Shown here in pieces: positions 1 to 64,000 of a stretch of DNA of 64,000 bases (its first letter is position 1; every line of letters starts with the position of its first letter). The stretch spans positions 1,568,001 through 1,632,000 of the forward strand of contig OY970393.1 in assembly GCA_963720465.1 (NCBI GenBank), read 5' to 3'. Below the pieces are notes generated by a model. It searched no databases, had not been told where the DNA came from, and worked only from the letters and a program-made list of their open reading frames with translations. Both the position numbers and the translations under genes were made by a program. The DNA is from Methanobacteriota archaeon (GTDB lineage: Archaea; Halobacteriota; Bog-38; Methanoflorentales; Methanoflorentaceae).

Positions 1-80
1 GACTGTTCGCTTTTCAGTTCGTCAGGCGCAGGCTCACCCGTCTTCGCGAAGTCTCGTTTCTTTCTATACTCGTCAAGCAA
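1..80 (-). CDS. NHEJ 3'-phosphoesterase (LigD PE domain, stand-alone), N-terminal part; runs off the window edge
   Basis: Not in the ORF track. Minus strand from TTG at 80 reads (M)LDEYRKKRDFAKTGEPAPDELKSEQ, matching the LxEYxxKRDFxxTxEP N-terminal signature of LigD PE modules. The start overlaps the ligase stop at 73-75. Confidence 0.85.
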   Translation of the reverse strand, partial: MLDEYRKKRDFAKTGEPAPDELKSEQ

Positions 81-948
81 CGCTTTGCACCTGATCTATC
101 GTGCACTCTTCGGCAGGCTTATCGTCCCGCATCCGTACGAAAACTGGCCCCCGCAGGCGGTGGTCTTTCGTGTACTGCAGGTACCTCACTTCGCACACCT
201 TATCGGGGACAACGTGCTGCACGTTCTTTGGAAGGGCGACGTTGCTGCCTGCGCGAACGAGCTCCGTCGCAAGGTCACCAAGGAGTGACTCGCTAAAGCC
301 CGTTCCGACCTGACCGACGTACGTGAGGCTGCCTGCGTCATATAACCCGAGGGCCAGCGACGCTATTGTCCTAGTCTTCGTTACGTACCCGACGATAACG
401 CAATCCACGGTCTTCTCATCCTTGATTTTGAGCCAGGCGTGCGACCGTCCGGTAACATAAAGGCTTTCCTTTTTCTTGGCCATGACGCCTTCCAGGTGAC
501 GTGCTGTTACGACGTCCCAGAGTCGCTCACCGTCGGCAGTGCCCGGTATTGTCTGCAAGTTTCTCCCTTCTTCGACGACGCCCGCAAGGGTTCGTTTTCT
601 CGTTGACAGCGGCAGCGTTTTTAGGTTCCTGCCTTCCAGTTCGAGTATGTCAAACGCGACGTACGTAGGCGGCCGATCGTGGTGCTTCCGTCGTTGCAGC
701 AGCGAGAACGACGGGTTCCCTTTCTCATCGTAGATCACGATCTCCCCATCGAGCACGCAATCGGCCTTGATTAGATCGCCAAACCCAAGCTCGGGAAACT
801 CACGGGTGATGTCCCGGTTGTTTCGTGATGTGAAGCAAAGCGTTCCTGCCTTTTTTTCGCAGAGCGCCCTGTAGCCATCCAGCTTAGGCTCAAAGATATA
901 CTCAGTGGACTTAAGAATCGCTTTTGTGCCCGTGGCGGCGAGCATCAT
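73..948 (-). CDS. ligD: ATP-dependent DNA ligase, LigD-type ligase domain (stand-alone NHEJ ligase)
   Basis: Motif I FEPKLDGYR, LDGEIV, YVAFDIL, EGVMAK, WLKIK, and an OB-fold with GQVGTGF ... LRGPVFVRMRDDK. ATGA overlap with the Ku stop. Confidence 0.93.
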   Translation of the reverse strand: MMLAATGTKAILKSTEYIFEPKLDGYRALCEKKAGTLCFTSRNNRDITREFPELGFGDLIKADCVLDGEIVIYDEKGNPSFSLLQRRKHHDRPPTYVAFDILELEGRNLKTLPLSTRKRTLAGVVEEGRNLQTIPGTADGERLWDVVTARHLEGVMAKKKESLYVTGRSHAWLKIKDEKTVDCVIVGYVTKTRTIASLALGLYDAGSLTYVGQVGTGFSESLLGDLATELVRAGSNVALPKNVQHVVPDKVCEVRYLQYTKDHRLRGPVFVRMRDDKPAEECTIDQVQSVA

Positions 949-1709
949 TTCAGGCTTGCCTTCAGTGCTTCAACGAGGTTCTCTTCTGTGGTGCGGCTGT
1001 ATTCCGTCTTGTGGATCGCAATCGTTTCCCCGCGTGCTTTTCTTTCGACGAGCTCCTTGAGGTCCTCCTCGAACGTATCGTGAAATTTGGTAATGTCAAA
1101 CTCATCGACCGTAATCTGGCTCAATAACTGTCTTGCGAGGTCCATCTCGACCTCAGAGAGTTGCGGCGGCTCATCAAGGCCATCGACCTGCATTATGTTC
1201 CGTATCTCATAATCATAATTCAGCGTTGTCAGAAGCAGGCCCTGCCTGTACGCTTCGATCGCACAGGCGTGTTCCTTTTCCCGCATGACAAATTTGCCGA
1301 TCGCGGTTTTGGCGGTCTGGTGGAGCACATTCCTGAATAGGAAATATGTCTTGTCCTTTGGTCGTTCTGGGCCCGCGTAGTAATGGGAGTTGAAAAAAAT
1401 CGGGTCGATTTGATGGGAATGAACGAACTCCACGATCTCTATCCAGGTGGATTTTTCGGGCCTGATGGAGTGAAGCTCTTCATCAGTAATGACCACGTAT
1501 TTATCTGGGGAAACTTCGATCCCCCTCACGATCTCGTCCTGTGACACCTCTTGCGTGCACGCGTCGCACCATTTCTTGTATCGTATCGGTGAGAGCTTGT
1601 CCTTGTGCAAGAGCCGTATTTTGAGTGGCCTCTGTTCGACCGCTGAGTAGAGTTTTACGGGAATGTTCACCAGTCCAAACGCTATTGATCCTTTCCACAG
1701 TGATTTCAT
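945..1709 (-). CDS. ku: Ku end-binding protein (prokaryotic NHEJ)
   Basis: MKSLWKGSIAFGLVNIPVKLYSA N-terminal signature, IDPIFF, D..F.DT..EDL and NLVEALKASL end. No basic C-terminal tail. Confidence 0.96.
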   Translation of the reverse strand: MKSLWKGSIAFGLVNIPVKLYSAVEQRPLKIRLLHKDKLSPIRYKKWCDACTQEVSQDEIVRGIEVSPDKYVVITDEELHSIRPEKSTWIEIVEFVHSHQIDPIFFNSHYYAGPERPKDKTYFLFRNVLHQTAKTAIGKFVMREKEHACAIEAYRQGLLLTTLNYDYEIRNIMQVDGLDEPPQLSEVEMDLARQLLSQITVDEFDITKFHDTFEEDLKELVERKARGETIAIHKTEYSRTTEENLVEALKASLK

Positions 1710-1972
1710 TTTGATGCACCGATTTTCAACGATAAGCGAATCTGCTTGTCATCTTTTAAGTAACGCTCGCCTTTCTGAGCGGACGTGCATGCTAACCGCT
1801 CGAGATGCTTATAGCATCGTTTATGTCACGATCAAATGGACCCCGCTTGTTAGTCTTTTCTCTTTCACACAAGTGGGCTGACCGACTGCCATCGAGGCCC
1901 TGCTGTCGCTCCGGCGCGATCTTCGTAAGCTTTTTCAAACTGCGAGGCGTTAAGTGCTGTAGGTGCGCTACT

Positions 1973-2104
1973 ATGCCAACCCCTCTTGACGTCACAGGGA
2001 CGATAACACAGAAGATGGCCCTGATTATCGGTGTTGTCGTCATCGCCGGGCTCGTGCTGGCATTCACGCCACTCAGGGTGGGGGGTACTCCCTGTTGGCC
2101 ATAG
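1973..2104 (+). CDS. Putative small single-pass membrane protein (43 aa)
   Basis: AGGTG SD-like site at 1961 before the ATG at 1973; MPTPLDVTGTITQKMALIIGVVVIAGLVLAFTPLRVGGTPCWP has one clear TM helix. Confidence 0.5.
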   Translation: MPTPLDVTGTITQKMALIIGVVVIAGLVLAFTPLRVGGTPCWP

Positions 2105-2299
2105 GCGCCGCCCTTTACGTTTTTGCGAGCGTCCGCACCTTGGTACAGCACCTCAGGTAACGTCACAGGTCGAGTTTTTCGAAAGACATTTCACAGGCTC
2201 TCCCGCTTACACTATTTTCAGCGGCTTAAAAACCTTAGTCGTGAGGTGCTCCTCGGTGGCCTCTGCCATTTTGCAATGCCTCAATAACAGCTTGCAATG

Positions 2300-2740
2300 C
2301 TACCCCCCATGTGTTAAGGCAAACAAGATCCCAGCGTAGACAAACGTTAGTGTCAAGATGGAGCCATAAAAAATGAGCAACGCTTTTGAAAGCATTAACT
2401 TGCTCGGTCTTGGCACTTCTATGCCCGCTTCGTACCGAGCAGCTCTCATATCAAAAAACTCGTCGCCTGTGTTGAGCTTATTTTCGACAATCTCTTTGTA
2501 CAGTGCCCTATACATCTCTTTTTGCCGCAGAAAATAGGCGTCTAGATACCAAAAAACGAGCAAAGCGAAGACGGCGATAAGCGCTTGATATCGCGTGCTG
2601 CTCAGCACCAGAATTATGCCGAGCACGGCCACGGTCCATCCCTTGATAATGACTGAATTAGTGGCTGTACGCTTTGTGATATTTTGAATAGTTGCGAGCA
2701 CTTCTAGTTCGTATGAGGAAAAACCCCCCTCGTGCTGCAT
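2300..2740 (-). CDS. Uncharacterised membrane protein (about 3 TM)
   Basis: 146 aa with hydrophobic helices and conserved-looking motifs IQ..KR...NS..IKGW and FWYLDAYFLRQ...YRALY; AT-richer than its neighbours. Confidence 0.75.
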   Translation of the reverse strand: MQHEGGFSSYELEVLATIQNITKRTATNSVIIKGWTVAVLGIILVLSSTRYQALIAVFALLVFWYLDAYFLRQKEMYRALYKEIVENKLNTGDEFFDMRAARYEAGIEVPRPSKLMLSKALLIFYGSILTLTFVYAGILFALTHGG

Positions 2741-3149
2741 CTGATATCACGTTTCCAATCCACTAGATGGCGTAATACGTAAAACGGGATCGTTAAAAGT
2801 TAAGTGTTTCTATATATTTGCGTCAAAAATGCGCAAGTACTTTCAGCTTGAATCAACTGCAACGAAAGAGCGAATTTCTGATTCTCAAATATGTAGCGAG
2901 AGACCCAAAAAAGCCGCTTAGCGTGGGCTATGCCAGCGCAAAAATATCAGCCCCCATGATTTTTCTTACGAAAACGGAAGACAGGGCGCTTACAATTTCG
3001 GAGATCGAATAGCGATTGCAGCGCGCGCAAGAAAACTATGCATAAACGACGGTGCACTCCACGCACAACCGCGTCTCACTGATAAGATACACGCCCGGAG
3101 CTCCAAACAAGGCCCACATATAATATGACTGTACTGTGTCAGTTTAGTC

Positions 3150-3560
3150 CAAGCGAAGGGGGCGGTAGGTGCTGGATGGAAATGATTTGGAGAGGGCGTA
3201 GGCGCCGTTCGGGGTGGTGATCGTGTTCGAGGTGCCAGAGGTGAGGGACCCTTCTTGTCGTCGGGGGTGTGGAGGTGAACCGTGGCGCTAGCGAGGGAAT
3301 AAGGTTTGGGTCTTCTTGACGTGGTTAAGAAGGTGGTCGATTGGCGAGCCGTGGGGGTGGCGCTGGAGGTCGACGAGTGAGGGCGGGGGTCTGCGCGGCA
3401 ACACTTGTTGCACACCTTTATGCTGATATTGGTATTGGCGGAGGATTTAGAAGAGGCGTGTCGTTCGAAGTGTGCCTGTTGACCAAGTAGTGGTGCCATC
3501 ATCCGCGTGGTAGTAACTTTGACGAGCTTGAGCTGTCGCGCTGCTGCTATGGCGACAGAT
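3150..3560 (-). pseudogene. Decayed remnant of the Ig-like repeat module
   Basis: Around 3310-3367 the sequence aligns loosely with 4180-4236 of the neighbouring gene (aaggtggtcgattggcgagccgtgggggtgg vs aaggtgaccgactggccgacggtgggggtgg). The peptide SSATPTARQSTTF resembles SDSTPTVGQSVTF. Boundaries are approximate. Confidence 0.45.
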
Positions 3561-3675
3561 GGGGACGCCGTACGGTGCATTCAGCTGAACGTGTAGAAAC
3601 CGACTGCTGCAAGATTTTCGGAGGCTTTAGCTGCGAAGACGGTGACCCCCACGCTCGTTCGCTGGTATTTCGACG

Positions 3676-4560
3676 CTACACGCTTATCTTAACGACTGCG
3701 CTCGTCGATGCTTGATAGGAGCTGTTGCCGGCGAAAGTAGCGTAGTAGGTGCGCTCCCCTGCGGTGCTCCAACTTGTCGTGAGACTGATCTGGCCGTTTT
3801 TGTCGGTGGTCTTGGTGGTGTCGTTGTAGCGCACGTCGTTGAGGTAGTGGTAGATCGTAACGTTCTTTCCTGAGAGGAGCGTTGTGCCGCTCGTCAGAGT
3901 GGCTGTGAAGTTGACCGATTGGCCGACGGCGGGGGTGGAGTTAGACGCGGTGAGGGTGATCTTCGTCGCTCCCACGTTGATGAAGACGGCGCTACTCGTC
4001 GATGACTGATATGAGCCATCACCGAAGAAGACAGCGTAGTAGGTGCGCGTGCCGGAGGAGGCCCAGCTCGTGGTGAGGGTGATCTGGCCGGCGGAATTGG
4101 TGGTCTTGGTGGTGTCGCTGTAGCGCGCGTCGTTGAGGTAGTGGTAGATGGTGACGGACTGGGAGAGCGCTTTTGTGCCATTCTTCAAGGTGGCGGTGAA
4201 GGTGACCGACTGGCCGACGGTGGGGGTGGAGTCGGACGCGGTGAGGGTGACCTGAGTCTGGCCCTTGACGGTGACGGTGACGACGCTACTCGTCGATGCT
4301 TGATGTGAGCTGTCACCCGTGAAAGTAGCGTAGTAGGTGCGTGTGCCGATGGAGGCCCAGCTCGTGGTGAGGGTGATCTGGCCGGCGGAATTGGTGGTCT
4401 TGGTGGCGTCATTGTAGCGGACGCCGTTGAGGTAGTGGTAGATGCTAACTGATTTGGACGACAGGGGCGTTGTGCCACTCTTGAGCGTGGCAGTGAAGGT
4501 GGCTGATTGGCCGACGGCGGGAGTCGGGTTGTTGACAGAGAGCGATAGTTGGGTGAGCTC
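3676..4560 (-). repeat. Three tandem ~294-bp coding repeats (Ig-like domains)
   Basis: 56 bp are identical at 4057-4112 and 4351-4406 (period 294); a third, more diverged copy lies at about 3680-3970. Confidence 0.9.
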
Positions 4561-5064
4561 TCCCTCAAGATTGCTTATTGTAGACCTCAGCAGCGTGGCG
4601 TTCGTCGGATACACAGAGGAACTGGCCACATTGCCTGCTGGGCTGATCACGTAGAGGGTCGGCGTGCTCGCGACTTGGTACGCCGAACCCGCGCTGACCC
4701 CATCTCCGACGGGCCATGTTACCCCTGTCTCCTCGACATATTGCTGAATGGCCGATGCCGCGCTACCATCGACTTCGACGCCTAGGAACTGAACCTTCGC
4801 GTCGTTCTTGTAATATGTGTTGTACAGAGGTACAAGGGTATCCTTAGCGTCACTTTGACAATATCCACAATCCGCTCCAAAGAATTGAATGACGACGACT
4901 TTTCCTCGATATTCGCTTAGCGTCTGGGTGTGTCCGGAAAGATCGGTGAACGAAAAATTTGGGGCCGACTGCCCGTTCGAGAGAAGTGCAAGTGCCGGTG
5001 CTGCTGTAGCCGCGATCAGCAACGCGGTGATCGCGATCAATAGAACTATTCGCTTTGTTGCCAT
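3676..5064 (-). CDS. Secreted TlpA/redoxin-family thiol-disulfide oxidoreductase fused to three Ig-like repeats
   Basis: Signal peptide MATKRIVLLIAITALL (ATG 5064), APNFSFTDLSG, CGYC active site, TPTLYVI, then three ~98-aa repeats with TPxVGQSVTFTATL ... IYHYLNxxRYxD ... RTYYATFxG. Confidence 0.88.
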   Translation of the reverse strand: MATKRIVLLIAITALLIAATAAPALALLSNGQSAPNFSFTDLSGHTQTLSEYRGKVVVIQFFGADCGYCQSDAKDTLVPLYNTYYKNDAKVQFLGVEVDGSAASAIQQYVEETGVTWPVGDGVSAGSAYQVASTPTLYVISPAGNVASSSVYPTNATLLRSTISNLEGELTQLSLSVNNPTPAVGQSATFTATLKSGTTPLSSKSVSIYHYLNGVRYNDATKTTNSAGQITLTTSWASIGTRTYYATFTGDSSHQASTSSVVTVTVKGQTQVTLTASDSTPTVGQSVTFTATLKNGTKALSQSVTIYHYLNDARYSDTTKTTNSAGQITLTTSWASSGTRTYYAVFFGDGSYQSSTSSAVFINVGATKITLTASNSTPAVGQSVNFTATLTSGTTLLSGKNVTIYHYLNDVRYNDTTKTTDKNGQISLTTSWSTAGERTYYATFAGNSSYQASTSAVVKISV

Positions 5065-5228
5065 GTTGTCTGTCTCCGAGTAAATACGCACGAGCCAAAA
5101 CCCGTGTCGAATAAAAAAAGAGCAGACTTAATAAGTGTTGCGATCCGCGCGAAAGCGTGCTCTCGTCAGAATCGCAACCGATTCTACGCAAAAAGGCTTA
5201 CCCGTGACGTCCGGTGCAACGACGCCGC

Positions 5229-6194
5229 TCAGCGCGTGGGCTGGCTGGGAGGCAGCTGCGAGGACGGCGCCTTCTCAAGCGTGGTCCGACCGCTAAGTCG
5301 TTGATTTCCCCGTACGAGGTCTACGTCTACGACGTCGCCGACGTCGTGCGCGTCCATTACCTTTATCAGGTCTCTTACGTCATCGATGTCAATGGCCCCC
5401 AGCCGAACGATAATATCCCCAGGCTGAATCCCCGAGAGGGCCGCCTGGCTGTTGCGCATCACAGCGGTCACCAACACGCCACGTTCGACGGAGAGCTTAT
5501 AATATGCCACGATTTTCGGATTAAGATCGACGCCGCTTATGCCGATCCACGGACGCACGATTTCTCCGCGTTCTATGAGCTGTCTGGCAATCCACATCGC
5601 CGGCTCTATCGCAATGGCAAACCCGATGCCTTGCGCAAACTGTATGACGGCCGTATTCATGCCTATTACCTTCCCCGCGCTGTTTGCCAAGGGCCCACCG
5701 CTGTTACCAGGGTTAATCGCGGCGTCGGTTTGTATGAGCTGCTCCATGAATGAGACCTGAGTTTGAATAGACCGGTTGACCGCACTGACGATTCCCACGG
5801 TGACCGTCGGCCCGCCGACGAGACCGAATGGCGTGCCCATCGCAATGGCCGTTTGCCCGATCTTGACCTCCGCGCTCTTTGCCATCTCAGGCACTGGCAG
5901 ATCGTGGTAATCGACGTGGATGAGAGCGATGTCCGTCTTCGTGTCGATGCCGCGCACTTGCGCGCGAGAGGTTCGTCCATCTTGCAGCGTCACTTGTATT
6001 TCTTGGGAGCCCAGCACCACGTGGGAGTTTGTCATGATATAGCCGTCCTCACCGATGATAATACCTGATCCGACTCCTTGAACGGGATGCACCTGTAAAT
6101 AAGCGTCCTGAATAAGCTTTACGTCACTCACGTTGGCCACGCTCGGCATGACTTTCTCGACCGCGGCGACAATCGTATCATCGTAACTTGCTAT
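5229..6194 (-). CDS. htrA: HtrA/DegP-like trypsin serine protease with one PDZ domain, no signal peptide
   Basis: GSGII, TNSHVV, DIAL, QTDAAINPGNSGGPL, PDZ RPWIGI. The first ATG is 6149, but the frame stays open and HtrA-like (IVAAVEKVMPSV) up to an ATA at 6194, 4 nt after GAGGTGA. Confidence 0.92.
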   Translation of the reverse strand: MASYDDTIVAAVEKVMPSVANVSDVKLIQDAYLQVHPVQGVGSGIIIGEDGYIMTNSHVVLGSQEIQVTLQDGRTSRAQVRGIDTKTDIALIHVDYHDLPVPEMAKSAEVKIGQTAIAMGTPFGLVGGPTVTVGIVSAVNRSIQTQVSFMEQLIQTDAAINPGNSGGPLANSAGKVIGMNTAVIQFAQGIGFAIAIEPAMWIARQLIERGEIVRPWIGISGVDLNPKIVAYYKLSVERGVLVTAVMRNSQAALSGIQPGDIIVRLGAIDIDDVRDLIKVMDAHDVGDVVDVDLVRGNQRLSGRTTLEKAPSSQLPPSQPTR

Positions 6195-6998
6195 GGTATC
6201 ACCTCGTGCACAGCAGTGATGTTCTTGCAGGGTGTTAGCCGTTTCCCACCTTTTCTACCACTTCGATCGTCGAATGATCGTGTTACACAGGACTGATCAT
6301 TGGCTGAGAGAGCTGTACCGCTTTCATCTCCGACGTGCACGCCGTAGACTCTTGCGGCTTCCTAGCGCGCTATTTTTTGATACGGAAACGCAGTTTTTTG
6401 GTGGCCGACGAGGCGAGTTACCGGGTCTCGCGTGTCGAAATGGAAGTCTCGCAGAGCCCTGACTGTCTGCTGAGGGTTGACGATACGCAACGGAGCGAAA
6501 TGGACCCGTTCGCTTAACGTTAGGTGCCAAACTGTCTCGTGCCCGAAGCAGAAATCCTGTGGCTATCAATCAAAAAAGACGATCGTCTATAAGGCGCTTC
6601 GTCAATTCTATTGCGCCATGCTGTGCGTTGCGTTCGTTAAGCATTCTGCTCGCGTCGTCTTCGCGCAATGAAAGCGAAGGCCACAGAGAGAAGATTGAGC
6701 CCAGTAATGATCCAGGTTCGTGCTTCTCGTGTTCGCAGCCATAGGTTCACCTCCGATTCAAACTGCGCGGATACTCATAAGTCTGCGTTAAGCGAACATT
6801 GTGTGCGAAAACGCGACACTTCCATCGTGTTAGATGTTCGTTTTGCTTGATCAGCGGCTTGCAACGTGCAGGCGCTTCATAATGGATCTACGATTTTACA
6901 TGATTGCACCGAAATCGATACGCAACTATAACAACTGCATGCGTATAATAAACCAGCAAAAACGAAACGGTTAAGGCGGGAAACTGCAATTAGTACAC

Positions 6999-7092
6999 GG
7001 AGCGGTTCCGGTTTATACGCGACCAGGTGCCGCTCCAACTACGATCACTTTGCTCTTCGTCTCTATCGTTGCGCAGCGGTCTCCCTACTTTT
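6999..7092 (+). ncRNA. Candidate small structured RNA
   Basis: BRE/TATA-like CGAAACGGTTAAG at 6963-6975; a long hairpin GGAGCGG...CCGCTCC (6999-7036) starting about 25 nt downstream; a second stem ACGAT/ATCGT; a T-run at 7088-7092; no convincing ORF. Confidence 0.35.
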
Positions 7093-7374
7093 GAAAAATC
7101 AGACGGATCATGCATCGCTAAATGATATTCGCGCTCGAAAGCACTTTGAACTCATTGAGCACGTACGAACAGCCGCTGGCGATTGCGACAGACGGGAGTA
7201 CACTTGTCGTATCTCACTAAGTGTTTTCACTTGCGCTGATTCACGCGTTTCTTTGGAGGCTACGATAGATCGACGAAGTGTTGTGACAGCCCCCATTACC
7301 TACTCACTCGACTGTTCTGACTGCGGTGTGAGTGATAGCGGTCACACGACCGCCCTAAGACTCACCGGGTCGTA

Positions 7375-9210
7375 TCACGAGACTGTGATTTTTAGCGGGG
7401 TACTTGAGGCGGCGACGTATTTCGAGGTGCCACTGTAGGTGGTCTTGAAGTAGTAAGTGCCCGACGGGAGAGATCCAGAGAACGCATAGACTCCGTTAGC
7501 GGTGGTGACGGAAGGGCTGCTCGAAGCGAGATAATACGTGCCACCTGAAGCCGATGACCAGTAGAGATAGACGTCGCCGCCTGCCACAGGAACTGGAATC
7601 GATTCTTTAGTTTTTAGGGTGCCAGAGATGATGACAGATTGGCCGACGCCAGGGCTGGACGGAGTGGCAGTTATGGAGAGCTGTGTGGCTAGTTTAGCAG
7701 ATGAGGACGTGACGGTAACCTTAACAACACTGCTGTAGGATGCGAGATAATCGCTAGTGGCGTTGTGGTAGAGGCGGAAGTAATAAGTCCCCGTGCTTCC
7801 AATAGCGCCTGCGAAGGAGCAGCCTCCGTTGACCGTGTTTGCGGCCAAGGCAGACCCGAGCTCCCACGTTTTTTGATCCGTTGATGCCTGCAACCAGACT
7901 GGCTCGCCCGAAAGCGGCGTCTTTGTTGCCGTCGTATAAAGCTGTCCGTAGAATAGTAGTGGTTGGTTGACGGTAGGGGTAGTATTGCTAACGGATATAT
8001 AAAGAACGGTTGACTGCGCACCGGTGCAGTTGATTGTTATTGTGCTGCTGACGCTTCCTAGGTACGTAACATTCCCAGCATAAACGCTGCGGAAGTAGTA
8101 GAGGCCTTGGCCGGTGACAGAGCCATAGAAGAGGTAATACCCATTCGTGGAGCCGTTCGTGCCGTTCCCAGTGGTGGTGGGCTGCGAAGAAGCGGAAGAC
8201 CAGGTCTTAGTATCCAGAGAGTATTGAAGATTAACGGGTGCATTGGGAATGCCGCCACCGGTGCCATTTGTAAGTGTGCCGTAGAGTGTAAACCGTTGGC
8301 CAGACGCAACCTTGCCAGAGACAGCAGAGCTACTTATAGAGAGTTGAGTGCCTATTCTGTTGCGCACGGTGACGGTGATGGGTGTCGAGTTGCTCGCGCT
8401 GTAACTCGCAAAACCGGTAAAGGAGGCTTCGTACTTATACGTCCCGGCTGTGGACTCTGAATAAGTGAGGGTAAAGTTGCCGCCCGCATCGGTGGTATTC
8501 GTCACGCCGGTGGAAACGTATGCGGCGCCGTTCCATCGGTCCAGATGAATGGTTTGATATGGGATTCCTGCGCCAGAGCTGTTCGTAAGGTTTCCCGTGA
8601 TATTGAACGGTTCAGTCGTATTGACCGTCGGTTTATCTACAGAGGCGGTGATCTGCGTGCTGTTCTGCGTCGCTCCGACGTTGATGGTGACGACTCTGCT
8701 TGTCGATGTTAGATAGGTGCTGTTCCCTGCAAACGTCGCGTAATAAGAACGTGTGCCATTAGAGCCAAAGCTCTCTGGGAAGTTGAACGTTGTGTACTTA
8801 GTGGTGTCGTTGTAGCGGATGCCGTTGAGATAATGATAGATGGTGACGGGCCCCGAGATGGGCGTGGCGCCGCTTATCAGGGTGGCGGTGAAGGTGACCG
8901 ATTGGCCGACGGCAGGCGCGGAATTGGTAACAGAGAGAGTGGTCTCCGTCGTGGCTGCCCCGACAGTGGTCACTTTCTGTGTGCTGCTTGCTGAGGAGGT
9001 GGCGTTCGCGCTCGGAGATGCGCTCGGCGTGGCACTGCCTGTTGTGGCATTTCCATTCAACGTGCTATTAGTCGCGTTCGTCGCAACAGCGCTATTCAAT
9101 GTGCCATTCGTAGTCGCGCTCGTCGCAAGAGTAATCGTTGCACACCCGGCAAAAAAGACGGTGATGAGGAGCAGGGCGACAAGTGGCGAAATGAGTTTAA
9201 CCGCTTTCAT
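7375..9210 (-). CDS. Surface lipoprotein with multiple Ig-like domains
   Basis: GAGGT SD before ATG 9210; lipobox FFAGC; S/T/N-rich linker with many NxS/T sequons; about five Ig-like beta domains, the first carrying the same IYHYLNGIRYND motif as the redoxin fusion. Confidence 0.85.
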   Translation of the reverse strand: MKAVKLISPLVALLLITVFFAGCATITLATSATTNGTLNSAVATNATNSTLNGNATTGSATPSASPSANATSSASSTQKVTTVGAATTETTLSVTNSAPAVGQSVTFTATLISGATPISGPVTIYHYLNGIRYNDTTKYTTFNFPESFGSNGTRSYYATFAGNSTYLTSTSRVVTINVGATQNSTQITASVDKPTVNTTEPFNITGNLTNSSGAGIPYQTIHLDRWNGAAYVSTGVTNTTDAGGNFTLTYSESTAGTYKYEASFTGFASYSASNSTPITVTVRNRIGTQLSISSSAVSGKVASGQRFTLYGTLTNGTGGGIPNAPVNLQYSLDTKTWSSASSQPTTTGNGTNGSTNGYYLFYGSVTGQGLYYFRSVYAGNVTYLGSVSSTITINCTGAQSTVLYISVSNTTPTVNQPLLFYGQLYTTATKTPLSGEPVWLQASTDQKTWELGSALAANTVNGGCSFAGAIGSTGTYYFRLYHNATSDYLASYSSVVKVTVTSSSAKLATQLSITATPSSPGVGQSVIISGTLKTKESIPVPVAGGDVYLYWSSASGGTYYLASSSPSVTTANGVYAFSGSLPSGTYYFKTTYSGTSKYVAASSTPLKITVS

Positions 9211-9558
9211 GATGTACCTCGCAAACAGCTCGTTTATGGTCAACACCAGGTAGAGTGTTATAAGGATTTCGATTTTATCATGAGGCTTTATTAGCTAAGC
9301 CGTCGTGGCTCTCGATGTGTTGGAGCGGTCTAGCTTTACTGAGCGCATAATAATGGGGACGGAGCCGACGCGTCTTTGGATTATTTGACGTTGCGCACTA
9401 CGCGCGGCATGCGCTCAAACGTCTTCAAGCGTCTTGAGCTTATTACTTTCACAACTTCCTCGCGAAAAACCCAACTTCAAGCAAAACCGAGGAGATCGCG
9501 ATGTTGCTGTGCCTTTCGTGTAAGCATTTCTATCAGCTCTGCCCGGTGCCCGAAAAAA

Positions 9559-9579
9559 TGGAGCCCAAGCGGAGATTTG
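9559..9579 (-). mobile_element. Isolated tRNA 3' fragment (probably Thr): att-like integration scar
   Basis: Minus strand CAAAT-CTCCG-CTTGGGC-T-CCA followed by TTTTTT, i.e. T-loop end, T-stem, acceptor strand, U73 and CCA. No 5' half upstream. Confidence 0.65.
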
Positions 9580-9742
9580 CCAGACACGCGTCCTATCGTC
9601 CCGAGGGGTGTGCGCAGTTTGAACCGGTTGAGTTCAAAAGAGAGCGAAGAGGATGATCTAGATAAATTGCCGCTTCGCGATCAGTATGAGGGTGCCTCGC
9701 GCCTCAGGCCCTTCTCAGTAGAACCAATCTCACGCAAACACT

Positions 9743-11497
9743 TCATCCCTTACCCGCCCAGCTCCGAGCAATCGCCACATCGACATCGAGCGGGACGTTA
9801 CGTAGAAACTCAGCTCCAGCCGCCCTCATGTGGTAGGCGACGGTCTCAGCTACCGCAGCAGCGCGTACCTGTTGCGCTTCGACCACCAACTCATCGTGCA
9901 CACAGCAGACGATTTTTGCCCTCGTAGAACTCAATGCTTCGTGGAGAGAGGTCAACGCGCGTTTCATAATATCCGCAGCAGTTCCCTGTACCCGCGTGTT
10001 CAACAGTTCGGTCAGCTTTGGTTCTTGGCCGTCCTCCCACCTGCGTATTCTTCCGCTCAAGGTCCGGATAGAGACCAAAGGTGTGGTGCTCACGCTGCGG
10101 TGGAACGCCCGCACGCCTGAGTACGCATCAAAGAAACGCCGGCGAAACTCGATCGCATCCTCAAGGGTAAAGTGCACCCCATAGATGTAATTCGCATATC
10201 GTCGTAAGCTCCGTGCACCCATTCCGTAGATGAGGCCGATGTTCAGCACCTTTGCAATAAGGCGCTCGTCCTTCGTCACCTGGTCAAGGGGCGTATCGAG
10301 CACGAGCGACGCGGTCAACCGATGCAAGTCCTCCCCCCGTTGGAACGCCCGCGTCATGGTCTCATCACCGCTGATGTCAGCGACGACCCGCAGCTCAAAT
10401 TGCGCGTAGTCGGCGATCACGAGGCGATGGTCGCGTGCCGCTACAAAACACTCCCGCACCGTACCGTCTCGTGGAATCTGCTGCAGGTTGGGATTGCGGC
10501 ACGCGAATCTCCCGTTCACCGTGCCGACCTGAAGAAAGGTGGGGTGTATCCTCCCCGTCAACGGATGGACGTGCTTAGGGAGTGCATCCAAAAAGCCGTT
10601 TTTAAGCTTTAAGACGTGCTTGTAGCGAATGTAGCGGGGTATTGCGGGATGTAGCTCCTCATACTTCAGCAACTCGCTCTCTCGTACGTTGCGGACGGGA
10701 ACGCCTGCGCTTCTGAAGGCGTGCTTCACCTGCTGGGGGCTACCGAGATTGATGGCGGCGACGTCACCGAGGGTACGCTGTCCCGACGTCGTCAGCTCAC
10801 GACACACCTCGTACGCGAGGTCCCCCTCCAACTCGTTATAGGTGTCCTGCAACGTTCGCCATTGTCCCATATCCATGAGCATGCCGTTGCGCTCCATCGC
10901 CGCAACCGCGGGGAGGCAGTTACATTCTAAGCGCATGCAGTCCGTGAGGCCTGCGCTCTCGATATGCTCCGATAACGCCGCATGGAGGCTCAAGACCACG
11001 CCGACAGTTTGCCCCGCACATTGAAGGTGTCGCTCGGTGAGGGTACCAGCTCGAAAACTGCCGCCCGTTTCCGGCATGTACTCGTCAAGATACGCCCTTG
11101 CCACGGTTTTCAGATCGTGTTTTACCTCCAGCCCGCCCTTAAGCAGTTGCGAGGCAAGCATCGTATCGAAATAGGGGCTTGAGAGGTCGAATCCTGCCTG
11201 ATAGAGGAACTTGAGGGCTAGTTTCCCATTATGCATTACCTTGACGGCCGGTGTCGTAAAGAGGTCGTGCAGCTTCGCCAATCCCCTCTGGGGCACCTGA
11301 GCACAATCAATAACGGCCGGAGGATGGCCGTGTACGACCAATTGAAGCGTTCGTATCCGATCAACAAAGGTGTCGGAACCCGTGGTTCCGAGAGCTAACG
11401 CTATGACCGACGAAGGTGCGATACGCTCAATGATGGCAGTAAGATGTTCTTCAGTGGCGATATATTCGTATTGCGGCGAAACGCTTCGCTGGGTCAT
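9743..11497 (-). CDS. polA: Family A DNA polymerase lacking the 5' nuclease, with a degenerate 3'-5' exonuclease domain
   Basis: GRIHPTFLQ, PNLQQIP, motif A IADYAQFELR, motif B RLIAKVLNIGLIYG, QGTAADIMK, motif C VHDELV. Likely ATG at 11497 (ORF open to 11665). Confidence 0.93.
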   Translation of the reverse strand: MTQRSVSPQYEYIATEEHLTAIIERIAPSSVIALALGTTGSDTFVDRIRTLQLVVHGHPPAVIDCAQVPQRGLAKLHDLFTTPAVKVMHNGKLALKFLYQAGFDLSSPYFDTMLASQLLKGGLEVKHDLKTVARAYLDEYMPETGGSFRAGTLTERHLQCAGQTVGVVLSLHAALSEHIESAGLTDCMRLECNCLPAVAAMERNGMLMDMGQWRTLQDTYNELEGDLAYEVCRELTTSGQRTLGDVAAINLGSPQQVKHAFRSAGVPVRNVRESELLKYEELHPAIPRYIRYKHVLKLKNGFLDALPKHVHPLTGRIHPTFLQVGTVNGRFACRNPNLQQIPRDGTVRECFVAARDHRLVIADYAQFELRVVADISGDETMTRAFQRGEDLHRLTASLVLDTPLDQVTKDERLIAKVLNIGLIYGMGARSLRRYANYIYGVHFTLEDAIEFRRRFFDAYSGVRAFHRSVSTTPLVSIRTLSGRIRRWEDGQEPKLTELLNTRVQGTAADIMKRALTSLHEALSSTRAKIVCCVHDELVVEAQQVRAAAVAETVAYHMRAAGAEFLRNVPLDVDVAIARSWAGKG

Positions 11498-11875
11498 CTC
11501 TGTCTCCGCACGTTCAATACGTGTGTGAATACGCCCTTCGAGCCCCACCGTTGCGCGTACTGCCTTGCTATTTTGGACAAATCTCGCGTGTATCTTCGAA
11601 CGAAAACGGTGGGGTAAACGAGAGGGTATTGAGTCTCTTTCTCTAAAACTGTATGTTTTGTCCAAAAGAAGGATGAAAGTATTTGTCGCTAAAAGCGAGT
11701 CTTAGAACAGCGACGAGAACCGCGACGAAAGATTACCTCAGAATCAAATTATAGCGCATTGCAACCCGACTAGTCCAAGCTTAGATAGCCCCCCATAACG
11801 GGGCGCGAAATCTGAGGTATTAAGCTGCACTAGTAATATAGTGTGATCAACAGTAAAAAATAGAGGCGATGAAAA

Positions 11876-12061
11876 ATGCTAGATAAAACAATTTCTGAGC
11901 ACTTTGTCAACAAAACGATAGAAGTGTACTTCGGCGGCCGGCCGAATGAAACCCTGACTGGCAAGGTAGTCGGAAGTGCCGACGGGGTGATCATCATCGA
12001 GCATGACAACCGCCGGGATATTATCAACGCTGAGCGAGTGGTCGCTTTTTGGGAAAAATAG
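11876..12061 (+). CDS. Small MM0924-like (Sm/LSm-like fold) protein, copy 1
   Basis: 61 aa, GAGG SD, T-rich tract downstream; 50/61 aa identical to 61563-61748, with many synonymous changes, which supports coding. Confidence 0.85.
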   Translation: MLDKTISEHFVNKTIEVYFGGRPNETLTGKVVGSADGVIIIEHDNRRDIINAERVVAFWEK

Positions 12062-12629
12062 ACGCAACTGACTCAGCCAATGTCCTCCCCTTCTTTTTGC
12101 TTTCTTTAATTCTGTACCCGTTTACGGGAGATTGCATGAATCGAGGGTTTAGAGTCGAGTGTGCTGCCTAAGAGCCACGTACGCCTTTATAGGAAGTAGC
12201 TCTCTCCCCCCCTCGCGAACTTTCTTGATCAAGTAAATTTGATGATTATCAAAAAAACTTAACTTGATAAAGGATGAAGTGCATGATGCCCATGGGGCGT
12301 TGGAGCTGGATTAGACAGGGACATGTGAGACAGTTTCATACCTGCGAAAAGATTGACGCGGCTGATGTCGGAGCTAAGATGGGTGCGGATCCATTAACTC
12401 CTTCCGATGGTCACACTGCTTGAGGCCGCGTCCCAGTCTTTTCGACGATGCACGCCTCTTCACCTCGGGAGATGCGTGCCTCTTCCCTGTTACCAGCTCC
12501 TCTCGAGTCCCTCAGAACGGCTTTGGCCGTCACTGTGCTTGAACAAGTTTTACGATCGGCTGTGAATGATTTGGGGGACCAATACGAACACAACGCAAAG
12601 ATACGAATCTGTGCAGCGATCTGCGCCAG

Positions 12630-12743
12630 CTCATCAGCCATCTTTAAAAGGAGAAGATAGATACGTTGTACAACGTAATCGCCGTAGCTCACGCCATTAT
12701 CGCGAAGAACGTCGCAGCAACTCCGAAGCTTCTGAACCGTATC
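12630..12743 (-). pseudogene. hsdM: N-terminal fragment of type I restriction-modification methyltransferase HsdM
   Basis: DTVQKLRSCCDVLRDNGVSYGDYVVQRIYLLLLKMADE resembles the EcoKI-family HsdM N-terminus (VxKLWxxCDxLRDxGVSY..Y...L..LLFLKM). No start codon and no MTase motifs follow. Confidence 0.75.
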
Positions 12744-12888
12744 TGGACCTCGATGATAATCTGAGTGGCATGGGTTCCCCCATACGACGATTCACGTGTT
12801 TTTTGAGAGATAAAGGCGCGAAGCAGCGTTGCAGATCTGCAACGGGCATTCAGTTCCGTGCTAGTCGCTGCATGAAACTTGTTCCACA

Positions 12889-13923
12889 TCACTTATCGTG
12901 CTTGTGCGGGACTAAGTCGCCATAGTCGTGTCCACTCACGTAGTGATGCTCTTCGCCTGATGCATTGAGCGGATCGACGTGTATCACGGCGTTTGAGAGA
13001 TAGGTAAGGTGATGCAGGAGCTGATGGCGGACCTCTTTCGCAATGACGTGCCCTGCTTCAACTGATAACTCACGATCTGCGGCAATATTTACCTCAGCGT
13101 GGAGGCGGTGACCAATCCACCGGACGCGCACCTCCGTAACATCCTTCACGCCTTCTGTGTGCACAGCGGCATCCCGAATCTCGTCGGGAATGGCAGGATC
13201 GATGCCGTCGATAGCCCGGGTAAACACCTCGTTGCCTGAACTCCACACAATACGCAGGATGGCCACCGTTATGATAAGTCCGATGAGTGGATCGGCAAGC
13301 GGGAAGCCGAGGTACACGCCCACGGCTCCGAAGAACACGGCCAGGCTTGTCAGCCCATCGATGCGGGCGTGATGGCCATCGGCGACGAGCGCAGCGCTTC
13401 CGATCTCCTTGCCAACGTTGATGCGAAAGACCGCAACGATCTCGTTGCCTGCAAACCCGATCAATGACGCGGCCACCACCGCCCACAGAAACTGCACTAC
13501 CTGCGGGTGGAAGAGGCGGTTAATTGACTCGTAGCCTGCCAGAATAGCGCTAAAAAGAATGATGAGCACAATGGCGATGCCTGCCAGATCCTCCACCCGT
13601 CCGTATCCGTAGGTGAAACGCTTCGTCGGCTTCCACGTGCTCATGCGAAAGGCGAGCCAGAGCGGGACGGCCGTCAAGGCGTCGCCCACGTTGTGGATGG
13701 TGTCGGCCAGCAGCGCAACGCTTCCCGAGTAGTAGACGATAACGGCTTGCAGGATGGCGGTCGCCATCAGTCCTACCAACGACCACTTGAGCGCCCAGAT
13801 CCCTCGTTTCGAGGTAAGGATGGACGGGTCAATCACGCCGTGCGTGTGGCCGTGTGAATGCTCGTGTGAAGGCGAATGCGTATCAGCACTCCGATGCGGG
13901 CGCTTAAGAGTCACCATTGACAC
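12889..13923 (-). CDS. Cation diffusion facilitator (CDF) metal transporter
   Basis: His-rich N-terminus, SVALLADTIHNVGD, FTYGYGRVEDLAG, LVADGHHARID, and a C-terminal dimerisation domain ending IHVDP. Confidence 0.95.
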   Translation of the reverse strand: MSMVTLKRPHRSADTHSPSHEHSHGHTHGVIDPSILTSKRGIWALKWSLVGLMATAILQAVIVYYSGSVALLADTIHNVGDALTAVPLWLAFRMSTWKPTKRFTYGYGRVEDLAGIAIVLIILFSAILAGYESINRLFHPQVVQFLWAVVAASLIGFAGNEIVAVFRINVGKEIGSAALVADGHHARIDGLTSLAVFFGAVGVYLGFPLADPLIGLIITVAILRIVWSSGNEVFTRAIDGIDPAIPDEIRDAAVHTEGVKDVTEVRVRWIGHRLHAEVNIAADRELSVEAGHVIAKEVRHQLLHHLTYLSNAVIHVDPLNASGEEHHYVSGHDYGDLVPHKHDK

Positions 13924-14005
13924 TGTAGCCTACCAGCGGTAGTAGCCTCCCTAATTATTGGTCGCAAACCTACTGGACTTCAACGCGCCGCAGAGCGTCT
14001 TGATC

Positions 14006-15334
14006 TCACAACGTCTCTTCGTCCTTCGTATTGACGTAATGGAAGAATATGTCCGGACATATCTTGTATATCTTCTTCCCGGCGTATTCCGCCATGTTCC
14101 CGGATGCGAGAAGGATTACGTCAACGCCTCTCGACGCATAGGAAATCGCCTTGTTGATCACATCAACTCCAAAATCAAGTGAAATTGCATGATGCTTCGC
14201 TAGCAGCTTGGCATTTGTCCCCATCGCGCCGATTTTTGTTCCCCTGTTGCTTTCGATCAACTTTTTTGCACGCTCTGCAACACGCTCATCGTACCGTTCG
14301 TTGTCGTGCACTTTGAAGATTACAATGTCCCCTTTCTTTGGAGTGCTGTCATCGTCCAACCCGACGACTGCCATGCCGTCTTTTTGTGTGAGGATTTCTC
14401 CATCGCTAGCACCCTCTGGTGCAACGACCCACGAATCGCGTGAATGAGCAAGCGCAACGCGCTCCCCTTTATGCAACCTCTCGGAATTCTCAAAAAATTT
14501 TATCGATGGCGCTTCGACTTTGGTGACGAGGTCCATTATGTCAAATGGCGCCTCTCCTCGTTTGCAGACGAAGTTCCTCGCCTCTAGTTCGTTATATATG
14601 GATACAAATGACGGTAGTTCGAGACTTGATAGTCGGCCGATCTCCGCATCCGAAAACACGTCTTCTGGAGTTCCACGCCCCACTATCTTTCCATTCTTCA
14701 TAATGACGCATTCATCCGCCCACGAGGCAGCAAACTCAACGTTGTGTGTGGCAACGATGATTGTTCGCCCCTTGGAGTGGAGCTCATCGAGGAGGTCATT
14801 AAATTCAAGGCATCCCAGCGGGTCCAGTCCAGAATGTGGCTCATCAAGGGAGATAATTTCAGCATCCATAATTAAGGTGCCTGCCAAGGCAACCCGCCGC
14901 TTCTCTCCGCCGCTGAGCGCGCCGGGTTGTCTGTCTCGGAGGCGAGTGATGTTGAGCACCTCAAGAACCTCCTCCACTCGTTCCTTTACGCGCGTCTCAT
15001 CCATGCCAAGATTTCTGGGCCCAAAGGCGACGTCCTGGTACACCGTCGGCGCAAACAACTGATCGTCGGAGTTCTGGAAAATCATTCCCACCTTGGTCCT
15101 CACCCAGTTGATATTGGCAGCGTTGACAGGTTTGCCGAGAATTGCCACCTCGCCGCTCGTAGGCATATGGAGGCCATTTAGGTGCAGGAGCAAGGTCGTC
15201 TTGCCACTTCCGTTCTCTCCTAAGAGGACTACCTTTGTGTGCTCTTCAATTTTGAGATTGATGCCGTCCAAGGCAGCGGCGCCGTTGGGGTACTTGAACA
15301 CGACGTTCTTAAACTCTATGGCTGACGCCATCAC
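14006..15334 (-). CDS. cbiO: ECF Co/Ni transporter ATPase CbiO with a ~190-aa C-terminal extension
   Basis: Walker A GENGSGKTT, FQNSDDQLFAPTV, LSGGEKRRV, LDEPHSGLD; operon context. Confidence 0.92.
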   Translation of the reverse strand: MMASAIEFKNVVFKYPNGAAALDGINLKIEEHTKVVLLGENGSGKTTLLLHLNGLHMPTSGEVAILGKPVNAANINWVRTKVGMIFQNSDDQLFAPTVYQDVAFGPRNLGMDETRVKERVEEVLEVLNITRLRDRQPGALSGGEKRRVALAGTLIMDAEIISLDEPHSGLDPLGCLEFNDLLDELHSKGRTIIVATHNVEFAASWADECVIMKNGKIVGRGTPEDVFSDAEIGRLSSLELPSFVSIYNELEARNFVCKRGEAPFDIMDLVTKVEAPSIKFFENSERLHKGERVALAHSRDSWVVAPEGASDGEILTQKDGMAVVGLDDDSTPKKGDIVIFKVHDNERYDERVAERAKKLIESNRGTKIGAMGTNAKLLAKHHAISLDFGVDVINKAISYASRGVDVILLASGNMAEYAGKKIYKICPDIFFHYVNTKDEETL

Positions 15335-16140
15335 AGCACCCCCACCAACACTATGCCTGCGACGATAGCGAGCGCGAATGCTGCGAACAGATAGTCTTTC
15401 TTGGCGAAACGCTCAAACTTACCTCCGATATCGGCGTTTTGCGTATACCCGCGCGCCTGCATGCTCATAATGACTCTATATGACCTATCGAAGGATCGAA
15501 TGAACAGCATCCCTGCGATGACAGAAAGGTTGTTTATTTTTTTAAACCAGCTTAACTTCGAGGAGAAGCCCAGTCTCGCCTGTTGAGCGTGAAACATCGT
15601 CGTGAACTCCCCTGCAATCACCGAGACATAGCGAAACATAAGCAACATTAGGTTCCTCAGCTCAACCGGCATCTTGTACCACCTGAGCGCTTCGATCAAT
15701 TCTAACTGCGACTTGGACTCCACGAGGAGGAACAGAATCGACACTGAAGCAAGGACTCGATTGGCTAGCAGCCACCCTGAGGCGATTCCCTGGGCATATA
15801 CCGGCCAGATTACCGTAAAAACCACTGTGGATCCGTACGTCCAAGCCTGGACGACGAAAAGGAACACAGCGATACCAATGGGGTACAACAACAGTTTCAG
15901 GTAGGCAGCACGTGAACGGACCGAGTACATCGTGATGGAAAGCACCACAACGAAAACGGTACCGGGCACGTACCACCGCGTTGCTGCGGAAAGTGCGAGT
16001 ATGACAATAAAAGCGGCGGGTAGCAGGACCCTGGCATCAACGTGCCTGAAAACGCTGGTGCCGGGGCGATCCGAGCCTAAACCGCTTTCGCCTAGTAGTT
16101 TTGCGGGGTTCCATTCAGGAGCGTATTTCTTTAGATCCAT
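15331..16140 (-). CDS. cbiQ: ECF transmembrane component CbiQ
   Basis: DARV, MFRYVSVI, QQARLG, LFIRSFDRS and MQARGY motifs. Confidence 0.92.
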   Translation of the reverse strand: MDLKKYAPEWNPAKLLGESGLGSDRPGTSVFRHVDARVLLPAAFIVILALSAATRWYVPGTVFVVVLSITMYSVRSRAAYLKLLLYPIGIAVFLFVVQAWTYGSTVVFTVIWPVYAQGIASGWLLANRVLASVSILFLLVESKSQLELIEALRWYKMPVELRNLMLLMFRYVSVIAGEFTTMFHAQQARLGFSSKLSWFKKINNLSVIAGMLFIRSFDRSYRVIMSMQARGYTQNADIGGKFERFAKKDYLFAAFALAIVAGIVLVGVL

Positions 16141-16253
16141 CGTTCCCCCTGTCTATATTCGCCTGCGATCTCTGTGGGGTTCGTTCCAGAACTTTAGGGA
16201 AGCTTCATTTTGCAATGGACGTGATGCGTACCCTTAGCGCATCTGGCGGTGAG

Positions 16254-16382
16254 CTAGCGGGTGGTTTCCCGCCTTTTATCCAGCTGTCTGTGTCTCACAT
16301 ACCGGCCCAGGAAAAGCATCGTAAAAAACCCTAGAGTGGTGAATAGCCCCGATAATGGATCCCCATTTATTATTTCAACCAT
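16254..16382 (-). CDS. Unannotated 42-aa single-TM protein inside the cbi operon
   Basis: The ATG overlaps the cbiN stop (TGATG). MVEIINGDPLSGLFTTLGFFTMLFLGRYVRHRQLDKRRETTR is one TM helix followed by a basic tail. Confidence 0.6.
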   Translation of the reverse strand: MVEIINGDPLSGLFTTLGFFTMLFLGRYVRHRQLDKRRETTR

Positions 16383-16696
16383 CAGTTGTGCCTCGTAACT
16401 TCAGTTGTACCTTGTATGTTACTTGTTTCTTCGAACGTCATTACCCAAAGGTAGCCGCAGAAGAAGCCGCCTGCCATACCGATCGAACCAAATCCAATGT
16501 ATTCCATGTTTTGAGTAACGTAGTACCACGAATCGTGGGCCTGTCCACCCCCAGCTGCGGTAGCTAGATCGTTAACCTTGTCATCAGCGCCCCCACTCAT
16601 ATTGAAGCCAAGGGCGGTTCCAACGTAGAAGCTGGTGATGATGAACGCACACAGTAGCGCACATGCTATCAACGCATTCTTAGTAAATTTGTCCAT
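16382..16696 (-). CDS. cbiN: CbiN-like two-TM cobalt transport protein
   Basis: Two TM helices around a GGADDKV loop, GGFFCGYLW; lies between cbiM and cbiQ; GGAGGT SD. Confidence 0.75.
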   Translation of the reverse strand: MDKFTKNALIACALLCAFIITSFYVGTALGFNMSGGADDKVNDLATAAGGGQAHDSWYYVTQNMEYIGFGSIGMAGGFFCGYLWVMTFEETSNIQGTTEVTRHN

Positions 16697-16759
16697 CCTA
16701 CTTACCTCCTACAGTCGACCTGGTCGGCTCCGGCGTATAGCCGGCGGAGCTACATCATT

Positions 16760-17449
16760 TCAGGCCGCACCACCAGTCGTCTCAGTCGTCTTGACTGGTG
16801 GCGGTGTCCAGCCGGCATACTTCATCATTTCAGGCCGCACCTCGGCGATGTAGCGCACGACAAGCCCGGTAAACACGAGCTCCATTATCGCGAGGGGGAG
16901 CTGTGTCGGCGCATATCCCAGCATGAAGATACCAATATAACGAAGCACCGCTTCCGGATGAATCGATATGGCGAGCTCAAATGCCGCTGTGAGATAGGTG
17001 AGGATATCACCTACAAATCCCGCCAGCCCAGCAGCCCAAAAAATGCTTGTGCGCCCTCGCAACGCTAGCCACACCCCGTATCCGCTAAACGCTCCCACAA
17101 TTCCCATCGACCAGTCGTTCGCACCGATCGTTGTTAGCCCTCCGTGTCCGACGAACGTTTGGAAGAAGAGAACTATGGAAGTAACGGCAGCCACGGGAAA
17201 TGGTCCTACGATGATAGCGGCCATGGGCGTCCCACAAGGATGAGAGCTTGACCCAGTGACTGGTACAGGAACGTGCCATACCGAGATAACCAGCACGGCT
17301 GCAGACATCAGTGCTAACATAGGCAGATACTGTGCGTTGTTTATTGACTTCCGTCGAATTTGAATAACTCCGATGGCAATAAACACTAGAGCGACTAGCC
17401 ACCAAAAGATTACCCACGCCGGCGACAATATACCATCAGCAATGTGCAA
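16760..17449 (-). CDS. cbiM: ECF Co/Ni substrate component CbiM
   Basis: MHIADGIL N-terminus, GSSSHPCG, HGGLTTIGAN, PTQLPLAIME; TTG start after AGGTGA. Confidence 0.93.
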   Translation of the reverse strand: MHIADGILSPAWVIFWWLVALVFIAIGVIQIRRKSINNAQYLPMLALMSAAVLVISVWHVPVPVTGSSSHPCGTPMAAIIVGPFPVAAVTSIVLFFQTFVGHGGLTTIGANDWSMGIVGAFSGYGVWLALRGRTSIFWAAGLAGFVGDILTYLTAAFELAISIHPEAVLRYIGIFMLGYAPTQLPLAIMELVFTGLVVRYIAEVRPEMMKYAGWTPPPVKTTETTGGAA

Positions 17450-17464
17450 CTAAATCACCTTTTC

Positions 17465-17517
17465 TTGGTTTAAGTCAAATCTTTTCAATTAAATCAATTT
17501 TTTTTGATATAAGTCAA
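17465..17517. promoter_or_regulatory. Three tandem imperfect TTGA-N6-TCAA palindromes upstream of cbiM
   Basis: TTGGTTTAAGTCAA (17465), TTCAATTAAATCAA (17484), TTGATATAAGTCAA (17504); spacing 19-20 bp. Confidence 0.55.
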
Positions 17518-17948
17518 TTTATCCTGATTCGCTAGCTTGTTTGCAGGGTCTTTTTATTTATACGTTGCGCGTTGCGAGCGACATCATCAGTGTTCAGCAG
17601 CATGGGTCACGCCTTTCTTTCTGGATTTACCACTGGATTGAGGAAAGGTTTGTTTGTTCGGTCAGTCGCAAGTGTGCTCGGTCGGCAGGCAGTTTCGCTT
17701 GTCATTTGCGACAAACGGCGAGTAGCGCGTCGTCACCATCATGATTTGTCTCGAGCCGTGCAAAGTCGACCCTGCCATTTAGTAGTTGTGGTTAGCCTTC
17801 CTCGACTAAGCGCCAGAGCACCCAAAATAACCGTAAGCGAAAAGTCGTGCGGAAGCGAATAGCAAAAACCATCAAAGATCTGATGATAAGCGTGCGTAAA
17901 TGTTACTGATGCACGAGGCCCTCTGCCACGCATGCGCTTAAATCTGAT

Positions 17949-17970
17949 TATATGAATAGTAATTCATATA
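17949..17970. promoter_or_regulatory. SmtB/CzrA/CadC-type operator
   Basis: Perfect inverted repeat TATATGAA-N6-TTCATATA abutting the arsR-family ATG, just downstream of a TATA-like GCTTAAAT. Confidence 0.85.
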
Positions 17971-18329
17971 TGAGTGAAATCTGTGACGTTTTCTGCCTAA
18001 ACAAGGAAGCTGTTGAGGGCGTGCGGGCGCAAATGCTTGACCGTCATCTTGTTGCAGGTACAGCCGAGATTTTTAAGGTGCTCGGCGATCCGACGAGAAT
18101 GCGACTTCTCTATGCGCTCGCGCTGCGCGAACTATGCGTGTGCGACCTCTCAGCGGTGCTCGGCATGACACAGTCCGCTATTTCTCACCAACTCCGCGTG
18201 TTGAGAAGCGCAAGGTTGGTCGAGTATCGGAAAGTTGGCAAGATCGTTTACTACGCACTTGCCGACGCACACGTCACGCAGTTCATCGACGTTGGAGTCG
18301 AGCATGCCCGAGAACTACAGCCACGGTGA
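17970..18329 (+). CDS. ArsR/SmtB-family metal-sensing repressor (CadC-like)
   Basis: N-terminal CDVFC, FKVLGDPTR, ELCVCDL, SAISHQLRVLR, alpha-5 site D.H...EH. Confidence 0.95.
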   Translation: MSEICDVFCLNKEAVEGVRAQMLDRHLVAGTAEIFKVLGDPTRMRLLYALALRELCVCDLSAVLGMTQSAISHQLRVLRSARLVEYRKVGKIVYYALADAHVTQFIDVGVEHARELQPR

Positions 18330-20241
18330 AGAGAGCTGCTCTGCCTGCGCGACGGACATTTTTGAGGAAAAAGGGCCGTTGTGGAAGCAGAAAGAAGTTG
18401 TCATTATTGGTGTAGCTGCAGCCATCTTTGTCATCGGCGTGTATTTCGATGCTGGAATCCATCAGCACATCCTCGCCCAAATCGCGTTCCTTGCGGCGAC
18501 ACTCGTCGCCGGGTACTCCATCATCAAAAAGGGGCTCCTTGGGCTGATCAAGAAACATCGCGTCGATATGAATCTGCTGATAGCGATCGCTGCTGCAGGA
18601 GCATTCACCATTGGCCTTGGCGAGGAAGGAGCGGCGATCATGCTGTTGTTCTTTATCGCCGAGTTCCTCGAAGACTACGCTGGCGATAGGGCGCGACAAG
18701 AGGTCAGGTCACTGCTCAGGCTCGCGCCAGAGACGGCGGTCGTCGTGCGCGGAGGAAGTGAAATCGTCGTTCACGCCCACGAAGTCAAAGTCGCAGAGGT
18801 GGTCGTCGTCAAGCCCGGAGAGAAAATACCATTGGACGGGGTCATCATTAGCGGCACGTCGTTGGTGAATCAAGCTGCCCTTACGGGGGAAAGCGTTCCG
18901 GTTGTGAAGACGGTCGGCGACACGGCATTTGCCGGTACAGTCAGCGAGGACGGATATCTCGAACTACGTGTCACAAAGAGGTCTGATGAAACGATCCTCT
19001 CGCGCATCGTGCAGTTGGTTGATGAGGCGCAGCGAAAGAAGACACCTACCGAGGCGTTTATCGACCGGTTCTCGTACTACTACACCCCCATCGTCATAGC
19101 ACTCGCAGCTCTGGTAGTCGTCCTTCCCGTCCTCCTCTTTGGTCTGCCCTTTAGCGAGTGGTTTTACAGAGGCCTCGTGCTGCTCGTTATCTCGTGTCCG
19201 TGTGCCATGGCGATCTCTACGCCGGTTTCTATGGTTTCGGGGCTCACCGCAGCGGCCCGACAGGGAATCCTCATCAAAGGTGGGGATGTGATCGAAGAGC
19301 TAAAGGACGTCAAAGTAGTCATCTTTGACAAGACGGGGACGCTCACCGAAGGACGACTCGCCGTAACGGATGTACTCAGTCTGAATGGCGCGACAGAACG
19401 CGAGGTTGTGCAGATAGCAGCATCGTTGGGAGCGAAATCGACCCATCCCGCGGCGCAAGCGATCGCTAAGAAGGCAGAAGAAGAAAAGGTCGTGTTAGTG
19501 CCAATCACCGATTTCAAATCGATTGCCGGAAAAGGCCTCACGGGGAGATTCAACGGCGCAGATTTCTACGTTGGTAGCCGTAGCTTCCTTGGGAGCGTGA
19601 ACTCGCGCGTGCCTTATGACGGTATCGACCAACTCGAGATGGAAGGGAAGACGCTCATGCTGGTCGGCACCGATACCCAAGTCATAGGTGTCATCGGCCT
19701 CAAGGATCGAATTCGGGACTCATCGGCAGGGACGCTGCGAGCTCTGACGGCACGTGGCATCAAAACCATCATGTTGACCGGTGACAATGAGCGCGCAGCG
19801 GCTGCGATTGCCAATGAGCTTCCGCTGAGCGAGTATTACGCTGGGCTGCTGCCTGAAGATAAGGTGCGACACGTTGAGGAGCTGGCAACGGCCTACAAAC
19901 ACGTAGCAATGGTCGGAGACGGCGTCAACGATGCCCCCGCGATGGCCCGCGCACAAGTGGGTATCGCAATGGGAGCTGCCGGCTCAGACGTTGCGATTGA
20001 AACTGCTGATATTGCATTGATGCACGATCATCTTTCGAAAGTGACGTATCTTATCGATCTTAGCACGAAAACGATGTCTGTGGTCAGAGAGAACGTGACC
20101 GCGGCGATCCTCATCAAAGCGTCTTTTGCGGTGCTCGCCTTTCCGGGAATCATCACCCTCTGGCTCGCCGTCGGGGTCGGTGACATGGGGCTAAGCCTCG
20201 CCGTCATTCTTAACGCGTTACGAATCGGGGGTAGGGGATAA
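18304..20241 (+). CDS. cadA: P1B-2 heavy-metal (Zn/Cd/Pb) P-type ATPase
   Basis: N-terminal CSAC, LTGES, ISCPC, DKTGTLT, THP, GDGVNDAP, TM7 K and TM8 DMG. Confidence 0.93.
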   Translation: MPENYSHGEESCSACATDIFEEKGPLWKQKEVVIIGVAAAIFVIGVYFDAGIHQHILAQIAFLAATLVAGYSIIKKGLLGLIKKHRVDMNLLIAIAAAGAFTIGLGEEGAAIMLLFFIAEFLEDYAGDRARQEVRSLLRLAPETAVVVRGGSEIVVHAHEVKVAEVVVVKPGEKIPLDGVIISGTSLVNQAALTGESVPVVKTVGDTAFAGTVSEDGYLELRVTKRSDETILSRIVQLVDEAQRKKTPTEAFIDRFSYYYTPIVIALAALVVVLPVLLFGLPFSEWFYRGLVLLVISCPCAMAISTPVSMVSGLTAAARQGILIKGGDVIEELKDVKVVIFDKTGTLTEGRLAVTDVLSLNGATEREVVQIAASLGAKSTHPAAQAIAKKAEEEKVVLVPITDFKSIAGKGLTGRFNGADFYVGSRSFLGSVNSRVPYDGIDQLEMEGKTLMLVGTDTQVIGVIGLKDRIRDSSAGTLRALTARGIKTIMLTGDNERAAAAIANELPLSEYYAGLLPEDKVRHVEELATAYKHVAMVGDGVNDAPAMARAQVGIAMGAAGSDVAIETADIALMHDHLSKVTYLIDLSTKTMSVVRENVTAAILIKASFAVLAFPGIITLWLAVGVGDMGLSLAVILNALRIGGRG

Positions 20242-20248
20242 TGGCACG

Positions 20249-21466
20249 CTATCTGTGGTGTTTTAGGGCGACGACTAGTGCAGCGATTAGAAGCCCGACC
20301 ACGGCATACAATGCTTCAAATCCTGGGAGGCCTGTTCCATTGCTGGTTTGGTTGGAGGTCGCAGCCATGCTCGTGTTCTGAACGGTCGACGAAGCGGGGG
20401 AGGCTGTGGAAGTAACAGCACTTGCAAGGATGATGTTACGGTAGCTGGTGGCCGGCTGTACCAGTGGATACGTGTCGCCGTAGGCTGACGGCGTGCTTCC
20501 GATTCCCGTGCCGTTGGAGGCGGTGCCGTTGTAGTCCGAGTAGTAATTGCCCATATACCCCGTCTGGGCGGTGCCGTTGTAGGTGTACGCCATTGGTTGT
20601 GGGGAATCGAGCCTCACGGAAGAAGATGAGACAACTAGAGCGGACGGTTGGTCAATGAAGTTATTGAGGTATATCGAGTGGTTAGTCGCGTCGATGAGAC
20701 GTATGCCCATCTGAACGTTCGCGCGCAGCGTGTTGAAGGTAAATGTGTTGTTGTCCGACTCCCGAAATCTGACGCCGTACCAATCGTTTTGGCTGATATT
20801 GTTCCCTGTAATAATGTTGCTTGACGAATAAAACAGCGAAATGCCAAAAACGTGGTTCGCGCTCAGGTTGTTGTCACTGACCGTGTTTGAGCCGCTGTAG
20901 TACATGTAGATGCCGTCACTGTATGATGCGTTCCCACCGCCGCCTGTCTCACCAGTTGCCACGTTGTTCGCGATCGTGTTGGAGGTGGCATAGTCACAAT
21001 AGACACCATACCCGTTGTTGGCTAGATTGTTATGGCTCACGTCGCTGTTCGTCGCGTTGGCAAGATATACCGCGAAGACGTTGCCGTGCGCGGTAATGTT
21101 AGTTATGACGCAGGAAGCAACACCGGCAACCTGTACACCAGATTCGCCGCCTATTATGGTCAGGCCGTCAATGTGCACACCTGGACTCGTTAGCAAGAAC
21201 ACATCTTTGCTCGAATCGGCTGCTTTTACTGTCGCGTTTCCTGTTATCGTCAGGGGTTTGTTCACCACGACGTTTTGCGTGTACGTGCCCGGTGCGATGA
21301 GCACCGTGTCGCCCGGTTTCGCAGCATCCACCGCTTGCTGAATGGTTTTAAACTGCCCTCCGGCACCGACAGTCAGATTTGCTGCGCTCACCGGGACCGT
21401 CACAGCAGCGCACAAAATCAGCGTGATCGCAGCGAACAAGAAAGTGTTAGAGACCAATTTGTGCAT
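20249..21466 (-). CDS. NosD/CASH right-handed beta-helix surface glycoprotein with PGF-CTERM
   Basis: Signal peptide, TIQQAVDAAKPGDTVLIAPGTY, Asn-ladder repeats, C-terminal LPGFE + TM + KHHR. Confidence 0.9.
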   Translation of the reverse strand: MHKLVSNTFLFAAITLILCAAVTVPVSAANLTVGAGGQFKTIQQAVDAAKPGDTVLIAPGTYTQNVVVNKPLTITGNATVKAADSSKDVFLLTSPGVHIDGLTIIGGESGVQVAGVASCVITNITAHGNVFAVYLANATNSDVSHNNLANNGYGVYCDYATSNTIANNVATGETGGGGNASYSDGIYMYYSGSNTVSDNNLSANHVFGISLFYSSSNIITGNNISQNDWYGVRFRESDNNTFTFNTLRANVQMGIRLIDATNHSIYLNNFIDQPSALVVSSSSVRLDSPQPMAYTYNGTAQTGYMGNYYSDYNGTASNGTGIGSTPSAYGDTYPLVQPATSYRNIILASAVTSTASPASSTVQNTSMAATSNQTSNGTGLPGFEALYAVVGLLIAALVVALKHHR

Positions 21467-21707
21467 GTCTTGAGCTGATTAGGCCAAAAAAGAAGCTTCA
21501 GGCCTTACTTGACTTGCGTTAGCACGGATATAAAGTTGACGGTAGTTGTGCTCATTGTTCGTTGCGTTGCGGACAGCCGGCAGGCAGCGCGTGCAACGCG
21601 ACAGGATCGGAGGTTCGAGGCTTTCAGTGGGCCTTGTGCCTCCCTGCAATGAGTGTTTGGACAACAGCCATATATACATAGACAGAAGACAAAAAAAGGG
21701 TGATAAG

Positions 21708-22773
21708 CTGCTCCCTCCTGTAACCTTGCGGCACGTCAAAACGCTTACTGATTGTGCAGGCATACTTCAACACGCAAAATATGCGATTCCGAACAGATTT
21801 GAAGGTTATTGCGTTGATGACAATGTGAGAGCACTGCTTGTGACGGCGAAGCACGGCAGTTTGTTCCAAGATGCGTCCACGCTCGATTTGTTGAAGACTT
21901 ATATGGCCTTCACTTTTCACGCGCAGAACGACGATGGGACCATGCACAATTTCATGAGCTACCAACGGGACTTCCTTGACAGCGTGGGGTCCGATGAAGC
22001 GCTGGGTAGGACGCTCTGGGCGTGTGGATACACGAGTGCCGCTTCGAATCTCCCTAAGAACGTTCGAGAAGTTGCACGTGTCATTTTTGAACGCGCAGCG
22101 ACGCACGCGACCAACAGGTTATCCCTAAGAGGGATTGCCTACTGCCTCCTCGGCTTCTATTATTCAAAGGAGTCATTTGAAGGCGCGAGAGAGAGAATCA
22201 AAGCGCTTGCAGCAGAGATTCTACGCAATTACGAGGACACGCGAGCTCCAGACTGGGAGTGGTTCGAAGACTTCATGTCGGTACTCGAACGCTCGGCTGC
22301 CCCAGGCGATGTTGCTTGCCTACGATGCAGTTGGCGATGAGCGACTCCTTTCGTGCGGCGAAAGAACCCTGAAGTTCCTGTGGGATGAAGAGGTTACTTC
22401 AAACGGTGTGATAAATGTCATAGGAAACAACGGCTGGTACGTCCGCGGAAAACACAGAGCGCTCGGCGACGAACAGGCGATCGACGTCGGCGCACTTGTC
22501 GAGGCATTCTTAGGCGCTTACAGGGTCACCGGCAAGCAGCACTACTACCAAGACGCGCTTGAGTGTTTTAGCTGGTTCACTGGCAACAATCTGCTCAAGC
22601 TGCCGATGTATGATGAGGACACCGGTGGTTGTTTTGATGGTCTCTCGCCCCAAAAAGGAGTTAATCAAAACCTTGGCGCTGAGTCTACAGTAGCCTACCT
22701 CTTGTGCAGACTGGCATTTGAAGAGGTCGAAAAGCCTTCTCCAAGTCGCCGAAAGTTCACGGAAAACGGTTGA
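21708..22773 (+). pseudogene. Six-hairpin glycosidase-like protein (resembles the C-terminal domain of GT4 fusions), frameshifted at about 22281
   Basis: GILQHA, GYCVDDNVRAL, WEWFED then YSNARLPQA, GNNGW, DEQAID, WFTGNN, GGCFDGL, NQNLGAEST. One extra G (TCG-G-TAC) splits two overlapping ORFs. The start may be CTG 21708 after GGGTGA. Confidence 0.8.
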
Positions 22774-22855
22774 GTCAAGGCAGAATTCTCCACCCCTTAA
22801 AGCACAAAAAAGCTCAAAGAATAGCGAGGACAACAAAAGTCACTGGTGCACATCT

Positions 22856-23479
22856 ATGCAGAACCCTGCCGCCCAAAAGCCCGAAGACTACGTCAAATCA
22901 GCGATGAAGGTTATCGCTGCGAATGTGCAGGCCATAGCTGATGACATAGACTATTCTGAGGTGAAGACGCTTGTCAGCGAAATTCTAACCGTGCATCAGA
23001 ACCAAAAGCGACTGTTTGTCATGGGTGCCGGCAGATCGGGACTCGTCGTTAGGGGCTTTGCCATGCGACTGATGCACTTGGGATTCAACGTTTATGTAGT
23101 TGGCGAGACGGTGACCCCGGCCGTTGAAACGAATGATCTTCTTATCGTTATATCGGGCTCCGGAGAGACCAAATCAATCAATGAGATGAGTGCCCTCGCA
23201 AAAGCGAAAGGCACACGACTCGCCGCAGTAACGTCAAATAAGGACTCTTCACTTGGAACTATTTCAGATACTATTGTAGTCGTGAAGGGACGAACTAAAA
23301 CAAGCGGCATGGACTTTATGGAGCGACAAGTCGTCGGCTCGCACATATCATTTGCTCCGCTCGGCACAATGTTTGAGATAAGCACGATGGTATTCTTAGA
23401 CGGCATCATCGCCGCTCTTATGGAGATCACAAAAAAGAGTGAGGACGACTTGAAGAAAAAGCACGCGACCCTCGAATAG
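22856..23479 (+). CDS. hxlB: 6-phospho-3-hexuloisomerase (SIS domain)
   Basis: GAGRSGLV...FAMRLMHLG, VVGETVTP, ISGSGET, APLGTMFE, HATLE end. Confidence 0.95.
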   Translation: MQNPAAQKPEDYVKSAMKVIAANVQAIADDIDYSEVKTLVSEILTVHQNQKRLFVMGAGRSGLVVRGFAMRLMHLGFNVYVVGETVTPAVETNDLLIVISGSGETKSINEMSALAKAKGTRLAAVTSNKDSSLGTISDTIVVVKGRTKTSGMDFMERQVVGSHISFAPLGTMFEISTMVFLDGIIAALMEITKKSEDDLKKKHATLE

Positions 23480-23521
23480 ACTGTTTTTACACGACGCTAA
23501 TGACGGCCCGTAAAAAACGGG

Positions 23522-24064
23522 TTACTGCTCTGACGCATGAAGCAAAATGTGCTGGAGCTCGGGCACGATGAGAGCTTCCATCGCGAGCGTCACGGCGTCT
23601 GGAGAGCCAGGAAGACAGAAAATAGCCGTATTTCCTATGATGCCGCTTGTAGCTCGTGTGAGCATGGCGGCTGAACCAATTTCATCGTAGCTGATGCTTC
23701 TAAATAGCTCGCCAAAACCTGGAATTTCTTTTTGAAGCATTTGCTGAACGGCCTCGATAGTCACATCGCGTGGGGCGAGTCCGGTCCCGCCCGTTGTGAT
23801 GATTACGTCAGTGTTACTGAGGAGGGCCCTCACAGATGCGGTTATTAACGCTGCTTCGTCCGATATCAGGGTATACGAACGAACCTTGTGGCCAGCGCTC
23901 CTCAAAAAGTCGATAATAATTCGACCGGATATGTCTTCGGCCTCTTCTGGCGCCTTGACACTTCCATATTTCGCAAATCGAGACGTGCTGATCGAGATTA
24001 CACCAACTTCAAAGCGCTTGTTTACGGCGGGCTTATGGTGGGCCTGTGACCGCTGGCGTCGCAT
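23522..24064 (-). CDS. moaB: Molybdenum cofactor biosynthesis protein MoaB/MogA
   Basis: EDISG, TTGGTGLAPRDVTIEA, PGFGELFR, FCLPGSPDAV; start uncertain. Confidence 0.92.
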   Translation of the reverse strand: MRRQRSQAHHKPAVNKRFEVGVISISTSRFAKYGSVKAPEEAEDISGRIIIDFLRSAGHKVRSYTLISDEAALITASVRALLSNTDVIITTGGTGLAPRDVTIEAVQQMLQKEIPGFGELFRSISYDEIGSAAMLTRATSGIIGNTAIFCLPGSPDAVTLAMEALIVPELQHILLHASEQ

Positions 24065-24175
24065 ACACGTGGATTGCATTAGTGCGTATATAGCATTTCT
24101 GACGGGAGATTCTGCCACAAGACGCTGGCGCCACGTTAATAAGTATAATAAGAAGCGTCGCCTACTCTTTCAATT

Positions 24176-25243
24176 ATGCGTGTTATCGCATTAGACGTCG
24201 GTACAGGAACCCAAGATGTGCTCCTGTACGACACGAGCTTAGTTACAGAGAATAACGTAAAAATGGTAATGCCTTCGCAAACGGCAATAGTCGCCAACCG
24301 GATCAAGTCTGTTACGGAGCAGGGCCGCAGCTTATTTTTGTGCGGCGAGACGATGGGAGGTGGGCCGAGCAGCGCAGCCGTTCGAGCTCACTTACAGGAG
24401 GGATATTCGGTTTTTGCAACGCCGCTTGCAGCAAGAACGCTCAATGATGATCTTGACAAAGTCCAATCGTGGGGGGTAAAGATAACGGCAGCACAGCCGA
24501 AAACAGACTGTGTTCGAATAGAGATGAACGATGTGGACGTGCCCGCACTAAAATCTGCGCTTCAACAATTCGACGTAAGTCTGCCTACGATGTGCGCAGT
24601 AGCGTGTCAAGATCACGGTGAGAGTTCCGAGAGTAATAGAATTTTTCGTTTTCAGCACTTCAAGCACTTGATCGCGGCGGGTGGTGAGCTGACCAGTTTT
24701 TGCTATGTGGATGGTAGGATCCCCAACTACTTGACACGACTAAAGGCCGTATATCGGACATTGGGGCAGGAAGAAATGCAGCGGATCCTAGTGATGGATA
24801 CTGGTCCGGCCGCAATATTAGGTGCGCTGTGTGATGATGAAGCGGCTAAGCACGCCTGGGAACCTCATATCATTGTAAACGTTGGAAACGGTCATACTCT
24901 CGCAGCTATGCTGGACCAAAAGAAGATCATCGGCATGTTTGAACACCACACGTCCTTGATCACCACAGAAAAACTCGACTATTTTTTGTCACTGTTTATA
25001 GATGGTAAATTAACGAATGAACGGATTTTTCAAGATGGGGGGCACGGGTGTTACATACACGAAACTGGATACCGGGAGATAGATCGAGCTTTCAGAGAGA
25101 GAGGCTTTCGGGTAACCACAATAGGACCTCAACGAGGGATTATGAAGAAATCTCGACTGAGTCCGTATTTTGCAGCACCAGGCGGTGATATGATGCTAGC
25201 TGGGTGTTTTGGATTGGTAACCGGCTTCAATAGTTTAGTCTAA
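24176..25243 (+). CDS. DUF1786 family protein (ASKHA-like fold)
   Basis: LDVGTGTQD, GETMGGGP, QDHG, SNRIFRF, MDTGPAAILGA, NVGNGHT, FEHHT, DGGHG, PGGDMMLAGCFGL. Confidence 0.88.
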   Translation: MRVIALDVGTGTQDVLLYDTSLVTENNVKMVMPSQTAIVANRIKSVTEQGRSLFLCGETMGGGPSSAAVRAHLQEGYSVFATPLAARTLNDDLDKVQSWGVKITAAQPKTDCVRIEMNDVDVPALKSALQQFDVSLPTMCAVACQDHGESSESNRIFRFQHFKHLIAAGGELTSFCYVDGRIPNYLTRLKAVYRTLGQEEMQRILVMDTGPAAILGALCDDEAAKHAWEPHIIVNVGNGHTLAAMLDQKKIIGMFEHHTSLITTEKLDYFLSLFIDGKLTNERIFQDGGHGCYIHETGYREIDRAFRERGFRVTTIGPQRGIMKKSRLSPYFAAPGGDMMLAGCFGLVTGFNSLV

Positions 25244-25280
25244 TTTGTCTGCCTTGACCAAGGAGTAGGAGTAGGAATAA

Positions 25281-25770
25281 TGCACACCCCCCATGTTTGC
25301 GCATCCATAAAACCTTAAACATTAAATATTGAAACAAATTTATACAAAAATTTATATATTAAAAGATTATTACCCCTACAACATGCTATTTTTTATAACT
25401 TACTACTAAACAAAACTCCATTTTTTATTTTTACAGTAGAAAGCATGGGGAGCGTCTCGAACCTTTTCCACAAGCAACAAAGGTATGGCTAACAAGAAGA
25501 ACAAGATATCGATCTTACTTTAAGAACCTTTCATAGCCTTACAAATTAGCGAAGATTATGCCGTTTCGAAGCAAAATAAAACCTGGATTGAGGCTCTAGG
25601 GAGCGATCGATATAAGTCCATGATTGCTTAGTAGCATGATAGGAATACAAGTAGTAGAGTTTGCAGTGGAAGAAATCACTAGTTCCACAGGAAATATAGG
25701 TTGAATTGCACTGGAAATACAACTTCAGAAATCATAAAGTTTATTAACTCACGTTTCCACTATACGGTAG
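25281..25770. other. Archaeal replication origin (oriC)
   Basis: An AT-rich unwinding element (about 25310-25430) is flanked by inverted ORB-like boxes with G-strings (minus strand GCAAACATGGGGGG near 25287-25300; TTACAGTAGAAAGCATGGGG 25431-25450). Mini-ORBs: TTGCAGTGGAAG 25661, GTTCCACAGGAAAT 25682, TTGCACTGGAAAT 25706, GTTTCCAC 25753. Directly upstream of cdc6. Confidence 0.88.
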
Positions 25771-25866
25771 GACCAAGCGGATGGCTCTGAGTAGTCAGTT
25801 ATCTATGCTAGAGTTCAGTGCCTCCAGCAAGCATTCGCTTCCTCTGTTGAAATTGGAGGCAGAAAG

Positions 25867-27096
25867 TTGGAAGGACTTTTTGATAACCTTTTAGAAAGGA
25901 AACCTGTTTTCAAAGATAAAGAAGTTCTGAGGCCATCCTATACGCCTAACTATCTACCTCACAGGCGCGATCAGCTCAACTCAATTGCTATTATTTTGGT
26001 CGTCGCTCTTAAAGGAGAGACCCCCTCCAATATTCTTGTGTACGGCAAAACCGGCACAGGGAAAACGGCTTGCGCCAAATTTGTGGGCAAAGAATTGATG
26101 GAAGTCGGCGCATCTCGAGGAGTTCCGTGTAACGTTGCGTACATAAATTGCGAAGTGGTCGATACTCAGTACCGCGTCCTTGCATATCTGGCTCGCCAGT
26201 TCAATAAAGATGTGCCGATGACGGGGTGGCCAACAGATCAAGTCTACTCGGAGTTTATTGAAGCACTCAACTCGCAAGGCGGGAGCGTCATAATAATTCT
26301 TGACGAGCTTGACAAGTTGGTCCGAAAAAGCGGGGACGATGTGCTTTACAATTTGTCGCGAATTAACCTCGAGCTCACAGACACCCGGGTCAGTCTCATT
26401 GGGATCTCCAACGACTTGAAGTTTACAGAATATCTTGACCCTCGGGTTAGGAGCTCACTAGCTGAAGAAGAGATAATATTTCCACCTTATGACGCGAATC
26501 AACTGCGAGACATCCTCGAAGAACGAGCGCGTCTAGCCTTTAAGGAACACGCGTTGAACCAAGAAGTCATTCCGCTCTGTGCAGCCCTTGCCGCTCAGGA
26601 GCACGGAGATGCCAGACGCGCGCTCGATTTGCTGAGGGTATCAGGAGAATTCGCCGAGCGCGTGAATGCCGACAGCGTCAAGGAGGAGCACGTTCGGACC
26701 GCTCAGATGCGGATAGAACTCAACCGAGTCGCAGAGGTAATTCGCACCCTCCCTACCCAAGCGAAGCTGGTGCTGTACAGCATAATCACACTTCATCAAA
26801 ACGGAGCGCGAAGCGCAACAACCGGCGAGGTAAACCGAGTGTATGAAACGCTTTGCAGGCAAATAGACCTCGACGTGTTGACTAAAAGGCGAATCACCGA
26901 TTTAATAATGGAGCTGGATCTGCTCGGAATAATCAGTACAAAAGTTGTCAGCAAGGGCAGATACGGTAGAACAAAGGAAATATCTCTCTCGGTTCCCTTA
27001 GACGAAACGTTTCGGGTTTTGTTAGAAGATTATCGTTTGGAAGCTTTAAACGGAACGCGATTTGCAAGAAGATCAGTCAAAGAAACCCTATTTTAA
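25867..27096 (+). CDS. cdc6: Orc1/Cdc6 replication initiator
   Basis: LPHR, YGKTGTGKT, ILDELD, LDPRVRSSL, FPPY, HGDARRALDLL, winged helix SKGRYGRT; TTG start after GGAGG. Confidence 0.97.
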   Translation: MEGLFDNLLERKPVFKDKEVLRPSYTPNYLPHRRDQLNSIAIILVVALKGETPSNILVYGKTGTGKTACAKFVGKELMEVGASRGVPCNVAYINCEVVDTQYRVLAYLARQFNKDVPMTGWPTDQVYSEFIEALNSQGGSVIIILDELDKLVRKSGDDVLYNLSRINLELTDTRVSLIGISNDLKFTEYLDPRVRSSLAEEEIIFPPYDANQLRDILEERARLAFKEHALNQEVIPLCAALAAQEHGDARRALDLLRVSGEFAERVNADSVKEEHVRTAQMRIELNRVAEVIRTLPTQAKLVLYSIITLHQNGARSATTGEVNRVYETLCRQIDLDVLTKRRITDLIMELDLLGIISTKVVSKGRYGRTKEISLSVPLDETFRVLLEDYRLEALNGTRFARRSVKETLF

Positions 27097-27270
27097 GCTG
27101 TTGATAGCGGCGGTTGAGCTGGGAATACGCTCGCGGCGACCTAAACAAACGCTCGGCTTCGTTTTTCTGTAAGCCCTTACCACAACCCTTTTAAATTCTT
27201 AACAATTACGACAGTAGTAATCGCTCCCTAGGCAACTGATCGATCAAACGTAGTCCGATCATTCCGCGAT

Positions 27271-28383
27271 GTGATTCAAGTGGCCGATTTCAACACTGAA
27301 AATCGATTTTTTCAAAACATTTACGACGATGATTCCGTGGTATGGATGGGGCAAAACACCAACCATTTTGCTACGCCACAAGCGATCAAGCGGGCTATGG
27401 TAAATGCCATCGACAAAGAGGAATACCACAAATATCCGCCCCCGTATGGACTTGAGGAGTTACGGACCCTCATACTTCAAGACTTAAATTTGACTCCACC
27501 CCACGAAGTCCACGTGACGGAGGGCGGTACAGAATCGCTTTACCAGGTGACGCGCACCTTGCTGCGTCCTGGTGACGTAATGATCTCGACGGATCCAGGT
27601 TACTACGTCATTCATAAGTTTGCTGAGCTAAGCGGAGCCAAAGTTCTTGACCTACCGATCTACGCAGCAGATATTAACTACAAATTGACGCCGGACATGG
27701 TAAACGAGGTGATGAGCAAGCGAACTAAAATGCTGACCCTCGTCGACCCTCTGAACCCGTTGGGCGTAACCTACACAACAAAAGAAGTCAAGGCGTTTTG
27801 CGAAATAGCCGAAGACGCGGGCGTCTATTTGTTGAATGACGTGACCTACCGAGACATGGCAAAACTCCATACTCTCGCCGCCGACTTTTATCCTGAAGGT
27901 ACAATAACGATTTACAGTTTTTCAAAGAACTGCGGCTTAGCTGGATTACGGCTGGGTGCTCATGTTGCAACAAGCGAGCTCATAGAGCGACTGGCCCGTT
28001 ACAAGATAAATGACCTCGGAACGTCAATTGTTAGTCAAATTGCAGGAATTGCAGCCCTCAAGACCAAACTTGATTGGCTCCCGAAGGTGGTTGAAGCCAT
28101 TATGGCAAATCAAGCCATCATAAAAGACGCTGTCGATAAGATACAGGGAGCGTATCTCCCCGTTTATCCGTCACAGGGAAGCATGTTCGTAATCGATATC
28201 TCAGGCACAGGCAAGAGGCCCGAAACCATCGTGGACGCGATGCTGAAACGCGGGTTTTTCATAAGAGTAGCTGAGTACACTACGCGAAGATTTGTCGACA
28301 AGTATGTGCGTGTAAGCTTTGCTGTCCCTAAGGCGCAAGTTCAGCGATTCGCGATCGAATTTTCGAGTGTTTTTGGAGCATGA
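27271..28383 (+). CDS. PLP-dependent aminotransferase class I/II
   Basis: YPPPYGLEELR, TEGGTES, DPLNPLG, NDVTY, SFSKNCGLAGLRLG. Confidence 0.92.
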   Translation: MIQVADFNTENRFFQNIYDDDSVVWMGQNTNHFATPQAIKRAMVNAIDKEEYHKYPPPYGLEELRTLILQDLNLTPPHEVHVTEGGTESLYQVTRTLLRPGDVMISTDPGYYVIHKFAELSGAKVLDLPIYAADINYKLTPDMVNEVMSKRTKMLTLVDPLNPLGVTYTTKEVKAFCEIAEDAGVYLLNDVTYRDMAKLHTLAADFYPEGTITIYSFSKNCGLAGLRLGAHVATSELIERLARYKINDLGTSIVSQIAGIAALKTKLDWLPKVVEAIMANQAIIKDAVDKIQGAYLPVYPSQGSMFVIDISGTGKRPETIVDAMLKRGFFIRVAEYTTRRFVDKYVRVSFAVPKAQVQRFAIEFSSVFGA

Positions 28384-29024
28384 ATCATCATCTGAAACGC
28401 GGGATTCTTGTAGCAATTGAGGGTATAGATGGTGTCGGAAAAACTACGCAGTCAATACATTTAGTGGAGAGAATGAGAGGCATAGGGTTCGACGCTGTCC
28501 GCTTTTTCGAGCCAACTAATGAAACTCTAGAGGCACAACAGATACGGCAGACGCTTGAGCACGGCCCCCCCAAAAAACCCAGCGACCTAGTTGACCTGTT
28601 TCTGGCTGATCGTAGATACGATGTGGAACAGCACATAACGCCGGCGCTATTAGAAAAGAAGATCGTCGTAATGGACAGATATTTCTTATCTACCGCGGCA
28701 TATCAGTCAGATAGTAGACCGTGGCAAGAGATACTGAAGACGAATCGAGAATTCGCTCCCGAGCCGGACATTAGTTTCATTATCAACTGGCCTGCAGATG
28801 TAGCCATGACCCTTATTGGAAAACGCGATAATAGTTTGACTACTTTTGAGAATGAAACTGCCCTTATCAAGGTACGGGGGCGGTATCTCGAGATGGCGCG
28901 AGAGGATTCCGGGAACTATGTCGTCGTTGAAAAGATTGCTGATGAAGAGGATGTGTGCGACGAGATCTTAGATACCCTCCTCAAGTACCTCCATAAAAAT
29001 AGGCTCGTTCAATACGACGTTTGA
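28380..29024 (+). CDS. tmk: Thymidylate kinase
   Basis: IEGIDGVGKTT, FEP, LFLADR, MDRYFLSTAAYQ. Confidence 0.95.
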   Translation: MNHHLKRGILVAIEGIDGVGKTTQSIHLVERMRGIGFDAVRFFEPTNETLEAQQIRQTLEHGPPKKPSDLVDLFLADRRYDVEQHITPALLEKKIVVMDRYFLSTAAYQSDSRPWQEILKTNREFAPEPDISFIINWPADVAMTLIGKRDNSLTTFENETALIKVRGRYLEMAREDSGNYVVVEKIADEEDVCDEILDTLLKYLHKNRLVQYDV

Positions 29025-29108
29025 GCCGCCAGTGCGTCACGTTAAAAAACTCACTCTTTGATCCGTCTTTACTGGCTTACCGGTGCTAAGTCTCTTTCGT
29101 GAAGCCAT

Positions 29109-30041
29109 CTAACCGACTAACGCGTTTAGAAAATCTCTCTCAGTTACAATACCTGAGAGCGCCCCATCGACCACAACCGGCAACACACTTACATCGCGCG
29201 CTATCATCAGGTCTGCAGCTTCACCCAAATCCAGATCGGGATCGACAGTAATCGGCGGTTCTCGTGCCACGATCTTAATGGGGACTCCCAAAGCTTCGTG
29301 CATGTTGCCTGTCACAAGCTTGTCAAAAACCTCGCCGCCTCCAAGATAGTTCACTATGTCTGAGGTCGTTACGATGCCGATCATAACTCCCTCGTGAACA
29401 ACTGGTACCCGACGAAAGTCGTTTGAAACCATCACTCGTGCAGCCTCTTCAACCGTGGTATCTGGTTTGACGCTTACGACGTCGCGGCTCATGAAATCGG
29501 CGACTTTCTTTCCCGTTATGACATTAGCCACAAGGTCGACGAAATCACGCTCGGACACAATTCCTATAACCTTGCTATCGTCACTGACGATCGGGAAGCC
29601 ACCCACGTTTCCCTGCAACATCATCTTGATGGCATCGTCGATCGAATCCTCCTCACGGAGCGTGATAACATCTTCTTCCATTATTGAACTGATTTCTTCG
29701 TTTATCGCCGATAGAAAGTTCCCTTTATGCTTGTTCTCGATGATCTGAGCCTTATCGCCCCCGCCGAGAAAATTCACTACGTCCATTACGGTGACGATCC
29801 CGACAAGCCTGTTTGTTCCAGGATCGGTCACAGGCAGCCGCCTAACACGATATTTAACCATCGTTTTGACTGCTCCCATAATAGTCATTGTGGGGGGTAT
29901 TTGGACGACATCGCGCGTTGCGACCATCATGATGTCGCCCTCGTGCTGCGACAGCTTGCTTTTGAAGCCTAGACTCCCTCTGTCCGATTTGCCGCTGAAG
30001 TCATCTTGAGGTCTCTTCTGCCGTTTATTCTCGCGTAGCAT
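29109..30041 (-). CDS. CBS-domain protein (4 CBS)
   Basis: RRLPV...LVGIVT, GGFPIV...GIVSERD, RRVPVV...GIVTTSD, LPVV...GIVTERD; ATG 30041 after GGAAGG. Confidence 0.92.
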   Translation of the reverse strand: MLRENKRQKRPQDDFSGKSDRGSLGFKSKLSQHEGDIMMVATRDVVQIPPTMTIMGAVKTMVKYRVRRLPVTDPGTNRLVGIVTVMDVVNFLGGGDKAQIIENKHKGNFLSAINEEISSIMEEDVITLREEDSIDDAIKMMLQGNVGGFPIVSDDSKVIGIVSERDFVDLVANVITGKKVADFMSRDVVSVKPDTTVEEAARVMVSNDFRRVPVVHEGVMIGIVTTSDIVNYLGGGEVFDKLVTGNMHEALGVPIKIVAREPPITVDPDLDLGEAADLMIARDVSVLPVVVDGALSGIVTERDFLNALVG

Positions 30042-30061
30042 TGTAACCTTCCGTCGTTGTG

Positions 30062-30817
30062 TCAAATTATGGCTCGTACGAGGTCTTGCCGGTCTACTAT
30101 CCCGATCAGCTTGGAGTCTTCGATCACCGGCAATCGTCCGATTGCGTATTGTTTCATCAGATTCGCCGCTTCCCAGAGTGACGAATCTGACAGGACGGTA
30201 ATGACAGGAGTTTTCATAACCTTCTCGACGGCCGCCGAATGAATCCCTTTGCCTCCCCGCTCGTCCTCGCGCTCGAGTCGCACATAGCCTGCTTTGAGAA
30301 TATCTTGAAGCGTGACGATACCGATGAGGTGCGTCTTCTTCACCACAGGGTAGCCTGAAAACCCGTATTGCGCCATGTTGAGCCACACTCTCGATACGAG
30401 ATCCGTCGGACTACAGGTCTGAACGGTTTCTGTCATCACTGAGTCGATCGTGATTTTTCTGTCAAAACTCAGAGCGTTCATCAGTGCTTCAGAGTCAATC
30501 ACTCCAATGATCGTGTGATCTTCTTTCGATTTGACCACAGGAATGTCGAATCCGGTCGTCGCAAATATTTTTGCTATCTCGATCGGGAGAGAGTCAGAAG
30601 TAGCGAGGCCAGTCTCGCGGACGAAACCGATTACCGTGACGTCTGATTTCGTCGAAGTCACCTTGATGATGTCTGGCAGTATTACCATACCCTTCACGCG
30701 GCTTTGGTCATCGACAACCGCAAGGCTTCGGTAGCCGTCTCGCATGAGCTGACGGACGTGAGTCACGTAGGCGTCTTCATGTACAGTCACGGGTGGTGAC
30801 ATTAGGTTGAGCGTCAT
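30062..30817 (-). CDS. CBS-domain protein (4 CBS)
   Basis: SGYPVV...GIVTLQD and GRLPVI...GIVDRQD; overlaps the upstream CBS gene. Confidence 0.9.
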   Translation of the reverse strand: MTLNLMSPPVTVHEDAYVTHVRQLMRDGYRSLAVVDDQSRVKGMVILPDIIKVTSTKSDVTVIGFVRETGLATSDSLPIEIAKIFATTGFDIPVVKSKEDHTIIGVIDSEALMNALSFDRKITIDSVMTETVQTCSPTDLVSRVWLNMAQYGFSGYPVVKKTHLIGIVTLQDILKAGYVRLEREDERGGKGIHSAAVEKVMKTPVITVLSDSSLWEAANLMKQYAIGRLPVIEDSKLIGIVDRQDLVRAII

Positions 30818-31458
30818 CGAACGCTCTCCTTACACGATTCGCATATGATGCTGCCGTCTGCATATTCGAGCACGTAAGAAAACTCTCCGCAGATCTCGCA
30901 GACGCCGGACGATGTAGAGCCTCGGCACCTCGGACATTTGAGGCGCCCTCCCTCTTGCTGCAGATCGTCTGAGTACTCTTCACACTCCTCACACTCCCCT
31001 TGCGTCATGACGACTTCCCGGCGGTCGAGAACACTCTCCCTGTTCATCTCTATCAAGTTGTCGAGAATTTGGTTGACTTCAGAGGAGACTTGGATAACGT
31101 CTGCGTCGGTAATGATTCCGACTAGTTCATCTCCGTCGAGTACCGGAAGACGTCGGATTTTTTTCTGGGCCATCATAAGCACTGCGTCGTGCACGTCGTC
31201 GCTGCTTTTCGTTGTGATAAGGGGTTTCGACATGAGCTGGTCGAGCTTGATAGAGCTTGGCTTAATGTTCTTAAAGATAACTTTCGCAACCATGTCGCTT
31301 TCCGTGACGATGCCGACTGGCTTTTCATCCTTGACGATTATAATGCTCCCGACCCTTTTTTCGACCATCTTTTTTCCGGCTTGCGCTGCCGTCATCTCGG
31401 GAGTTGCCGTCACAACAGTCCTCGTCATAACGTCTCGAACCGCCAACCGTGTTTCCAT
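30814..31458 (-). CDS. CBS-pair protein with two C-terminal Zn ribbons
   Basis: VRDVMTR, GIVTESD, IRRLPV; then GECEEC...CPRC and GVCEIC...CESC. Confidence 0.92.
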   Translation of the reverse strand: METRLAVRDVMTRTVVTATPEMTAAQAGKKMVEKRVGSIIIVKDEKPVGIVTESDMVAKVIFKNIKPSSIKLDQLMSKPLITTKSSDDVHDAVLMMAQKKIRRLPVLDGDELVGIITDADVIQVSSEVNQILDNLIEMNRESVLDRREVVMTQGECEECEEYSDDLQQEGGRLKCPRCRGSTSSGVCEICGEFSYVLEYADGSIICESCKESVR

Positions 31459-32312
31459 GAGATTCGCCTCTTTCGCGTGCGCCCACTACTGGTCTAGCTG
31501 AGCATCCTATCGTTTATCTTCACAATCAACGGTAAAATGGCTCACTAGTCACGTAATAGAATGTTGACCATGCGTATATTCTAACATCCACATATTTTAA
31601 AGCTTAGATTATTGCTTCTAGTGATATATCTTCTGGTAACCGGCGGCCACCAGATATCCTATAAATGACCACGCTTGAACCACAGCTTTGAGTGTTATGT
31701 ATGGTTTTGCCTCCTCAAGTTGCGTTGACTAGTAGCAACGTTTTGACAAACTTTTGGAGCAAAATGTTGATGTTTGGCTAGTGGGGTTATGGCGCTCCGG
31801 GGTTGCACGTAATATGCGTCAGAACCCTCTAATGTCACGATGCGCCGCAAACTTCCTGATACGGTTTATGACATTTATATGACATATTGGGGAGGCGTGA
31901 GCTTAATAATCTGAGCAAGGCGCGCTTGCGATTTGTCAATCACGCAGTGGCGGCGTTCGCGTTGGTCCTCGCGGTCGCCTCGCCCTTGTGCGCAAAGAAC
32001 GTCCTGCTCGCGTCCTAAAACGAACGTTGCGCCGGCAAATAACGACGCTCAGGCATGGCCTGGTAACGCAGAACGTCAATCTGCAACGCGGCGCGGACGG
32101 CGGTAATATTCACAATAGGGGACGCGCTCATTATCGCTGCGAAGCTTACAGCTGACGAATTTAACGCACCTATGGCAGTCCTTCATTAACGGTTATCTAG
32201 CTCCTTCACATTCGTTACCTATGTCCGAAAAATCGAATGATAGCCACGATTGCTGATAGCGAGATAACGCCATAAAAGCGAGGTTATAGCATCGCTTGAA
32301 AAAGAGGAGAGG

Positions 32313-33539
32313 TTAGCTCCTCCTCTTCACTACGTAAGCGGCGATTACGAGTCCGACGAGAGCGAGCATGACGTCGAAGCCGGGCGTCGCACTCTGACTT
32401 GTGGCCGCAGCTGCGTTGCCGATGGCATAGACGCTGCCGTCAACGCTCCCCACATACACGACGCCGATTACCACGGCAGGGGAGGAGAACACCCCACTCC
32501 CGGTCGTGAAGCTCCACAGCTTCGCTCCGGTCGTGGCGTTGAGGGCGTATGTGTTGTTGTCATAGCTCCCCACGTACACCGTGCCGTTTACCACGGCAGG
32601 GGAGGAGAACACCCCACTCCCGGTCGTGAAGCTCCACAGCTTCGCTCCGGTCGTGGCGTTGAGGGCGTAGACGTTGGTGTCATTGCTCCCGACGTAGACG
32701 ACGCCGTTTACGACGGCGGGGGAGGAGAACACGTGGCCTCCGGTTGCGTAGTTCCACACTTTCACCCCGGTGGTAGCGTTGAGGGCGTACGTGTTATTAT
32801 CTGCACTCCCCACGTAGACCACCCCGTTGGCGACGGCGGGAGAGGACTGAACCGGGTCTCCCGTCGTGTAGTTCCACAGTTTGGTGCCGTTGTTTGCATA
32901 GATCGCGTAAGTGTTGTTGTCATCGCTCCCCACATACACGACGCCGTTGACGACAGCGGGGGAGGAGTCCACCCCGCCACCGGTTGTGTAATTCCACACT
33001 TTCGCCCCTGTCGTGGCGTTCAGAGCGTAGGTGTTGTTATCATCGCTCCCCACGTAGACCACCCCGTTGACGACAGCGGGGGAAGAGTACACGCTGCTTC
33101 CAGTCGTAAAGCTCCACACTTTCGCCCCGCTGGTGGCGTTCAGAGCGTAGGTGTTGTTATCATCGCTCCCCACATACACGACGCCGTTGACGACAGCGGG
33201 GGAGGAGTCCACCCCGCCACCGGTTGTGTAATTCCACACTTTCGCCCCTGTCGTGGCGTTCAGAGCGTAGGTGTTGTTGTCCTCGCTTCCCACATACACG
33301 ACGCCGTTAACGACGGTAGGAGAGGAGAGGACGACGCTTCCAGTCGTGAAGCTCCACGTCAGCAGCCCTTTCGACATGTTGCTCCCCGCCAGAGGGCTGT
33401 AACCGCCGGTGTGCTGGGCGTTGTAACGAAACATCATCGTATCGCTCTGTGCTGCTGCAGGAACGGTTACAGCGCCTGTAAATACCACGGCGATGAGAAG
33501 GATGACTGTAGAAAACGAGACGATTTTGTATGCGCGCAT
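32313..33539 (-). CDS. PQQ-like beta-propeller surface protein with PGF-CTERM
   Basis: Signal peptide, MFRYNAQHTG, eight 40-aa repeats W.FTTG..V.SSPAVVNGVVYVGS.DNNTYALNA, C-terminal TPGFD + TM + KRRS. Confidence 0.92.
   Translation of the reverse strand: MRAYKIVSFSTVILLIAVVFTGAVTVPAAAQSDTMMFRYNAQHTGGYSPLAGSNMSKGLLTWSFTTGSVVLSSPTVVNGVVYVGSEDNNTYALNATTGAKVWNYTTGGGVDSSPAVVNGVVYVGSDDNNTYALNATSGAKVWSFTTGSSVYSSPAVVNGVVYVGSDDNNTYALNATTGAKVWNYTTGGGVDSSPAVVNGVVYVGSDDNNTYAIYANNGTKLWNYTTGDPVQSSPAVANGVVYVGSADNNTYALNATTGVKVWNYATGGHVFSSPAVVNGVVYVGSNDTNVYALNATTGAKLWSFTTGSGVFSSPAVVNGTVYVGSYDNNTYALNATTGAKLWSFTTGSGVFSSPAVVIGVVYVGSVDGSVYAIGNAAAATSQSATPGFDVMLALVGLVIAAYVVKRRS
32420..33360 (-). repeat. Eight tandem 120-bp coding repeats
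   Basis: 32921-33038 is identical to 33161-33278, and 32471-32549 is identical to 32591-32669. Confidence 0.95.
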
Positions 33540-34019
33540 GATTGCCTCGTAAAGCGTTCTTTGCCCGAAAAAGATGTCAAAGGATACGATAAAGGCTCTG
33601 GTCTGCAACAGACTGAGGCAGCGAAATCGAAAAAGAGAAAAGAAAAGCTAAGACGGCAGCATTTATAGAAATAGCCGGACTAACCGATTAAAAAAAATTA
33701 ACGGCCAGACTGCCACTAACGCAAGGTAGCAAATGAGCAGGCCTTCGATGGACGCTCCTAAGTGCATTGATGGCGCCGGCCTGCGCCGATAACCAACTCT
33801 GTTTAGTGCAGACGAAAAGCAGGCGCGGCTCAGTGAAGCAGCAGGACAGCGATTCGCGCGCAAGGCCGCCGCCTCTCTAATGCGTAGCTCCTGGTCGAAG
33901 CACCCGGAGATGGCGTAGCAGCTATATAGGACTTAACAGGACAGTAAATAAGTAGGGCACTCGTGTAGGCAATGCTCTCGGCACGTGACCTAACCTGAGC
34001 AAGAAGCGGAGGCTTAAAA

Positions 34020-34721
34020 ATGCCAGATGGAACGACGAAAGACGAAAAGGAAATAGAATCGCTGCTTAGTGACTTGAAACACGTGAGTCCTGATAAGAGG
34101 AAAATGGCGTGTTTAGCTCTGGGCAAAGCAAAATCCGCTCGCGCGGTGGATCTGCTAATAAGCGCGCTCAATGATAAGGAGATGATGGTGCGAGAGTGTG
34201 CAGCAGAAGCGCTCGGGGAGATAGGTGACCCAAAGGCGGTGGAGCCGCTCGCTAACGCTCTAAAGGATAAAGAGTACTACGTCCGACTCGAAGCCGCGAC
34301 GGCGCTCGGACAAATAGGCGATGCCCAAGCGTTGGAACCCCTCGTCGACGATATGAACGACGACAATCAAATTGTGCGCGAAAAAGCTGCCCAGGCAATA
34401 GGTGAGATTTGCGGACTGGGCGACGCGTGCGGCATCAACGAGGTGGAGCTCCTCCTTGAGGACCTCAAGGACCAAAGCAAGGGAGTTCGCTGGAGAGCAT
34501 CCGACGCCTTGGTGAAAATCGGTTCCGCTTCTGTAGGGCCCCTCGTTTCAATGCTGAGTGACAAAGATCCAGATATTAAGATGAGGGCGGCGAAAAGCCT
34601 CGGAGAAATAGGCGATGAGCGTGCTCTCGAGCCACTCAGAGTCCTTTTGAAGGACAAGAATCCCGATGTCAGAGATGCGGCGGGGAAGGCAATAGACCGT
34701 ATCAATAGGGGAAATGGCTGA
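34020..34721 (+). CDS. HEAT/PBS-lyase repeat protein
   Basis: Repeated VR..AAEALGEIGD..AVEPL...L.D motifs. Confidence 0.92.
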   Translation: MPDGTTKDEKEIESLLSDLKHVSPDKRKMACLALGKAKSARAVDLLISALNDKEMMVRECAAEALGEIGDPKAVEPLANALKDKEYYVRLEAATALGQIGDAQALEPLVDDMNDDNQIVREKAAQAIGEICGLGDACGINEVELLLEDLKDQSKGVRWRASDALVKIGSASVGPLVSMLSDKDPDIKMRAAKSLGEIGDERALEPLRVLLKDKNPDVRDAAGKAIDRINRGNG

Positions 34722-34832
34722 TCGTTGTGAAGTGTCGACCTAGGATCGCGCAACGTAGCGAACTCAGGAAGCCATTCGCCAAGTTGTTCAAGAAAAGCGT
34801 CGGCGGGGTTAACGGAAACTAAGCGATGAGTT

Positions 34833-35432
34833 ATGAAAGACGAACACACAGTCCAAAGCCCCGATACGAGCAGAGGTGAAAGAATCCCCCCAGGTCAGCA
34901 AAAGACCGAAGACTGGCCCGTGTTGCATTATGGCTCTATCCCGCGCGTTGACGTCTCTAAGTGGACGTTGACCATTTCGGGACTCGTGGAAACCGAGTGG
35001 AAGCTGAATTTCGAACAATTCACGTCGCTTCCGCGAGAGAAAGTGTTTTCCGACATACATTGCGTCACGGGGTGGTCGAAGCTCAACAACTATTGGGAGG
35101 GAGTAAGCACACGATCGCTCACAGATTTGGTGAAAGTACTGCCCACAGCCAAATTTGTTTTGATTCACGCAGAGAAGGGCTTCACCACGAACCTTTCAGT
35201 AAGCGACTTTTTTGAACCCGACGTGCTTTTTGCCCTCAAGCATAATGGTGAGCCCCTCACTTCGGGACACGGCTATCCCGTGCGGCTCGTGGTTCCACGC
35301 CTCTACTTCTGGAAGAGCGCCAAGTGGGTAACCGGGGTCGAGTTCATGGCTGAAGATAAGCGCGGATTCTGGGAGTCACACGGCTACCATAACCGGGGCG
35401 ATCCGTGGCTAGAGGAGCGTTATAGCTACTGA
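34833..35432 (+). CDS. Sulfite-oxidase-like molybdopterin oxidoreductase (YuiH-like)
   Basis: RIPPGQ, WPVLH, DIHCVTGWS, HGYPVRLVVPRLYFWKSAKW, GFWE..GYH.RGDPW.EER. Confidence 0.92.
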   Translation: MKDEHTVQSPDTSRGERIPPGQQKTEDWPVLHYGSIPRVDVSKWTLTISGLVETEWKLNFEQFTSLPREKVFSDIHCVTGWSKLNNYWEGVSTRSLTDLVKVLPTAKFVLIHAEKGFTTNLSVSDFFEPDVLFALKHNGEPLTSGHGYPVRLVVPRLYFWKSAKWVTGVEFMAEDKRGFWESHGYHNRGDPWLEERYSY

Positions 35433-35680
35433 GAAAATCACGGGCGCGGGTTTAGCGTAGCGCGTGAGATAACCAAAAACAGCGTGTGCTAGATGCGCAA
35501 GTCGAATGCTTTTGCCAGATAGCGGTGCCTCTGGCCCTGGGTCCGTCTGGTAAAATGGTGTCCCTTCGTGCCAGCTCTTGCAAGGAGCGGTGGAAAGACT
35601 ACGAAGGAAACGCGGTGAAATGACTGATAATCTAAGCAAACGGGAATTGACATATACTTCTTTCTTAGTAATGATAGCTG

Positions 35681-36355
35681 ATGAAAGCAGTGATTTCCGT
35701 CGGCGGGTCTGTGATTGCTCCAACATTGTCGCAGGAAAAGTTCTTAGAGTACGCTGAAGTGATCAAGGAACTCGCAAAAGAAAACACCTTGCTCATCGTG
35801 ACCGGCGGGGGCAAAGCAGCCCGGGACTATATACAGGCCGCCCGTTCGATGGGGGCGAGTGAAGCGGTGTGTGACCTTATCGGCATCGCCCTTTCGCGCG
35901 TCAATGCTCGATTATTGATCTCGGCATTATCGAGCGCGGCGTTTCAGGACATTCCACACGATTATCGAGAAGCCGAAACGGCCATGTCCTCCCGCAAAGT
36001 TGTCGTGATGGGGGGCGTTGCTCCCGGACAGACAACCGATGCTGTATCGGCGATCCTTTCTGAATACGTGCAGACGGATCTTCTTGTCATAGCAACGTCA
36101 GTTGATGGCGTTTATACGGCAGACCCGTATATTGACAAGAGTGCCGTCAAATTGGACGAAATCACACCCGCTGAGCTAGTGAAGATCGTGATGTGTGATG
36201 AGATGAAGGCTGGAGCCAAAACTGTCATCGACCCGCTTGCGGCGAAGATTATTGAACGCTCGAAAATATCGGCCGTCGTGGTCGACGGGCGTGAACCGCG
36301 AATCTTGCTTGATGTTCTCGCAGGCAAACGCGTCGGGACACGCATAGTCCACTAA
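35681..36355 (+). CDS. pyrH: UMP kinase (archaeal type)
   Basis: ISVGGS, VTGGGKAARDYI, PGQTTDAV, VDGVYTADP, DPLAAKII. Confidence 0.95.
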   Translation: MKAVISVGGSVIAPTLSQEKFLEYAEVIKELAKENTLLIVTGGGKAARDYIQAARSMGASEAVCDLIGIALSRVNARLLISALSSAAFQDIPHDYREAETAMSSRKVVVMGGVAPGQTTDAVSAILSEYVQTDLLVIATSVDGVYTADPYIDKSAVKLDEITPAELVKIVMCDEMKAGAKTVIDPLAAKIIERSKISAVVVDGREPRILLDVLAGKRVGTRIVH

Positions 36356-36657
36356 TGGGATACAAGCTTCAGAGCCTCCGCTTTGTCCATCTCTGAAATC
36401 AGAACCATAATAACGCCGCGCCGGGGTGAAGTGCGTGCTCCGATCAACCGCATCGAGCTATAGCCGAATGCACCTATTTTTGTCCTATCTGCTCTATTTC
36501 TTGCCCGATTGTGCGGCTAGCCTCGTCCTGCTCGCACTGTCGCCGAGCGTGCTACGCAGAAATACGCATCCGTGCGAAGTTCCGATGAACCGTCCACAAT
36601 CGAATCAGGCACACCTAGCCTGTTCTTTGAGTCGGTTTCAGAAGCAGACCGCTTCCT

Positions 36658-37101
36658 TCATAGGAGCACGCCGTGGTCGTCAATTTCGCCCAGGTGTATC
36701 CGGGTCGAGGATATCCGGTGTCCGTCCTGTGCAAGGACAAAATCGACACATACGATCTTTATCGGTGGAAGTCTGCGTTGTGATCTCAGGGTGTTAATCT
36801 CCTTTGCCGTACGAAACGTGTCAGGCGAGACAACGATATAGTCAAATTTCTGCTTTAGCGTTGGCCCATACGGATCGTCAAGCGTGACAATCACGGGATC
36901 AGTCGGAGTTAGCGCCTTTATGTAGGTGGTAAGTATTTTCTTGCGGGTATCGTACGTGTTGCTTAAGTGGGCTTTTCTTTGTGCCATCTCATCTGAAACA
37001 AGCCCGATGACCACGTCGCCTAGTTTGTACGCCTTTTTCAGCAGCGCCTTATGACCGTCGTGAAGTATGTCAAACGTTCCGCCAATCGCAACTGACGCCA
37101 T
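36658..37101 (-). CDS. coaD: Phosphopantetheine adenylyltransferase (archaeal type)
   Basis: GGTFDILHDGH, DPYGP, IVVSPDT, IN..R, ISSTRI..GEID. Confidence 0.92.
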   Translation of the reverse strand: MASVAIGGTFDILHDGHKALLKKAYKLGDVVIGLVSDEMAQRKAHLSNTYDTRKKILTTYIKALTPTDPVIVTLDDPYGPTLKQKFDYIVVSPDTFRTAKEINTLRSQRRLPPIKIVCVDFVLAQDGHRISSTRIHLGEIDDHGVLL

Positions 37102-37211
37102 AAACTCCTGCTTATAGTGGTGTACTATGTGATATAGCGCAATAGGTTAATCATTGGCTTTTTGAACCTAAAGACAATTCATTAGTGATATTGAGGACCT
37201 TGGAGGAACTA

Positions 37212-37703
37212 ATGAACAGAAACTTCGAAGGCGTCTTCATTGCCCCGACCGCAACGGTCATAGGAAATGTGACGATCGCTCCAGGTTCGAGCGTGTGGTT
37301 TGGCGCCGTCGTACGGAGTGACTTGGCCTCGATTCAGATAGGCCGCAATACAAGCGTGCAGGACAATGCGGTCGTACACGTACGAGAAGGGATCGAGACC
37401 AGGATTGGAGACCAAGTAACGATTGGACACGGGGCAATAGTCCACGGAGCACAAATCGAAGATACGGTGCTGATCGGAATTGGCGCCATCATACTAGACA
37501 GAGCACGAGTCGGGAAGGGCTCCATCGTCGGTGCCGGCGCCGTCGTGACAGAGGGCACGCAGATACCGCGACGCAGCCTTGTCCTGGGAGTCCCCGGAAA
37601 AGTTGTCAAGCAGGTAACCCCTGAGCAGTTTCAGTGGATAGAGGCAAATGCAAAAAGCTACACTGAACTAGCGCGGCGCTACTTGACAAGCGAACAGCAG
37701 TGA
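37212..37703 (+). CDS. Gamma carbonic anhydrase family (hexapeptide repeat) protein
   Basis: VIGNV, VWFGAVVRSD, QDNAVVH, IGHGAIVHG; GGAGG SD. Confidence 0.92.
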   Translation: MNRNFEGVFIAPTATVIGNVTIAPGSSVWFGAVVRSDLASIQIGRNTSVQDNAVVHVREGIETRIGDQVTIGHGAIVHGAQIEDTVLIGIGAIILDRARVGKGSIVGAGAVVTEGTQIPRRSLVLGVPGKVVKQVTPEQFQWIEANAKSYTELARRYLTSEQQ

Positions 37704-37740
37704 CTCAGGACGACTCGTTGTGTGCGTGCGGTCAAACCGA

Positions 37741-38559
37741 CTACATGCGGATGGGGATTCCGCGCCCCAGCAAGTACTGCTTTAATGAAGCTATGGAGAT
37801 CTCTTTAAAATGAAAAATGCTTGCGGCAAGACAAGCGTCCGCCTTGCCATCAACAAAGCCTGCGTAGATGTGCTCAGCCGTGCCGGCACCTCCGGAGGCA
37901 ATTATTGGCAGGTCGATGGACTCTGAGATCGCCTTAGTGATGGGGATATCATAGCCGTCTCGTGTGCCATCCCTATTCATGCTCGTTAGCATGATTTCAC
38001 CCGCGCCAAGACGCTCGCTCCGCATCGCCCACTCAATCGCATCGATGCCGGTTGGGGTTCTCCCGCCGTAAATCACGACCTCATACCACGCTTGAGTGCC
38101 ATCTTCGAGAGTAACGATATGCTGTCCTTTCTCTATGTTCGCATTCCGTCTGCAATCGATGGCCAAAACAACGCACTGCGAACCAACCGCATCGGCTGTG
38201 CGCGTTATAAACTGTGGATCCTTGACAGCGGCAGTGTTAATCGCTATCTTATCTGCGCCAGACCGCAACGTCTGGATGACATCATCGCGGGTCCGTACGC
38301 CGCCGCCGACGCAAAAGGGTATGAAAACCTGGTCGGCTGTTTCCTCGACGATGTCCAGCATTGTTTGTCGCTTTTCGTGTGAGGCCGTAATATCTAGGAA
38401 GATCAGTTCATCAGCGCCCTCTTGATCGTAACGCTTTGCGAGTTCTACCGGATCGCCAGCTGCTCTCAGCGAAACGAATTCAATGCCTTTCACGACGAGT
38501 GCCCGGTTGCCGTCTCCATATTTGACGTCGAGGCACGGAATAATCCGCTTTGTGAGCAT
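37741..38559 (-). CDS. hisF: Imidazole glycerol phosphate synthase cyclase subunit
   Basis: [59 protein letters not shown]. Confidence 0.97.
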
Positions 38560-38762
38560 CAGTGTGAGGTAGTGCTGCACTTATTTAAAGCACGTTGCAT
38601 CCGTGGTCTTAGGGCAGCCCACACTGTTGATGCGGAAAGGTCGACCTCGTGCGCTGGCTTTTTTGAGCCGGCAAGGCCACAGATCGCAAAAGCTACCTAT
38701 AAATACAAACGCGTTAAGCGGAGTACTAAGTTTCGCGGCGTTTCAGGAAGTTGCCCACGAAT

Positions 38763-39452
38763 ATGAAGCAAAGCAAGGAGTTTGAACCAGATTCGAGCCC
38801 GCACGTGACAAGACTGACGCAGGCACTTGCAAAGACGATCGCCATTGACGAAAAGGACCTTATAATCTTACTATCGCTCCTTGCGAGCGCAAAGACTTCG
38901 AATGTGGAGCTGGCCGAACGTCTCGGCCTCAGCGATGGCAACGCCGCTGCCTACCATATCAAACGTCTTAGGACGCGGGCAGTTCTCGCGCGATATACGA
39001 TTCAAATCGATTGGCAGAAAATCGGTTTTCCCGCAGATTTTGTCATTCTTGCTGAATCGGATGAAAAAGCGGCGCTGCTTGCGTTGGAACGGTACCTCAT
39101 CCTTCTTCAGGACTATTACCAAAAGCACTTTGGCAACGTGCTTTTACTACCAACCTCTTCAGGATACGTACTGCTTAGGGACATAAGTCACTGTTACGGT
39201 GATAAAACGATGCTTGTAATCACCGGCAGTGGGACACGCGATCTCGATATTGCCTTCTTTCGGGAGAACTACATAACCCGAGCATTCGAGGGCATACGAA
39301 CGACGCTTATGACGACGCGATACAGAACTGTAGACAACTTCGTGATACAGAGCGATGCACTCGACACATTACGCGCCATCTTCGAGGGCACAGGCGCGTC
39401 TGAAGAAGAGATCAGTCGAATTAGAGAGCATCTTAAGTCGACTTTCGAGTAG
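38763..39452 (+). CDS. Lrp/AsnC-like winged-helix regulator with an extended C-terminal domain
   Basis: IDEKDLIIL...SNVELAERLGLS...YHIKRL...YTIQIDWQKIGF. Confidence 0.8.
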   Translation: MKQSKEFEPDSSPHVTRLTQALAKTIAIDEKDLIILLSLLASAKTSNVELAERLGLSDGNAAAYHIKRLRTRAVLARYTIQIDWQKIGFPADFVILAESDEKAALLALERYLILLQDYYQKHFGNVLLLPTSSGYVLLRDISHCYGDKTMLVITGSGTRDLDIAFFRENYITRAFEGIRTTLMTTRYRTVDNFVIQSDALDTLRAIFEGTGASEEEISRIREHLKSTFE

Positions 39453-39687
39453 TTGTGTCTGAGTCCGCGCTGTGTCGTCGAAGTGACTCGGCTGGTTCTT
39501 CTTCGATCTGATAGGCAGTTACCGGCTGTGCTCACCTCCCCTTGGACTCACAAGAGATGAAGGCTAAGTGACGAACTAACAAGAACAGCGCTTACACGTA
39601 GGCCCATCATATTGGACAGAAGCAAGGCGGCAAGCCCATATATAAAAAGATCGCAAAGAAACAAGTCGTAGCTGCTGAGGGGCCAAA

Positions 39688-41106
39688 ATGGCGGCAAAAA
39701 ACAGCGCTAGCTCGAAAAAACTGAACCTCTTCGACGTTACAAATCTCGTAGTTGGCACTGCCATAGGCGCGGACATCTTCATTGTCTCGGCATTGGCCGC
39801 TGGCTATCTCGGACCTGCAAGCATCGTTGTTTTTATCATCGCCGGCGTAATCGCGATACTTATAGCACTAAGCTTCACAGAAGCTGCGGCTCTTGTTCCT
39901 AAGGTGGGGGGCGCGTTTGCATATGTGTGCGAGGCTTGGGGGAACTTTGCCGGCTTTTTAGTGGGCTGGCCCCTCTGGATCGCCGAAGTTGCCGGGCTTG
40001 CCGTAATGCCGGTCGCGTTCGTGAGTTATCTTCAGTATTTCGTGCCCACGCTCACGGCGCTGCAGGGCGATATTATAAAAATCGTTTTTGTCGCTGTTAT
40101 CGCGTACATAAACGTGCGGGGGGTAAAGAGTGCTGGACGCGTCAATGATGTGCTTACCATCGGAAAATTAGCCCCATTACTGCTGCTGATCGTCGCAGGG
40201 ATTATCTGGTTGGTCGTTCACCCAGGCACAGCAGCTTCGAACTTTACACCATTCGCCCCGCTTGGTTTCAGCAATTTCGGACCAGCGCTGATTATCATTT
40301 TTTGGGCATATACGGGATTTGAACTGGCAGTCATCCCCTCTGGTGAAATCGAGGATCCGACGAAGACGCTGCCGAAAGGAATGGTCATTGGGATGGCAAT
40401 TGTAACCTTTTTTTATATAGCGGTAGGCTTCACGGCGCTCGCCGTGGTCAACTGGACGTCGCTCCAATTCGATCCCGCGCCCCTTGCCACAGCTGGCAGC
40501 GTCGTCCTTTCGTACACGCCGGAGCTTGCTATTATAGGAGGTGCGATACTTGGGCTAGGGGCACTCATCTCAATTACTGGGTTTGAGGAGTCTGCTACGC
40601 TAGCGACTGCCCGGCTATCTTATGCGATCTCACTGGATGGACTATTTCCAAGGCTTTTCAGCCGAATTCATCCAAGGTTTGATACCCCTGCCAATGCGAT
40701 CATTGTGCAGTCCGCCATTGTGTTATTCGCCGCACTAATTGGCGATTTAACGCAGCTCATCATCTTTTCAGCGTTTAATCTTGCTTTTGTCTACCTTGCC
40801 ACGTGTGCCGCCGTCCTGACACTCCGCGGGAGGCAAAAAGAGAGTGACCGCACTTACCTTGAACGGCTTACTGGGCCGGTAATCCCTGTTACCGGCGTGA
40901 TCTTGAGCGTGTTCCTCATGTATGAATGTGGCATCAGCACGGTAGTATTCGGAATCGTGTCGATTCTGATTGGCATCCCGATCTACGTGCTTTATGCGCC
41001 GCGCACCGAGCTAACGACTCTAAAGAGGGACTTCCTTTCGACAGAAGCGGTTCTTGCGAGGACCGTACACAGTAATCTGAATTTCTTTAGACCCCACCGT
41101 AAATAA
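39688..41106 (+). CDS. APC-family amino acid permease
   Basis: VGTAIGADIF, GGAFAYV, WAYTGFE, GEIEDP..TLP, DGLFP..FSRIHPRFDTP; about 12 TM. Confidence 0.93.
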   Translation: MAAKNSASSKKLNLFDVTNLVVGTAIGADIFIVSALAAGYLGPASIVVFIIAGVIAILIALSFTEAAALVPKVGGAFAYVCEAWGNFAGFLVGWPLWIAEVAGLAVMPVAFVSYLQYFVPTLTALQGDIIKIVFVAVIAYINVRGVKSAGRVNDVLTIGKLAPLLLLIVAGIIWLVVHPGTAASNFTPFAPLGFSNFGPALIIIFWAYTGFELAVIPSGEIEDPTKTLPKGMVIGMAIVTFFYIAVGFTALAVVNWTSLQFDPAPLATAGSVVLSYTPELAIIGGAILGLGALISITGFEESATLATARLSYAISLDGLFPRLFSRIHPRFDTPANAIIVQSAIVLFAALIGDLTQLIIFSAFNLAFVYLATCAAVLTLRGRQKESDRTYLERLTGPVIPVTGVILSVFLMYECGISTVVFGIVSILIGIPIYVLYAPRTELTTLKRDFLSTEAVLARTVHSNLNFFRPHRK

Positions 41107-41186
41107 ATGTCGACTGAAGCGGTTCGTGCGATGGTGGCGCGCACAGAAAAGGTTCTCTCGAAGCTCGGCTAACGACGGATTGTGCG

Positions 41187-42614
41187 CTATTTTTGCCGAA
41201 TCCGCCGTGATAGAGGCACGAATGCGATCGTGGCTAACACGACGAGCACAAGAAGTAAAAGCACCGCTACGTCCGTATTGCTGTAGTCAAACAGTCCTAA
41301 GAAGTTTGTTGGTATGGGCTTAGCCCCGACGGCGGTATAGAGGGGCGCACCATAAAGCCACCCGTGGGAGGAATTGTTGTAGTACACGTAGACGTTGTAC
41401 GCTGCTCCTGTGGTGTTTGTGGGGACCGTCGGAGGCGACAGGACGCCAATCTGCTCGCCTGCGCCGAGGCGTACCCAGCCGTAGCCGTCGTTCTGTTGAA
41501 CGGCGGCCGATGAACCGGTGCCGGGATCTTGGTTCAAAACAGCTTCGCCATTGATGCGGCCGGGCAGCGCTGCGGTTCCGTTATGGAGTATCGCATAGGG
41601 GGCTACCCAAGCCGTTGTGTTGCCGAGATTGGTTATATCCCACATGATCGAGTTTTGAGGATTTGGCACCTGTCGAACAGAGGTTACTGTGATCGCAGGC
41701 CAAGCCCCTATCGGTTTGGGTGGGTAATCCTGCTGCAGTTGTGAAATGATCGCAGGGAATCCGAGCTGCTGATAGTCAGCAATCGTAGCTCCCAACCCGA
41801 AGAACACGTTGAAGCTAGTGAAACCCACTCCCTCGGAATAACTCCAATCGAGTAGTGTTTTGTATGTACTGTAATTTAGGGCCGCGTTGTTTTTAGCCCA
41901 CACGCCTGCCGTTATGCCCTGCGGCTTTCCGAGGTTGTACGAGATCAGAGCCCCTTGCTGTATGCTCGTGATTTCGGAGGGATAGTACGCTTCCCACCAC
42001 ATTTGCGTAACGTCAGGATCCGTGTAGCCGCCTTGCCAAACGCCGCACAAGTCGCAGTTAAAAAATGTAACGGTGGCGAAGTAATCCTTCAACGCAGCAA
42101 AATCGCCACTTCGTCCTCCCTCAGTGGCTACGTTTTGCCAGCCAGCCTGCTTCCACATGCTAAAATCCGAATCGAAGTGCGATATGGGTGTTGATTCGTT
42201 AGCGCCGCCGTTCCAGATGATATACTCGACATCCAAGATAGGGTACATGCCCAGCTGCTTGATTTTCTGCAACTCTTGGTCGTACGGGACGGGTGCTGCG
42301 GCGACGAGCACTACTGTGGTGAAGCCCTGAGCTTTAAAATACTCGATTGTGCCATCCCAGATTTGATTGGGCGCCAGCGACACGCTGTAGCCGAGCTGTG
42401 GCTTAGGCGACGCGTCTGAGGGGGCTAGGGCCGTAGCCGCAACTGTCGGCGGTGTCGTCGAAACGGCCGTAGCAGGAACCGTCGTTGCTGCCTTTGGAAC
42501 GGCCGTAGCAGGAACCGTCGTTGCTGCCCCCGAAACGATAGGCACAAAAATGGCCGAGCATCCGACGAGCAACACTAATGCAAGAACGACTGACTTTCTG
42601 ATCATTGTTTGCAC
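41187..42614 (-). CDS. Secreted, C-terminally anchored protein of unknown function
   Basis: Signal peptide, A/T/P linker, aromatic-rich globular region, C-terminal TM + RRIRQK. Confidence 0.85.
   Translation of the reverse strand: MQTMIRKSVVLALVLLVGCSAIFVPIVSGAATTVPATAVPKAATTVPATAVSTTPPTVAATALAPSDASPKPQLGYSVSLAPNQIWDGTIEYFKAQGFTTVVLVAAAPVPYDQELQKIKQLGMYPILDVEYIIWNGGANESTPISHFDSDFSMWKQAGWQNVATEGGRSGDFAALKDYFATVTFFNCDLCGVWQGGYTDPDVTQMWWEAYYPSEITSIQQGALISYNLGKPQGITAGVWAKNNAALNYSTYKTLLDWSYSEGVGFTSFNVFFGLGATIADYQQLGFPAIISQLQQDYPPKPIGAWPAITVTSVRQVPNPQNSIMWDITNLGNTTAWVAPYAILHNGTAALPGRINGEAVLNQDPGTGSSAAVQQNDGYGWVRLGAGEQIGVLSPPTVPTNTTGAAYNVYVYYNNSSHGWLYGAPLYTAVGAKPIPTNFLGLFDYSNTDVAVLLLLVLVVLATIAFVPLSRRIRQK
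42462..42528. repeat. 36-bp-period tandem duplication in a linker (AATTVPATAV twice)
   Basis: aacggccgtagcaggaaccgtcgttgctgcc at 42462 and 42498. Confidence 0.9.
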
Positions 42615-42917
42615 TTACGACTCGCGAGCGGGCAACTTTAAAATAGGCCAAAACACGTCTACGCTCCTCCTATTTGCGAGCTAAGGATCCCCGTGCGGTC
42701 GCTAGTAAACATTTGTGGCGTTGTTGTACCCTTACGTGTGGGCTATTTATAGTTACTCTCCGGACAGTCAGCACGACGATCGCTGAGCCACAAGCGTCGC
42801 GTTCCTATATTTGGACGCGCCGGAACGCATGGCAATCTCCGCTAACGTCTCTCGCCCGCGTCAACCTGTGCAACACGTCGGAGCGCTCAAATAAGTCCTT
42901 TTGATGTCGCTGAGTGC

Positions 42918-43340
42918 TTACGCACTACGCTGTGTGATTATAAAAGTCGTTGCGCCTGCTTGAGACAAATTCACTGGGCCGATTTGCAGGTTGACCGTGG
43001 CGATCGCCACGTGCACCGAACTTGTTCCTTTGACGAAAGTCAGAATCACATCTGATCCTTGGTGAACGGGGGTTGAACCTTGGTACCCTCGGTTTGCCAT
43101 TTCAGTCTTATAAAAATCAGCAACTTGAGTAGCGGAGCCAGTTGTCTGGTAGGTCGTCACATTGCCCTCGCTGGTATTGACTGATGCCGTCTTCAATGAG
43201 GGCTGATACACAGGCACGGCGCTAGGACCGTTCCCCTGCCCACCAGAGGGGGTTGTTGACACGCACCCCGATATGCAGGTGGCCAGGACAATCAAGGCCA
43301 GCACCGGCACAAGAATGTACTTGGTTTTCATTGTTTTCAT
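42918..43340 (-). CDS. Small lipoprotein
   Basis: GAGGT SD, MKTMKTKY + hydrophobic stretch + ISGC lipobox; VADFYK.EM...GY motif. Confidence 0.82.
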   Translation of the reverse strand: MKTMKTKYILVPVLALIVLATCISGCVSTTPSGGQGNGPSAVPVYQPSLKTASVNTSEGNVTTYQTTGSATQVADFYKTEMANRGYQGSTPVHQGSDVILTFVKGTSSVHVAIATVNLQIGPVNLSQAGATTFIITQRSA

Positions 43341-43500
43341 TGCTACCTCACCTAGCTTCGCCCTTATCGCTTTTACCAGTATCGGTGCTCGTTTCTGATC
43401 TGCAGTCCGCAAGCTGCGTATCCAGTTGCCATGCCAAAGAAGCCTCGCACGGAGTTGATAATACCAAAACATCATCGGTATTACTTGCTGACCGTTCAGT

Positions 43501-44061
43501 TCACTTCTCCCCTTTCAACTCCTTTCCGACGCTCCAAGCTTTTGCGAATCTCTTGCCAAGCTCCCAATAACTCTGGTCCGTCATGGTGAAGAGAAGCGGC
43601 CGCACTTTGCCATAGTCTACTACGCCGTCGGTCAGCACCGCATCTTCAGCGTACGTCGTGACGATTTCGCCTATGAACACGTCGTGTTTGGGAAAATCAA
43701 CCACCTTTATGAGCTTGCACTCCGTGCTAATGGGACATTCTGCAATCATAGTGGCGGTCTTGAGGTTGCCATAGAAAACGTGAAATAACTGCGCTTTGTC
43801 GACGTGCTTCCCTGACACCAAGCCACAGTAGTCAGTTTCCTTCACCATATCAGCAGATGGTAGGTTGATGCTGAACGTCCCGTTCTCTTTGATTCCGGCG
43901 TTAGTGTAATGGGCTTTAGCCATCCCGAGGGAGACACTTCCCAGGTCCATAATGCCGACGTGCGCGATGGTGACGAAGTTAGGTCCTCCCTCTACCGTTG
44001 CCCCTACGAGAGTCGTTGGCATGGGGTAAAGACAATTTTGCGCTCCAAGCTCAATTTTCAT
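43501..44061 (-). CDS. Flavin reductase-like (flavoredoxin) protein
   Basis: LYPMPTTLVG, HYT..GI..NGTFSIN, DYCGLVSG, ECP...EC, HDVFIGEIV; GGAGG SD. Confidence 0.92.
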   Translation of the reverse strand: MKIELGAQNCLYPMPTTLVGATVEGGPNFVTIAHVGIMDLGSVSLGMAKAHYTNAGIKENGTFSINLPSADMVKETDYCGLVSGKHVDKAQLFHVFYGNLKTATMIAECPISTECKLIKVVDFPKHDVFIGEIVTTYAEDAVLTDGVVDYGKVRPLLFTMTDQSYWELGKRFAKAWSVGKELKGEK

Positions 44062-44288
44062 CTTGTGCCTCCTTCCAAGTGCGGTTCAGATCTCACGTGC
44101 AGACATATGAGACTTTTCGATCAAGATTCCACTCATCTGGCGGACGTGTTTGATAGTTTAGCTACGCGGCGCCCTTACCAACGTGCGGAGTTCGCACTAC
44201 TACATTTTTGTCAATACGACAATCGTGGTCAACGAGGCGATCGCGCATTAGCAGGCACGAGCGGTCGCCTGAAAAAAAGCGAGCCGTG

Positions 44289-46298
44289 CTAGACGAAATG
44301 AAGGCTGGTTATGATGACATCAATTGCTTTAATCCCGATGAACGGGACTATCAAGCCGCCTACGCCGTAAATCGCAATATTTCTCAAGAGAATTGTTGAC
44401 GCGTCACTCGGCTTGTATTTCACACCTCTCATGGCAAGCGGAATCAGCGCCGGGATGATAAGGGCATTGAATATTACGGCAGATAATATCGCGCTCTCCG
44501 GCGATGAGAGCTGCATAATATTGAGCTTATTTGCTTGAGGGATAGCAACGGCGAAAATAGCGGGGATGATTGCGAAATACTTGGCGACGTCGTTGACGAT
44601 GCTAAACGTCGTAATGGCGCCGCGCGTCATCAGGAGCTGTTTTCCGATCGACACGACCGATATCAGCTTTGACGGATCGCTGTCGAGGTCGACCATGTTC
44701 GCGGCCTCTTTTGCTGCTTGCGTGCCGCTATTCATGGCGAGCCCCACATCGGCCTGCGCCAATGCAGGAGCATCATTGGTGCCGTCTCCGGTCATCGCAA
44801 CGAGCTTGCCTGCTGCCTGCTCGGCTGCGACGATGTTTATCTTGTCCTCCGGCTTGCTTTCGGGAATGTAGTCATCGACTCCTGCCTCTGCCGCGATCGT
44901 CGCCGCGGTGAGTCTGTTGTCTCCGGTGACCATGACCGTCCTAATTCCCATGCTCTTCAACTCTTGCAACCGGTCTCGCATGCCGGGCTTCACGGTATCT
45001 TTGAGGTGTATCACACCGATAGGGTCGTGATCTATTGATACCACGAGCGGCGTCGCTCCCTTGCGTGAAATGCCGTCAACGACTTCTTTAAATCCGCCGG
45101 GAACGTACTTGACGTAAGCTGACATCACGTCAAATGCTCCCTTGCGAATTTCTGAGCCATCGGCTAGATCAACCCCACTCATCTTTGTGTCCGCAGAGAA
45201 GTCGATTACTTCGCTAATCTCCGGCTCAACCAAATCGGGCATCAGCTTCTTTGCTAGGTTCACAATTGACCGGCCTTCGGGGGTCTCATCACGCACTGAG
45301 GCGAGAAACGCTGCCTTCGTGACCTCCCCGCTTGTCTTGTCGCCAAGCGGGATGAACTCCTCGGCGAGTCTGTTGCCGATCGTTATCGTGCCTGTTTTGT
45401 CGAGGATAAGCGTGTTGATATCGCCTGCCGCCTCAACCGCTTTTCCTGATTTGGCAATAACGTTGAATTGCGTCACTCTGTCCATACCAGCGATTCCGAT
45501 TGCGGAAAGCAACCCACCGATGGTCGTTGGGATCAGGCAGACGAGCAGAGCGATTAAGGTAGTGGTGCTTACCAGTGCACCGGAATAACCGGCGAGCGCG
45601 TTAAGCGTAACGATGACGAGAAGGAATATCCACGTGAGGCCCGCAAGAACGATGGTGAGTGCGATTTCGTTGGGCGTTTTTTGTCGCGACGCCCCCTCGA
45701 CAAGCGCGATCATTTTGTCGAGGAACGACTCTCCTGGGTTTGCCGTAATGCGAATTATAAGTTCATCACTCAAGAGCGTCGTACCGCCCGTTACCGAGCT
45801 AAAATCTCCACCGCTTTCGCGAATTACCGGTGCAGACTCTCCCGTTATTGCGGATTCGTCCACGGCGCCCCTGCCCTTGATAACCTCGCCGTCATTCGGG
45901 ATGACCTCGCGAGCGCTGACTCTTACCACATCGTCTTTCACAAGATCGTGCCCGTTTACTTCAACGATCTGATCCCCGACGACCTTATTCGCTGTGACCT
46001 CCTTTTTCGTTTTTTTCAGGCTCTCTGCTTGGGCCTTGCCACGTCCCTCGGCAATCGCTTCGGCAAAGGTGGAAAAGAGCACGGTTATCAGTAAGATCGC
46101 TGAAATCGTGCTAATAAACACGAGCTGTCCGCTTCCGGCTATGGCGGCGGAGATCGCGAGTATGAGCGTATACACGAAGCCCACCTCGACAACAAACATC
46201 ACGGGGTTTGCGATGAGCGACCGTGGATCGAGTTTCCGTATCGATTCCTTTAACGCCTCCACGAGCATTGCCCCGCCATACCACTTTTGGTTGTCCAT
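44289..46298 (-). CDS. kdpB: K+-transporting ATPase subunit B
   Basis: [65 protein letters not shown]. Confidence 0.97.
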
Positions 46299-46309
46299 GG
46301 CGTGCCCCC

Positions 46310-48007
46310 TTAAAGGAGTGCCTCCCCCAGAGGTCCTAAAACCAGCACCGGGAAAAACGTCAGTGCGCCGAGAATCAGGATGACACCGATCAGTATGAGG
46401 CCAAAAATCCATGTGTCGGTTCGAAACGTTCCGGCATCGTACGGCGTAATCTTCTTACGCAGCAATGAATCAGAAACTAGGAGCATGAGCGGGAACGTTA
46501 TGTATCTCCCGAGTAGCATCGTGACCCCAAGCGTATAGTTCAAAAACGGGGTATTGGCACTCAAACCGGCGAATGCTGATCCATTGTTGGCTGCAGCTGA
46601 TGAAAACGCGTAGAGCATCTCAGTAAAGCCGTGAAACCCTGGGTTGCCTAAAGCGCTCGTCGCGAAAACGATCCCTGCTGCGGTAAACCCGAGTATAAGG
46701 ACCGGATGGACGAGAAATGCGAGGAATGTGAGCTTGACCTCTTTGGATTCAATTTTCCGGCCAAGGTATTGCGGGCTACGTCCGACCATCAGGCCTGCTA
46801 TGAATACGGCCAGTATCACGTACATCAGGATGCTGAGAAGGCCTGACCCCTCACCGGCAAAAAGGGAGCCGATCATAAGGAGGAAGAGCGGGATGGCCCC
46901 TCCGATCGCCGTGTAGCTGTCGAGCATGCTGTTCACTGATCCCGTCCCCGTTGAGGTCGTCGACACAGTGAACATCACGGAGTTGTCGGTGCCGAATCGA
47001 ACCTCTTTGCCTTCCAGATTTCCGCTCGACTGGTTCACCGCAAGGTTCGAGAGAGCAGGGTTTGACGATTCCGCAAGGAGCCCGATGCTGAGCAAGACAA
47101 TGAATACGGTCGTCAGAGTTCCGATGAGAATCCACCCCTCTTTGGTGTTACCTGTCATCACCCCGAATGTGTAAAGCAGGGAAATAGGGATAATTAGCAT
47201 TGCGACGATTTCGATTGCGTTGGTCAGCGGCGTGGGATTTTCAAAGGGGAACGCGGAATTTTGCGCGAAAAACCCTCCACCGTTCGTCCCGAGATGCTTT
47301 ATTGACTCGAGCGAAGCAACCGGTCCTCGGTACAGCGTGCTGATACTCCCTTCAACAGTGTGATAGCTCAGTGGACCTGCAAGCGTTTGCGGAACCCCCT
47401 GCACTAGCAACAAAATCGACACGATGATCGCGAACGGTACAAGCACCCGCGTCAGTGCGCGCACAAAATCAAAGTAGAAGTTGCCAATGCCGTTTATTTC
47501 CCGAAAACCAGGCCGTTGGTCCCTGCTCGCAAACCCCCTAATGAACGCGGCTCCGACCGCCATTCCGGTGGCGGCGGAAGTGAACATAAGAAACGTGATG
47601 CAGATCATCTGGGTGAGGTAGGACGCTTGTGTCTCGCCGGCATAGTTTTGCCAGTTCGTGTTCGTCATGAAACTTACGGCGGTGTTAAACGCTAGGTCGA
47701 TCGGCATGTTTGCCGCACCCGTCGGGTTCAGGGGCAGGTACCCTTGAGTAATTAGAATCAGCATGACAACGACGATCATGAGCCCGTTCACCAAAAGAAG
47801 GGTCAGGACGTAGCGTCCTACGCCCATATTTTCTCTTGGGTCAACACCAACTGCCCAGTGTAAGCCTCGCTCAATCGGACCAAACACCGCGTCGAGTCGA
47901 CTTCGCTCCTTGAAAAAAACTCCAACTAAGTAGCCGCCTACAGGGCGGACAAGGAGCAGAACAGTAGCAAGCTCCAGGATAATTTGAACAACGCCCAAGA
48001 CGTCCAT
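46310..48007 (-). CDS. kdpA: K+-transporting ATPase subunit A
   Basis: [51 protein letters not shown]. Confidence 0.97.
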
Positions 48008-48015
48008 TCACACCA

Positions 48016-48105
48016 CTAAAACCGTTCGGGATATAGTATGATGTAGGTAAGATATATGAGCAACAATAGCGAGATGACTACGAAGATGACGTAGTATATA
48101 TCCAT
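48016..48105 (-). CDS. kdpF: K+-transporting ATPase subunit F (29 aa, missed by the ORF track)
   Basis: MDIYYVIFVVISLLLLIYLTYIILYPERF ends in the KdpF YL.Y..L.PERF signature, 8 nt upstream of kdpA. Confidence 0.9.
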   Translation of the reverse strand: MDIYYVIFVVISLLLLIYLTYIILYPERF

Positions 48106-48260
48106 CCCTCGCATGATAGGCATGGACATATAAAAACTTCACCCTTAGGGGCCTAAACAAGCTATTTGGAGCATACAACGCAGATATGGGGCCACGCATA
48201 GCGCATCGATACGCGCACAAATTCTAGTTAACTGTAAAACAACAAGGCGCGAACTCATCT

Positions 48261-49028
48261 ATGTATAAGCGCATCCTGCTTCCAATTTCGAACCCAAAAA
48301 ATGCTGAGTACACCTTGAAAGCAGCGCTGAGACTGCTCGACAAGGGAGGAGCGCTGATACTCCTCGGCGTGCTTCGCGCGCATGAAAACTATCCTGACCG
48401 GAATAAGAACTATCGCGACAAGGTGAATCTCATAGTGCGGCTAATGCAATTGGCGCAGAGGTTCAATGTCGAGGCCGTCCCAGAAATCACACACGCCTCC
48501 TCCGTTTATGATGCCATTGTTCAGCAGATAGCGAAACACGATGCGGATCTGACGGTGCTGGGTTACAGTCTGCGATCAACTCTCTACAAGATTCGTCACG
48601 GCGACATCATCTATCCGATCATGAAAAACGCCAAGTGTGATGTCATACTATCGAATCTAAAATATGACAGTGCATTTGAGCGGATACTGGTGCCCTCTGC
48701 AGGATACAAGCATTCTATCGCGGCGCTCAAGATAGCCGAAACGCTTACAGAACCTACACAGGGCCAGATAACGTTACTCCACATAACCGAAGCAAATGAA
48801 AGTGACCAGCTAGACGACCTTAAAGCATTGGCGTCCGCGAATGAGCGAGTAAGCGTGGAAGTCCGTTCAGGTCCCGTCGCTGAGCAGATTATAGCGATTG
48901 CAAAAGATTACGATGCGCTGGTTATGGGAGCTTCGGAACGTCCGCGCAGCGCGAGCGTCGTTTTTGGGACTGTAGTTGACAAAGTAATTGAAAACGCGCA
49001 AAGTAACATCCTCGTCGTGAGAGCGTAG
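48261..49028 (+). CDS. Universal stress protein (tandem USP domains)
   Basis: MYKRILLP, FERILVP, VMGAS...FGTVVDKV..NAQSNILVV. Confidence 0.9.
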   Translation: MYKRILLPISNPKNAEYTLKAALRLLDKGGALILLGVLRAHENYPDRNKNYRDKVNLIVRLMQLAQRFNVEAVPEITHASSVYDAIVQQIAKHDADLTVLGYSLRSTLYKIRHGDIIYPIMKNAKCDVILSNLKYDSAFERILVPSAGYKHSIAALKIAETLTEPTQGQITLLHITEANESDQLDDLKALASANERVSVEVRSGPVAEQIIAIAKDYDALVMGASERPRSASVVFGTVVDKVIENAQSNILVVRA

Positions 49029-49035
49029 ACGAAGA

Positions 49036-49662
49036 TTACCCCGCGGTTGCGTTCGTGGCCGTTGCATTCAGCGCTGCTGCGTTTAAGGCCGTGGCGTTCG
49101 CCTCTGCAGATTTCAGTGCGGAGGGGCTTAATAGGTTATCCAATGCAAGATTGAGTTGCAGTACGTTGACCCGTGGCTCTCCAAAGATGCCGGCAACGGG
49201 ATTTTCAGTGTATTGATTCACCAGCTGGTTGAGCACATCTTGAGAGATGCCTGTCAAATTCGAAATGCGCGGAACTTGCAGCAAGGCGCTGCTAGATGCA
49301 ATATTGGGGTCAACGCCTGAGCCAGATTGCGTCACCAAATCGATCGGAACGAGATTGATAGACGGATTGAGCTTCTTCTGATAGGCCACCTGTTGACTGA
49401 CATTCTCGATGAGGGCAGGATTGTTTGGTCCCCAATTGGACACCCCAGATGGCCTCGATTGAAAGTGCATCGGATCGACAAACGACTGCCCGATTAGGCT
49501 CGAACCAACAACTGTGCCATTTTGTGTCAGCACACTTCCATTTGCAGCCGGCTTATCCGCGATTTGCCCTATGCCTACGAGTAAAAGAGGGAAAACTAGT
49601 CCGCACAATACTAAAAAGATCACGGTTGTTTTGAACGCTGCAAACAGGTCACTTCTTAGCAT
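49036..49662 (-). CDS. kdpC: K+-transporting ATPase subunit C
   Basis: ANGS, VGSSLIGQ, FQSRPS, SNWGP, DLVTQSGSGVDPNI, GEPRVNVLQLNLALD; extra Ala/Asn/Thr tail. Confidence 0.95.
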   Translation of the reverse strand: MLRSDLFAAFKTTVIFLVLCGLVFPLLLVGIGQIADKPAANGSVLTQNGTVVGSSLIGQSFVDPMHFQSRPSGVSNWGPNNPALIENVSQQVAYQKKLNPSINLVPIDLVTQSGSGVDPNIASSSALLQVPRISNLTGISQDVLNQLVNQYTENPVAGIFGEPRVNVLQLNLALDNLLSPSALKSAEANATALNAAALNATATNATAG

Positions 49663-49712
49663 TGATGCCGCATGGAAACATATTCGTTTAAATATCTTGC
49701 GCCGCAGCTGCT

Positions 49713-50160
49713 GAACGTGACTACCTACTAATGTGTGTTATGCGTTCGGGAATCCGCATCTATGAACTGCTGAACCTGCGGCTGCAGGACATCGAATACC
49801 ACAATCACGTGATCAATATGTGAAGGCGAAGGGCAGAAAGCAGCGGCGGCTCCCGCTTGATGTGATGACGCTGGCTGAGCTGCATGACTACGTGGCTAAA
49901 ATACCATCGCGAACAACGCGCCCCTTCCCAATAGCACAGCAATGGGCCTGGGAGCTGGCGAAGCCGTATGGAGCGGTGATCACAAGCACGTACACTCGCA
50001 TAGTTTCAGGCATACTTTGCTATCAACATGGTCCGGCACGGGGTCAATTTCCGGCGGCTGCAGCAGGTGCGGGGACCGGCGTCGATGAGCTCGACTGCTG
50101 TGTACCTGCAGTTCAATGATAGAGATTTGCAGGTCATATATGCAAAGTGCCGATTTGCAT
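49713..50160 (+). pseudogene. Tyrosine recombinase/integrase catalytic domain, frameshifted remnant
   Basis: Across changing frames: ERDYLL....SGIRIYELLNLRLQDIE, then KAKGRKQRRLPLD, then HSFRH, then AINMVRHG...RRLQQV.G.AS.SSTAVYLQF. These cover the R, K, HxxR and Y catalytic boxes. No N-terminal part. Confidence 0.85.
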
Positions 50161-50268
50161 GACCACCTCTGGTCAATAACCGAAAATGAGACCCGAGGGC
50201 CCAGAACTCGAGCGGTTTGACCTAATCAGGACTCTGACTCCCGGCGTTGATCATGGTGGGCTCACCGC

Positions 50269-50748
50269 TTAATGGTGTTGTTCTGCGATTCGCATACGCG
50301 CGGGGCGTATCACCATGATGCACGTGCGGGCATTCCGCATAATCTCGGTCACCGTGCCGCCCACGAGCAGTCTCGACGCTGAGAAAGAGCTTGCGTCTCC
50401 AAGCATGACGAGATCGTAGTGTCCTTCGCTCACCTCGTCCAGGATCTCTGCGGCAGCGTGCCCCTCCCTCACAACCGCGCGGACCGTGAGCCCTTGTTCT
50501 CGCATATATGCACATAGAGGGTCGAGAAAGATCCGTCTCGCGGCCTTTTTCTCTGAGTCAACGTCTCCAACGAGTGCTTCGATCCGCTCCAAATCTTCCC
50601 GAAATATGCGCTTGTAACTCTCGTAGATGCCGCGCTCAGTGAGCACATACAGCAGCGTGTAGTCGATATCGCGCCGGAGCGCGTTTACGGCACATTTCAC
50701 GCCCTCCATAACTGAGGGCGATCCATCAAAACAGACGAGGACTTTCAT
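50269..50748 (-). CDS. Universal stress protein
   Basis: MKVLVCFDGS, REGHAAAEIL, YDLVMLG, LVGGTVTEI. Confidence 0.9.
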   Translation of the reverse strand: MKVLVCFDGSPSVMEGVKCAVNALRRDIDYTLLYVLTERGIYESYKRIFREDLERIEALVGDVDSEKKAARRIFLDPLCAYMREQGLTVRAVVREGHAAAEILDEVSEGHYDLVMLGDASSFSASRLLVGGTVTEIMRNARTCIMVIRPARMRIAEQHH

Positions 50749-50764
50749 GGTTACCACCATCGAT

Positions 50765-52069
50765 TCAGAAGAATCCCATATATTTGACGTAGAGCAGGAG
50801 ATCACAAAGTATGAGCGCCGCCACGGTCGGCGGGAGCGCTATTTTTATCCATCGCACCCATCCCATGCGCATCCCGTGCGTCTCCAGTGAGCTGTACGCG
50901 ACAACGTTCGACGAGGCGCCGATGGGCGTGAGATTGCCCCCGATGTTAGCGCCCAGCGATACCGCCCAGACCATCAGGGCCGTGGCGAGAACTGACGGAA
51001 TGAGCGACAGATCTCGGATAACGTAGCTCATCATCACGGCGAAGGGGACGGTGTTGATCAGCCCGCTTATGAAGGCCGATCCGAAAAGCAGCAGCGAGAG
51101 CAGTACGGTGTTGTTCCCCATAGACGCACCTGCTAAGCCGGTTGCAAACACGGCGAGGATTCCGGTCTTTTCAAGTCCGCCGACTAACACAAAGAGACCG
51201 ATAAAGAACAACAGCAGTTCGTAATCGACCTTCTTGAGGGTATCCTCGATACCTCCTCTGCCGACAAGGAGCAAGACAAAGGCGGGAATGAGGGCGGCGA
51301 GCGCGACATCCACCGGGATGCCGAATGTGGCCGCAAGATAACCCCCGCTGACGAGGAGTACCACAGCAGCGATGAGGGCAGCGAGGCCGAGATGGAGCAT
51401 CCGTTTGCTTATAATGGCACTCTCGGGAGCGATTCTCGAGAGCGCACGCGTGTCAACCATCGCGAAAGGCGCCAGCGCCCTCCGCTGCGTAAGATAGAGC
51501 ACCCCTACTGCTAAAAGGGCGGCAGCAAGCGCGATGGGACCGGTATTCCTCAGAAACTCGTTAAAGCCAAACCCCAGCTGGGTCCCGAGTATGAGATTGG
51601 GGGGGCCGCCGATGAGGGTTGATGCGCCCCCGATGTTGGCAACGACAACCTCCGCAACGACAAGGGGCACCGGGTCGATCTTCACTAGCCGCGCAATCTC
51701 GATCGTAATCGCCGCAAGAAAAAGCATGACCGTAATGCTATTGACGAACGAGGCCAGCAGCCCTGCCAAGAGGGGGAACACGATCAGCATGGTGCGAGGG
51801 TTGTAGTTCAGCCTCTTTGCAAGGATGAATGCCACGTATGAGAAGAACCCCGCATCTGAGAGCACCACGACGATGACAAACATCCCAAACAACAGGCCGA
51901 TGGTCTCCCAGTTGACGTAATTAATAGCCTCATTCAGAGTGAGGACGCCCGTGATGAGCAACACCAGGCTCCCTGCGCCTACGACGACCGTCTTGTTGAT
52001 TTTTTCTGTGGCCAACGTTCCATACGTTACTAGAAAGGTCACCAGGGTGATAGCGGCGTATGGTTCCAT
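50765..52069 (-). CDS. ArsB/NhaD (IT superfamily) ion transporter
   Basis: VNWETIGLLFGM, ANIGGASTLIGGPPN, LLFFIGLFVLVGGLE, GANIGGNLTPIGASSN; likely ATG 52069. Confidence 0.92.
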   Translation of the reverse strand: MEPYAAITLVTFLVTYGTLATEKINKTVVVGAGSLVLLITGVLTLNEAINYVNWETIGLLFGMFVIVVVLSDAGFFSYVAFILAKRLNYNPRTMLIVFPLLAGLLASFVNSITVMLFLAAITIEIARLVKIDPVPLVVAEVVVANIGGASTLIGGPPNLILGTQLGFGFNEFLRNTGPIALAAALLAVGVLYLTQRRALAPFAMVDTRALSRIAPESAIISKRMLHLGLAALIAAVVLLVSGGYLAATFGIPVDVALAALIPAFVLLLVGRGGIEDTLKKVDYELLLFFIGLFVLVGGLEKTGILAVFATGLAGASMGNNTVLLSLLLFGSAFISGLINTVPFAVMMSYVIRDLSLIPSVLATALMVWAVSLGANIGGNLTPIGASSNVVAYSSLETHGMRMGWVRWIKIALPPTVAALILCDLLLYVKYMGFF

Positions 52070-52546
52070 GGGAGGTTCTCCAGCACATAGCCACGACGTT
52101 CCGTGCTGCGCGTGCTTTGACACTCATAGGGCGCGAGTCGTAGCACCAACCCACTATTCCAGTTAGATACGATAAATCATTGCGTGCTGCAGGGACGGTT
52201 GTTTGAAAAGCCGCAACCGCTCAGAAGGAGTCGGTAAGACTGGACCTCCCATTAGCCCGCGGCGTGTCAAGCGGATCTGCTAGAGTCACGATGTCCGTGT
52301 TTGCTAACATTGAGAGCAATGAGACAGGTCTCGTGATCGTTGTCCCATTGGAACGCTCTTGACTGTGATGCCTATCGGGCGAAAAAGCGCATTGGCGACT
52401 GACGGACGTTAAATAAGAGGCCACAGGTATATGCCTCAATAGTGCGGTAAAACGACTAGTGCTTGTTGAACCTTCAAGAACTTCTCATCTAACAACCAAG
52501 CACCGCTGTGCGGCAAAGAAAGCTGTTTGGCAGGGGGAGGAACCAA

Positions 52547-54223
52547 ATGCGAACTGATGGTGCTTCTACATCCAGAACGTCTCATCGTGCCGCAAACGTT
52601 GGCGCGTACCTTATTGAGCGACTTCGATTATTAGGCCTCTCACACGTCTTCGGAGTGCCAGGGGATTATGTGCTCGGCTTTTTCAAACAGCTGAGCGACA
52701 GCGAGATCGATCTCATTACGACGTGTGACGAACTTAACGCTGGCTACGCGGCCGATGCGTACGCGCGTATACGGGGAATAGGCGCCGTGTGCGTTACCTA
52801 CTCTGTCGGCGGCCTAAAGGTCGTCAATGCCACGGCGCAGGCATATGCGGAAAAATCTCCATTGGTCGTCATCACAGGAGCTCCCGGAATCAAAGAAAGG
52901 GTAGGGAACCCGCTCCTCCACCATAAAGTGCGGACCTTCAACACGCAAAAGAAGATCTTTGACGAAGTGACCGTTGCGTCTGCGGTTTTAGATGATCCGA
53001 ACACGGCGTGCCAAGAGATTGATCGCGTGTTATCCGAAGCAGTCCGCGTTAAGCGACCGGTATACGTTGAGCTCCCGCGCGATATGACGTTCGCCCACGT
53101 GAAGCCGCCAAATCAGGATTCGGTAACGCGAGCAGACGATACGAGCGATCCTAACGCTTTGCAGGCCGCTCTTGACGACGCGGTGACGATGATCAACGAG
53201 TCTCAGCAACCCGTCGTAATTGCCGATGTCGAGCTGCACCGGTTCGGACTGCAGGACAAGCTTCTCGCCTTAATCGATAAAGTGCAGATACCTGTCGCTG
53301 CGACAATTCTCGGTAAATCCGTTGTCGACGAGTACCATCCCCTGTACATAGGCATCTATGAAGGGGCGATGGGCTTTGAGTCCGTCCGCGACTATGTCGA
53401 ATCAAGTGATTGCCTGATCCTCCTTGGGGCCTTTATGACGGACGTCAATCTAGGGCAGTATACCGCGCATATCGACCAGGAAAAGACAATTTACGTCACG
53501 AGCGAGCAATGTTCGATTCGCTATCGCACCTACGCGCGCGTCCGTCTACACGACTTCCTCGAAGGCCTGCTTACCGCCCCCATGATGCCGCGGACCCCCC
53601 GCGACTTTCCGCACCCGCGGCCTATCGTACCATTCATGACGAAAAAAGGACAGAAGATTACCGTCAAGAGGCTCTTTGAACGGCTTAACTGGGCGCTCAA
53701 GGACAACACCGTAGTCATCGCCGACGTCGGCGATGCGCTTTTCGGCGGGCTTGACCTCATTACCCACCGCAGAACTGAATTCCTGTCGCCAGGGTATTAC
53801 CTCTCGCTCGGGTTTGCGGTGCCGGCGAGTATTGGAGCACAACTCGCGAATCCTAATCTTCGTCCGTTAGTACTCGTCGGCGACGGGGCGTTCCAAATGA
53901 GCGGCATCGAGGTGTCGACCATCGCGCGACTCGGCCTGAATCCAATCATCGTCGTGTTCAATAATTATGGGTATGCGACCGAACGACCAATCCAGGACGG
54001 GCCGTTCAACGACCTGCAGGTGTGGCAGTACAGTCGGTTCCCGGAGATCGTTAGTGGGGGGACTGGGGTGGTTGTCACGACAGAGGATGAGTTTGACCAA
54101 GCGCTCGACGCAGCACAGGCATACACCGAGGGGTTTACGATTATTGAAGTCCAGCTTGATCCGCACGATAGCTCGCCAGCGTTGCAGCGGCTGGCCAAGG
54201 CTCTTGCGAAGAAGATTCGTTGA
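52547..54223 (+). CDS. ThDP-dependent 2-keto-acid decarboxylase (pyruvate/indolepyruvate decarboxylase family)
   Basis: FGVPGDY, ELNAGYAADAYAR, LLHH, GDGAFQMS...NNYGY.TE; GGAGG SD. Confidence 0.93.
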   Translation: MRTDGASTSRTSHRAANVGAYLIERLRLLGLSHVFGVPGDYVLGFFKQLSDSEIDLITTCDELNAGYAADAYARIRGIGAVCVTYSVGGLKVVNATAQAYAEKSPLVVITGAPGIKERVGNPLLHHKVRTFNTQKKIFDEVTVASAVLDDPNTACQEIDRVLSEAVRVKRPVYVELPRDMTFAHVKPPNQDSVTRADDTSDPNALQAALDDAVTMINESQQPVVIADVELHRFGLQDKLLALIDKVQIPVAATILGKSVVDEYHPLYIGIYEGAMGFESVRDYVESSDCLILLGAFMTDVNLGQYTAHIDQEKTIYVTSEQCSIRYRTYARVRLHDFLEGLLTAPMMPRTPRDFPHPRPIVPFMTKKGQKITVKRLFERLNWALKDNTVVIADVGDALFGGLDLITHRRTEFLSPGYYLSLGFAVPASIGAQLANPNLRPLVLVGDGAFQMSGIEVSTIARLGLNPIIVVFNNYGYATERPIQDGPFNDLQVWQYSRFPEIVSGGTGVVVTTEDEFDQALDAAQAYTEGFTIIEVQLDPHDSSPALQRLAKALAKKIR

Positions 54224-54347
54224 CACTCAAGCGTTAGCCAGCAGGCACGGCGCAGCCGTTTCTGGTTGCGTGACAGCTGTATCTTCTTTGAGGAATCAAA
54301 ATGCAGCCGTTGCGTCCTGCCGTGGAAAAACGGTATTGGCCCCTTGC

Positions 54348-55424
54348 TTAGCCCTTACGTCGGTTTTTGTTCTTTCTTCGTCGAATCGTGAGTACGGAGG
54401 CGAGCGAAACAATGAGAATCGCTGCAAGAACCGCGAAGACCGCTCCTGCGTTAGCAAATCCGATGTTTGGGGCATCTGTCGCTCCCACGGCAGTGGCCCC
54501 CTCGCTGCTCGATGAAGCAGCGGTGCCATTACCTGTCGTCGTCGCCGAACGATCGAGCGTTGTGAACTGCACGTGTCCTGTGCCCTGCAAGTAATCGATG
54601 TAATTGGCGAGCAGTGTCACTTTCGAGGTATTGACTGCATAATTGGGCCCCTCAAAATCGGCGGGGTGATACAGCACAACGAAGGTGTTGATGCTATAAG
54701 GATCGTTAAGCCATTGGTTGGTTGCGTTCTCGAGCGACTGAAGGGTATTGTTCCCGAGCTCTATCGAGATCGTATCTAATCTCATGCCATCCAGGTTTCC
54801 CGCGTTCTGGTTGAAATCTCGAAAGGCGGTGCTATATTCCGTGAACCCCAGCGCTTGTGCCGCCTTTAGCGTGTTGTTGTCGCTCTTGTCAAATGGAGGG
54901 AGAAACGAAGTAGGCGTGACCCCGAACGCTTGGGTGATGTCGTCGCGCCCCTGCTTGATTGCGTCGTATTGCGCGGTATAAGACCTCCCATAAAACTCAC
55001 TGGGGCCCGCAGGTGACGGCCCGAGATCCTGGTGCGTATAGCCGTGCTGTGCAAATTGAAAAAGGTGGTTTGAAGTTAGTGATCGCATGTACTCGAGAAA
55101 CGTGTGATTTACTTCAATCAGCTGATTGCCCGAAGGCGTTGGGTATGGATGTGGGATGATGCCCATCACCACCGGCACATTCATGTTAATGTTTACTTGG
55201 TTCACAGCCTGAAGCTCGGCGAAATCGGCGTTAGGCGCGACGTCATCCTCTCTAAATATCACATACTTGTTCGTTTGCGCAGAACCCGTCGCTCCACTGC
55301 CTGCGCCCGTAAAGAGCATCGAAAATAAAAGTATTAAAACGAGCGAGCAGACGAGGACGATTTTCGGTCTGACTCTTGCATTGCGTCTGATTTCGTTTGA
55401 CCCGTCTTGCGGCACTGGACACAC
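54348..55424 (-). CDS. DUF2334/polysaccharide-deacetylase-like surface protein with C-terminal TM anchor
   Basis: FREDDV, GIIP, QHGYTH, SEF.G, FLPP, LYHP; signal peptide; TM + RRRKNKNRRKG. Start uncertain. Confidence 0.85.
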   Translation of the reverse strand: MCPVPQDGSNEIRRNARVRPKIVLVCSLVLILLFSMLFTGAGSGATGSAQTNKYVIFREDDVAPNADFAELQAVNQVNINMNVPVVMGIIPHPYPTPSGNQLIEVNHTFLEYMRSLTSNHLFQFAQHGYTHQDLGPSPAGPSEFYGRSYTAQYDAIKQGRDDITQAFGVTPTSFLPPFDKSDNNTLKAAQALGFTEYSTAFRDFNQNAGNLDGMRLDTISIELGNNTLQSLENATNQWLNDPYSINTFVVLYHPADFEGPNYAVNTSKVTLLANYIDYLQGTGHVQFTTLDRSATTTGNGTAASSSSEGATAVGATDAPNIGFANAGAVFAVLAAILIVSLASVLTIRRRKNKNRRKG

Positions 55425-55696
55425 TCGGAGACGTTGTTAGTAGCCAAAAACTTAGCGCACTCGTGCCTAGTAAAGGTTTGCGTTGAAGATTGACTGTGAT
55501 GGATATGTTTGCTCTTCCCAAAAAAGGCAAGTGCATGAGTTATTAAGACTAGTGATTTAAATAGTGCTCGGCGCGTGTGTTGTCAAGGTACCAATCCGAA
55601 ACGCGTAGAGCAACGGCGCCGTTGGAACATCACTGCGTGAAGCAAAAATGGAACACATGGGCGAGACCGCTTGATTCGCGAAAAAATCTTGGGCGC

Positions 55697-56212
55697 TCAC
55701 AGTATTGCGCCGATTAAGGCGCCGATAAGTCCTCCAATCAATATTCCGGCTAGCGGCGCGAGAAGAGCTCCGAAGACTACGCCAACCGCGAGTCCAAGAA
55801 CCGCTCCGATGACGGCTCCCGCCAGCGCTCCAACCCCTCCAAAGATTTGCTGGCCGATGAATGCGCCTAGTGCTCCACCGACGATTATGCCAAGCAGCAA
55901 GCCGATAGCCGCAGTCAATATGCCACCGAGCGGAATGCCTATGACGACACCGAGCAGAACCCCGACGAATGAACCAATCAGCCCGCCAATCAAGCCGTTG
56001 ATAACTGCGCCACGATGGCTGCCAGCCCAGGCGCCGACTAATGCGCCGACGATAACGCCGATCGTGATCCCCGACCATATGTTGGTAAGGACGCTTACGA
56101 CTACGCCGAGTGCCCCACCTGCAAAGCCACCGACAACGCCGGGGTTTACGAGGCCGGCTCCATCATTGCGCGCGGCTGCCAAGAGTGTAATGAAACTTCT
56201 ATACGAGGACAC
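55697..56212 (-). CDS. Glycine-zipper (GxxxG-rich) membrane protein
   Basis: About 150 aa of nearly continuous G/A/V/I/L with Gly about every fourth residue; TTTAAA TATA-like box upstream. Confidence 0.75.
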   Translation of the reverse strand: MSSYRSFITLLAAARNDGAGLVNPGVVGGFAGGALGVVVSVLTNIWSGITIGVIVGALVGAWAGSHRGAVINGLIGGLIGSFVGVLLGVVIGIPLGGILTAAIGLLLGIIVGGALGAFIGQQIFGGVGALAGAVIGAVLGLAVGVVFGALLAPLAGILIGGLIGALIGAIL

Positions 56213-56832
56213 AGTAGTTAAGTAGCGGGCCTCTGTTTAAAGTTTATGGCGCAACCGAAATCGCTGAAAAATGGGGTTGCTAGACGGTGGCGATCCAGCG
56301 AATGTCATAGCGTTCAGCGACCTCCGCTTGGGTTCTCAGAAGAAGTGTCTCTTCGTACTTTTTCGTATTGAGGACGCGGTTTTTTGTGGAATTGTTAGTT
56401 TTGTACCACGCTTTGACTAAAAGCTCCGTGAGCACACTATAAAACAAAGAAATTGTGCCGACGAGCACGCCTTTTATCGGATTGCGATCGTGTGAGCAAT
56501 ATTGATCCTTGTTGCGCAATGTTCATAAAGAAAGGTCTACCTTGTTATAAAGGGCTTATGCGCACGACTTGGGGGGGTGCTCACACAGGCGGAATGAAGT
56601 CGCACACTCTAGTAGTCCCTACAATTTTGTTAGGGCTGATAGGAAGCGTATTCGAGCTTATCACCGGTGTGCCGGTTATGGCGCGAGGCGCCGTTCGCGG
56701 CGTGAATATAGAAGAAATTGCCTGCAGCCTCCTCTCGCATATCGATGACGTCAGCGGGCAGAAGGAAAGGTATATTTTGCGGTTTTTCGATCACACGGGC
56801 ACGATCCCCGCGCAAAAAATCAGGTAAGACCT

Positions 56833-57174
56833 ATGCGGTACATTAGAATCACCGGCGCAAAATCTTTCATGGAGCTCACGCACGCCAACGTGGCAGAGTG
56901 GCAACTGTACGGCACGACGTTTCTCGAGTGGAAAGAGGAAACAGGAAAGGACTACGATAGCTGGGTAAGCGAGCGAGTTACCCCGACGTTAGACTTGTTT
57001 GACTATCTCGCTTGGTACGAAGATGGATCACTACAAGGGTATGAAGGCGGATATAGCGTCATACTCGACCCGGGCTTCGGACTATGGACGAACGAGATAC
57101 TCGCCCGAGCTAAGCGACTGGGGTTACGCGTGGAGGACACGCAAGATACCGACTCTGGGTGTTGGATTGGGTAG
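56833..57174 (+). CDS. Hypothetical protein (113 aa, acidic, Trp/Tyr rich)
   Basis: AGGT SD-like site before the ATG; protein-like composition; no motif recognised. Confidence 0.6.
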   Translation: MRYIRITGAKSFMELTHANVAEWQLYGTTFLEWKEETGKDYDSWVSERVTPTLDLFDYLAWYEDGSLQGYEGGYSVILDPGFGLWTNEILARAKRLGLRVEDTQDTDSGCWIG

Positions 57175-57315
57175 TTTAGTCAGCAACTGAGTAGGCGGCG
57201 TTGATAAACTGGCTATTCTGCCGTGCGCGAGGTTTTTGAGCGAACGTGGTAGATCGCCCATTTTCAGTGAAGATGCCCGCAGAAAGCGGATTAAGCAAAC
57301 CGTGTCAGTGGGCCT

Positions 57316-57582
57316 CTAAGTCTCTTCTTCAACGCTCGGAAACTGAAACTGCAACCCCTTAAATCCCTTTTCGTCAACAAATCGCGCGTCAAGCATGTGT
57401 CGCGTGGACCTGCCCATCGAATCCGTTGCGACGCCGAAAAGGGCACCATCGCTACGGATGACGAACGTGGAATATTTCGCAAGAAGTTCCTTTATAGTCG
57501 CGGCACGGCCCTCGTCGCGTGCCTGCCACTTTGAAAAGGTCGATCGTTGCAGTAATTTGAACTGCCGAGACGTTAGTGTCAT
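57316..57582 (-). CDS. Hypothetical protein (88 aa)
   Basis: ATG start and plausible composition; no motif recognised. Confidence 0.5.
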   Translation of the reverse strand: MTLTSRQFKLLQRSTFSKWQARDEGRAATIKELLAKYSTFVIRSDGALFGVATDSMGRSTRHMLDARFVDEKGFKGLQFQFPSVEEET

Positions 57583-57771
57583 AACGCGGATCTTAATTAG
57601 TGAATACCCCCTGCTGGCTCGTGGTCGTACCTACGTGCATGAACCCCAAGCGTTTTAACAATATCTCACCCGATTTGCGGGCTGGTGTGCCAAAGCAACT
57701 GATGAGCTCCATTGCGACGTGGTCAGGGCCCGACGTCACAAGCAGCGCGATTTATGCTTGCGCGAGCGTAA

Positions 57772-58058
57772 GTGATGCTATGGGGCAAAATAGAAACGTT
57801 GTACCCGGAAGGAAAGCATGGGCGGAGCATTGACAAAACAAAATATGAAACGACCCGCGAAGCCGTGCTCGCCTGTTTGGACAGCGGTGAATTAACTCAC
57901 GCTCAACTGAATGCATGCGTTGAGCAAAAAGTCAGTGCTATGCTCCAAGGTTCAATTGCTTGGTACATTGAAACGGTGAAACTCGACTCGAAGCGCAAAA
58001 ATGGATAGGGCGCGTGCACGGCGCGAAGCACACCGCGTATCACATCGTGAAAAACTGA
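57772..58058 (+). pseudogene. DUF6958-like protein with a 1-nt deletion near 57987
   Basis: KIETLYPEGK.G.SI...KY...GSIAWYIETVKLD; adding one base gives the family-like ending LEAQKWIGRV...KN*. Confidence 0.65.
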
Positions 58059-58144
58059 TATGACGCCTTTTGCTTGCAAGCGCGATACCTTACTGAAGCA
58101 GCTTTGAGCGCTGTCAAAAGCATATTTACCATTGGCCGGGGCAC

Positions 58145-58447
58145 TCATTGAACCGCTTGCTTTACCAACGCAAGCAGCTCTTCTCGCGTTCGCACGCGCT
58201 CGCGTGTCTTCGTCTTCCCGCTTTTGATGACGTTCGCAAAAATCTCAGGTAGGTCGCCTTCCTTAACGCCTGTGAGTCCCTCAATAATTCCGCTGAAGAC
58301 GTCACGCGTTCGTCTCTCTTCTAAGGTTATATGTCCGAAATTGCGAAACCACATCTCTATGCGTGTATCTTCCGATACGATCGTAATTTTACGTATCTGC
58401 TTTTCCCACCAGAGGTGGATCATGATGTCATACTTCTTCTGAGCCAT
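58145..58447 (-). CDS. Hypothetical protein (100 aa)
   Basis: GGAG SD before the ATG; protein-like composition. Confidence 0.65.
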   Translation of the reverse strand: MAQKKYDIMIHLWWEKQIRKITIVSEDTRIEMWFRNFGHITLEERRTRDVFSGIIEGLTGVKEGDLPEIFANVIKSGKTKTRERVRTREELLALVKQAVQ

Positions 58448-58610
58448 GAATCGTCTCCTGCGGCGTGCGCGCGGCTTGACGCCTACCAGTTGAACCCCCT
58501 CGTTTTTATGATTTCGGGAATCTTTAGGCGCTCTATGACGGTGAAAAAAAGAAAAGCAAGTGTGCGGCTGCGGACTCGCAAAAAAAGAAAGAAGTGGTGT
58601 TTGTGCGCAC

Positions 58611-58862
58611 CTACTTCACTTCCGCTTTGGCTTCTTCGCCCGCCGCTTTCGAGGCGGCACGAGCGATCCATACCGTTGCAATCACTGCTACAATGGTTAT
58701 GATAATTGCGTATGAGAGGTTCGCTGGAATGCTGTTGGGAGTTCCCAAATAATAGATGAAAATAGATTGTATCGCTTGGTTCCACGCAAGGCCTGCGACG
58801 AACGCGAAAGCGGTCGTGACGAGGGCAGCGGTCACCTTTAGATACTCTGCTCGACTCACCAA
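58611..58862 (-). CDS. DUF5654-like two-TM protein
   Basis: TTAFAFVAGLAWNQAIQ, YAIIITIVAV; GGAGGTGA SD before TTG 58862; T-tracts downstream. Confidence 0.85.
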   Translation of the reverse strand: MVSRAEYLKVTAALVTTAFAFVAGLAWNQAIQSIFIYYLGTPNSIPANLSYAIIITIVAVIATVWIARAASKAAGEEAKAEVK

Positions 58863-58998
58863 GTGTTTCACCTCCGGTAAGCTAGTTACAGGGTGAACTA
58901 GGGGTTGCATACAATAAGACTTTCCATTTGCTGCGTTCGGCTATTAAATGCCAGCGTTTATTTCATTGCAGAAAAGCGCGAGCTATAGCTTATTTTGA

Positions 58999-59499
58999 CT
59001 AGACGCGGTACGCAATCAGGAGAACGATGAGCAGCAATGGCAAGAGGATATCGCTGACATACAGAATCGGCCCTGCATTTCCAGGCGCGTAGTTGTGACT
59101 GAGCCGGATGTCGCGTATGTGGCCGTACGCCGCCCCGATGCCAAACACCGCAAACGCGATTACCGTCGCGCTCCAGAAGTCACCGCGCACCCAATAGCAG
59201 AGCACCCCTAAGACCCCTACGGCGAGGTTGTGCGGGGCCACCTCAAATTGAAACGGGCTTCCAGTGGGCCATCCAATACTTCGTGCAACGTCGTCAGCAA
59301 CAAACGCGTGTCTGGTGAAAGCCCACAGCGAACCGATTCCCACTATAATGACAAGGATGACAAGGAACCAAAGGAGAAACGACTCAACGATTTCGCCACC
59401 GAATAGCGCGATGTTGAGAACGGCGGCAACGATCGCCGTGGCGAATAGCACGTAGGGCCAGTATTCTGCCGCACGGTTAGGCATGGACTCTCTCGCCAC
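58999..59499 (-). CDS. DUF6790-like membrane protein
   Basis: ARSIGWPTGSPFQFEVA..NL, YGHIRD...NYAPGNAG. Confidence 0.8.
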   Translation of the reverse strand: MARESMPNRAAEYWPYVLFATAIVAAVLNIALFGGEIVESFLLWFLVILVIIVGIGSLWAFTRHAFVADDVARSIGWPTGSPFQFEVAPHNLAVGVLGVLCYWVRGDFWSATVIAFAVFGIGAAYGHIRDIRLSHNYAPGNAGPILYVSDILLPLLLIVLLIAYRV

Positions 59500-59762
59500 A
59501 TCGTTTCGGTGCCACCTCTCTCGTCGTGTGCGCCTTTAAAGCTGCTGTTTTGTTGCGTTACCAGTTTAGAACCGTCACGCGAACTTAACGTACCTTCGCA
59601 TTTTCGGCGTGATCGTAAAACGGAAAGGCTGGTCGCAACACCAACGCAGGAGCTACCTGAAGGGGGGAAGAGTTTTTATTTGCAGCAGCCCTTCCGTGGA
59701 GCAGTGATATCACTCTCGTCAACTTAGGGCGTTAACCGTAGTGGAGGACCGCCGACGAAGGC

Positions 59763-60626
59763 ATGACAATTACTCTTACGACGCTTTGTGAGAATACGGC
59801 GGCGCGCGTCGGCATGCGCGCCGAATGGGGTTTAAGCATCCTAGTCGAAACTGACGAAGTTGCGATATTGCTCGACGCGGGTCATAGCACCGTGGCGACC
59901 TTCAACGCAGCGGTCTTGGGTGTAGACTTATCTGCGCTTCACACGATCGTGCTCAGCCATGGGCACCGCGATCACACGGGCGGTTTGTGGTCGGTGCTCA
60001 GCGCGATACAAAAAGACCCCGCACTTCGCGAAGAGGCGCGTGCAGTCAACGTTGTGGCGCACCCAGACATCTGGGTGCCAAAGTACTCAGGACCCGTTCA
60101 TAAGAATATCTATGCGGGGATGCCACACGTACGAGAGGCGTTAGAGAGCCTTGGCGCCGCGTTTGTAAGCACGAGCGAGCCGGCGCGAATAACTGATCGG
60201 ATACTTACAACAGGCGAAATCCCGCTGGACACGGCCTATGAAAGAGTCGATCCAGAGTTATACGTTCGTGATGAAGGAGGCGTCCGGCCTGACCCGATGG
60301 CAGACGACCTTGCGCTCATCATCACGACCGATCTGGGTCTTGTGGTCGTATTGGGCTGTGCACATCGCGGTATTGTCAACACGTTGCTCCAGGCACAGAG
60401 TGTGGCGAATGAGGATCGTATTCATATGGTCATCGGAGGGACGCACTTGATGAAGGCGTCGAAAGAACAGCTTAAAGCGACGGTCAAAGGGCTAAAAGCT
60501 CTTGACGTTGCGCGAATCGGCGTCTCTCACTGTACCGGCTTGCCTGCCGCCTTGAGACTCTCCGAAGCGTTTGGAGAGCAATTCTTCTTCAATAATGCAG
60601 GCACGCGTATCACGATTGAGGACTAG
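59763..60626 (+). CDS. MBL-fold metallohydrolase (MJ0301-like family)
   Basis: EWGLS, LLDAG, LSHGHRDHTGGL, AHPD, DD.AL, GCAHRG, GGTHL, SHCTG. Confidence 0.92.
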   Translation: MTITLTTLCENTAARVGMRAEWGLSILVETDEVAILLDAGHSTVATFNAAVLGVDLSALHTIVLSHGHRDHTGGLWSVLSAIQKDPALREEARAVNVVAHPDIWVPKYSGPVHKNIYAGMPHVREALESLGAAFVSTSEPARITDRILTTGEIPLDTAYERVDPELYVRDEGGVRPDPMADDLALIITTDLGLVVVLGCAHRGIVNTLLQAQSVANEDRIHMVIGGTHLMKASKEQLKATVKGLKALDVARIGVSHCTGLPAALRLSEAFGEQFFFNNAGTRITIED

Positions 60627-60799
60627 CGCGTGAAAAAAGTGCATCTCAAGCAGCGGCATTCGCTGGCAGACTAATAAGGTACGCCCGCACAGGACCAACA
60701 AGCGCGAATAACGGAAGCTTCGTGAAATAGCGAATTATAATGCGTTTTCCGCGCAAAAAAGGTTTAAGAGAGCGGGCCATAGTCGGTGTGGTGACTAGT

Positions 60800-61225
60800 A
60801 TGGTCGACAACAAGAAAGTTATTAATGAACTTAACGCAGCGCTGAGCATGGAAATCGCCGCGATTGTGCAATACTCGCACAACTCGTACACGATTATGGG
60901 TCCCTGGCGCGGAGCCCTCACTGGAGAACTAGAGAGCTTCGCAAAGGATGAGATGCGCCACATGGAATACGTTTCGGAAAAGATCGTTGCTCTCGGAGGC
61001 GTGCCCGTGTCGCAGCCTGCTGCCATCAACACGCCCGCAACGTGGCGCGCTATGCTTGAGGCAGATCTCGCAGCTGAAAACGCAGCGATCGACCGCTACA
61101 AAACCATTATCGCACTGGCAGACGAATTAGGGGACGTAGACCTGAAGAAGTCAATCGAGGATATCACAAGCCAGGAATACGGACACAAAGAGGCTCTCGA
61201 GAAGTTCCTAAAGGAGCCGAAGTAA
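60800..61225 (+). CDS. Ferritin-like/bacterioferritin protein
   Basis: E..AIVQY, DEMRH, LGGVP, DL.AE..AI.RY, EYGH diiron motifs. Confidence 0.92.
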   Translation: MVDNKKVINELNAALSMEIAAIVQYSHNSYTIMGPWRGALTGELESFAKDEMRHMEYVSEKIVALGGVPVSQPAAINTPATWRAMLEADLAAENAAIDRYKTIIALADELGDVDLKKSIEDITSQEYGHKEALEKFLKEPK

Positions 61226-61256
61226 GGGGGTAGTTTCCCCCCACACCTTTTTTTTG
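61226..61256 (+). terminator. Hairpin plus T-tract terminator after the ferritin-like gene
   Basis: GGGGG-tagttt-CCCCC followed by a T-run. Confidence 0.65.
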
Positions 61257-61562
61257 CTCCGCGTTTTTTAACCTCTCTTAGATCGAAACATCTCTCCAAC
61301 AGGCGAGCGCAGCGGCTATTAGGCTTGAAAGAAGGATATTGGGTGCCTTTTTTCCCTGCACGTTGGCTCAGACCGCCTTAGAATGATAAAGCCCTCCAGG
61401 TTCTGTGGTCAATAGGGATCGAGATCAAGTGCGTGGGAAAGATCCGATTTGTGAGGCCGCTGTGCTGCCTTAATGGCGTTTGCAGTGGTGGTGCGATTTC
61501 GCTACAACGCTACAATAATATATGCATGGAGACCAAACTACAAGGAATTAAGGAGTGGTCTC

Positions 61563-61748
61563 ATGCTAGACAAGACGATTTCTGAGCATTTTGTTGACAA
61601 AACGATAGAAGTGTACTTCGGTGGCAGACCGAACGAAACCCTCACCGGTAAGGTCGTCGGAAGCGCGGATGGCGTTGTTGTGCTCGAGCACGATGGGCGC
61701 CGAGATTTCATCAACGTCGGAAAAGTTGCAGCCTTTTGGGAAGTGTAG
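61563..61748 (+). CDS. Small MM0924-like (Sm/LSm-like fold) protein, copy 2
   Basis: AGGAG SD; paralogue of 11876-12061. Confidence 0.85.
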   Translation: MLDKTISEHFVDKTIEVYFGGRPNETLTGKVVGSADGVVVLEHDGRRDFINVGKVAAFWEV

Positions 61749-61950
61749 GTCTGGCACCCCGACGGCGGCCGCCAGTTCAGCGGCCTCTATTGCCCTGCTC
61801 TGCAATCTAGGGGGCTAATCGACGCTTGGCCTCGTACTTGCATTAGGTCGGTTTAGCTAATCGGTCGCCTCGCCGCATCTTGTACACGGCTTAGATAAGC
61901 GTGGTCGCTATCGCGGCCTCTTAGACGCGCACTATCGTGAGCGTTTGACC

Positions 61951-62475
61951 TTAGGTTTTTGTTTTGCGTGGCTTGCAGAGGATTTCGCGGACTTCAAGCT
62001 CATAGAACTCGTCGCTTGTCGCCGCCTTAGTCACGAGCGCCGTGTCGAGCCCTTTCGAACTCCCACCAAGCGCCACGACCTCAGAACCTGGTTCGACGAT
62101 CCCTACCTGCGCAGCGATCAGCGTGAGTTCGACAGCCACTTTTGTGCCTTGTCCGAACCTGCGAAAGGCATTTTTCACCTCATCGGAGTATTGGTAGTCA
62201 ACTTCTTTGTAAAACACGAGTTTAAAGCCCGCATTCTCAATGTGCTTTTTGGTTTCGGGCGAAAAACGCGATGGATCGGTACCGACGAAAAAGAGCGTGA
62301 GTTGGTCAGTCGCGAAGAAATCGAGCGCTTTTTCTGCAGAAGCTCCCCGCACCGAAGGAATCAAGATTTGGCGTATGCCTAGTTCCTTAGCACGCTCTCT
62401 CGCGATGTTGAGTACGGCAGCGGTGTTTTCCTCTCCAGGAGCGTCGAAGTAGGTTATTTTTCTTTCTATTGCCAT
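61951..62475 (-). CDS. COG1751/MTH1675-like pyruvate-kinase C-terminal alpha/beta domain protein
   Basis: ITYFDAPGEENT, FGQGTKVAVE, GGS.KGLDTA, VREILCKP; GGAGGT SD. Confidence 0.9.
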   Translation of the reverse strand: MAIERKITYFDAPGEENTAAVLNIARERAKELGIRQILIPSVRGASAEKALDFFATDQLTLFFVGTDPSRFSPETKKHIENAGFKLVFYKEVDYQYSDEVKNAFRRFGQGTKVAVELTLIAAQVGIVEPGSEVVALGGSSKGLDTALVTKAATSDEFYELEVREILCKPRKTKT

Positions 62476-62705
62476 TGTGGTAGTACCTCCTTATGGCCGA
62501 ACCTATGGCGGTTAGAACGCGTAAAGGTTTCTATGAGGTCTGGTGGGCGCCAAAAAGGCTTTCGTTTTTTTGACTCATTTATAAACCTCGATAAACGCAT
62601 TGCACGTGCCGTGGTACTTGTCGGTAGCGCAAGAGCAAAAGTAGTAAGTGCGCAGTGTTCTGAACACCGCTACGCGCCCTTGGACCATTACGAGGCAGAC
62701 CTGTG

Positions 62706-63071
62706 CTACGGCTTTCGCAACGCCCGAGAGAGTGCGTCGAGCGTACTCTTGTAGTCAGTTATCTCGCCTTCGCTTGGCAATGGCACGACGCACGAAAGCT
62801 CTGCACTGATCCGTTCGTGCGTTTCTGTGTCGAGTTCGAGCGCCTGCAGTGCAGCTTCGGTAATAACCCAAAATGCATGCCGGTGTGATACTTCGTTGAT
62901 GGACTCGAGGCTCACCACGCCGAGCTGGACTGTGTCGTTTCGTGCCCGACCTTCCAGACCGGCGTATAATAGCACAAGTTGAGCCTGCAACATGTACGGT
63001 CCGAAGCGATCGGCTTTGCACCCATTGTTGGTGCGATACTTCCATTCGACCGCGTATGTCGGCCTAGCCAT
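62706..63071 (-). CDS. Hypothetical protein (121 aa), probably co-transcribed with the aldehyde dehydrogenase
   Basis: ATG 6 nt after the ALDH stop; no motif recognised. Confidence 0.6.
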   Translation of the reverse strand: MARPTYAVEWKYRTNNGCKADRFGPYMLQAQLVLLYAGLEGRARNDTVQLGVVSLESINEVSHRHAFWVITEAALQALELDTETHERISAELSCVVPLPSEGEITDYKSTLDALSRALRKP

Positions 63072-63077
63072 TCACGC

Positions 63078-64000
63078 TCACGCTCGCGTCTGTGTCTGCT
63101 CGCGCATATAGGAAAGCAGGTAGTAGGGTCCGCCGGCTCCCTTCCCAGTTAGTCCGCTCGCCTTCCATCCGCCAAACGGTTGAACACCGGGCCAGGCACC
63201 CGTCGTGGCACCGCCCCGCCGATTCGCGTAACACACGCCAAACTGTATCGACGCGAAGAACCGCTGAATCTCGTCCTCGTCCTCAGAAAAAATGCCTGCG
63301 GTGAGACCGTATTCGGTTGCGTTCGCTTCTTTTAAGCCCTCTTCGAGTGATGTGACGGTGTCGATGAGTATGAATGGCACGAAGAGCTCATCCCGGAAGA
63401 GACGGTGGCTTCGGGGAAGCCGGGTCATTATCGTGGGACGCACGTAGCACCCCTTGCCGCACACACCGTCCCGCAGTACGGATCCGCCTGCTATCAGAGT
63501 TCCTCCGTCCTTCTTACCGTCTTCAACGGCGTCTTTGAATTTTGTGAGCGCAATGTGGTCGACCAGTGGGCCGACAAGAACGGTGCTCTTGCGCGGGTCG
63601 CCCACTATCACCTCTTCGGTCTTGACGCGCAGCCTTTCGATGAATTCAGGTGCCACAGCTGCATCGACATATGCGCGCGACGTGGCGCTGCACTTCTGCC
63701 CACCATAGCCGAAAGCCCCTTTAAGCACCCCGTCCACCGCCTTGTCAAGGTCGGCGTGAGCGGTGACGATAACGGGATTTTTGCTTCCCATCTCAGCGAC
63801 AAAAGGCTTTGGATAAGGTTGGCGTGCGGCAAAGTTGCGCTGCAGCCATACCCCCGCATCGCGCGATCCCGTAAATGCAATGCCGCCGACGTCCGGATGC
63901 GCTACCGCGACAGCCCCAAAGGGTTCTCCCGGACCGGTGATCGCATTTAGCACGCCGTCGGGAATCCCTACTCCCGCGCACGCCGCATACAGCTTTAGAC
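63078..64000 (-). CDS. Aldehyde dehydrogenase (P5C-dehydrogenase-like), 5' end beyond the window
   Basis: GIPDGVLN, FTGS, AEMGSKN, FGYGGQKCSA, ELFVP, YGLTAG, QPFGGWKASG; frame open to the window edge. Confidence 0.93.
   Translation of the reverse strand, partial: LKLYAACAGVGIPDGVLNAITGPGEPFGAVAVAHPDVGGIAFTGSRDAGVWLQRNFAARQPYPKPFVAEMGSKNPVIVTAHADLDKAVDGVLKGAFGYGGQKCSATSRAYVDAAVAPEFIERLRVKTEEVIVGDPRKSTVLVGPLVDHIALTKFKDAVEDGKKDGGTLIAGGSVLRDGVCGKGCYVRPTIMTRLPRSHRLFRDELFVPFILIDTVTSLEEGLKEANATEYGLTAGIFSEDEDEIQRFFASIQFGVCYANRRGGATTGAWPGVQPFGGWKASGLTGKGAGGPYYLLSYMREQTQTRA

What the first reader, a model, noticed from the sequence alone, without database searches (positions are those of the whole stretch)
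9743..11497. Archaeal family-A polymerase with dead proofreading near an NHEJ operon: possible Pol-theta-like repair or mutator enzyme
Seen: no 5' nuclease domain. ExoI reads IALALGTTG (normally DxE, as in ALDTETTG), ExoII reads HNGKLALKFL (normally HNAKFD) and ExoIII reads LQCAGQT (normally YAAxD). All metal ligands are lost, while the ORF and the polymerase Asp residues of motifs A and C are intact. Known: family-A polymerases are atypical in archaea, and eukaryotic Pol theta and Pol nu are family-A enzymes with inactivated exonuclease, with Pol theta acting in end joining. Inference: a specialised low-fidelity repair polymerase that might work with the Ku/Lig/PE genes 8 kb away. The link rests on proximity only.
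Basis: partly seen in the sequence, partly recalled or inferred. Interest (0 to 1): 0.8.

Follow-up and report, generated by a model that had tools for sequence, protein, structure and literature searches.

The report
Proofreading-dead bacterial-type DNA polymerase in methanogens
A methane-producing archaeon carries a bacterial-type DNA polymerase whose error-correcting site is destroyed but whose copying site is intact, and it is most likely an error-prone repair enzyme whose tie to the nearby end-joining genes is not proven.

Summary
Window 9743-11497 (-) encodes a 584-aa family-A polymerase with no 5' nuclease domain. All five exonuclease residues are replaced (D35A, E37G, D94A, Y160C, D164T), while motifs A, B and C keep their catalytic residues.

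It is not a decaying copy. Every archaeal homologue of 57% identity or more lacks the three exonuclease aspartates. dN/dS is 0.24 for the exo domain and 0.11 for the pol domain. The AlphaFold model is confident.

The gene belongs to the apicoplast/Aquificae-like ("Hot Spring 1") PolA subfamily. In 401 genomes sampled from the phylum, close copies occur only in one methanogen family (18 of 23 relatives).

The whole clade carries Phe at the E. coli Pol I Ile709 position, a substitution described as a mutator, and Ile at the motif-B Phe position. No Y-family polymerase was found in 24 genomes of the family.

The NHEJ link is only partly supported. PolA lies 1.4-8.2 kb upstream of Ku-Lig-PE/Pol in 11 of 15 genomes of this genus. 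It is never adjacent to Ku. In the sister genus it instead follows a DnaB-like gene with a dead P-loop, 1.35 Mb from Ku. The NHEJ operon has its own polymerase.

Best reading: a domesticated low-fidelity repair polymerase.

The parts
9743..11497 (-). PolA gene: 584-aa family-A DNA polymerase with a vestigial 3'-5' exonuclease domain plus a polymerase domain and no 5' nuclease domain
   Evidence: Translation. Pfam PF00476 at 5.8e-79 and PF01612 at 1e-10. Best solved relative is the apicoplast polymerase at 9.7e-82. AlphaFold2 model with pLDDT 90 and pTM 0.88. Foldseek TM 0.93 to the apicoplast polymerase.
10898..11497 (-). Vestigial exonuclease domain (residues 1-200): folded but without catalytic residues
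   Evidence: Block pLDDT is 92-96 over residues 11-140. dN/dS median is 0.243 over 55 pairs. Catalytic columns were read.
11378..11401 (-). ExoI remnant ALALGTTG (Asp to A35, Glu to G37)
11207..11233 (-). ExoII remnant HNGKLALKF (Asp to A94)
11006..11026 (-). ExoIII remnant LQCAGQT (Tyr to C160, Asp to T164)
9755..10789 (-). Polymerase domain (residues 237-581)
   Evidence: Pfam PF00476 stretch. dN/dS median is 0.113.
10388..10414 (-). Motif A ADYAQFELR: catalytic D363 and steric-gate E368 kept; F367 replaces the Ile of DYSQIELR (E. coli Pol I Ile709 position)
   Evidence: Phe at this column occurs with the motif-A Glu kept only in the 12 archaeal rows of 169; 2 other rows read D-F-Q.
10223..10264 (-). 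Motif B RLIAKVLNIGLIYG: R412, K416 and Y424 kept; I420 replaces the Phe of NFG (position B3)
   Evidence: Ile at this column occurs only in the 12 archaeal rows of 169.
9878..9901 (-). Motif C VHDELVVE (H534, D535, E536 kept)
945..1709 (-). Ku, first gene of the NHEJ operon, 8,033 bases downstream of PolA on the same strand (context; functional link unproven)
   Evidence: Pfam PF02735 at 1.5e-40. Linkage in the genus.
73..948 (-). ATP-dependent DNA ligase (LigD-type) overlapping the end of Ku. The operon continues left of the window with a fused PE + primase-polymerase gene.
   Evidence: Pfam PF01068 and PF04679. TIGR02778 and PF13298 matches at G000:C1:1566854-1567987.
1792..9246 (-). Variable spacer between PolA and Ku. 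Here it holds six same-strand ORFs: an Ig-like surface protein, an HtrA-type protease, a thioredoxin-Ig protein and three small ORFs. It differs in content and length between genomes of the genus.
   Evidence: Pfam. Comparison of 8 relatives' loci.

Best explanation
The gene encodes a working DNA-templated DNA polymerase that cannot proofread. It was domesticated by one family of methanogenic archaea and most likely serves as a low-fidelity repair or damage-tolerance polymerase, doing gap filling and possibly lesion bypass.

Origin. The ancestor of the family probably acquired it from bacteria or a mobile element as part of a primase-helicase + PolA replication module of the apicoplast/Aquificae-like PolA subfamily. 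In the archaea the primase domain is gone, the helicase P-loop is dead and the exonuclease site is dead. Only the polymerase site has stayed intact.

Mechanism.
- Shown: the Klenow-like fold, the metal ligands D363 and D535/E536, and the O-helix residues R412, K416 and Y424 are all present.
- Shown: the four exonuclease carboxylates and the Tyr are absent throughout the clade.
- Shown: both domains are under purifying selection.
- Inferred: misincorporations cannot be excised.
- Inferred: Phe367, at the position of E. coli Pol I Ile709, loosens base selection.
- Inferred: Ile420 at motif-B position B3 may change sugar discrimination.
- Inferred: the exonuclease domain survives as a scaffold.
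- Inferred: the enzyme fills the error-prone niche in a lineage in which no Y-family polymerase was found.
For: (1) Family and fold. Pfam, NCBIfam and PDB matches. AF2 model pLDDT 90. Foldseek TM 0.93 to the apicoplast polymerase and 0.86 to Aquifex Pol I.

(2) The dead exonuclease is a clade trait. Among the 30 archaeal-type proteins of 57% identity or more (query plus 29 hits), the ExoI Asp is absent in 26 of 26 that cover it, the ExoII Asp in 27 of 27 and the ExoIII Asp in 28 of 28. Among the 91 more distant hits only 1 (P0098) is dead.

(3) Selection. Over 55 pairs of 11 genus genomes, median dN/dS is 0.243 (range 0.161-0.361) for the exo domain and 0.113 (0.078-0.217) for the pol domain. 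None of the 13 orthologues extracted has an internal stop.

(4) Distribution. The close clade occurs in 18 of 23 relatives of the family. The 5 misses are 59-86% complete. No close copy was found in the other 377 genomes sampled from the phylum, of which 11 hold PolAs of only 31-40% identity.

(5) Fidelity positions. Motif A reads DYAQFELR and motif B reads NIGLIYG in 29 of 29 archaeal proteins that cover them, and in 0 of 91 others. PMC7708058 passages state that Ile709 substitutions make E. coli Pol I an efficient mutator, that I709F does not impair synthesis, and that exonuclease plus polymerase-domain changes raised mutation about 400-fold.

(6) No Y-family polymerase (PF00817) in 0 of 24 genomes of the family, against 7 of 17 other genomes of the phylum.

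(7) Origin. The archaeal clade is monophyletic (100) and nested among bacterial-type members. In the sister genus PolA overlaps by 4 bp a DnaB-like gene. The same helicase-then-PolA order occurs in 3 metagenome loci, with an AEP primase, an intact GxGKT motif, and an integrase in one locus and a VapE-like gene in another.

(8) Weak hint of expression. Contigs from 4 metatranscriptome runs of 4 studies cover the gene, for example 9745-11718 with 89 differing letters. The tool warns that DNA can be present in such libraries.
Against: - No biochemistry exists for any member of this clade.
- Replacing the B3 Phe with Ile is unprecedented in my sample of 169 and could cripple nucleotide binding rather than tune it.
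- The lack of a Y-family polymerase is shared by 10 of 17 other genomes of the phylum that also lack this PolA, so the complementary pattern is weak and rests on one lineage.
- The copy in one closed genome of the sister genus (G022) is split between two frames. This may be assembly error or decay.
- The persistent position upstream of Ku in this genus would fit a more specific end-joining role than the general one stated here.
- The I709F data come from E. coli Pol I, seen only as passages of a citing paper, and need not transfer to this enzyme.
Confidence: 0.6

Rival explanations
1. An end-joining polymerase. In this genus the enzyme has been recruited to the Ku-Lig-PE/Pol system as a second polymerase for fill-in or microhomology-primed synthesis at breaks, functionally like Pol theta.
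For: - PolA lies upstream of Ku on the same strand, 1.4-8.2 kb away, in 11 of 15 genus genomes that hold it. In the other 4 it sits on a contig of 3.9 kb or less, at a contig end, or is only a fragment.
- The linkage survives although the spacer differs in content. For example, G003 has only a methyltransferase gene there, while this window has six ORFs.
- Helicase-then-PolA order in bacterial-type loci suggests the position beside Ku is derived, that is, a relocation towards the NHEJ operon.
- Like Pol theta, the exonuclease is dead.
Against: - This is one genus, hence one event. Synteny among genomes with dS of 0.13-0.6 is expected anyway.
- PolA is never adjacent to Ku; at least one unrelated gene and 0.6 kb or more of spacer intervene.
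- In the sister genus PolA is 1.35 Mb from Ku (G018). One closed genome (G022) has PolA and no Ku match.
- Three other genomes of the phylum have Ku without this PolA.
- The operon already holds a LigD-type primase-polymerase and PE.
- There is no SF2 helicase domain and no large pol-domain insert, and no Pol theta chain is among the 48 fold matches listed, which run to rank 50.
Confidence: 0.2
2. A replication-type module. PolA still works with the DnaB-like partner protein, in the manner of T7 gp5/gp4 or the apicoplast PREX polyprotein, for strand-displacement synthesis, replication restart, or replication of an unseen extrachromosomal element.
For: - In the sister genus the two genes overlap by 4 bp, and the order YbjQ-helicase-PolA is shared by G018 and G022.
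- The same pair order occurs in 3 metagenome loci.
- The helicase-like gene is kept in 13 of 15 genus genomes searched, with no stops in the 10 aligned and a median dN/dS of 0.336 over 45 pairs.
Against: - The archaeal partner lacks the AEP primase domain.
- It has lost the Walker A lysine in both genera: 10 of 10 genus genomes aligned, and both sister-genus copies.
- In this genome the DnaB_C match is below Pfam's cut-off (17.9 bits against 27).
- In this genus the two genes are about 237 kb apart.
- No integrase was found among the flanking ORFs I scanned in the archaeal loci.
Confidence: 0.1
3. A relic of an old integration that is slowly decaying and has no host function.
For: - Three of the module's four activities (primase, helicase ATPase, exonuclease) are already lost.
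- The G022 copy is split between two frames.
- The archaeal stem branch is long, at 0.76-0.9 changes per site.
Against: - dN/dS is 0.11 in the pol domain.
- The polymerase motifs are invariant across two genera that are 63% identical overall.
- The gene is kept in 18 of 23 relatives, and all misses are in incomplete genomes.
Confidence: 0.05
4. The polymerase has a shifted substrate. It could act as a reverse transcriptase, incorporate ribonucleotides, or prime synthesis, in the way some relatives accept RNA templates or prime DNA.
For: - The B3 Phe that contacts the incoming sugar is replaced by Ile in the whole clade.
- Section 19 of PMC10201439 notes a viral relative, '3173 Pol', that accepts RNA templates.
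- The search listing of PMC7581432 describes a PolA-like protein of SCCmec acting in a primase-helicase pair (abstract start only).
Against: - The steric-gate Glu (E368) is kept.
- Nothing in the sequence shows a new template preference.
- The SCCmec enzyme belongs to another subfamily, according to PMC10201439 passages.
Confidence: 0.05

Closest known systems
Apicoplast PREX polymerase (apPOL) and Aquificae-type Pol I: 'Hot Spring 1', cluster #8 / cd08639 of Czernecki et al. 2023 (PMC10201439)
   Same: - Best sequence match: E 9.7e-82 over residues 33-583.
- Best fold match: TM 0.93 to apPOL and 0.86 to Aquifex pyrophilus Pol I.
- Same two-domain layout without a 5' nuclease.
- Nested in this group in both trees.
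- The paper already records archaeal (Methanomicrobia) members and links to primase and helicase partners (section 19).
   Different: - The exonuclease is intact in about 93% of that cluster according to the paper's table. Here all five residues are lost.
- The paper says Hot Spring PolAs conserve the B3 Phe. Here it is Ile.
- Motif A carries Phe instead of Ile.
- The partner helicase is a pseudo-enzyme and is unlinked in this genus.
APEX / PolA2 of Actinobacteria (PMC10201439; PMC12926913)
   Same: This is the closest analogy in function. It is a cellular accessory family-A polymerase with an inactivated exonuclease and an active polymerase. It is thought to act in mutagenic DNA repair, and its presence goes with fewer Y-family polymerases (passages).
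   Different: - It is a different subfamily, restricted to Actinobacteria, with Leu at B3 by homology statements in the paper and a beta-clamp motif in the exo remnant.
- I did not place APEX sequences in my trees.
- I looked only at one Q-rich stretch of this protein by eye and saw no PCNA-type motif. No systematic motif search was run.
Eukaryotic Pol theta / Pol nu
   Same: Family-A polymerases with a dead exonuclease remnant that are used in repair. Pol theta is used in microhomology-mediated end joining (table of PMC10201439).
   Different: - Pol theta is fused to an SF2 helicase, and there is none here.
- There are no large inserts: 551 query residues align to 548 of apPOL.
- Neither is among the 48 fold matches listed, which run to rank 50.
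- That Pol theta carries Tyr at B3 is recalled and comes from no call.
Toprim-primase-PolA fusion proteins with a dead exonuclease (unnamed metagenomic proteins such as P0123, P0146, P0163)
   Same: - They group with the archaeal clade in the full-length tree (23 rows, SH-aLRT 96).
- On polymerase-domain columns alone, the tree that holds them together is 9.1 log-likelihood units better than the free quick tree (p-AU 0.649).
- All have degenerate exonuclease columns.
   Different: - They are about 860-935 aa long, with an N-terminal zinc ribbon and Toprim primase. The archaeal proteins have no primase.
- They keep Ile in motif A and Phe at B3.
- The free pol-domain tree did not recover the grouping.

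Membership tests
Family A DNA polymerase (Pfam PF00476) | Motifs A, B and C with the catalytic Asp/Glu and the O-helix Arg, Lys and Tyr | tested here: met
   PF00476 at E 5.8e-79, 266 bits against a cut-off of 34.3. D363, E368, R412, K416, Y424, H534, D535 and E536 are present.
Hot Spring 1 / Aquificae-like / PREX PolA (cluster #8, cd08639) | Closest in sequence and fold to apicoplast and Aquificae polymerases, and nested among them in a tree | tested here: met
   The Pyrinomonadaceae-type ('Hot Spring 2') and canonical Pol I rows fall outside. No CDD search was available, so cd08639 itself was not scored.
Hot Spring 1 / Aquificae-like / PREX PolA (cluster #8, cd08639) | Two-domain layout (3'-5' exo + pol) without a 5'-3' nuclease | tested here: met
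Hot Spring 1 / Aquificae-like / PREX PolA (cluster #8, cd08639) | Functional DEDDy exonuclease site (about 93% of members according to the paper's table) | tested here: not met
   D35A, E37G, D94A, Y160C and D164T. This places it in the minority without the site.
Hot Spring 1 / Aquificae-like / PREX PolA (cluster #8, cd08639) | Phe at motif-B position B3 | tested here: not met
   Ile420 here. Ile occurs in 12 of 12 archaeal rows and 0 of 157 others. The paper's statement is in section 19.
NCBIfam NF011539 (PRK14975.1-3, bifunctional 3'-5' exonuclease/DNA polymerase) | Score at or above the curated cut-off of 640 bits | tested here: not met
   548.6 bits; it is the best NCBIfam hit but lies below the cut-off.
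Pol theta-like end-joining polymerase | N-terminal SF2 helicase-like domain fused to the polymerase | tested here: not met
   Only the exo1 and pol A domains are found in 584 aa.
Pol theta-like end-joining polymerase | Inactive exonuclease-like domain | tested here: met
Pol theta-like end-joining polymerase | Characteristic insertion loops in the polymerase domain | tested here: not met
   The sequence is collinear with apPOL (551 against 548 residues). No Pol theta or Pol nu chain is among the 48 fold matches listed, which run to rank 50. That the loops define Pol theta is recalled knowledge.
Pol theta-like end-joining polymerase | Microhomology-mediated end-joining activity | not testable with these tools
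   Needs biochemistry.
Archaeo-prokaryotic NHEJ system (Ku, LigD-type ligase, AEP polymerase, phosphoesterase) | The gene is one of the defined components, or is linked to them across independent lineages | tested here: not met
   All four defined components are present without PolA. Linkage holds in one genus only (11 of 15 genomes) and not in the sister genus.
APEX / PolA2 (actinobacterial exonuclease-dead PolA) | Phylogenetic membership in clusters #4/#14 | not tested
   No APEX sequence was in my trees. The best matches are to another subfamily. The likeness claimed is functional only.

The most novel reading that the evidence does not exclude
In this methanogen genus, a naturally mutator-type, proofreading-dead family-A polymerase has been moved next to Ku-Lig-PE/Pol. 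It acts there as a second, DNA-synthesising end-joining polymerase. That would be a prokaryotic counterpart of Pol-theta-mediated end joining, built from a domesticated mobile-element replicase whose helicase partner survives as an ATPase-dead scaffold.
Probability: 0.15. Interest if true: 0.8.

Novelty: new variant of a known kind. Interest (0 to 1): 0.5.

Why it matters
Archaea are usually described as lacking family-A polymerases. Where such enzymes were recently noted in archaea, they were taken to be proofreading enzymes of unknown role.

This case shows a whole archaeal family keeping one under selection with the proofreading site erased. It also carries, as its wild type, a substitution at the position where changes make E. 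coli Pol I a laboratory mutator. It offers three things:
- A natural experiment on how fidelity positions in motifs A and B co-vary.
- A candidate for the error-prone polymerase in methanogens of peat and freshwater sediment in which no Y-family enzyme was found.
- An example of a mobile-element replicase being stripped down to a single activity.

If the link to Ku proved functional, it would add a second polymerase to prokaryotic end joining.

Tried and rejected
- Complex prediction of PolA with residues 270-676 of the helicase-like protein of the same genome gave no verdict (score 0.00, mark 0.32). It is evidence neither for nor against binding.
- Rfam (gathering thresholds) found nothing in the 64-kb window. 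The promoter and terminator scan of 9000-13000 gave counts within the range of shuffled sequence.
- Close viral relatives were sought. The best of 80 viral loci kept (of 494 relatives) are 27-39% identical, less than bacterial-type proteins at 41-45%. P0123 found no viral relative. A recent viral origin is therefore not supported.
I could not name the organisms of the nearest exonuclease-dead proteins.
- I considered that PolA might replace a missing NHEJ polymerase. This is rejected, because the LigD-type primase-polymerase is present.
- I considered that exonuclease loss certainly predates the transfer into archaea. This was softened. The full-length tree groups the archaeal clade with exonuclease-dead fusions (SH-aLRT 96), but the free pol-domain tree places it elsewhere (support 94, not starred). 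The AU test does not reject the grouping, and the constrained tree is better by 9.1 lnL (two unfinished runs). For the pol-domain tree I dropped 3 long-branch rows (L204, L205, P0200) from the 70.
- Parts of the window without cover in the RNA-library contigs (for example 5138-8406) say nothing, because the relatives lack those genes.
- The 112-aa ORF that follows PolA in the sister genus has no match in this genome and no Pfam family.
- Synteny upstream of Ku is not shared between the two genera within the stretches fetched.
- Literature searches for an archaeal exonuclease-dead PolA tied to end joining found no such report.
Full report
**What is there.** Window 9743-11497 (minus strand) is an open frame of 584 codons inside a longer frame that could start at a TTG at 11665. 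Seven close homologues are exactly 584 aa, and in one relative the frame is open for only three codons upstream (587 aa). The ATG at 11497 is therefore the likely start. Pfam finds a family-A polymerase domain (E 5.8e-79) and a 3'-5' exonuclease domain (E 1e-10), and nothing else. The best NCBIfam model is PRK14975.1-3, "bifunctional 3'-5' exonuclease/DNA polymerase", at 548.6 bits, below its cut-off of 640. The best solved relatives are the Plasmodium apicoplast polymerase (E 9.7e-82) and Aquifex pyrophilus Pol I. An AlphaFold2 model built on 15 sequences has mean pLDDT 90 and pTM 0.88. It superposes on the apicoplast enzyme at TM 0.93.

**The exonuclease site.** The alignment to the apicoplast enzyme and a 169-row family alignment place A35 and G37 at the ExoI Asp and Glu, A94 at the ExoII Asp, and C160 and T164 at the ExoIII Tyr and Asp.

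**Not a lone decaying copy.** The word-indexed search returned 120 hits. With the query, 30 proteins form an archaeal-type group of 57-92% identity, some named by their sources as Euryarchaeota or Halobacteriota archaeon. In this group the ExoI Asp is absent in 26 of 26 proteins that cover it, the ExoII Asp in 27 of 27 and the ExoIII Asp in 28 of 28. Twelve keep the ExoI Glu and three keep the ExoIII Tyr, so decay is graded. Of the 91 more distant hits only one (P0098) is dead.

Codon alignments of 11 orthologues of the genus give median dN/dS of 0.243 (range 0.161-0.361) for residues 1-200 and 0.113 (0.078-0.217) for residues 201-584, over 55 pairs. The between-genus comparison gives 0.232 and 0.091. 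The exonuclease domain is predicted with block pLDDT of 92-96 over residues 11-140. So the domain is kept as a fold, under weaker constraint, without its chemistry.

**Who has it.** The genome is one contig of 2.31 Mb and carries McrA, Orc1/Cdc6, PolD and a family-B polymerase. Close PolA copies occur in 18 of 23 relatives of the same family: 14 of 17 in the genus and 4 of 6 in the sister genus. The five genomes without a match are 59-86% complete. In 401 genomes drawn across the phylum, the close clade is confined to this family. Eleven other genomes hold PolAs of only 31-40% identity. Of the six I aligned, four have intact exonuclease motifs and two (L204, L205) form a separate dead lineage. 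Runs holding near-identical DNA are labelled freshwater sediment, and more distant ones peat.

**Where it came from.** In a FastTree of 169 rows and an IQ-TREE (C20 mixture, quick search) of 70 rows, the archaeal clade is monophyletic (support 100). It sits on a long stem (0.76-0.9) and is nested among bacterial-type members of the apicoplast/Aquificae-like group. Canonical Pol I and the Pyrinomonadaceae type fall outside. This is cluster #8, "Hot Spring 1", of Czernecki et al. 2023. I read section 19 and further passages of that paper. It already notes archaeal Methanomicrobia members, about 93% of sequences with an exonuclease, a conserved B3 Phe, and fusions to primases and helicases.

In the full-length tree the archaeal clade falls in a 23-row group (SH-aLRT 96). 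The 13 non-archaeal members of that group all have degenerate exonuclease columns. Eight of the ten such proteins I scanned are 865-935 aa fusions with a zinc ribbon and/or a Toprim primase domain ahead of the dead exonuclease and PolA. On polymerase-domain columns alone, the free quick tree placed the archaeal clade elsewhere (support 94). The tree constrained to hold the two groups together was nevertheless 9.1 log-likelihood units better, with p-AU 0.649. I therefore regard exonuclease loss before the transfer as likely but not settled.

**The partner gene.** In the sister genus (closed genomes G018 and G022) PolA is preceded, with a 4-bp overlap, by a 671-aa gene with a DnaB_C domain (E 3.2e-12). 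The local order is YbjQ, helicase-like gene, PolA, a 112-aa ORF, then TrmB. Three metagenome loci show the same order, helicase then PolA, with 28-32% identity to the archaeal helicase-like protein over its length. In those loci PolA has an intact exonuclease and the helicase carries or follows an AEP primase domain and has a GxGKT Walker A motif. A phage-type integrase in one locus and a VapE-like gene in another lie nearby.

The archaeal proteins lack the primase domain and have lost the Walker A lysine in both genera. This holds for 10 of 10 genus genomes aligned and for both sister-genus copies. Yet the gene is found in 13 of 15 genus genomes searched, has no stops in the 10 aligned, and has a median dN/dS of 0.336. 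In this genome it lies beside the YbjQ homologue about 237 kb from PolA. The simplest history is acquisition of a primase-helicase + PolA module, followed by loss of all activities but the polymerase, followed by separation of the two genes in this genus.

**Fidelity positions.** All 29 archaeal-type proteins that cover them read DYAQFELR in motif A and NIGLIYG in motif B, and none of the 91 other hits does. In the 169-row alignment, Phe at this column together with the motif-A Glu, and Ile at B3, occur only in the 12 archaeal rows. The Phe stands at the position of E. coli Pol I Ile709. Passages of PMC7708058 make three statements, citing Shinkai and Loeb 2001, which I did not read. Substitutions there make an efficient mutator polymerase. 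I709F does not impair synthesis by Klenow fragment. Combined exonuclease and polymerase-domain changes raised mutation about 400-fold.

The wild-type state of this clade thus matches a laboratory mutator design. That the B3 residue contacts the sugar of the incoming nucleotide, and that the Ile/Phe exchange at the two positions might be compensatory, is my inference from recalled structural knowledge.

**The NHEJ neighbourhood.** Ku (945-1709) and a LigD-type ligase (73-948) are in the window. A 451-aa open frame with PE and primase-polymerase matches follows just left of it. The end-joining set is therefore complete without PolA. PolA lies 8,033 bases upstream on the same strand.

In the genus, 11 of 15 genomes with PolA have Ku on the same contig, same strand, downstream, 1.4-8.2 kb away. 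In the other four, PolA is on a contig of 3.9 kb or less, at a contig end, or only a fragment. The spacer varies. G003 has one methyltransferase gene there, several genomes have two small ORFs, and this window has surface-protein, protease and thioredoxin-like genes. PolA is never next to Ku.

In the sister genus PolA and Ku are 1.35 Mb apart in G018 and on different contigs in G019 and G021. G022, a closed genome, has PolA but no Ku match. Within the family, 17 genomes have both genes, 2 have only PolA, 2 have only Ku and 3 have neither. Three genomes outside the family have Ku without this PolA. Because both genes are traits of one lineage, co-occurrence says little. The conserved position in the genus counts as one event. 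The link is therefore more than proximity in one genome, but well short of a demonstrated functional association.

**Other context.** No Y-family polymerase domain was found in any of 24 genomes of the family, against 7 of 17 others. This fits a substitute error-prone polymerase, as proposed for actinobacterial PolA2/APEX (passages of PMC12926913). However, 10 of the 17 other genomes lack both, so the argument is weak. Contigs assembled from four metatranscriptome runs of four studies cover the gene at roughly 93-99% likeness, as they do Ku and the ligase. The tool warns that DNA may be present in such libraries, so this is only a hint of expression in relatives.

**Verdict.** The gene is a selected, proofreading-dead, probably error-prone polymerase. 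It is a member of the apicoplast/Aquificae-like subfamily rather than a Pol theta relative. Its tie to end joining is a genus-level linkage that still needs a test. I rate it a new variant of a known kind, with interest 0.5.

Noticed in passing
G000:C1:1340485-1342371 (outside the window; locus L027:6429-8459, minus strand): A 676-aa DnaB-like protein that is the partner of PolA in the sister genus. It has no primase domain and the Walker A lysine is lost in both genera, yet it is kept with dN/dS of about 0.34. It looks like a conserved pseudo-helicase.
   Followed up: yes
Just left of window base 1 (G000:C1:1566854-1567987); also G000:C1:849735-850037: The NHEJ operon continues with a single 451-aa open frame that joins a LigD phosphoesterase domain to a LigD primase-polymerase domain. 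A second stand-alone PE copy lies elsewhere in the genome.
   Followed up: partly
L204 (G302:C1) and L205 (G337:C8): A second, unrelated-looking exonuclease-dead PolA lineage in another archaeal family of the phylum. Its motif C reads HDS and B3 is Tyr, and it sits on a very long branch.
   Followed up: partly
L228:5076-7634 (metagenome contig): An exonuclease-dead PolA of 571 aa is followed directly, with no gap between the two frames, by a 280-aa gene with an RNase_H_2 (DnaQ-like) domain. Proofreading there may be supplied in trans. No such neighbour was seen in the archaeal loci.
   Followed up: partly
window 11876-12061 (+): A 61-aa ORF in the 1.2-kb gap between PolA and the cation-efflux gene. 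RNA-library contigs of three runs match 11889-12071 with 3 differing letters in two of them, and some then run on into unlike sequence. It was not scanned against any family library.
   Followed up: no
window 3676-5091 and 7375-9246 (-): Two Asn/Thr/Ser-rich surface proteins with Big_3_5 Ig-like repeats. RNA-library contigs show very high summed depth there, and joints between about 8715 and 4328, as expected for shared repeats.
   Followed up: no
G000:C1:2098812-2100148: The family-B polymerase match is split over two open frames of 595 and 232 aa. This could be a split gene, an intein or intron, or a frameshift. It was not examined.
   Followed up: no
G022:C1:2596543-2598265 (L028); G005:C107 and G008:C11: In G022 both PolA and the helicase-like gene are broken between frames. 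The Ku matches of G005 and G008 each hold one stop codon. These may be assembly errors or real decay.
   Followed up: no
G007:C9:8996-10513 and G322:C76:15410-16933: Open frames of 1538 and 1589 aa in archaeal assemblies with a PolA part only 31-32% identical to this one. They are possibly PREX-like fusions of viral or mobile origin.
   Followed up: no
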